IMG/VR virus record: IMGVR_UViG_3300027672_000077
Coordinates: 1 to 26,110 of that record
Length of the DNA stretch: 26,110 bases
From: a virus
Taxonomy: Duplodnaviria > Caudoviricetes
Strand: one strand, 5' to 3'
Shown here: piece by piece, positions 1-26,110 of the stretch
Layout of the letters: each line of letters begins with the position of its first letter
Position numbering within the stretch: the stretch's first letter is position 1
Position numbers and translations under genes: made by a program
Notes under the pieces: generated by a model
What the model saw: the letters and a program-made list of their open reading frames with translations, nothing else
Told to the model about the DNA's origin: nothing
The model's database searches: none

Positions 1-2
1 AA

Positions 3-20
3 CCGCCTCCCTTTTTTTTT
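3..20 (+). terminator. 3' arm and U-tract of a probable intrinsic terminator (truncated by window edge)
   Basis: GC-rich ccgcctccc followed directly by T9. The 5' arm would lie outside the window. Confidence 0.45.
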
Positions 21-41
21 AATTTAATTAAATCTTATATA

Positions 42-791
42 ATGAAAAAAAATAAAACATTAGTAGACAAGGTCTACAAACTTACTAGGGGCGATGCTCC
101 AATATCATTTTTACTTCCTTCAAGCGGAAATAAAAGACAACCATTATTATGGTTTGATGAAGAAAAAGGTATAAACCGAGTTCTAAGATATTCCTCTAAT
201 CAAAAATCACCATTTGAAGACGAGCAAGATGGTAATGTTATAAGAAAGCCTGTTGATTTTCAGGATGGATTTTTAAGAGTTCCAAAGAATAATCCAAATC
301 TACAAGAATTTCTTTATTATCATCCATTAAATGGTTTAAAATTTGAAGAAGTTAATGAAGAAAAAGATGCAGCTTTAGAAATAGAGCAATTAAATTTAGA
401 GGCGGATGCGCTTATTGAAGCTAGAAAACTTTCAGTAGACCAAGTAGAAACAATTTATAGAGTTTTATTAGGAAAAAATACTGAGTCAATGACCACAGCT
501 GAATTACGAAGAGATATATTAGTCTCTGTAAGACAAGAGCCTGCTGATTTTTTAAAGGTAATTAACGACCCTCTGCTTAAATTACAATCTAATGTTCAGT
601 TGTTTTTTGACAAAGGATTATTAAATTTTAGAAATAAACAAAAAGAAGTATGGTATAATACTTCAATTAACAAAAAGAAAATGTTAACAGTTCCGTTTGG
701 TGAAGACCCTATGTATATTGTGTCTTCATATTTACAAAGTGATGATGGAATAGAAGCGTTAAAAATGCTTGAAAAACTATTAGAAGAGTAA
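42..791 (+). CDS. Conserved phage protein of the type found just downstream of the major capsid gene in crAss-like/Flavobacteriia phages
   Basis: 249-aa ORF with ATG after an A/T-rich leader. Motifs LRYxxNQKSPFEDEQ and FxDGFLxVPKxNxxLQEFL..HP resemble this family from memory. Sits upstream of tail genes. Confidence 0.6.
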   Translation: MKKNKTLVDKVYKLTRGDAPISFLLPSSGNKRQPLLWFDEEKGINRVLRYSSNQKSPFEDEQDGNVIRKPVDFQDGFLRVPKNNPNLQEFLYYHPLNGLKFEEVNEEKDAALEIEQLNLEADALIEARKLSVDQVETIYRVLLGKNTESMTTAELRRDILVSVRQEPADFLKVINDPLLKLQSNVQLFFDKGLLNFRNKQKEVWYNTSINKKKMLTVPFGEDPMYIVSSYLQSDDGIEALKMLEKLLEE

Positions 792-820
792 ATATCAAAT
801 CAAATAGTGTAGAAGATTAG

Positions 821-854
821 AAGGGGTCAAGAATAATTGACCTCTTTTTTTTTT
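821..854 (+). terminator. Rho-independent terminator
   Basis: Stem ggggtcaa (823-830) / ttgacctc (837-844), 6-nt loop, then T10 (845-854), 30 nt after the stop of ORF 42-791. Confidence 0.8.
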
Positions 855-857
855 GTT

Positions 858-865
858 TATCTTTG
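858..865 (+). promoter_or_regulatory. Bacteroidetes sigma70-type -7 element (TAnnTTTG)
   Basis: TATCTTTG directly after the terminator and 14 nt before ATG 880. A TTG at 837-839 is a possible -33 element. Confidence 0.6.
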
Positions 866-879
866 TAAAAAAGAAAGCG

Positions 880-1839
880 ATGATAAACGCTGTTAGAAAT
901 ACAGTTCTTGCTATCCTTAACAAGAATAATTACGGTTACATATCTCCATCAGACTTTAATCTGTTTGCAAAACAAGCACAGCTAGATATTTTTGATGAAT
1001 ATTTTATAGGATACAATAGTCAAATTAATAAAGAAAATGGTAGAGTATCAGGCACAGGATATGCAGATATATTAAAGGGATATGAAGAGGTTATTGATAC
1101 TTTTTCTATTACCGCTAGTTTATCTCAAAACTTATTAAATGAATATATAGTTCCTACTCCTGCTACTACAGGCTCAGATTATTATCTTTTAAATAAAATA
1201 TTAATATATAGTTTAGTTACTTCATCAGGAACTACAACAGCTATTGGAGGAGGTAATCTTAATCTTATAGATGATACTGCTACATTTCAAACTGATGGTA
1301 TAGTTTCTGGAGACATTGTTTCTGTAGTTATATCTAATTCAGTGATTACTAATTTAAAAGTTGTTTCAGTTACTAATCAAACTACTTTAGTTATGAATGT
1401 AGCTTCTTTAACTGCTGCAAATTTATCTTATGCTATTTATAAAAAAGTAAATTTAAAAAACGAAGCAGAACAGGTAAATCACAGTAAAATTACTATGTTA
1501 AATAAATCTATGCTTACAGCTCCTAATTCTACTTATCCAGCATATACTCAAGAAGGAAGTATTTTAACTTTACACCCTGATTCAATAAATACAATAGGAA
1601 GGGTAGTGTCACAATATATAAGATATCCTTTAGACCCTAAATGGACTTATATTTCCTTAATAGGAGGAGAACCGGTGTTTGACCAATCACAATCAGACTA
1701 TCAAGATTTTGAGTTACCTGCTGATGATGTAAATAATTTAGTAGCTAGAATATTACAATATTCTGGAATGTCTATAAGAGAAATGGCAACTGTACAATTT
1801 GGTCAAACTATAGAACAAACAGAAAACCAAGAACAATAA
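880..1839 (+). CDS. Tail ring/tubular (head-tail adaptor) structural protein
   Basis: ATG 880 preferred over TTG 853, which lies in the terminator U-tract. N-terminus VxxxVLAILNKxNxGYIxPxxFNLFAxQAQ and C-terminal YIRYPxxPKW...QDFELP resemble crAss-like ring proteins. Confidence 0.65.
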   Translation: MINAVRNTVLAILNKNNYGYISPSDFNLFAKQAQLDIFDEYFIGYNSQINKENGRVSGTGYADILKGYEEVIDTFSITASLSQNLLNEYIVPTPATTGSDYYLLNKILIYSLVTSSGTTTAIGGGNLNLIDDTATFQTDGIVSGDIVSVVISNSVITNLKVVSVTNQTTLVMNVASLTAANLSYAIYKKVNLKNEAEQVNHSKITMLNKSMLTAPNSTYPAYTQEGSILTLHPDSINTIGRVVSQYIRYPLDPKWTYISLIGGEPVFDQSQSDYQDFELPADDVNNLVARILQYSGMSIREMATVQFGQTIEQTENQEQ

Positions 1840-1840
1840 C

Positions 1841-2758
1841 ATGGCATATTTATCTCAATATCAATACTACGAAAATTCTGGAACTGCGCCTGCTAATAAA
1901 AACTGGGGGTCTTATCAATATGTAAGCTTGGAAGATATAGTAAATAATTTTCAGTTAATGTATTCTGGAAATCATTCTTTAGTTAATAACGAAGAAAGGT
2001 ATAAAATATTGTTTCATGCAAAACGTGGAATTCAAGAATTAAACTATGATGCTTTTATGGAAATAAAGGCTCTTGAGCTTACAGTATACGATAATTTAAC
2101 TTTTGTTTTACCTAGCGATTATATAAATTGGGTAAGAATATCTCTATATAAAGACGGGTGGCTTAGACCTTTGAATGAAAACATTCAAGTAAACTCTGCT
2201 CAATCTTATTTACAAGGTGCTGGAGGTACGTTAACATTTAATGCCGATGGAACGGTTATAACTGATGAATCTACATTGGATACTGAAAGAAAAAATGGTC
2301 AACAAAATAGTATATATTTAAATCAAAATAATGACATAGACCAAGTTGAAGATGATAATGCATCTGATTTTTATTCAGATTATTCTATTGGAGCTCGTTA
2401 TGGTTTAAATACTGAAACAGCTAATGTTAATCCAACTTTTAGGATTGATAAAAAAGCCGGTGTAATAAATTTTGATTCTACAATGTTAAATGAAAATTGT
2501 GTTTTAGAATATATATCTGATGGAATGGAAGGTGGAGACGACTCTCAAGTTTCCGTTAATAAACTATTTGAAGATTATGTTTATGCTCATATTGAGTACG
2601 CTATTTTAAATAGTAAATTTAATGTTCAAGAGTATATTATTAGTAGAGCTAGAAAAAGAAAAACTGCTCTACTTAGAAATGCAAAAATTAGATTAAGCAA
2701 TATTCATCCTGGAAAATTATTAATGAATTTAAGAGGAGCGAATAAGTGGATTAAATAA
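1841..2758 (+). CDS. Tail tubular/ring structural protein (P22 gp4-like position)
   Basis: 305 aa, 1 nt after the previous stop. Motifs SLEDIVNNF, FHAKRGIQELNYD, LPSDYINWVRIS, LEYISDG. Located directly before the stabilization gene. Confidence 0.65.
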   Translation: MAYLSQYQYYENSGTAPANKNWGSYQYVSLEDIVNNFQLMYSGNHSLVNNEERYKILFHAKRGIQELNYDAFMEIKALELTVYDNLTFVLPSDYINWVRISLYKDGWLRPLNENIQVNSAQSYLQGAGGTLTFNADGTVITDESTLDTERKNGQQNSIYLNQNNDIDQVEDDNASDFYSDYSIGARYGLNTETANVNPTFRIDKKAGVINFDSTMLNENCVLEYISDGMEGGDDSQVSVNKLFEDYVYAHIEYAILNSKFNVQEYIISRARKRKTALLRNAKIRLSNIHPGKLLMNLRGANKWIK

Positions 2759-2759
2759 T

Positions 2760-5700
2760 ATGGCAAATATTCAAAGAAATTTTACAAGAGGACGTATGAA
2801 CAAAAGCCTTGATGAAAGGCTTGTGCCTCAAGGTGAATATATTGATGCGTTAAATGTTAGGTTAGGTTCAACGGAAGCTTCTGAATATGGCTCAGTTGAA
2901 AATTCAAAAGGAAACACTCTCCTTACTACTTTAATGTTTGATAATATACCTTTGAGTAATAATGCTAGATGTATTGGAGCTTATGAAGACGGTACAAATG
3001 AAACTTTATATTGGTTTGTACATGACCCTGCATTTACTGTTGGAAACACTAGTAAAATAGATTTAATTGTATCTTATAATACTACGACAAATTCTACAAT
3101 ATATCATGTTGTTAGTATTAACGATGGAAATAACTTAAATACTACATTAAATTTTAGTCCTTATTATTTAATAACAGGAGTTAATTTAGTAGATAATTTA
3201 TTGTTTTTTACAGATTATTATAATCCTCCTAGATTTATAAATGTAAATTCTTCATACGCAACTCCTTTAAATTATTTAGACCAGTTTACAGCTGAAGCTT
3301 TATTAGTAATAAAAAGACCTCCAATTGAGTCTCCAAGCATTCAAATGTTAACAGTATCTGGTAATGAAGAAAATTTTTTAGAAGAAAGATTTATTTCATT
3401 TGCTTATAGATATAGATATTCTGACGGAGAATACTCGGCAACTTCTCAATTTAGTGATGCTGCTTTTGACCCCGGACAATTTAGTTTTAGTCAGAACAGT
3501 TTTTTAAATGAAGGAATGTTAAATTCCAAAAACGCTGTAATTATTACTTTTAACTCAGGAAGTTCATTAGTAAAAGGTATTGATTTATTGTTTAAAGAAT
3601 CAACTAATTCTACAATAAAAATTATAGAAAAATTAGATAAAAGTAATTTAGGATATTCAAACAACACTAATTATACTTTTTCTTTTGACAATAGTAAAAT
3701 ATTTACGCTATTGCCTGAATCTGAAATATTAAGACTTTTTGATAATGTTCCTAACATTGCCAAAGCTCAAACTATTATGGGCAATAGATTGGTATATGGT
3801 AACTATAAAGATGGATATGATTTAAAAGACAAATTTGGAGAAGATTTAAAATTAGAATTCTTAACAACTCTTTCTAGTAAGGAAATTGGAAATAGTACTC
3901 TTATAGATTCTACATCTCCAGGATATTATACCATTGGTCCTACGGCAAAAACAATTGATAACTCTATTGTTTATTTTGATTTATCTAAAGAAGACGGTAG
4001 CACTGTTGATTTAATTGCAGGAGCGGAAATAACTTTAGATTTTCGTTTAAATCATAGCGCTTTTACCGGATACACTCCCTCTCCTACAGAAGAAACATCA
4101 AGTGTAAATATAGTTTTTATTTATACACTTCCATCTTCTTTTAGTAATGTGTATTCTTTAGCTACTAGTACTGATTTTATAGAAAAAGTAGGTACAGCTA
4201 CAAATATACAACCTATATCAACATCTTGTGATGGAGCTACTTTAACCGACCAGGTTAATTGTGCTCTTCCTCAAAATTTAAATACATTTACAAAAACAGC
4301 TAGTGGTATATCCGCTAATGCTCAACCATTAGCAATTGTATCTACTCCAGGTAGTAACACTATTGGTATACAGATAATTGCAATGCAATATTTAGATGGA
4401 GCTAATAGTATTTACGAGTTTTATGAGGTTATTTCTTCAGCCGCTACTTTTCAAGAACTAGGCAATTCACAAAGTTTGCATAGTAATAGAGGGTATGAAA
4501 TTGGAATTGTATACATGGATAACTTTAATCGTTCATCTACAGCTCTTGTAAGCCCGCAAAATACCATACAAGTACCTTGCTCTAACTCAATAGATAAAAA
4601 TAGCATAGAGGTTACTATACCCTTCCAGCAGTTTGCACCAAAATGGGCTAGTAGATATAAGTTTGTTTTAAAACCTAATCAAGATATATATGAAACAATA
4701 TATTCTAATATTTTGTTTCTTGACCCAAATAGCAACGCTGCTTATTTTTTATTAGAAGGAGATAATGCAAGTAAGATTGAAGATGGAGATAGACTTATAG
4801 TAAAAAGAGATTCGGACGGACCTGCTTCTAATTGTCCTATTGCGACTGTTTTAGAAAGAAAAACACAGTTATCTAATTTTATAACTATTCCAACAGGAAA
4901 TAATGATTCAGATGGGAATCCTATAAACATAGAAATTCCTTCTGGAGTTTATATGAAAATAAATCCTAGTAATTTTAATGTTGTATATGAAGAAAATAAT
5001 GTAGTTAATCTTGCTTATAATTCTGTATTAGCAGAAAAAAAACGAACTTTCCCTATATTAGCTTATAGTTTAAGTATTGAGGGAACTACTACCGGTCAAC
5101 CAACTTGGACTCATATAAATTACGATATACCTCAAGGAAGTAGAATTAACTTTACCATAAATCAATCTAGAGATAAAGACACAAAAAACTGGCCTAGAAG
5201 ACAATATGAGTTAGAATTAAAATTATCGGCTTCAAAAGATTATACAACTATTCAAGAGTGGTTTGTTGGAGATAATGTAGGAGAGCTATTAAATGATGGT
5301 AGTCAAATAGTTACTAGAGGAGATTCTCCTATATTAAATCAATTTGAATCTACTTATTTAGAGCAAGCGGGAGCTCCTGACACCTCATCCCCAAGTTCAA
5401 GTATCCCTACTTCAGAATATACTAACTATTATAAATTCTACAGAAATACTACAACTAACGAATTATTCCTTTTAATTACAGGAACTGAATCTGCTGGAAG
5501 AACTAGAAATAGAAGGTCAAAAGTAAGTGCTAAATTTGATATTGTAAGAACTAATGACGGTTTTGTTTTTGAAACAGAACCTCAAGATGCTTCTCCAGAT
5601 ATTTGGTATGAAAATTATTTATCCTTACCAATAAATTCTGACGGACAACATCAAGGTAATGTTCAAAATCAAACTGCTTCTCAATCAGCTATTATAGATA

Positions 5701-7622
5701 CAAAATTTTTCAATTGTTATTCTTTTGGAAATGGTGTTGAAAGTTATAAAATTTTAGATTCTATAAACGGTAAAACAGTTAACATTGGGGAGCGAGTTAC
5801 TTCTACGTCTAATGTAACTTTTAAAGAAGCTAATAGGTTTGCTGATTTAACTTATAGCGGAGTTTATAACGATGAAACAAACGTAAATAAACTGAACGAG
5901 TTTAATCTTGGATTAGCTAATTTTAAACCATTAGAAGATTCATTTGGTCCTATACAAATATTATTTGCTAGAAAAACTGATATATTAACCCTACAAGAAG
6001 ATAAAATTTCTTACGTTTTAACTGGGAAAAATTTAATAAGCGATTCAACTGGAGGTGGAGTTATAGCTTCAATTCCTGAAGTATTAGGACAGCAAATTGC
6101 AAGAACAGAAAAATATGGTATAAGTAATAATCCGGAAAGTTTTGTTTCTTGGGGAGCTAATAAATATTTTACAGATTCTAAAAGAGGAGCGGTTATAAAC
6201 CTAATAGGAAGTAACACTCAACAAGAACAACTTCAAGTAATTTCTGAAACAGGAATGCGAGGTTGGTTTAGAGATTTATTTATAGAGTCAAACAACACAT
6301 ATAAACTTGGAGGATTTGACCCTTATATGAATGAATATGTATTGCATTCAAATATTCAACTACCACCAGTAAGTAAAGATTGTTTAAAATGTGATGTTTC
6401 AAAAAACATAATACTTTCTCCAGGGGAAAGTTTTAGTTATTGTGTAGATTTAACTAATTTGTTAGGATTAGTTGACATAGATTACATTATTCCTTTTCAA
6501 GGATTTGATGATATTGTTACTGAATTAAATTCAACTACAATCACAGAGTTATCTGAACAAAATATTGTGGCTGAAGAAGTCCTTACTGGAACTGGGTACA
6601 CTATTACTGCTGTATATAACGGAGGAACACACACTACGGGATTAGTTTTTGAAAGTGGAACATTAACTTTTAATAAAAACGATGTTAATGTTACTGATGT
6701 AACTTTAACTATTTCTCATGATAGTCTTACAACTGACACAATTGAAATCAATGTGGGATGTCCTCAGTCAGTAGACATGACGGTATTTAATATAGCAATT
6801 ACCAGTAACTCTGATGCTGGTAAATTTATAACAAATGATTATAGATGGACAGATGGGTCGTTTTTCTCTCCAGCTCACGTTACTGCAATTCAGTTTTCTA
6901 ATAGTACAATTAACCCTATTGTTTCTGAATATAGTCAAGTTGCAGGTCCTCAAGGAGCTGGTATTATACCAGGTGATGGAGCGATAGTATCTTTAATTAG
7001 CAGAAAACAAGGATTTGATAATTTTGTTTTTAATCTAACTTTAAACAAGTTTAAATACTTAAGAAGTAATATTATTTATAATAATAATGCTACAGATATA
7101 AATGCTCTTTTAGCGGCATCTACAGATATAACCCCTATATATACTGAAGTTAATCCAGCTCAATATTCGGCTGCATTTACAATGCCTGCTGGAGGTCAGT
7201 TTTTATATTTAATCTGGGATTATAGAGAACCAACATCGTCTAATCTATGTTACTCTACATTAGGTGCACAAGATGCTTGTACGGGATGCACTCCCATTCC
7301 CAGTCCTACGCCTACACCATCTCCTACACCTGTAACAACTTACAGATGGCTTATTGAATCTGGAAGCGGAACTACGACAAGTCCATCTACCTGTCCTTTT
7401 GTGGGAACAGACCTTTATAGTACTTCCAGTTCTTTCAATACAGTATTTGTTAATAACACAATTTTTTACACAGACGCTGCAAGAACTCAAATATTTCAAG
7501 GAAATAATAATTATTTTGGAATAAGACAACCTAGTCAGGGATACGGTCAAGCTCAAGGTATATTTAGAATGACAAGTTTAGGTACAACCTCAAATATAGA
7601 CACAGCAGGAGTCTGCAATTAA
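2760..7622 (+). CDS. Tail stabilization/muzzle protein (P22 gp10-like beta-propeller), N-terminal part, with C-terminal extension carrying a PT/PS linker and a Cys-flanked module
   Basis: 1620 aa. Start NFxxGRMNKxLDERLVPxGEYIDALNVR, then LLFFTDxxNPPRxIN, FAYRYRYxDGEYSA, GNRLVYGNY, YGISNNPESF..YFTDxKRGAV and GGFDPYMNEYVL, typical of crAss-like stabilization proteins. Confidence 0.75.
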   Translation: MANIQRNFTRGRMNKSLDERLVPQGEYIDALNVRLGSTEASEYGSVENSKGNTLLTTLMFDNIPLSNNARCIGAYEDGTNETLYWFVHDPAFTVGNTSKIDLIVSYNTTTNSTIYHVVSINDGNNLNTTLNFSPYYLITGVNLVDNLLFFTDYYNPPRFINVNSSYATPLNYLDQFTAEALLVIKRPPIESPSIQMLTVSGNEENFLEERFISFAYRYRYSDGEYSATSQFSDAAFDPGQFSFSQNSFLNEGMLNSKNAVIITFNSGSSLVKGIDLLFKESTNSTIKIIEKLDKSNLGYSNNTNYTFSFDNSKIFTLLPESEILRLFDNVPNIAKAQTIMGNRLVYGNYKDGYDLKDKFGEDLKLEFLTTLSSKEIGNSTLIDSTSPGYYTIGPTAKTIDNSIVYFDLSKEDGSTVDLIAGAEITLDFRLNHSAFTGYTPSPTEETSSVNIVFIYTLPSSFSNVYSLATSTDFIEKVGTATNIQPISTSCDGATLTDQVNCALPQNLNTFTKTASGISANAQPLAIVSTPGSNTIGIQIIAMQYLDGANSIYEFYEVISSAATFQELGNSQSLHSNRGYEIGIVYMDNFNRSSTALVSPQNTIQVPCSNSIDKNSIEVTIPFQQFAPKWASRYKFVLKPNQDIYETIYSNILFLDPNSNAAYFLLEGDNASKIEDGDRLIVKRDSDGPASNCPIATVLERKTQLSNFITIPTGNNDSDGNPINIEIPSGVYMKINPSNFNVVYEENNVVNLAYNSVLAEKKRTFPILAYSLSIEGTTTGQPTWTHINYDIPQGSRINFTINQSRDKDTKNWPRRQYELELKLSASKDYTTIQEWFVGDNVGELLNDGSQIVTRGDSPILNQFESTYLEQAGAPDTSSPSSSIPTSEYTNYYKFYRNTTTNELFLLITGTESAGRTRNRRSKVSAKFDIVRTNDGFVFETEPQDASPDIWYENYLSLPINSDGQHQGNVQNQTASQSAIIDTKFFNCYSFGNGVESYKILDSINGKTVNIGERVTSTSNVTFKEANRFADLTYSGVYNDETNVNKLNEFNLGLANFKPLEDSFGPIQILFARKTDILTLQEDKISYVLTGKNLISDSTGGGVIASIPEVLGQQIARTEKYGISNNPESFVSWGANKYFTDSKRGAVINLIGSNTQQEQLQVISETGMRGWFRDLFIESNNTYKLGGFDPYMNEYVLHSNIQLPPVSKDCLKCDVSKNIILSPGESFSYCVDLTNLLGLVDIDYIIPFQGFDDIVTELNSTTITELSEQNIVAEEVLTGTGYTITAVYNGGTHTTGLVFESGTLTFNKNDVNVTDVTLTISHDSLTTDTIEINVGCPQSVDMTVFNIAITSNSDAGKFITNDYRWTDGSFFSPAHVTAIQFSNSTINPIVSEYSQVAGPQGAGIIPGDGAIVSLISRKQGFDNFVFNLTLNKFKYLRSNIIYNNNATDINALLAASTDITPIYTEVNPAQYSAAFTMPAGGQFLYLIWDYREPTSSNLCYSTLGAQDACTGCTPIPSPTPTPSPTPVTTYRWLIESGSGTTTSPSTCPFVGTDLYSTSSSFNTVFVNNTIFYTDAARTQIFQGNNNYFGIRQPSQGYGQAQGIFRMTSLGTTSNIDTAGVCN
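7293..7338 (+). repeat. Pro-Thr/Pro-Ser linker repeat (PIPSPTPTPSPTPVT)
   Basis: Alternating-Pro tract using the same cct/aca/agt codon units as the repeats in the next gene. Confidence 0.85.
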
Positions 7623-7632
7623 AATAAATTAA

Positions 7633-8793
7633 ATGGCTACAAACGGAACATATTATTTTGATACTGCAAGTTTTGACAACGCAACAACTCTTTATACAGA
7701 TGTTGCTTTGACTTTAATTGCAAATAACGGATGGTATTCTAACGACTCCATTGTAAGACAACAAGTTTCAGGAGTTTTATTTGCAGCACAATCTTGTGGC
7801 GCTCCCATTCCTACACCTGTAACGCCTACACCATCTCCTGTAACACCTACACCTGTAACGCCTACACCTAGTCCTACGCCTGTAACACCTACACCTAGTC
7901 CTACGCCTGTAACACCTACACCTAGTCCTACACCCGTAACGCCTACACCTAGTCCTACGCCTGTAACGCCTACACCTAGTCCTACACCTAGTCCTAGTCC
8001 TAGCCCTGGTCCGACTCCAACCTATACTACTCTTTTATATAGAGATGATGGTTCTGGTAGTGGATGGCAAAATTCAAGTACAGCCTGTTCTAATTCAGGA
8101 AGCATTGCTGTTGTAAACGCTTCTTATGGCTCTACTTTTTCCGTAGGCACTTATTTATTTACCAATACAGCCTTAACCATTCCTTTTAACGGAAATAACA
8201 GATGGTTTTTAGATGAGCCCAGAAACAATGCTTTATTTATAGATGCTAGTGGTCAAATTACTTTAGCAGCTTCTTGTTCAACGCCTAGTCCTACGCCTGT
8301 AACGCCTACACCTAGTCCTACGCCCATTGTTTATGCTTATACTTTAAGACAGTGTACTACTCTGCAACTTTATGATGTAACATTACCTCAATCAACACAG
8401 CTAGGAACTTCTGTAAGTTACGCTGCACAATGTTGGGAGGTATATGCAGTGGCTTCATCTGGAGGGGCAATAAGCCCTCAAAGTTATCATAACAACTGTA
8501 CGGATTGTTTAAATCCTCCAACTCCTAGTCCTAGTCCTACACCTAGTCCTAGTCCTACACCTAGTCCTACACCATCAGGTAGTTGCTATCAAATATATTT
8601 ACAGAGAGGTTTTCAACTTTGCTCTGGTAGTTTTGCAACTTATAGTTTTAACGCAACAACTTTAAGTTCAGCAACAGCCGTTTATTCTGATAGTAGCTGT
8701 ACTACACTTATGAGTGGAACATATTATTTTACACAAAATAATCAATGGAAATTATGGACAGGTTCTCAGTTTGTACAAAGCGGCTCTTGTTAA
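7633..8793 (+). CDS. Pro/Thr/Ser-repeat structural (tail appendage-like) protein with four Cys-containing modules
   Basis: 386 aa. Three (X-Pro)n tracts separate four small aromatic, beta-rich modules bounded by cysteines. Lies within the tail operon. Confidence 0.7.
   Translation: MATNGTYYFDTASFDNATTLYTDVALTLIANNGWYSNDSIVRQQVSGVLFAAQSCGAPIPTPVTPTPSPVTPTPVTPTPSPTPVTPTPSPTPVTPTPSPTPVTPTPSPTPVTPTPSPTPSPSPSPGPTPTYTTLLYRDDGSGSGWQNSSTACSNSGSIAVVNASYGSTFSVGTYLFTNTALTIPFNGNNRWFLDEPRNNALFIDASGQITLAASCSTPSPTPVTPTPSPTPIVYAYTLRQCTTLQLYDVTLPQSTQLGTSVSYAAQCWEVYAVASSGGAISPQSYHNNCTDCLNPPTPSPSPTPSPSPTPSPTPSGSCYQIYLQRGFQLCSGSFATYSFNATTLSSATAVYSDSSCTTLMSGTYYFTQNNQWKLWTGSQFVQSGSC
7804..8022 (+). repeat. Tandem 27-bp coding repeat (PVTPTPSPT)n
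   Basis: Unit cctgtaac(a/g)cctacacctagtcctac(g/a) repeated about five times, with degenerate flanking copies. Confidence 0.9.
8281..8325 (+). repeat. Further copy of the PT/PS linker (TPSPTPVTPTPSPTP)
   Basis: Near-identical at DNA level to the 7804-8022 units. Confidence 0.85.
8515..8577 (+). repeat. (PS/PT)n linker
   Basis: cctagt/cctaca hexamer array encoding PPTPSPSPTPSPSPTPSPTPS. Confidence 0.85.
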
Positions 8794-8831
8794 GTAATAA
8801 ATAATTATTACTTTTATGTAAATTAAATTAA

Positions 8832-10001
8832 ATGACTGAAATAAAAAATTTCTTAAGTAAGGAGGAATGCTTAAGTTTTATTAAAATGATAGACGAAAAC
8901 AATACTCCATCATCTGTAGTAGAGGGGGGTGACGATATAAGTACTATTTCAAAAACACGAACATCCAGTACTTCTAATTTAAATCATTCTATTCCTCAAG
9001 TTAAAAAATTTCATCAAAAAATAGCTGATTACTTAGGTATAGATATTTTAAAAGGAGAGCATCTACAGGGACAGCTATATGAAGAGGGTCAATACTTTAA
9101 ACCTCATCAAGATTTTTTTAGTGGTCCAGCTTATGATAAACATTGTTTATCTAGCGGCAACAGGACTAATACATTTATGATTTATCTTAATGCTGATTTT
9201 GAAGGAGGTGGAACTAATTTTGTAAATTTAAACACAGTGGTATCTCCGGAAACAGGCAAAGGGCTTACTTGGAAAAACATGGAAAAAGATGTTTGTTTAG
9301 AAGAAGCTATGCATGAGGGGATGCCAATTTTAAAAGGTAAAAAATATATAATTACTTCTTGGTGGAGAGAGAACATTTGGAATGGAGGAGAAGATACCAC
9401 GCTATATTTAAATAAACCCAAAAAATATACAGATAAATCTCAAATACCTAAGCTAACAGAAAAAGGATTTAAGGTTGTAAAAGTTCCTCCAGAAACCATG
9501 GGTATTATAAATGATGCATATAAATTACTTCAAAGCACAATTAAAGAAGAAGTTTTTGAGGGTAAAGAAAATATTATAATAGGAGGAGGAAGCGAGTTTT
9601 TAAATTTTGATGAAATACCTTCTATAAAAAATCTAATTCATAATCACTTATTTCCCGTACATAGAGAGTTTGCTGGAGTCGATATTGTCCCTAGTTTTGT
9701 TTATGGAATTAGGTCTTATTTAAGGGGAGCTACTCTAGTAAATCACGTTGATAGGGTAGAAACTCATCATGTATCTTCTATAATAGTAGTAGATAAAGAC
9801 TTAAGATGCGGATGTCAAAATAAAGAATTTGGAGATGATTGGGCATTAGAAATTCAAGACCATGAAGGGGGTTGGCATAAAGTTTATGCAGAACCAGGTG
9901 ACATGATTCTTTATGAGTCTGCTATTTGTGAGCATGGAAGAGCGACTCCTTTCCAGGGTAATTTTTATAGAAATTTTTATGTTCATTATAAAATTATATA
10001 A
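8832..10001 (+). CDS. Tandem 2OG-Fe(II) dioxygenase; N-terminal domain is prolyl 4-hydroxylase-like
   Basis: Domain 1: NFLSKEEC, RTSS, YxxGQYFKPHQD (HxD), RxxTFMIYLN, EGGGTNF, HEGMPILKGKKYIITSW (distal His and 2OG-binding Lys of P4Hs). Domain 2: YGIRSY..L.NHVD, WALEI.DH.G, PGDMILYES..CEHGR. Confidence 0.85.
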   Translation: MTEIKNFLSKEECLSFIKMIDENNTPSSVVEGGDDISTISKTRTSSTSNLNHSIPQVKKFHQKIADYLGIDILKGEHLQGQLYEEGQYFKPHQDFFSGPAYDKHCLSSGNRTNTFMIYLNADFEGGGTNFVNLNTVVSPETGKGLTWKNMEKDVCLEEAMHEGMPILKGKKYIITSWWRENIWNGGEDTTLYLNKPKKYTDKSQIPKLTEKGFKVVKVPPETMGIINDAYKLLQSTIKEEVFEGKENIIIGGGSEFLNFDEIPSIKNLIHNHLFPVHREFAGVDIVPSFVYGIRSYLRGATLVNHVDRVETHHVSSIIVVDKDLRCGCQNKEFGDDWALEIQDHEGGWHKVYAEPGDMILYESAICEHGRATPFQGNFYRNFYVHYKII

Positions 10002-10909
10002 TGATAGATTTTATACAAATAGACCCTAATGGATTATGTAATGCTGGATGCTGGTTTTGTCCTGTATCTTTAATTGGTAATCCTAAAGAACATATAGGTC
10101 AAATGTCGCCTGAGCTTTATGAAGATATAATAAGACAGATAAGTGAGCTAAAGGGAGACTTAGTAAACCCAAATCTTCATTTTGTATATGCTTCACATTA
10201 TAATGAGGTTTTGTTATATAGGCATTTTGAGGAAATGCTAAAAACTTTAAAAAAATACAATTTAACTTTATGTGTATTGACAAATGGCGTGCCTCTTACT
10301 GCTAAAAAAATAGACCTTATAAATAAATACCCTGGGGTTGTTTCTCAAATAGCAATTAATGCTCCAATATACGAGAAAAGACTTTTTGCCAAAAGAACAG
10401 GAATGAGAGAGTCTATGTTTGACTCTTTAATGTTTAACATAAAATATGCAGAAAAAAACCTGTATAACCCTAAAATATTATTACTTCAAATTAACGGCAT
10501 AAATGAAAACTCTAACATTATTAAAAAACAAAATTTTCCAGACTTAGAGCCTAATGAATTTCAAAATCAAATTAATCTAGCAAAATCAATTTTTCCTAAT
10601 GTAAGCATTACAGAGCAATGGAACTTAATAGACAGAGCTGGACTAATGGATGATGTAATGGAAAGTAAAATTTCTAAAGGAAAAGTTATTGGATGCAGTT
10701 CAAAAAGAGACACCAACTGGCTTCATGTAAGTCCTAAAGGTCATGTCTTTTTATGTTGCAACGATTACCATATGGATTATACTTTTGGAGATTTAAATAC
10801 TGATAAATTAAAAGATATATGGATGAGCGACAAACGTAAAAAAGTTTTAAAAACTGCTTTTCAAAATATATGCACTTCTTGTTCTTCTGCAATATTTGAA
10901 AATGGATGA
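10001..10909 (+). CDS. Radical SAM protein with SPASM/twitch domain
   Basis: CNAGCWFC (CxxxCxxC), LTNG, and C-terminal C...G.V.LCCND....GDL....L.DIW...CTSC. TAATG overlap with the upstream gene. Confidence 0.9.
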   Translation: MIDFIQIDPNGLCNAGCWFCPVSLIGNPKEHIGQMSPELYEDIIRQISELKGDLVNPNLHFVYASHYNEVLLYRHFEEMLKTLKKYNLTLCVLTNGVPLTAKKIDLINKYPGVVSQIAINAPIYEKRLFAKRTGMRESMFDSLMFNIKYAEKNLYNPKILLLQINGINENSNIIKKQNFPDLEPNEFQNQINLAKSIFPNVSITEQWNLIDRAGLMDDVMESKISKGKVIGCSSKRDTNWLHVSPKGHVFLCCNDYHMDYTFGDLNTDKLKDIWMSDKRKKVLKTAFQNICTSCSSAIFENG

Positions 10910-11771
10910 TAAAATACTTGTAAGTATTGCATCTTATAAAGATTCGGATGTAATCAATACTATTATTGATTTGTATGATAAGGCAGAGCGGCCAGATAGA
11001 GTTTATGTAGGTTTGTTTTTGCAAGACACGGACCAAGAGATATTAAGAATACTTGATTTTTTTTCTAATTTTTTGTTTAAAAAAAACTTAAAAATTAAAA
11101 CTATACCTTTTAAAGACGCTAAAGGTTGCGGGTGGGCTAGGAACGTAATACTAAGGGAGCTGTATGGTCACGAAGATTACTTTATGTGTGTAGATTCTCA
11201 CTCTAGGTTTTTAAAAAAATGGGATTTAATTTATATTGACACCTATAAAAAAGCTCCAGAAAATGCTGTTATTAGCGCTTTTCCACAATCTTTTGATTTT
11301 GTAGAAACGTATGAGCAATATACCAGAAGAAACTTAGCAACCATTTATACCCCCAATGCTTTACCTTGGACAAATGATTTTAATCATCCGCACTGCCAAA
11401 AAACACCTACGGAAAAATACGAAAAAGTAATGTCTATATCTGGCGGTAATATTTTTGGAGACTCAAGATTAGCAAAAGCAATTACTTTAGATGATTATAG
11501 TTTTGTTCACAATAAAGAACAGGAGATATATTCGCTTCTTATATACCTATATGGTTTAGACATATACGCTATACCTCAAAACGTAGTATGGCATAAATAT
11601 ACTGTAGAAGAATCTTACAGGGATTTATTTAATCCCAAACAAATAAAATATAATACAGATTTTATTAGCTCATTAAAAACAAAAGAAACTAACAGAACAA
11701 TAAAAAGCTGGGTTGATTTGATTCAAAAGGATTGCGATGAGTGTAAAAAGACAAAGCAATTAAATTTGTAA
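10902..11771 (+). CDS. Glycosyltransferase, Gnt1/GT60-like (Skp1-hydroxyproline / polypeptide GlcNAc-transferase family)
   Basis: ILVSIASYKD, LYDKAERPDRVYVG, AKGCGWAR, LYGHEDYFMCVDSHSRFxKKWD (DSH motif), ISAFP, EQEIYS, VVWHKY. Overlaps the radical SAM stop. ATG 10902 preferred over TTG 10896. Confidence 0.8.
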   Translation: MDDKILVSIASYKDSDVINTIIDLYDKAERPDRVYVGLFLQDTDQEILRILDFFSNFLFKKNLKIKTIPFKDAKGCGWARNVILRELYGHEDYFMCVDSHSRFLKKWDLIYIDTYKKAPENAVISAFPQSFDFVETYEQYTRRNLATIYTPNALPWTNDFNHPHCQKTPTEKYEKVMSISGGNIFGDSRLAKAITLDDYSFVHNKEQEIYSLLIYLYGLDIYAIPQNVVWHKYTVEESYRDLFNPKQIKYNTDFISSLKTKETNRTIKSWVDLIQKDCDECKKTKQLNL

Positions 11772-11778
11772 ATTTGTA
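11761..11778 (+). promoter_or_regulatory. Tandem TAnnTTTG elements (TAAATTTG twice) upstream of the 608-aa gene
   Basis: TAAATTTG at 11761-11768 and 11769-11776, 18 nt before ATG 11795. Confidence 0.5.
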
Positions 11779-11794
11779 GTTAAATATACACCCT

Positions 11795-13621
11795 ATGGCT
11801 TTTTATGAATTAAGAAAATGTACAGATGATACTCCATTTTTTCAGTATGTAACTTTTCCTCAAAACGTACAGCTTAATTCGGTTGTTTTATTGTACGGAG
11901 AATGTTATACGGTTTATGCTTTTAGGAATACCGGCACTTCCGTTAGCCCTACTGCATATTACGATAATTGTCCTCAATGTGTTCCAGCTCCGCCAACACC
12001 TCCTTCTCCAGTACCAGTAACTTCATATGAATGGAAGTTTAATCAAGCTCAGGGAAACGGCTCTTCAACTAAACCTTTTTTATGTGTATATTCTCCACAA
12101 ACAGTTTGGTCAAACGTACAAACAGTTAATGACATAGTTTGCGGAACTCAACACTTTTGGCAAGACCAAAACTTAACAACTGTTTTTATAGGTTCTAATC
12201 AATATTATAATGCAATTCCAGGTAGCACTCCTGCTACTGGAACAGCAACATTTTTAATTGAAAACACAGGTACGGTTACTTATAAGTATGACTGTCAAGG
12301 AAATAATATATGTGGAGGCGGTCCAACTCCATCACCTAGTCCTACTCCTAGTCCTAGTCCTACTCCTAGTCCTAGTCCTACACCTAGTCCTACACCCACT
12401 CCTTTACCCACTGCTCCCCAGTATTGTTTTAGCTCCACAAATGCAGTAACTTTCCAGGTTATAGGACTTATTAATGTTTATGTTTTTGGTGGAAATTATG
12501 GTATATATGGAACTGGTAATGGAATATTTGTTTTAAACGATATTCCCTCAACACATCCAATTGCTTTTCAAAATTTTAATAAAACCAGCTTAATAAGTTA
12601 TAGTGGAACTTACAGTGGAGGAACTAAAACAGGATTAGATGGAAATACATATGAGTATTTTTACGGAGATGTAACGGTCACAGTAAGCGGAGATTACGGA
12701 ACGTTAAGTTATGAATGTTTCAATCATGGATACATGGGTGGACAGAATAATTTAAGATACGACAACATCACTTGTCCTTCTATTGCTCCTCCTATTATTC
12801 CTCCTATAGGAGACCCCTCTAAGCTATATACTTTAACTTATAGCGACACTGTAAAGGGATGGCCTTCTTTTTATTCTTATTACCCTGATTATATGATTGG
12901 AATGAATAATTATTTTTATTCATTTAATAAAGGAGAGCTGTATAGACATAATACTAACTCAACAAGAAACAATTATTACAACGTACAATATAACTCTGAG
13001 GTAAAGAGTGTGTTTAACGAAATGCCTTTAGAAAATAAAATATTTAAAACCATTAGCTTGCAGTCAGATTCTTCTTGGTCAGTCGAACTAGATAGTGATA
13101 TTCAAACTGGAGCAACAATTGATAGTACATGGTTTGAAAAGAAAGAAGGCGCATGGTTTGCTTATGTTAGAGACAACGGAACAAACCCAGCTCAGGCTAC
13201 AGAATATCCTTTACGCTCAGTAAATGGAGTAGGTAGAAGCAGTTCGGTAAGTGTAGTTGGTACAAGTACTATTGTAAACTTCTCTACTAGTCCTCTTATT
13301 TCGATTGGCAACGATATAAGCGTAGGTGATGTTTTATATTATGCACTTCCTCCTTATAATACAATTGAAATGGCTGGGAGAGTTTCCGCTATTAATATAG
13401 AACTACAAAACAATGTTAATAGTATTGTAATTGATAATACATTTGTCGGTTCAAACACTCCTATTCCAATACAGGACGCTTATTTTATGTATATAAAAAA
13501 TCAACAAGCTGAATCTAATGGTACATTGGGACATTACTGTTTATTTACAATAACAAATACAGACACTACGGCTACCGAACTGTTTGCAGTAGAGTCAGAA
13601 GTAATGAAAAGCTATCCGTAA
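11795..13621 (+). CDS. Tail protein: Cys modules, PT/PS linkers and a cupredoxin-like domain fused to the C-terminal part of the stabilization/muzzle protein
   Basis: 608 aa. From ~12821, TLTYSDxVKGWPSFYSYYPDYMIGMNNYFYSFxxG, FNExPLENKIFKTI, FEKKEGxWFAY and ELFAVESE resemble the C-terminus of crAss-like stabilization proteins. Confidence 0.7.
   Translation: MAFYELRKCTDDTPFFQYVTFPQNVQLNSVVLLYGECYTVYAFRNTGTSVSPTAYYDNCPQCVPAPPTPPSPVPVTSYEWKFNQAQGNGSSTKPFLCVYSPQTVWSNVQTVNDIVCGTQHFWQDQNLTTVFIGSNQYYNAIPGSTPATGTATFLIENTGTVTYKYDCQGNNICGGGPTPSPSPTPSPSPTPSPSPTPSPTPTPLPTAPQYCFSSTNAVTFQVIGLINVYVFGGNYGIYGTGNGIFVLNDIPSTHPIAFQNFNKTSLISYSGTYSGGTKTGLDGNTYEYFYGDVTVTVSGDYGTLSYECFNHGYMGGQNNLRYDNITCPSIAPPIIPPIGDPSKLYTLTYSDTVKGWPSFYSYYPDYMIGMNNYFYSFNKGELYRHNTNSTRNNYYNVQYNSEVKSVFNEMPLENKIFKTISLQSDSSWSVELDSDIQTGATIDSTWFEKKEGAWFAYVRDNGTNPAQATEYPLRSVNGVGRSSSVSVVGTSTIVNFSTSPLISIGNDISVGDVLYYALPPYNTIEMAGRVSAINIELQNNVNSIVIDNTFVGSNTPIPIQDAYFMYIKNQQAESNGTLGHYCLFTITNTDTTATELFAVESEVMKSYP
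12323..12418 (+). repeat. (PS/PT)n linker
   Basis: cctagt/cctact hexamer array encoding PTPSPSPTPSPSPTPSPSPTPSPTPTPLPTAP. Confidence 0.9.
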
Positions 13622-13627
13622 AATTAG

Positions 13628-13635
13628 TATCTTTG
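13628..13635 (+). promoter_or_regulatory. Bacteroidetes -7 element (TATCTTTG)
   Basis: TATCTTTGTA, identical to the 858 element, in the 21-nt gap before ATG 13643. No clear -33 element. Confidence 0.5.
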
Positions 13636-13642
13636 TAAGTAA

Positions 13643-14161
13643 ATGAGTGTAGAAGCTTCTCCTATCGAGATAATAAGTAACATTACTTCCTATAGAGGTT
13701 TAATGTGGGATAAGATTGCAGAGTTTTCTAAAAAACTAGAACAGGTCTCAGGTGTTTTAAAGCACAAAGCTGGAGATGTTCAGTCTAAAGAAATGAAAGA
13801 TTTTTTTCCTTTGAAGCAACACATAGAAGGTGGCTTATATACTCGTGAAATGTTTTTGACTAAAGGGTCTTTTGTAGTAAGTATGATTCATAAACAAAAC
13901 CATCCATCTTTTTTACTTCGAGGCAAGGTCTCTTATTTGGGAGATGATGGGTCGGTTAATACTATCGTAGCGCCTAAGACCATATTTACCAAGGCAGGAG
14001 CTCAAAGAGTTCTTTATATACACGAGGACACTCAATGGTGTTGCGTATATAAAACAAAAGAAAAAACATTCGAACAAGCAGAGGCTGATGTTTATACTAA
14101 TGACTATAAAGATTTACCAAAAAAAATTATTAATAAAATAAAAAAATTATGTCTGGATTAG
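13643..14161 (+). CDS. Cupin-like phage protein
   Basis: PLKQHIEGGLYTREMFLxKGxxVVSxIHKxxHPSFLLxG...APxxxxTKAGxQR resembles a common phage cupin-fold family found before ejection genes. Confidence 0.55.
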   Translation: MSVEASPIEIISNITSYRGLMWDKIAEFSKKLEQVSGVLKHKAGDVQSKEMKDFFPLKQHIEGGLYTREMFLTKGSFVVSMIHKQNHPSFLLRGKVSYLGDDGSVNTIVAPKTIFTKAGAQRVLYIHEDTQWCCVYKTKEKTFEQAEADVYTNDYKDLPKKIINKIKKLCLD

Positions 14162-14937
14162 CAATTGGAATATCAGGTCTTGTAATGTCAGCAGGTGGTA
14201 TGGCGATGAATCTATCTAACGCTTCAAAACAAAAAAAACTTATAGGACAAGCAGAAGCTGCAGGTGAAGCCGCTATGGTGAAAGCAAAAAAAGTAATTGA
14301 GGTAAATTATATGGAAGGATTGCCATTGCCTAAAGAAGCTTATGAATTAGAAAGAGATTCTATTTTAAGTGGAGGAGCTCAGGCTCTTTCGGCGGGAGTA
14401 GAAGGCTCACAACGTGGTGTATCAGCGGTTGCGGGTGCAGTAAACCAGGCTCAGGGTAAGGCGGCTCGTAGAGTTGCTGCTTCTCAAGAGCAATTGATAA
14501 CAGACAATATGAGACAAGCTGCACAGCAAGATGTTGTTCTTCAAAATCAACGCTTAGGAATAGAATTAGGCGGCGTTCAGGGAGCTCAACAGGCGGTATC
14601 AGATGCAACAAGGTCTCAGCAACAATCTCTTGCACAGGCGGCTCAACAAGCCGGACAAATAGGAATGAGTGTATTGGGAAATGAAGCTATTAATCCCTTG
14701 TATAAAAAAGCAGGGAATCAATCTATGTTATCTCCTTTAGATAAATTTAAAATTAATAATCAAATGAATTCTGTTATGAAAAGTGGAGCTGGTTTAGAAA
14801 ACTCATTTCAGCAACCTACCCCCCCTTTTAATCCCCCTTCTTTGAGTCAACCTACCTCCCCTTTTAATCCTAATATGGACTTTTTACCAATGGATTTATA
14901 TTCAGTGCCCGGAGTTACAAGCACAGGAGTAGTATAA
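14149..14937 (+). CDS. Putative small ejection (internal virion) protein
   Basis: 262 aa with Gly/Ala-rich hydrophobic N-terminus (MSGLAIGISGLVMSAGGMAM) and Ala/Gln-rich helical body. First of three genes of increasing size after the tail genes. Confidence 0.55.
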   Translation: MSGLAIGISGLVMSAGGMAMNLSNASKQKKLIGQAEAAGEAAMVKAKKVIEVNYMEGLPLPKEAYELERDSILSGGAQALSAGVEGSQRGVSAVAGAVNQAQGKAARRVAASQEQLITDNMRQAAQQDVVLQNQRLGIELGGVQGAQQAVSDATRSQQQSLAQAAQQAGQIGMSVLGNEAINPLYKKAGNQSMLSPLDKFKINNQMNSVMKSGAGLENSFQQPTPPFNPPSLSQPTSPFNPNMDFLPMDLYSVPGVTSTGVV

Positions 14938-14947
14938 TAATTAAACT

Positions 14948-16816
14948 ATGGCAAAATCATATTACGGCTACGTTAAAAGAGATGTAGAAAACGAAACGAA
15001 TTGGGCTGCTATTACAAAGAGCATGAACGATATGCTTTCAGCTGAAGGCAAAAGAAGAGAAACCAAAAAAGCTGACATAGATAAAGCTTCTAGAGAATTT
15101 GGAGAAGTTCTTACAAATGCAGAGGGTAGCTCTCATCAAGGGCTAAGTGATTTTTGGTTAGATGGTGCTAATTCCATTCAAGAGACCAGGAGAATGCAAG
15201 ACCAGCTTCTTAAAAGCGGAAAGTTAAAATACAAAGACTATATTTCTCAAAGACAAAATATAACTGATGGTTCTAACGAGTTGATAGGATTGGTTAAGGG
15301 ATTTAATGCTAAATGGGAGGCTGTAAAAAACGACCCCAATGCGAGTGAGTTTGATTATGCTAATTTAGCTAACGTTCAAGGATTTGCTGATTTTACTAAT
15401 TATAGAACATGGGCTAACCCTACTGATGGTAGAATTAGTTTGGGTAAAAGAGTCCTTAACGAGGAAACAGGCCAGTATGAGTTAAGCTCAAATCCTAATG
15501 ACTTTAGACAGATTAGTTCTTTAAAAAACAGGATGCAACAAAGAGCTCCTAAGTTTCAAATTGACAAGTTTACTAAAGATGTGGCTGCTAAAATGGGTAA
15601 GTTTGTGAAAGCAAAAATGATTGGTGGTGCAGCTACAGTAAGTGACGTTACAGCCAAACCAGAATATCAAAAACAATTAGATAACTGGGTAGAGTCGGCA
15701 ATGATAGATGATTTCAATGCAGGAAGCATGGGGACAGATGCCTTTGGCATTTTTAAATATAACCATGATGAAAAATATCGAGACCAGGCTTTGGCAGATA
15801 AAGAAGGTGTAATATTTATAGGATTAGATACCCTTCAAAAAGGAGCTGGAATGGTTAAACCTATACCCACAAAGGCACAAAAATCTACAATAAAAGAATT
15901 ATTAATAGAAAGAATAGAAAGTCAAACAGATTATATAGAAACTGCTGCTCCTAGGTTTAATCCACGTGACCCATCTTATACGGAATCTAAAGACATGAAA
16001 CTTGCAACACAGCAAGGAGAAGCTCTGGCTAAAACATGGTATGGAAATGTAAAGCAAATAGAAGAAGGCATTAACTTTATAAAAAGTTTAACTGGAAATC
16101 AAGATATTGTTGAATATGACATTCAACCAGACCAGATTATTTTAACAAAAATAGATACTGACGGGAGAACAAAAAGAAAAGGAAGAAGATACCCCCTCCC
16201 ACCGATTCCTAGAGGAGATGATTTTGAAGCTTATATAACGTCTATTGCCTCTGAATTAGGAGCTAAAGGTTCTGATTTAGATGCAGTAGTAAAAGCCGCA
16301 ATGAAATCTTTGCCTAAAGATTCTGAAGGAAATCCTTTAAAAAGAAATATTGATTTTGGAAAAGATGAACAAGGCACGAAAAAAAGCGGGTATAAATATG
16401 AAATAGCAAAACAACAAGGCCTAACATCTAAATTTACTGATTATGTATCTGGAAAACTTAAAATTGATAAATCAAATTCTGTTGTAACTGCACAAAATTT
16501 GCAAACTTCACTTGAGGCTTTAGGAACGGGAATAGAAGTAACAAGCTCAAGTAATTTCTTTGGTAAAGAAATTAAAATTGCTATAACCCCTAAAATAAGC
16601 AGAAAGTTTGATATACTTAAAGGCAATGTCAAAGAGGATATAGAAGCCTTTTTAAGAAATAACATAGGTCAGTTTGATGAATCTTTAAAAATTTCAGAAG
16701 ATAAAATTGATGAGTTTTTAAATGAATTAGATAGTCAAGATACCCCGCCAAAAAAAGTCTCTACCCCGCCAAAAAAAGGCTCTAAACCTCGAGGATACAC
16801 AAAAGACCCAACATGA
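14948..16816 (+). CDS. Putative ejection/cargo protein
   Basis: 622 aa, charged and largely helical. Lies between the small and giant cargo-type genes, with ATGA overlap to the next gene. Confidence 0.5.
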   Translation: MAKSYYGYVKRDVENETNWAAITKSMNDMLSAEGKRRETKKADIDKASREFGEVLTNAEGSSHQGLSDFWLDGANSIQETRRMQDQLLKSGKLKYKDYISQRQNITDGSNELIGLVKGFNAKWEAVKNDPNASEFDYANLANVQGFADFTNYRTWANPTDGRISLGKRVLNEETGQYELSSNPNDFRQISSLKNRMQQRAPKFQIDKFTKDVAAKMGKFVKAKMIGGAATVSDVTAKPEYQKQLDNWVESAMIDDFNAGSMGTDAFGIFKYNHDEKYRDQALADKEGVIFIGLDTLQKGAGMVKPIPTKAQKSTIKELLIERIESQTDYIETAAPRFNPRDPSYTESKDMKLATQQGEALAKTWYGNVKQIEEGINFIKSLTGNQDIVEYDIQPDQIILTKIDTDGRTKRKGRRYPLPPIPRGDDFEAYITSIASELGAKGSDLDAVVKAAMKSLPKDSEGNPLKRNIDFGKDEQGTKKSGYKYEIAKQQGLTSKFTDYVSGKLKIDKSNSVVTAQNLQTSLEALGTGIEVTSSSNFFGKEIKIAITPKISRKFDILKGNVKEDIEAFLRNNIGQFDESLKISEDKIDEFLNELDSQDTPPKKVSTPPKKGSKPRGYTKDPT

Positions 16817-19800
16817 ACGAAGAAATATTAAATCAACTATACGCTAACGCAAAGAAACACTTCTCATTACCAGACTTTGAAACTTTTAAAGTTGATATGC
16901 AAAAGGAAGAAACAGCTCTAGAATTTAGAGAAAATTTAACTCAATATTTTGATATGCCTGAAGCAGAAGTTTTTTTATCGGACATAGGATTTGGAGTAGA
17001 ACAAGAACCTGTAACAAGCACTAGAGCTGATGTTCGAGAAAGAGACTTAAAAAAAAAAGATTCGGAATTACTATTGGAGGATGGTTTTTCGGAGCAACCA
17101 GAACAACCTCTTGAAACTAGCGTAAGAGCACAGGTTAGAGAAGGCGATTTAGAAAGAGCTGAATACGAACCAGAGATAAGCGTTCCTTCTGAAGTTCCTG
17201 AAGAACCCATAAGTATTAGAGCTCAAACTCGTGAGTCAGATTTAGAGCGTATAGAAATTATATCACAAGAAGAGGAAAAAGAAGCTCTTTTAAAAGAGCG
17301 CAAGATGGAAGTTCTAGACCTAGCACTTCAATTACCCACATTTGATTTTGAAGAACTTAACGAAGAAGGTCAACAGGTTATTACTGAGATGGCATCGAAG
17401 TATAATTTATCTCCTTCTGAATTTTTAAAAGAAGCAAAAGATAAAAAACAAGCTGTTGTCGATAGTGATTTTACAGATTGGTTAACAAATTCTTTTAAAA
17501 TTGCAGATGTAAGTTTAGGTGAAATGGTTGCAACGTTGCCCAGTTCTATATATGAATTTGTAGGGGCTGCATTTTCAGACCCAATAAATAAAATGTTTGG
17601 TTTACCAGAAACAGACGTAGAAGCCTTTAAAGAGTTAATAGGAACAAAATCAATTATAGAGGGGTTAGTAAAAGAACAAGAGTATAGAGAAAAACAAGAT
17701 GCATTATATAGAAAAGAAAAAGGATTAGAGGGTGGTATTGTTGAAGCCTTTCAGGAGGGGAATAATAAAAAAGGTGTTAAGCTATTAGCAAGCGCAATAG
17801 TTCAAAGTGCACCAATAAGCTTAGGTATAATGGCTGCATCAGCTTCTGGCGTAGGATTAATTCCTTTAGCTACCGGAGCTACTGCTTTAATGACGGGTCC
17901 TGAGCTAAGAAGACAATTAGAAAATAACCCCGACCAAACTAAAGCCTTGAGTGTTTTAAAAGCTGTTGGAATGGCTGGCGCTGAAATGGTATTTAGCACT
18001 ATTAGTCAAGGTACTTTAGCTAAAGTTTATAAAGACATTATATTTAAACAAGGAAAAAAAGAAGGAGCAAAAGCCTTTAAAAATATTATTATTGCTGGAT
18101 ATGAAACTGCATTAAAAAAGTTTGGTCCTATTGCAGCAGGAGCTGCTGAAGCTATTGATGAAGTAGCAACGCAAATAACTCAAAACCTTATTGAAGGAAA
18201 GCCTGTTTTTCAAGGTGTACCTGATGCTGCAGTAACGGGTTTTGCGAGTGGTGGAGTTTACGGAGCTCCTATTACAGCGATACAAGCTACAAAGTATGCC
18301 AATGAAGGTGTAGCAAAATGGAAAATAAAAAACAAAATTAAAAAATCTCAGTACTCAGATATTATTGAAGCATTTGAAACACAAGATATAACTGAATTAC
18401 AGTTTGACTTAGCACAAACTAAAAGAGCTGATGAAATATTAACCAATGAATTAAAGAGAAGAGTTGATTCTGGTGAAATGACAAAAGAAGAATCTGATAG
18501 AATACAGCAAAACTTTTTTGAAACCAGCATTTATAAGGCTAGGTTAGAGCCTAAAAACTTAAGCACAGAACAAAAAGTAAAAGCTATAAATCTATTAAAA
18601 GAAAAAAAAGCTTTAGTAGAAAAAATAACAATTATTGATGAAAAAAGTCTATCTATAGAGGAACAAGAAAGAGTAGATAAAATAAATATTGAGCTAGCAA
18701 AGTTAACGACTATATCAGAAACAATAAAAACCGAAGAAGATGCCATTTCTAAGCAAAGCCCAGAGGGCGTGGATGTACAAGAACAAGCCAGAGATGGCGA
18801 AGAATTGGGAGAAGGAGACACCATCGAAGGAGTTGCCGGACCGCTTACACCCAAAGAAGATAAAAATTCCCAAGTTTCAGAAGAAGAGACTACCCAGCTT
18901 ACTAAGGAACAGGCGTTAAAAAATTTAAAACAAAAACAAAAAGCTTTTAGAGATTTAGAATCACAAATAGTAGAGGACGGACCAGGTAGTCCAAGTATTA
19001 TGCTTTTTGATGAAGCCAGGAAAGAAATTGATAAAGCTAAAGCAGAATTAGATAAATTAATTAATAAATCAAAAGAAGAGACTACCGAGCTTACTGAGGA
19101 ACAGAAAGATGAGGTAAAAGATTTAGAGTACATAATAGGTGTTCCTGATGGTAAAAAACCTAAGTTTAGATTAGCGGAAGAAGAAACATCTGATATAGAC
19201 ACTGAACAGATGGAGTCTACCATGAATAAATTTGAAGAGCAAGAGCTTAGTTATACTACTCCTAATCTTAGTAAAGAAAAAGCTCCAGTAAACCCCGTTG
19301 AAGAAAGTAATTCTACAACTAAAATACCCAACGAAGAGGTAGAGCAATTAAGCAAACCAATTGAATATTTTAATGGTATTCCAATGCTTACTGGTATAAC
19401 AGATATGTTGGCGGCAGGTAACATTACGGATTCACAGGGTAACCCTATGGAGGTTGAAGGGGGTATTTTATATAATGTGTTGGGTAAAAACAAAGGTTTA
19501 GCCTGGGCAAATGTTTTAGAGTCAGATGCTAAAGAACAGTATAATAATGCTGTTTCTTTATATAACAACAATAAAGAATTATTTGATAAGCTATGGGCTG
19601 ATGGAAAGATTCCTAATGGACACATTCCTATGGCTATTATGCGTATGGCAGACAATGCTTTACACTCTAATGAGGCGGTTTTTAGGTATATTCTGCCAAC
19701 TTTAGAATCATTGCCCACTCTTAATAATCAAAAGGCTTTACAAGAGTTTTTAAAAACCCTAAAAAAAAGCAAAAAGCCACAGAAGTCTATTGATAAAATA

Positions 19801-22800
19801 ACAAATGCTATACAAGACAATAACATTAAAGGTTTAAATGAGTTATTTAATTTTATAATTAAAGACGCTAATAATAGAGCCAATGGAGACACAAAAAATA
19901 CCATACCTCTTAATGTAAGAGCCTTAATTTATGATGTTATATTTTCTGAGCCAGGTGTTAAAACTAATACATCAAAAACGGTAGAGGCTTTATTTGAAGG
20001 AGTTGAAAATAAAAATGAATTATTTTTATCAGACACAATATACGAAGCTGTAGGAGAGCCATCAGTTAAAACCGCCAGCAAAGGAGAGGTATTGTCTATT
20101 GTTGGAATAGATGTTTTAAACGGTGGTGTACAAAAAGCTAATCATCCCAACTATGGATACGGAACTAAAGGTCAAGCTATAGCTCTTATCACAAACCCCG
20201 CACATGGTATAGATGTTTTTCCAGAGTGGAATGCTAGAGCTGCTGCAATGTTTAAAAAAACAAAACCTAAACAAAAAGAGGGTGAGCCAGTAAAAGAGGG
20301 TAAATTCCCTGGAGAAAAACAAATTGGAGCTGATTCTATGGGAGCTTTTGCTAACCTAAAAGCTTTCATAGGAGCTCGGGTTAAATTTGGAGAAATGTCT
20401 GATTTAGATAACATTATAGGATTATTAAGACTGTCTTTTCCTGGAGTAAGTGTAGCAACAACACAAGAAGAGTTTGATGCCATACTTGAACAGCCTGGGG
20501 TTAGAACTAGAAAAACTAAAGGGAAGACTATACTTGGTATAACTTTAAACGGAAAAATATATCTAAACCCAGCCGTTGAATCTTTAGCCACTCCCATACA
20601 TGAGTTTGGTCATATATGGATTGATTATTTACGTTCAGACACCTCTAATACAAAAGGTACAAAGCTTCTAAATCAAGGTTTAAAACTTGTGGAGGGAACA
20701 AGTGCTTTGAAAAAAGCTATAGAAAAATATGGAGACAATCAAGTTGCTAGAGAAGAGGCTTTAGTAGAGCTTATGGGGACTAAAGGAGAGTCCATAGCAA
20801 ATGCGGCTAAAAAGTCTAAATTTAAAGAATGGCTTAATGGATTTTTTAAATATATAAAAGAGACTTTTACTAAGTCTGCTGATATAAAATCCCAAAACAT
20901 AAAAGATTTAACCTTAGAGGACTTTATCAATACAGGTCTAGCGGATTTATTTGCAGGAGAACTTATAAACGGAAAGTTTGATGCTAAAACTTCGGAGAGC
21001 TCCGCTAAAGCTAGATTTGAGCTTATGGAATCTATTGGAGGACCTGAGCTAACAATGGAACAAATAATACAAACTGGAAGGTCTGATGGTTTTTCTGATG
21101 CTGCTATCAAAGCTGTACTACAAGGAAGAGGATTTAAAGCCGCTGACATAAATCCAGCTATGGAGTTGGCACTTAAAAAAGGAGAGATTCTTCCTTTTGC
21201 ATTTCAAAATATAGAAGGTGGAGTCGATAAAGGACTAAAACTTTTTAGAGGTATACAGAAAAAAATAAATGATTTTAAGAAAAAAAATAAAGTAAACAAG
21301 GGTGAGATTAGGGCTTTAGCTCAAGATATTTTAAAAAATACAGATGTATATAAATCTTTATCTGAGTTTGAAAAGAACGAGCTTTCAGTTGCATTAGATA
21401 AAACTCTAGAGACCAGGGCTAACAGAACAGTTCAAAAAGAAATAACTAGAATTAAAAATATAATTCGAGGTTATAAGAAAGGGGTAAAAGATTTACGACT
21501 CGCACAGATTGAACTTAAAAATTTTATTCGTAACGCTTTACCTGTGTCTCAGGGATACTCTCAAAATGATATAGCTGATACGGTTGCGCTTGTTACTAAT
21601 ATAAAATCTAAAAAAGATTTTCCAGCAGCAGTTGAAAAGGTTATTAAAAAAGTAGAGGCAGCCAGAGAAAGAAAAAAGAAATCATTAATAACAAAGCTTA
21701 AAAATTTTGTATCCTCTAAATCCAAGGTTATATCTACGGGTTCAAAAAGAAGAAAATCAAAAGGTCTTGATGCTCAAGGACAGCAGTTTTTTGCACAAGT
21801 AAATGCAATATTAAAAGCCGCTTTAGGTTCTGGGTCTATAGATAAAATGGCGGTTATAGCAAATGAACTTTCCGATATTGAAAGATATAATGAAATTATT
21901 GCAAAAGAAGCCAGAGGGGAAAAGCTTAGTATAAAAGACTCTAAGTTTTTAGACAAGTCTATTGCTTTTGAAATGTTTGCAGATATAAAAGACAAGTCAT
22001 TAGAAGATTTGCAGGTTTTATTTGAAGATTTACAGTCAGGAGCAAAGGATTCAAAGCAAGTTATTAAAGAAAAAAGAATAAGAAAAGCTTACGCTGATGC
22101 TAAATTAAAAGAAGAAGCAACTTCTCAGATTGAAAAAGATTTTCCAATGTTGTTTATACAAGTTCAAAATAGTAAAAAAGTATTAAAATCGAATAATGAG
22201 GTTCAGGATGATATTAAAGAAATTAATAAAAGTTTTGCTAAATTAAAAATCTGGCAAGGTTTAAAGAAGGTGTATGAAAATTATGATTTTACAGTAGGTA
22301 AAAGTATTTCTTCTTTTTTTAAAAATAAAATAGCTCATTTAGGTTCTTTAAGTAGAATTTTAGATAATTATTCTACAACAGGATTTTTTCAAAAACAAAT
22401 TTACGATAGATTAAACATAATGAGTGAAAATTCTATTAGAGGTAATTATTATCAACAACAAATAATAGACTCTATAGCTGATAGCATTGAGGGAGTAGAA
22501 GGAGGTTATTCGGGTATATTAAAAATACTAGAAAAAATAGGAGTAAAAGAAATAACTAAAGGAAAAAGAAAGGTAGAGTATACATCAGACCAGATAATGA
22601 GGATGTATGCATTAAGTCTTAATGATTTGCAAAGACAACGATTAAATGATGAGGGTATAAAAAATATAGAAGAGATAAAAGACATACTAGGTCCAGAGCT
22701 TGTTTCTTTTACGGATAAGATAGTAGAGTATTTAAGTAATGATTATTTTGAAGGTTTAAACGATGTTTATTCAGATGTTAATGACACAAATTTAGGCTAT

Positions 22801-24306
22801 GTAGAAAATTATTTTCCTACAAAAAGTATATCTGATTTAGAAACCAACTCCATAGAGACTGGAGATTTTAATTCTGTTTTAGGATTGGAAAACGCATCTT
22901 CTCTTAAAGAAAGAAATGCAAAAAAGAAAGAATTAGAATTAAATTTTGGATTTAGTTACACTTTAGAGAATTATATAAGCTCTATGGAAAGATACAAGTC
23001 CTACGCTCAAGGTACACGAGAATTAAACACTATTTTTAAAACTCCTGCGCTTAATTTGTTGACTAGTAACTCAGTTTTAGGTGTAGATAAATTAATAAAA
23101 ATTGGTATTAATTCTGAAATAAACCCCACTTATGGACTAGAAAATAAAACCAAAGACAATGTTGGTCAATTTATGAATTGGTTTACCTCTTATGTTTTGA
23201 GCTTTAAACTTATTCAAATAGGAAAACAAGCAACGTCATTTGTTAACGCATATACTGAATATCAATTTAGAAAAGGAAAGTATACTCCAGTTGTAGACAC
23301 TTTAGGATTTATGGTTGATTATGCTTTAACTATTGCTAATTTCAGAACTAACTTAAAAAAAATGAAAGAAGTTTCTGCAACTTTTAGATATAGACTGGAG
23401 AAAGGAATGGAAGGCGATATTTATTCTTTAGAATCTGGAGGTATATTGCAATATGTTCCAGAAACAAGCGCTAAAGGCAAAAGAATAAGAAAAAACTTTA
23501 AAAAAGCTGCTGCTTCTCCAACAGTATTAGGAGATGTATTTGGAATTATGGGTTATGTTGCAAATTATAATAGAAATATTAAAAACGGAATGAGTGAGAA
23601 AGAAGCTTTAAAAGTATTTAATGATTATAACGCCACTCAACAAAGTAGAAGAAATACAGACAAAAGTCCTATTCAAAGAGCTGGGGGATATACTAGAGTA
23701 TTTACTGGCTTTGGAAGCACGTTATTTTTACAAATGAATAAAGTGGCAATAGCGCAAAGAAATATTTTTGCTAAACACTTAATGAAAGGTAAAGTTCCTC
23801 TCACAAAAGATATTAGAGATTTAACCTTAAACTTATCAATTGCCAATATGCTTTTTGTAGCAACATCAAACGTAGCAAAGTTATGGGCTGGTGATGATGA
23901 AGACAAAAGAGAAGTTGCTTTAGCTATAGCAGAAGCAGGGATTGGTTTAAATTTACTTTATCAACTTCCTTTATTTGGAGCTGCTGCTGAAATGGGGATA
24001 CAAACAGCTGAAGTAGGATTAGGACTTCGTAAAAAAGTCCAAAAATTTGATAGTCTTGTTAATCCATTTATGTCTTTATGGTATAAGTTAAATAGATTTA
24101 TAAAAAACCCTACTTTAATTAATGCGGGAAAGGGAATTGTTGAAATAATATTAGGAGTTCAAATAGACCCCGCTGTTGGACTTATAAATTTCTTTAAAGA
24201 CATGGAAGCTGATGAAGAAGAATTATATGATGTGACAGGTATAACTAAATCATATAGACCTACCACAAGAAAACCTCCAAAAAGAAAAAAATCAACTATT
24301 GATTAA
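16813..24306 (+). CDS. Giant ejection/cargo (polyvalent-type) protein with zincin-like metallopeptidase motif
   Basis: 2497 aa uninterrupted. G.I.LNP...TPIHEFGHIW...EEALVE (HExxH plus downstream EE) at ~20540-20770. Gly/Ala hydrophobic stretches near both ends. Confidence 0.65.
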   Translation: MNEEILNQLYANAKKHFSLPDFETFKVDMQKEETALEFRENLTQYFDMPEAEVFLSDIGFGVEQEPVTSTRADVRERDLKKKDSELLLEDGFSEQPEQPLETSVRAQVREGDLERAEYEPEISVPSEVPEEPISIRAQTRESDLERIEIISQEEEKEALLKERKMEVLDLALQLPTFDFEELNEEGQQVITEMASKYNLSPSEFLKEAKDKKQAVVDSDFTDWLTNSFKIADVSLGEMVATLPSSIYEFVGAAFSDPINKMFGLPETDVEAFKELIGTKSIIEGLVKEQEYREKQDALYRKEKGLEGGIVEAFQEGNNKKGVKLLASAIVQSAPISLGIMAASASGVGLIPLATGATALMTGPELRRQLENNPDQTKALSVLKAVGMAGAEMVFSTISQGTLAKVYKDIIFKQGKKEGAKAFKNIIIAGYETALKKFGPIAAGAAEAIDEVATQITQNLIEGKPVFQGVPDAAVTGFASGGVYGAPITAIQATKYANEGVAKWKIKNKIKKSQYSDIIEAFETQDITELQFDLAQTKRADEILTNELKRRVDSGEMTKEESDRIQQNFFETSIYKARLEPKNLSTEQKVKAINLLKEKKALVEKITIIDEKSLSIEEQERVDKINIELAKLTTISETIKTEEDAISKQSPEGVDVQEQARDGEELGEGDTIEGVAGPLTPKEDKNSQVSEEETTQLTKEQALKNLKQKQKAFRDLESQIVEDGPGSPSIMLFDEARKEIDKAKAELDKLINKSKEETTELTEEQKDEVKDLEYIIGVPDGKKPKFRLAEEETSDIDTEQMESTMNKFEEQELSYTTPNLSKEKAPVNPVEESNSTTKIPNEEVEQLSKPIEYFNGIPMLTGITDMLAAGNITDSQGNPMEVEGGILYNVLGKNKGLAWANVLESDAKEQYNNAVSLYNNNKELFDKLWADGKIPNGHIPMAIMRMADNALHSNEAVFRYILPTLESLPTLNNQKALQEFLKTLKKSKKPQKSIDKITNAIQDNNIKGLNELFNFIIKDANNRANGDTKNTIPLNVRALIYDVIFSEPGVKTNTSKTVEALFEGVENKNELFLSDTIYEAVGEPSVKTASKGEVLSIVGIDVLNGGVQKANHPNYGYGTKGQAIALITNPAHGIDVFPEWNARAAAMFKKTKPKQKEGEPVKEGKFPGEKQIGADSMGAFANLKAFIGARVKFGEMSDLDNIIGLLRLSFPGVSVATTQEEFDAILEQPGVRTRKTKGKTILGITLNGKIYLNPAVESLATPIHEFGHIWIDYLRSDTSNTKGTKLLNQGLKLVEGTSALKKAIEKYGDNQVAREEALVELMGTKGESIANAAKKSKFKEWLNGFFKYIKETFTKSADIKSQNIKDLTLEDFINTGLADLFAGELINGKFDAKTSESSAKARFELMESIGGPELTMEQIIQTGRSDGFSDAAIKAVLQGRGFKAADINPAMELALKKGEILPFAFQNIEGGVDKGLKLFRGIQKKINDFKKKNKVNKGEIRALAQDILKNTDVYKSLSEFEKNELSVALDKTLETRANRTVQKEITRIKNIIRGYKKGVKDLRLAQIELKNFIRNALPVSQGYSQNDIADTVALVTNIKSKKDFPAAVEKVIKKVEAARERKKKSLITKLKNFVSSKSKVISTGSKRRKSKGLDAQGQQFFAQVNAILKAALGSGSIDKMAVIANELSDIERYNEIIAKEARGEKLSIKDSKFLDKSIAFEMFADIKDKSLEDLQVLFEDLQSGAKDSKQVIKEKRIRKAYADAKLKEEATSQIEKDFPMLFIQVQNSKKVLKSNNEVQDDIKEINKSFAKLKIWQGLKKVYENYDFTVGKSISSFFKNKIAHLGSLSRILDNYSTTGFFQKQIYDRLNIMSENSIRGNYYQQQIIDSIADSIEGVEGGYSGILKILEKIGVKEITKGKRKVEYTSDQIMRMYALSLNDLQRQRLNDEGIKNIEEIKDILGPELVSFTDKIVEYLSNDYFEGLNDVYSDVNDTNLGYVENYFPTKSISDLETNSIETGDFNSVLGLENASSLKERNAKKKELELNFGFSYTLENYISSMERYKSYAQGTRELNTIFKTPALNLLTSNSVLGVDKLIKIGINSEINPTYGLENKTKDNVGQFMNWFTSYVLSFKLIQIGKQATSFVNAYTEYQFRKGKYTPVVDTLGFMVDYALTIANFRTNLKKMKEVSATFRYRLEKGMEGDIYSLESGGILQYVPETSAKGKRIRKNFKKAAASPTVLGDVFGIMGYVANYNRNIKNGMSEKEALKVFNDYNATQQSRRNTDKSPIQRAGGYTRVFTGFGSTLFLQMNKVAIAQRNIFAKHLMKGKVPLTKDIRDLTLNLSIANMLFVATSNVAKLWAGDDEDKREVALAIAEAGIGLNLLYQLPLFGAAAEMGIQTAEVGLGLRKKVQKFDSLVNPFMSLWYKLNRFIKNPTLINAGKGIVEIILGVQIDPAVGLINFFKDMEADEEELYDVTGITKSYRPTTRKPPKRKKSTID
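18740..18919 (+). CDS. Overprinted small basic phage protein in the +1 frame (MPFxSKAQRxWMY type)
   Basis: Translated by hand: MPFLSKAQRAWMYKNKPEMAKNWEKETPSKELPDRLHPKKIKIPKFQKKRLPSLLRNRR (59 aa). A at -3, -6, -12 and -13 of the ATG. Confidence 0.6.
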   Translation: MPFLSKAQRAWMYKNKPEMAKNWEKETPSKELPDRLHPKKIKIPKFQKKRLPSLLRNRR

Positions 24307-24307
24307 A

Positions 24308-24388
24308 TTATAAAATTCTGTAAATAAAATAACAAAAAAGAATATTTAGCATTAAGGCTATTGCAAAATCATATTTAGGGTCGGACAT
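24308..24388 (-). CDS. Putative 26-aa membrane peptide
   Basis: MSDPKYDFAIALMLNILFCYFIYRIL. Overlaps the end of the upstream - strand gene and fills the gap to the convergent giant gene. Confidence 0.35.
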   Translation of the reverse strand: MSDPKYDFAIALMLNILFCYFIYRIL

Positions 24389-24758
24389 ACTTAAAAAGTT
24401 TTTTATTATCAAAAGAAAGCAACAGCTCTCCCTCTTCTGACCATTTAGTTTTACCTATTAATCCTTCAATGGGTAAATAATAGATGCCATCTATACATGA
24501 CCATATCATAACTGCGTTTAGTCTTTTGTCTCGTAATTTTATAATTTTACGAGCTTCTACAGTTAAAGGGTAAGAATCTTTCATCTCTGTCTCCAGGACT
24601 TTTACTTCTGCATATCCTATTACACCTCCGTTATCTCCTGTTATTCTAAAGTCGACATCATCCGGGCTTAACTTTTTATAGCTACCTCCGAGCCTTCTTA
24701 GATATAACTCTACGGCTTTTTTTTCTTTTTTTATATCTTGGTTTTTTTCAAATATCAT
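24375..24758 (-). CDS. PD-(D/E)xK nuclease-like protein (127 aa)
   Basis: True start probably MIFEKNQD at 24758 (ATGA overlap with the phosphoesterase stop). Motif E....VDF......GYAEVK and W.C.DGIYY. Confidence 0.55.
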   Translation of the reverse strand: MIFEKNQDIKKEKKAVELYLRRLGGSYKKLSPDDVDFRITGDNGGVIGYAEVKVLETEMKDSYPLTVEARKIIKLRDKRLNAVMIWSCIDGIYYLPIEGLIGKTKWSEEGELLLSFDNKKLFKYVRP

Positions 24759-25471
24759 AATTCCATTAAACAATTTATCGCAGTATGTCCGCCTAGTATT
24801 ACCCCGCAGCCAATTGCTTGCTTTTTGAAGTTCTTTGCGTATGCTGTTGCGTACGAGCTTCCGTCCACGCCGCAGCCCACCTGCATTCCGAAGACCTTGA
24901 AATTTCTTCCAACCGACCACATTGTGTAACATTGAGTATGGATATGTCCTTGAACAGTACTCATCATATCATTCTTCGATTTTGTGCTAGCTGTGCCGCC
25001 TTCCCCGTGGACATATTGAACATTGTCATAAACAACACGCTCAGTCCAGTTCCAATTAGTCCCCAGTACTTCATTGTATGATTTAATCCAAGCACTAGGA
25101 ATGTCTGATGTTTGTGCCTTACGCATCACCATTCTATCGTGATTTCCAATCAGTACATCTGCCACAGGGAATGCATCACTCCAACTTTTAACGGCTCTAA
25201 TCGCATATTCAAGCTCATCTAAACCGCCCATCGCATCACTAGATGTCTCATGATAGCTCGTATAATGGTTGTCTATTATATCTCCTATGTATATTACTTG
25301 ATTGCATAAGTATTTAGAGTAAGTCTCTTGGCAAAACTCCAAGTATCCTTCCAGTTCAAACGGGGCGTGGATGTCTCCAATTACAAGAATACGCCTCTCA
25401 TCCGTGTTTAGATTGTCGTAGGCTATTTTCTTATCGCCTTTAAGTCTGGGTCTAAAATCTTTAAATCTCAT
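24755..25471 (-). CDS. Calcineurin-like metallophosphoesterase
   Basis: All five motifs present: GDIHAP, GDIID, GNHD, YVHG, GHIH. Confidence 0.9.
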   Translation of the reverse strand: MRFKDFRPRLKGDKKIAYDNLNTDERRILVIGDIHAPFELEGYLEFCQETYSKYLCNQVIYIGDIIDNHYTSYHETSSDAMGGLDELEYAIRAVKSWSDAFPVADVLIGNHDRMVMRKAQTSDIPSAWIKSYNEVLGTNWNWTERVVYDNVQYVHGEGGTASTKSKNDMMSTVQGHIHTQCYTMWSVGRNFKVFGMQVGCGVDGSSYATAYAKNFKKQAIGCGVILGGHTAINCLMEL

Positions 25472-25643
25472 CTTGAACAGATTCTAGTATTAACTTTAAA
25501 TTTTTTATTAATTTATTAATCTCTTGTTTTAACTCAGGAAATTCCTCATCTATTAAGTGTTCATAGATTTGGTCGGAAGAGTTATGAATATCATTCATTA
25601 TAAAATTAATATTCTGTACTCTTTTACTCTCAAAATATTTCAT
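25461..25643 (-). CDS. Hypothetical protein (60 aa)
   Basis: ATG start with A-rich leader, overlaps the downstream gene, helical composition. Confidence 0.65.
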   Translation of the reverse strand: MKYFESKRVQNINFIMNDIHNSSDQIYEHLIDEEFPELKQEINKLIKNLKLILESVQDEI

Positions 25644-25653
25644 GCCATTTTTA

Positions 25654-25884
25654 TTAGTCCATGTGGTATAGGAGTTTTTCCCCTAATTTACTGTCTACTT
25701 TTTTGATGGCGTGGTATATTTTTTTAGATTTTTTTTTAGTTTCTTCTTTATGTGTCTTAGGGGTTTCTTTCCCCATGTTACAATACATATCAGCATCTAT
25801 CTCTAAAAAAGTATCAATTTTTCTCTTAATACTCCAAGACGTAAAGCCTAAAATCTTTTCTATATCTTCTATGTTGTAATTCAT
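25654..25884 (-). CDS. Hypothetical phage protein (76 aa)
   Basis: ATG start, tightly packed with neighbouring - strand ORFs. Confidence 0.7.
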   Translation of the reverse strand: MNYNIEDIEKILGFTSWSIKRKIDTFLEIDADMYCNMGKETPKTHKEETKKKSKKIYHAIKKVDSKLGEKLLYHMD

Positions 25885-25927
25885 AATGTTATAAAGTTAT
25901 AAAAAAAAATCCGTAAGTTGTTAAGAA

Positions 25928-26110
25928 TCAGACAAAAATGTTTTGGTCTTCAAGAGTATAAATTTTTTCAGCTACAAATAACTTAATTATTTTTTCATTG
26001 TATTGGTCTGGAATTTTCAATACTCCTCTATGTATTTTAAGCATCAAATCTCTTCTTTCCCTATCTCTTTCTATTAAAGTTTTGTTTTGTGCTTTTAAAA
26101 AAGTAAGCTC
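25928..26110 (-). CDS. 3' end of a hypothetical protein (partial, runs off the window)
   Basis: Open frame ELTFLKAQNKTLIERDRERRDLMLKIHRG...LEDQNIFV* from the window end to TGA at 25928-25930. Confidence 0.55.
   Translation of the reverse strand, partial: ELTFLKAQNKTLIERDRERRDLMLKIHRGVLKIPDQYNEKIIKLFVAEKIYTLEDQNIFV

Follow-up and report, generated by a model that had tools for sequence, protein, structure and literature searches.

A candidate three-gene cassette for modification of proline-rich tail-tip linkers in a marine phage

Sequence comparisons make it quite probable that a swappable three-gene cassette, located among the tail genes of a marine phage, acts within the host cytoplasm on Pro-rich linkers in tail-tip proteins that the phage itself encodes. 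Relatives of this phage gain and lose cassette-type genes together with Pro-rich tail linkers; hydroxylation and glycosylation of its own tail by the phage, similar to what plants do to their cell-wall proteins, are therefore likely. The window, by which we mean the whole stretch of DNA analysed, comprises 26,110 nucleotides of one strand of Caudoviricetes DNA (IMGVR_UViG_3300027672_000077, positions 1 to 26,110). We found no published description of such a phage tail hydroxylation and glycosylation cassette in the literature searched.

The cassette and its Pro-rich neighbours

The genes lie between tail-tip genes, all on the + strand. The muzzle, of crAss-like type, is encoded in two halves, which enclose a protein with Pro-rich linkers, a 2OG oxygenase of two domains (8832-10001), a BtrN-like radical SAM enzyme (10001..10909) and a GT60 glycosyltransferase (10902..11771). 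The stop codon of the oxygenase overlaps the radical SAM start by 1 nt; the GT60 ATG at 10902, at which the alignments of its homologues also begin, overlaps the radical SAM stop by 8 nt; and 38 and 23 nt separate the cassette from the neighbouring genes on either side. The initial annotation had proposed a coupled cassette of a P4H-like oxygenase, a radical SAM enzyme and a GT60-like transferase within the tail operon, and its genes, order and overlaps were borne out. The profile searches that it suggested returned 2OG-FeII_Oxy_3 above the cut-off (E 1.4e-14) and PF11397, the GT60 profile (E 3.1e-35; 122.7 bits against 21).

The N-terminal half of the muzzle (2760..7622, 1620 aa) is recognised by PF25731 crAss_MUZ over residues 5-355, at 30.6 bits against a cut-off of 27, and matches phrog_14478, virion structural protein, with E 1e-225. 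Its C-terminal extension consists of small Cys-containing domains and contains a 15-aa Pro/Thr/Ser linker (7293..7337) picked out by Pro density. The C-terminal half (11795..13621; PF25729, E 1.5e-18), which is 36% identical to a structural protein of Cellulophaga phi13:2, has an N-terminal extension of ~340 aa with Pro-rich linkers, including one of 13 aa (11984..12022) and a (PSPSPT)-type tract of 32 aa (12323..12418) that is a candidate substrate. Neither muzzle half had a significant match when its sequence was searched against the PDB. A 386-aa protein (7633..8793) has three Pro-Thr/Pro-Ser linkers between small Cys-containing domains: a (PVTPTPSPT)-type tract of 73 aa (7804..8022), also a candidate substrate, whose Pro density was reached in 0/1000 shuffles of the protein, a Pro/Thr/Ser linker of 16 aa (8284..8331) and a Pro-Ser/Pro-Thr linker of 22 aa (8515..8580). 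Neither Pfam nor PHROG recognises this protein, and its single NCBIfam match falls below the cut-off, so we call it structural from its position; it is probably a tail appendage. Its small domain matched unnamed viral clusters only.

Three structural genes with long tracts had been described on both sides of the cassette. The flanking arrangement holds, with two genes upstream and one downstream, but only two of the proteins have tracts beyond chance. The Pro density of the 386-aa protein and of the C-terminal muzzle half lies above all 1000 shuffles, whereas that of the 7293-7337 linker alone was equalled in 63/1000 and is within chance. No further + strand gene of at least 150 aa in the window has more than 9 Pro in 30 residues. 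A scan for promoters and terminators found 24 sigma-70-like sites, where chance predicts 26.5, and no terminator; the host is probably a member of the Bacteroidota, where such a scan is uninformative. Contigs from four metatranscriptome runs overlap pieces of the cassette genes; they are blind to strand, level and shared transcript and were therefore not taken as evidence.

The oxygenase domains and the radical SAM enzyme

The oxygenase had been annotated as a single P4H-like enzyme; the P4H-type assignment stands, but for one of two 2OG/Fe(II) domains. The N-terminal domain (8832..9398) was assigned from PDB sequence matches, fold and conservation. Its PDB sequence matches are P4Hs throughout (best E 2e-18), as are its top five fold matches (Z 22.6-18.6), and ranks 1-9 are prolyl hydroxylases throughout; the superposition on Cr-P4H has Z 22.6 and rmsd 1.7, with 167 residues aligned. 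In the iron triad H92-D94-H161, the first two residues are present in 91/93 sequences (2 gaps), and H161 and K171, which we take to be the 2OG-binding Lys, in 93/93. The peptide-positioning residues Glu127, Arg161 and Trp243 have equivalents in E76 (90/93), R111 (91/93) and W177 (93/93). The substrate-contacting Tyr140 of Cr-P4H is absent, its position being occupied by Phe89 in 91/91 ungapped sequences. Fold and motifs suggest that this domain is a prolyl 4-hydroxylase of the algal/collagen type, which would 4-hydroxylate the linker prolines.

Chlorovirus PBCV-1 vCPH is likewise a virus-encoded P4H (fold Z 20.1) and is active in vitro on Pro-containing peptides. Unlike the phage protein, it comes from a eukaryotic virus, and the accessible part of the published account reports no coupled Hyp or Thr transferase. 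Despite this activity, Hyp was undetected in virions (PMC7019647), which counts against our reading of the phage.

The second domain (9417..10001; phrog_2954, E 5e-15) has a conserved HxD...H triad, H305-D307-H368. Its DSBH fold, taken from a model that extends beyond the domain, is closest to HalB (Z 14.5) and shows no preference for P4Hs. The domain also occurs as a stand-alone gene in 6/99 clusters, and no family more specific than generic 2OG emerged from Pfam, the Atlas or searches of the PDB by sequence and profile. In the mechanism that we favour, it too would act on the linker. The GTDB scan contained no oxygenase relatives, and among the cultured phages of the collection 0/12 matches cover 80% of the whole oxygenase.

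The radical SAM enzyme (Radical_SAM and SPASM matches) has twitch/SPASM-type C-terminal cysteines. Both the CxxxCxxC residues C13, C17 and C20 and the auxiliary-cluster residues C232, C252, C253, C291 and C294 are invariant (7/7). Its best PDB match is the dehydrogenase BtrN (E 1.7e-10), with which it shares the radical SAM core motif and the twitch region, although the two match in only two short stretches. The substrate of BtrN is an aminocyclitol, in antibiotic synthesis. As a candidate for sugar tailoring, the enzyme would oxidise or epimerise the sugar added by the GT60; it accompanies every one of the 17 members of one GT60 clade. Neither the radical SAM enzyme nor the HPAT-like protein described below had a match among the cultured phages of the collection.

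Glycosyltransferases, linker composition and the acceptor

The slot behind the oxygenase alternates between GT60, HPAT-like, GT32 and O-FucT-like enzymes. HPAT is absent from the window; members of PF23452, a family that may also include the Ser-specific SGT1 type, occupy the same slot in relatives, with scores above the cut-off in 3/6 tested and in 38/104 homologues. In a PGLS analysis of 75 loci under Brownian motion, GT60 was associated with Thr/Ser (+0.118, p 1e-6), GT32 alone with Pro-Pro (+0.148, p 1.3e-4) and HPAT alone with Val/Ala/Ile (+0.094, p 1.2e-4), on an oxygenase tree for which block transfer of adjoining genes could imitate part of the signal. Thresholds and classes were set after the data were seen. 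Binary sign tests on the composition of the linkers did not reach significance (median p 0.06-0.25). Ser/Thr-free runs of at least 9 aa occurred in 0/22 GT60, 16/31 HPAT, 5/6 O-FucT and 1/14 GT32 loci. Between sister phages with oxygenases 94% identical, the GT60 is replaced by an HPAT and the linkers alone are rewritten, the domains of the 386-aa protein being kept.

Within tracts, 90% of 6243 prolines follow A/S/T/V/P, compared with 37% of 8662 others. This context agrees with the plant glycomodule [A/S/T/V]-Pro(1-4) (PMC11252719). The plant and algal HRGP pathway (P4H, then HPAT/GT95 or galactosyltransferases, under the Hyp contiguity hypothesis) resembles the phage system in the Cr-P4H fold, the [A/S/T/V]-Pro repeats, the HPAT-family enzyme in phage relatives and the tie between sugar type and Pro spacing. 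It differs in that the phage system is phage-encoded and presumably cytoplasmic, with enzymes and substrates in one operon, in that Pro-Pro pairs go with GT32 rather than HPAT in phages, and in that the window has a GT60 and a radical SAM enzyme.

The 289-aa GT60 belongs to a family of polypeptide HexNAc transferases. Its D98-S99-H100 and H231 are invariant, with D98, H100 and H231 found in 15/15 aligned sequences, and we take them to represent the DxH plus distal His motif of the family. A PDB sequence search with this protein gave nothing significant. The initial annotation had adopted a Skp1-type reading, in which the GT60 places GlcNAc on hydroxyproline; Gnt1 is a GT60. The strict form of this relay, in which Hyp formed by the P4H is the sole acceptor for GlcNAc transfer by the GT60, is a variant whose probability is counted within that of our preferred explanation. 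A protist Skp1 Hyp GlcNAc-transferase exists (PMC8724618), and in the clade of the window's GT60 17/17 members lie behind a 2OG gene, 16 of these with a P4H domain. GT60 loci, however, are rich in Thr/Ser and lack long Ser/Thr-free runs, and Thr/Ser is therefore a likelier acceptor in the window than hydroxyproline. In addition, longer GT60s of a separate clade (L056, L162, L072) stand beside Thr-rich tracts without a 2OG gene, and protist Golgi GT60s initiate mucin-type O-glycans. We thus regard the strict relay as doubtful and lean modestly towards Thr/Ser over hydroxyproline, unlike in Skp1; the case for Hyp-linked sugars is stronger in relatives with HPAT-like or O-FucT-like enzymes, which would glycosylate Hyp itself.

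The protist GT60s, both the Skp1 Hyp-GlcNAc enzyme and the Golgi mucin-type pp-alpha-GlcNAc transferases, share with the phage system PF11397 beside a prolyl hydroxylase and Thr-rich repeats. The Skp1 system differs in its substrate, which in the phage would be a repeat linker: none of the 15 window proteins has a Skp1 Pfam match. The phage hydroxylase also resembles Cr-P4H and collagen P4H (Z 20-23) more closely than it does Dictyostelium PhyA, the eighth-ranked fold match of the N-terminal domain (Z 15.2).

Joint occurrence in relatives and competing explanations

The muzzle-anchored set held 155 loci, of which 18 were dropped and 108 were distinct. Cassette and Pro tracts were found together in 32 of these and both were missing from 76; only one of the two occurred in 0. 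Homologues of the 386-aa protein in cassette-less relatives carry no tracts. Two unrelated long-tailed (tape-measure-type) backbones gave 4 loci with both and 49 with neither, and 3 with both and 8 with neither; in the second, the same inter-domain linker is (PT)n only if an oxygenase gene follows. Of 85 oxygenase clusters whose upstream sequence spans 1 kb or more, 81 have a tract of at least 40 aa there. The muzzle tree alone provides one well-supported contrast, so the 108-locus table does not amount to 108 independent tests; over the three backbones there were 1+2+2 independent contrasts on well-supported branches and 7 on the best trees (5-7 in all). The tracts of L009 are of PPT type, which a simple (Px)n pattern misses. 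Several distant homologues away from tail genes count against the preferred reading: in S-SCSM1 a homologue of the second oxygenase domain stands with an O-FucT and a carbamoyltransferase, and GT60s accompany a carbamoyltransferase in XacN1 and Xoo-sp13. A P4H-like gene is also present in Erwinia Y3 and Mel-JY01, where nothing matches the tract pattern. ORF217 of S-SCSM1 does have a Pro/Thr/Ser tract at its C-terminus. The co-occurrence that the initial annotation wished to see examined recurs in three backbones, and its central claim, that the linkers next to the cassette are its targets, draws support from this and from the covariation of glycosyltransferase and linker, while its Skp1-type chemistry is not the favoured one for the window.

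It is improbable that the cassette instead modifies host surface glycans or host proteins, with the tracts as plain linkers hitchhiking in a variable tail module. Similar genes of S-SCSM1 and S-SCSM2R have been read in this way (PMC9602691; PMC12801897), and the small domains flanking the linkers are common to different backbones, so modules move as blocks. This explanation nevertheless fails to predict that an orthologous linker becomes a tract only where the oxygenase is present, that linkers between near-identical domains are rewritten upon a change of glycosyltransferase, or that linker and enzyme covary after tree correction.

We consider it very unlikely that the linkers are only hydroxylated and the glycosyltransferases use another acceptor: 4/87 fully seen clusters keep oxygenase and tracts with no recognised glycosyltransferase (L248, L316 and, with short tracts, L029 and L034), but linker make-up follows the glycosyltransferase family. 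Least credible of all is DNA hypermodification by base oxidation and then glycosylation, as in some phage oxygenase and glycosyltransferase systems: phage glycosyltransferases are known to glucosylate DNA (PMC12619734), the GT60s of XacN1 and Xoo-sp13 lie near DNA polymerase, and the substrate class of the second oxygenase domain is compatible with several readings, yet the N-terminal domain scores Z 18.6-22.6 to P4Hs against 11.4 to NgTET1 and 11.1-14.1 to the AlkB family and retains peptide-binding residues, and the cassette belongs to the tail operon and comes and goes with the protein tracts.

In the preferred explanation, modification of the phage's own tail-tip linkers, the GT60 would attach a HexNAc, for which the host's own GlcNAc is the probable source, and the modified linkers would form extended, glycosylated stalks presenting the small domains around the tail tip. 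The stiffness, protease resistance and effect on adsorption that the initial annotation proposed for them are conjectural. We give even chances to a broader linker code in aquatic phages, a plant-like Hyp-glycoprotein tail system in which each swappable glycosyltransferase (GT60, HPAT-like, GT32 or O-FucT-like) co-evolves with its own dialect of Pro repeat and radical-SAM, carbamoyl, sulfo and amino-sugar genes add glycan variation. Mycobacteriophage virion glycosylation (Che8; Freeman et al. 2023) is similar in that phage glycosyltransferases place glycans on virion proteins, but the accessible part of that account names the C-termini of capsid and tail-tube proteins as targets and mentions neither a prolyl hydroxylase nor Pro-rich linkers. 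If our reading is true, phage virion glycosylation would reach tail-tip appendages, beyond mycobacteriophage capsids and tail tubes, and a plant/protist-type modification would be placed in the bacterial cytoplasm. Some phage 2OG oxygenases and glycosyltransferases now labelled as host-metabolism or cell-wall genes would gain a candidate substrate. The pairing of linker and enzyme makes sharp predictions, testable with short synthetic peptides, and such phages could be a source of compact soluble enzymes for Hyp- or Thr-linked glycopeptides. Should the linker code be true, tail-tip stalks would bear a hypervariable sugar coat, and bacterial cells would be making hydroxyproline-linked glycans, as far as we know for the first time.

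Enzymes encoded between the muzzle halves

The window covers a late-gene region of a short-tailed phage that is kin to Flavobacteriia phages. Family matches assigned its genes at 2760-7622 and 11795-13621 to the N-terminal and C-terminal crAss muzzle families, respectively. Because the 87 phage records matching the muzzle C-domain are mostly named Flavobacterium (68) or Cellulophaga (15), we infer a Bacteroidota host. In Cellulophaga phi13:2, a 1613-aa structural gene is followed directly by the muzzle-C homologue. In the window, four genes lie between the halves, encoding a 386-aa Pro-rich protein (7633-8793), a 389-aa 2OG oxygenase (8832-10001, + strand), a radical SAM (rSAM) enzyme (10001-10909, +) and a GT60 glycosyltransferase (10902-11771, +). 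The gap between the two muzzle genes is the insertion site; the last three of these genes form the cassette.

The crAss-type muzzle was also found as two genes in relatives lacking the cassette. In four loci (L009, L010, L013 and L014) the N half is itself split into two ORFs, with a Pro-rich tract also in the short first ORF. A 172-aa gene at 13643-14161 matches PHROGs labelled tail fibre, and relatives carry either this gene or one of ~136 aa at that position; a calcineurin-like metallophosphoesterase gene (24755-25471, - strand) opens an opposite-strand block.

The initial annotation's assignment of a 2OG oxygenase, an rSAM enzyme and a GT60 between tail genes was borne out by family matches and a P4H-like fold. 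The oxygenase has two 2OG domains (predicted model, mean pLDDT 89.4). Residues 1-187, the N-domain, aligned with Chlamydomonas P4H (Cr-P4H) at Z 22.6 (rmsd 1.7, 167 aligned), followed by bacterial, human collagen and chlorovirus P4Hs (Z 20.5, 20.3 and 20.1); NgTET1 scored 11.4. Across the 93 clusters with an N-domain, the iron triad is conserved, as are K171, W177, E76 and R111. The position of Cr-P4H Tyr140, which is reported to touch the (Ser-Pro)5 substrate (PMC9676403), is Phe in 91 of 91 ungapped rows of the alignment. A separate HxD...H triad is present in the C-domain, whose fold is generically 2OG-like (best Z 14.5). BtrN was the top PDB match of the rSAM enzyme, and the GT60 reached 122.7 bits, where the cut-off is 21.

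Co-occurrence of cassette and Pro-rich tracts

The co-occurrence of cassette and tracts across related phages, a question raised by the initial annotation, proved concordant in three backbones. For the first, the muzzle C-domain was chosen as an anchor independent of both cassette and tracts. Sampling 80 of 142 and 80 of 576 relatives gave 155 loci, which were reduced to 108 once 18 without an upstream muzzle gene had been left out and duplicate rows collapsed. All 32 loci with cassette genes (29 with the oxygenase, 3 with GT60 but no oxygenase) showed 12-21 Pro in 30 residues, and the 76 without showed at most 10; the tract cut of 11 was chosen after this gap was visible. On the muzzle tree, this pattern amounts to one well-supported contrast, or two on the best tree.

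The test was rerun in two further backbones, groups A and B, one of which has a major tail protein and a tape measure gene. Tracts here were repeat runs summing to at least 11 aa, and the anchors were drawn from cassette-bearing loci, so that the neighbours are the informative rows. Group A, to which two cassette-bearing loci were added, comprised 82 loci (20 incomplete ones left out, 53 distinct), with both features in 4 and neither in 49. Group B comprised 15 (3 left out, 11 distinct), with both in 3 and neither in 8. Each group gave two well-supported contrasts, all concordant. Summed over the three backbones there were five contrasts and none opposed (two-sided p 0.06), and seven over the best trees (p 0.016). 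In group B, oxygenase carriers have (PT)n at the orthologous linker, which has an ordinary sequence in the two compared kin that lack the cassette. Since two group B carriers have the C-domain only and no glycosyltransferase, their gene content suggests that this domain may also act on the linker.

From the enzyme side, 258 oxygenase loci formed 99 clusters. At least 40 tract residues were present upstream in 81 of the 85 clusters with at least 1 kb of that flank; of the other four, one had a short flank, two had short tracts and one had its tract downstream. Block transfer of a whole module is a less likely origin of the association.

Linker composition and the glycosyltransferase slot

The glycosyltransferase position behind the oxygenase was fully seen in 87 clusters. 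It held an HPAT-like gene (35), GT32 (16), GT60 with rSAM (12), an O-FucT-like gene (7), or GT60 paired with O-FucT (7), with GT32 (5) or with HPAT (1); in the remaining 4 no glycosyltransferase was recognised. The rSAM gene is confined to one GT60 clade (17 of 17 members).

Composition was measured on upstream tracts alone; between these and the glycosyltransferase lies the oxygenase gene. Thr+Ser averaged 0.39 with GT60, 0.26 with either HPAT or GT32 and 0.14 with O-FucT, and Pro-Pro averaged 0.33 with GT32 versus 0.01 with GT60. These effects persisted in PGLS on the oxygenase tree (75 loci; p 1e-6 to 1e-4, O-FucT p 0.024). Binary independent-pair tests of linker composition gave no significance; the nine GT60 pairs averaged 5.0 for, 0.3 against and 3.7 unchanged. 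Three GT32 loci without Pro-Pro enrichment and four GT60 loci below the Thr/Ser cut are exceptions. In the nearest sisters, whose oxygenase is 94% identical, HPAT replaces rSAM-GT60; the domains of their 386-aa protein are near-identical, and their linkers are of PVAP and PP types in place of PTPS. Ser/Thr-free Pro-Val/Ala/Ile runs of at least 9 aa, in which Hyp is the only possible O-glycan carrier, occurred with GT60 in 0 of 22 loci, HPAT in 16 of 31, O-FucT in 5 of 6 and GT32 in 1 of 14.

NDP-sugar epimerase/dehydratase genes were found in none of the 12 GT60-rSAM clusters versus 9 of 35 HPAT clusters; on this gene content, use of host UDP-GlcNAc by the former would fit. Cassettes of some relatives (L265:10791-13962; L019:9324-10760; L047:7624-9263) are joined by sulfotransferase-like and kinase, carbamoyltransferase, or DegT aminotransferase and GNAT genes, which suggests possible further glycan decoration. 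A distinct linker type, (Pro-Gln)n, occurs in a tail protein followed by oxygenase and GT32 (L236:3910-7630). In a different phage (L023:81-3009), the three enzymes stand in the window's order directly upstream of head-like genes; this contig begins at the oxygenase, so that any upstream tract falls outside it. Other phage types (L206:6082-9425; L209:6942-8813) have a Pro-rich gene, then an HPAT-like gene, with a P4H-like gene nearby; the (PSPV)n tract of L209 is long.

Proposed linker modification

The cassette most likely modifies the tail linkers during late expression. Judging from fold and residues, the oxygenase would hydroxylate linker prolines. The GT60 would then transfer HexNAc, probably to Thr/Ser, because of the linker covariation and the precedent of protist mucin-type GT60s (PMC8724618, PMC3188802), and the rSAM enzyme might tailor the sugar. 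Thus, of the initial proposal that the GT60 glycosylates hydroxyproline linkers, the linkers stand as the likely target, and the covariation favours Thr/Ser over Hyp as acceptor. In extensins, polyproline-II helices gain stability from glycosylated Hyp (PMC11252719), which makes stiff tail-tip stalks plausible; protease shielding or altered adsorption is speculation.

Evidence against comes from a chlorovirus P4H that is active on peptides, with Hyp undetected in virions according to PMC7019647, which cites unpublished work. In cultured phages, homologues of the cassette enzymes are only partial and placed elsewhere in the genome. In cyanophage S-SCSM1, the C-domain homologue adjoins O-FucT and carbamoyltransferase genes, which its authors interpret as serving host metabolism and the cell wall (PMC9602691). 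A short Pro/Thr/Ser tract lies at the C-terminus of its virion protein ORF217, ~68 kb away, making the cultured phage a possible test system for linker modification. This tract and a (Pro-Arg)n-type repeat are at 172919-172986 and 28679-28752 (MK867354.2; L376, L371). P4H-like genes are also present in Erwinia Y3 and Mel-JY01, where nothing matched the tract pattern. GT60 genes of XacN1 and Xoo-sp13 lie near replication genes; in these Xanthomonas jumbo phages (L378:7001-10718; L379:6992-10687) a long GT60 is paired with a carbamoyltransferase gene near DNA polymerase and RNase H.

Taken together, the enzyme-linker arrangement is real and not random, and we are fairly confident that it is a system by which the phage modifies its own tail. 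That no such arrangement was known in a bacteriophage, as the initial annotation put it, agrees with our search of freely accessible papers, which yielded none on a phage cassette that pairs a P4H with a glycosyltransferase to modify tail linkers; the words "phage" and "hydroxyproline" are absent from a review of viral O-glycosylation (PMC11139210). In its working, the proposed system would resemble the plant Hyp-glycoprotein and protist mucin pathways, yet it belongs to neither. Glycosylated phage virions are already known among mycobacteriophages (PMC12619734, PMC11256854), and the window's system would add a further form of virus-encoded virion glycosylation.
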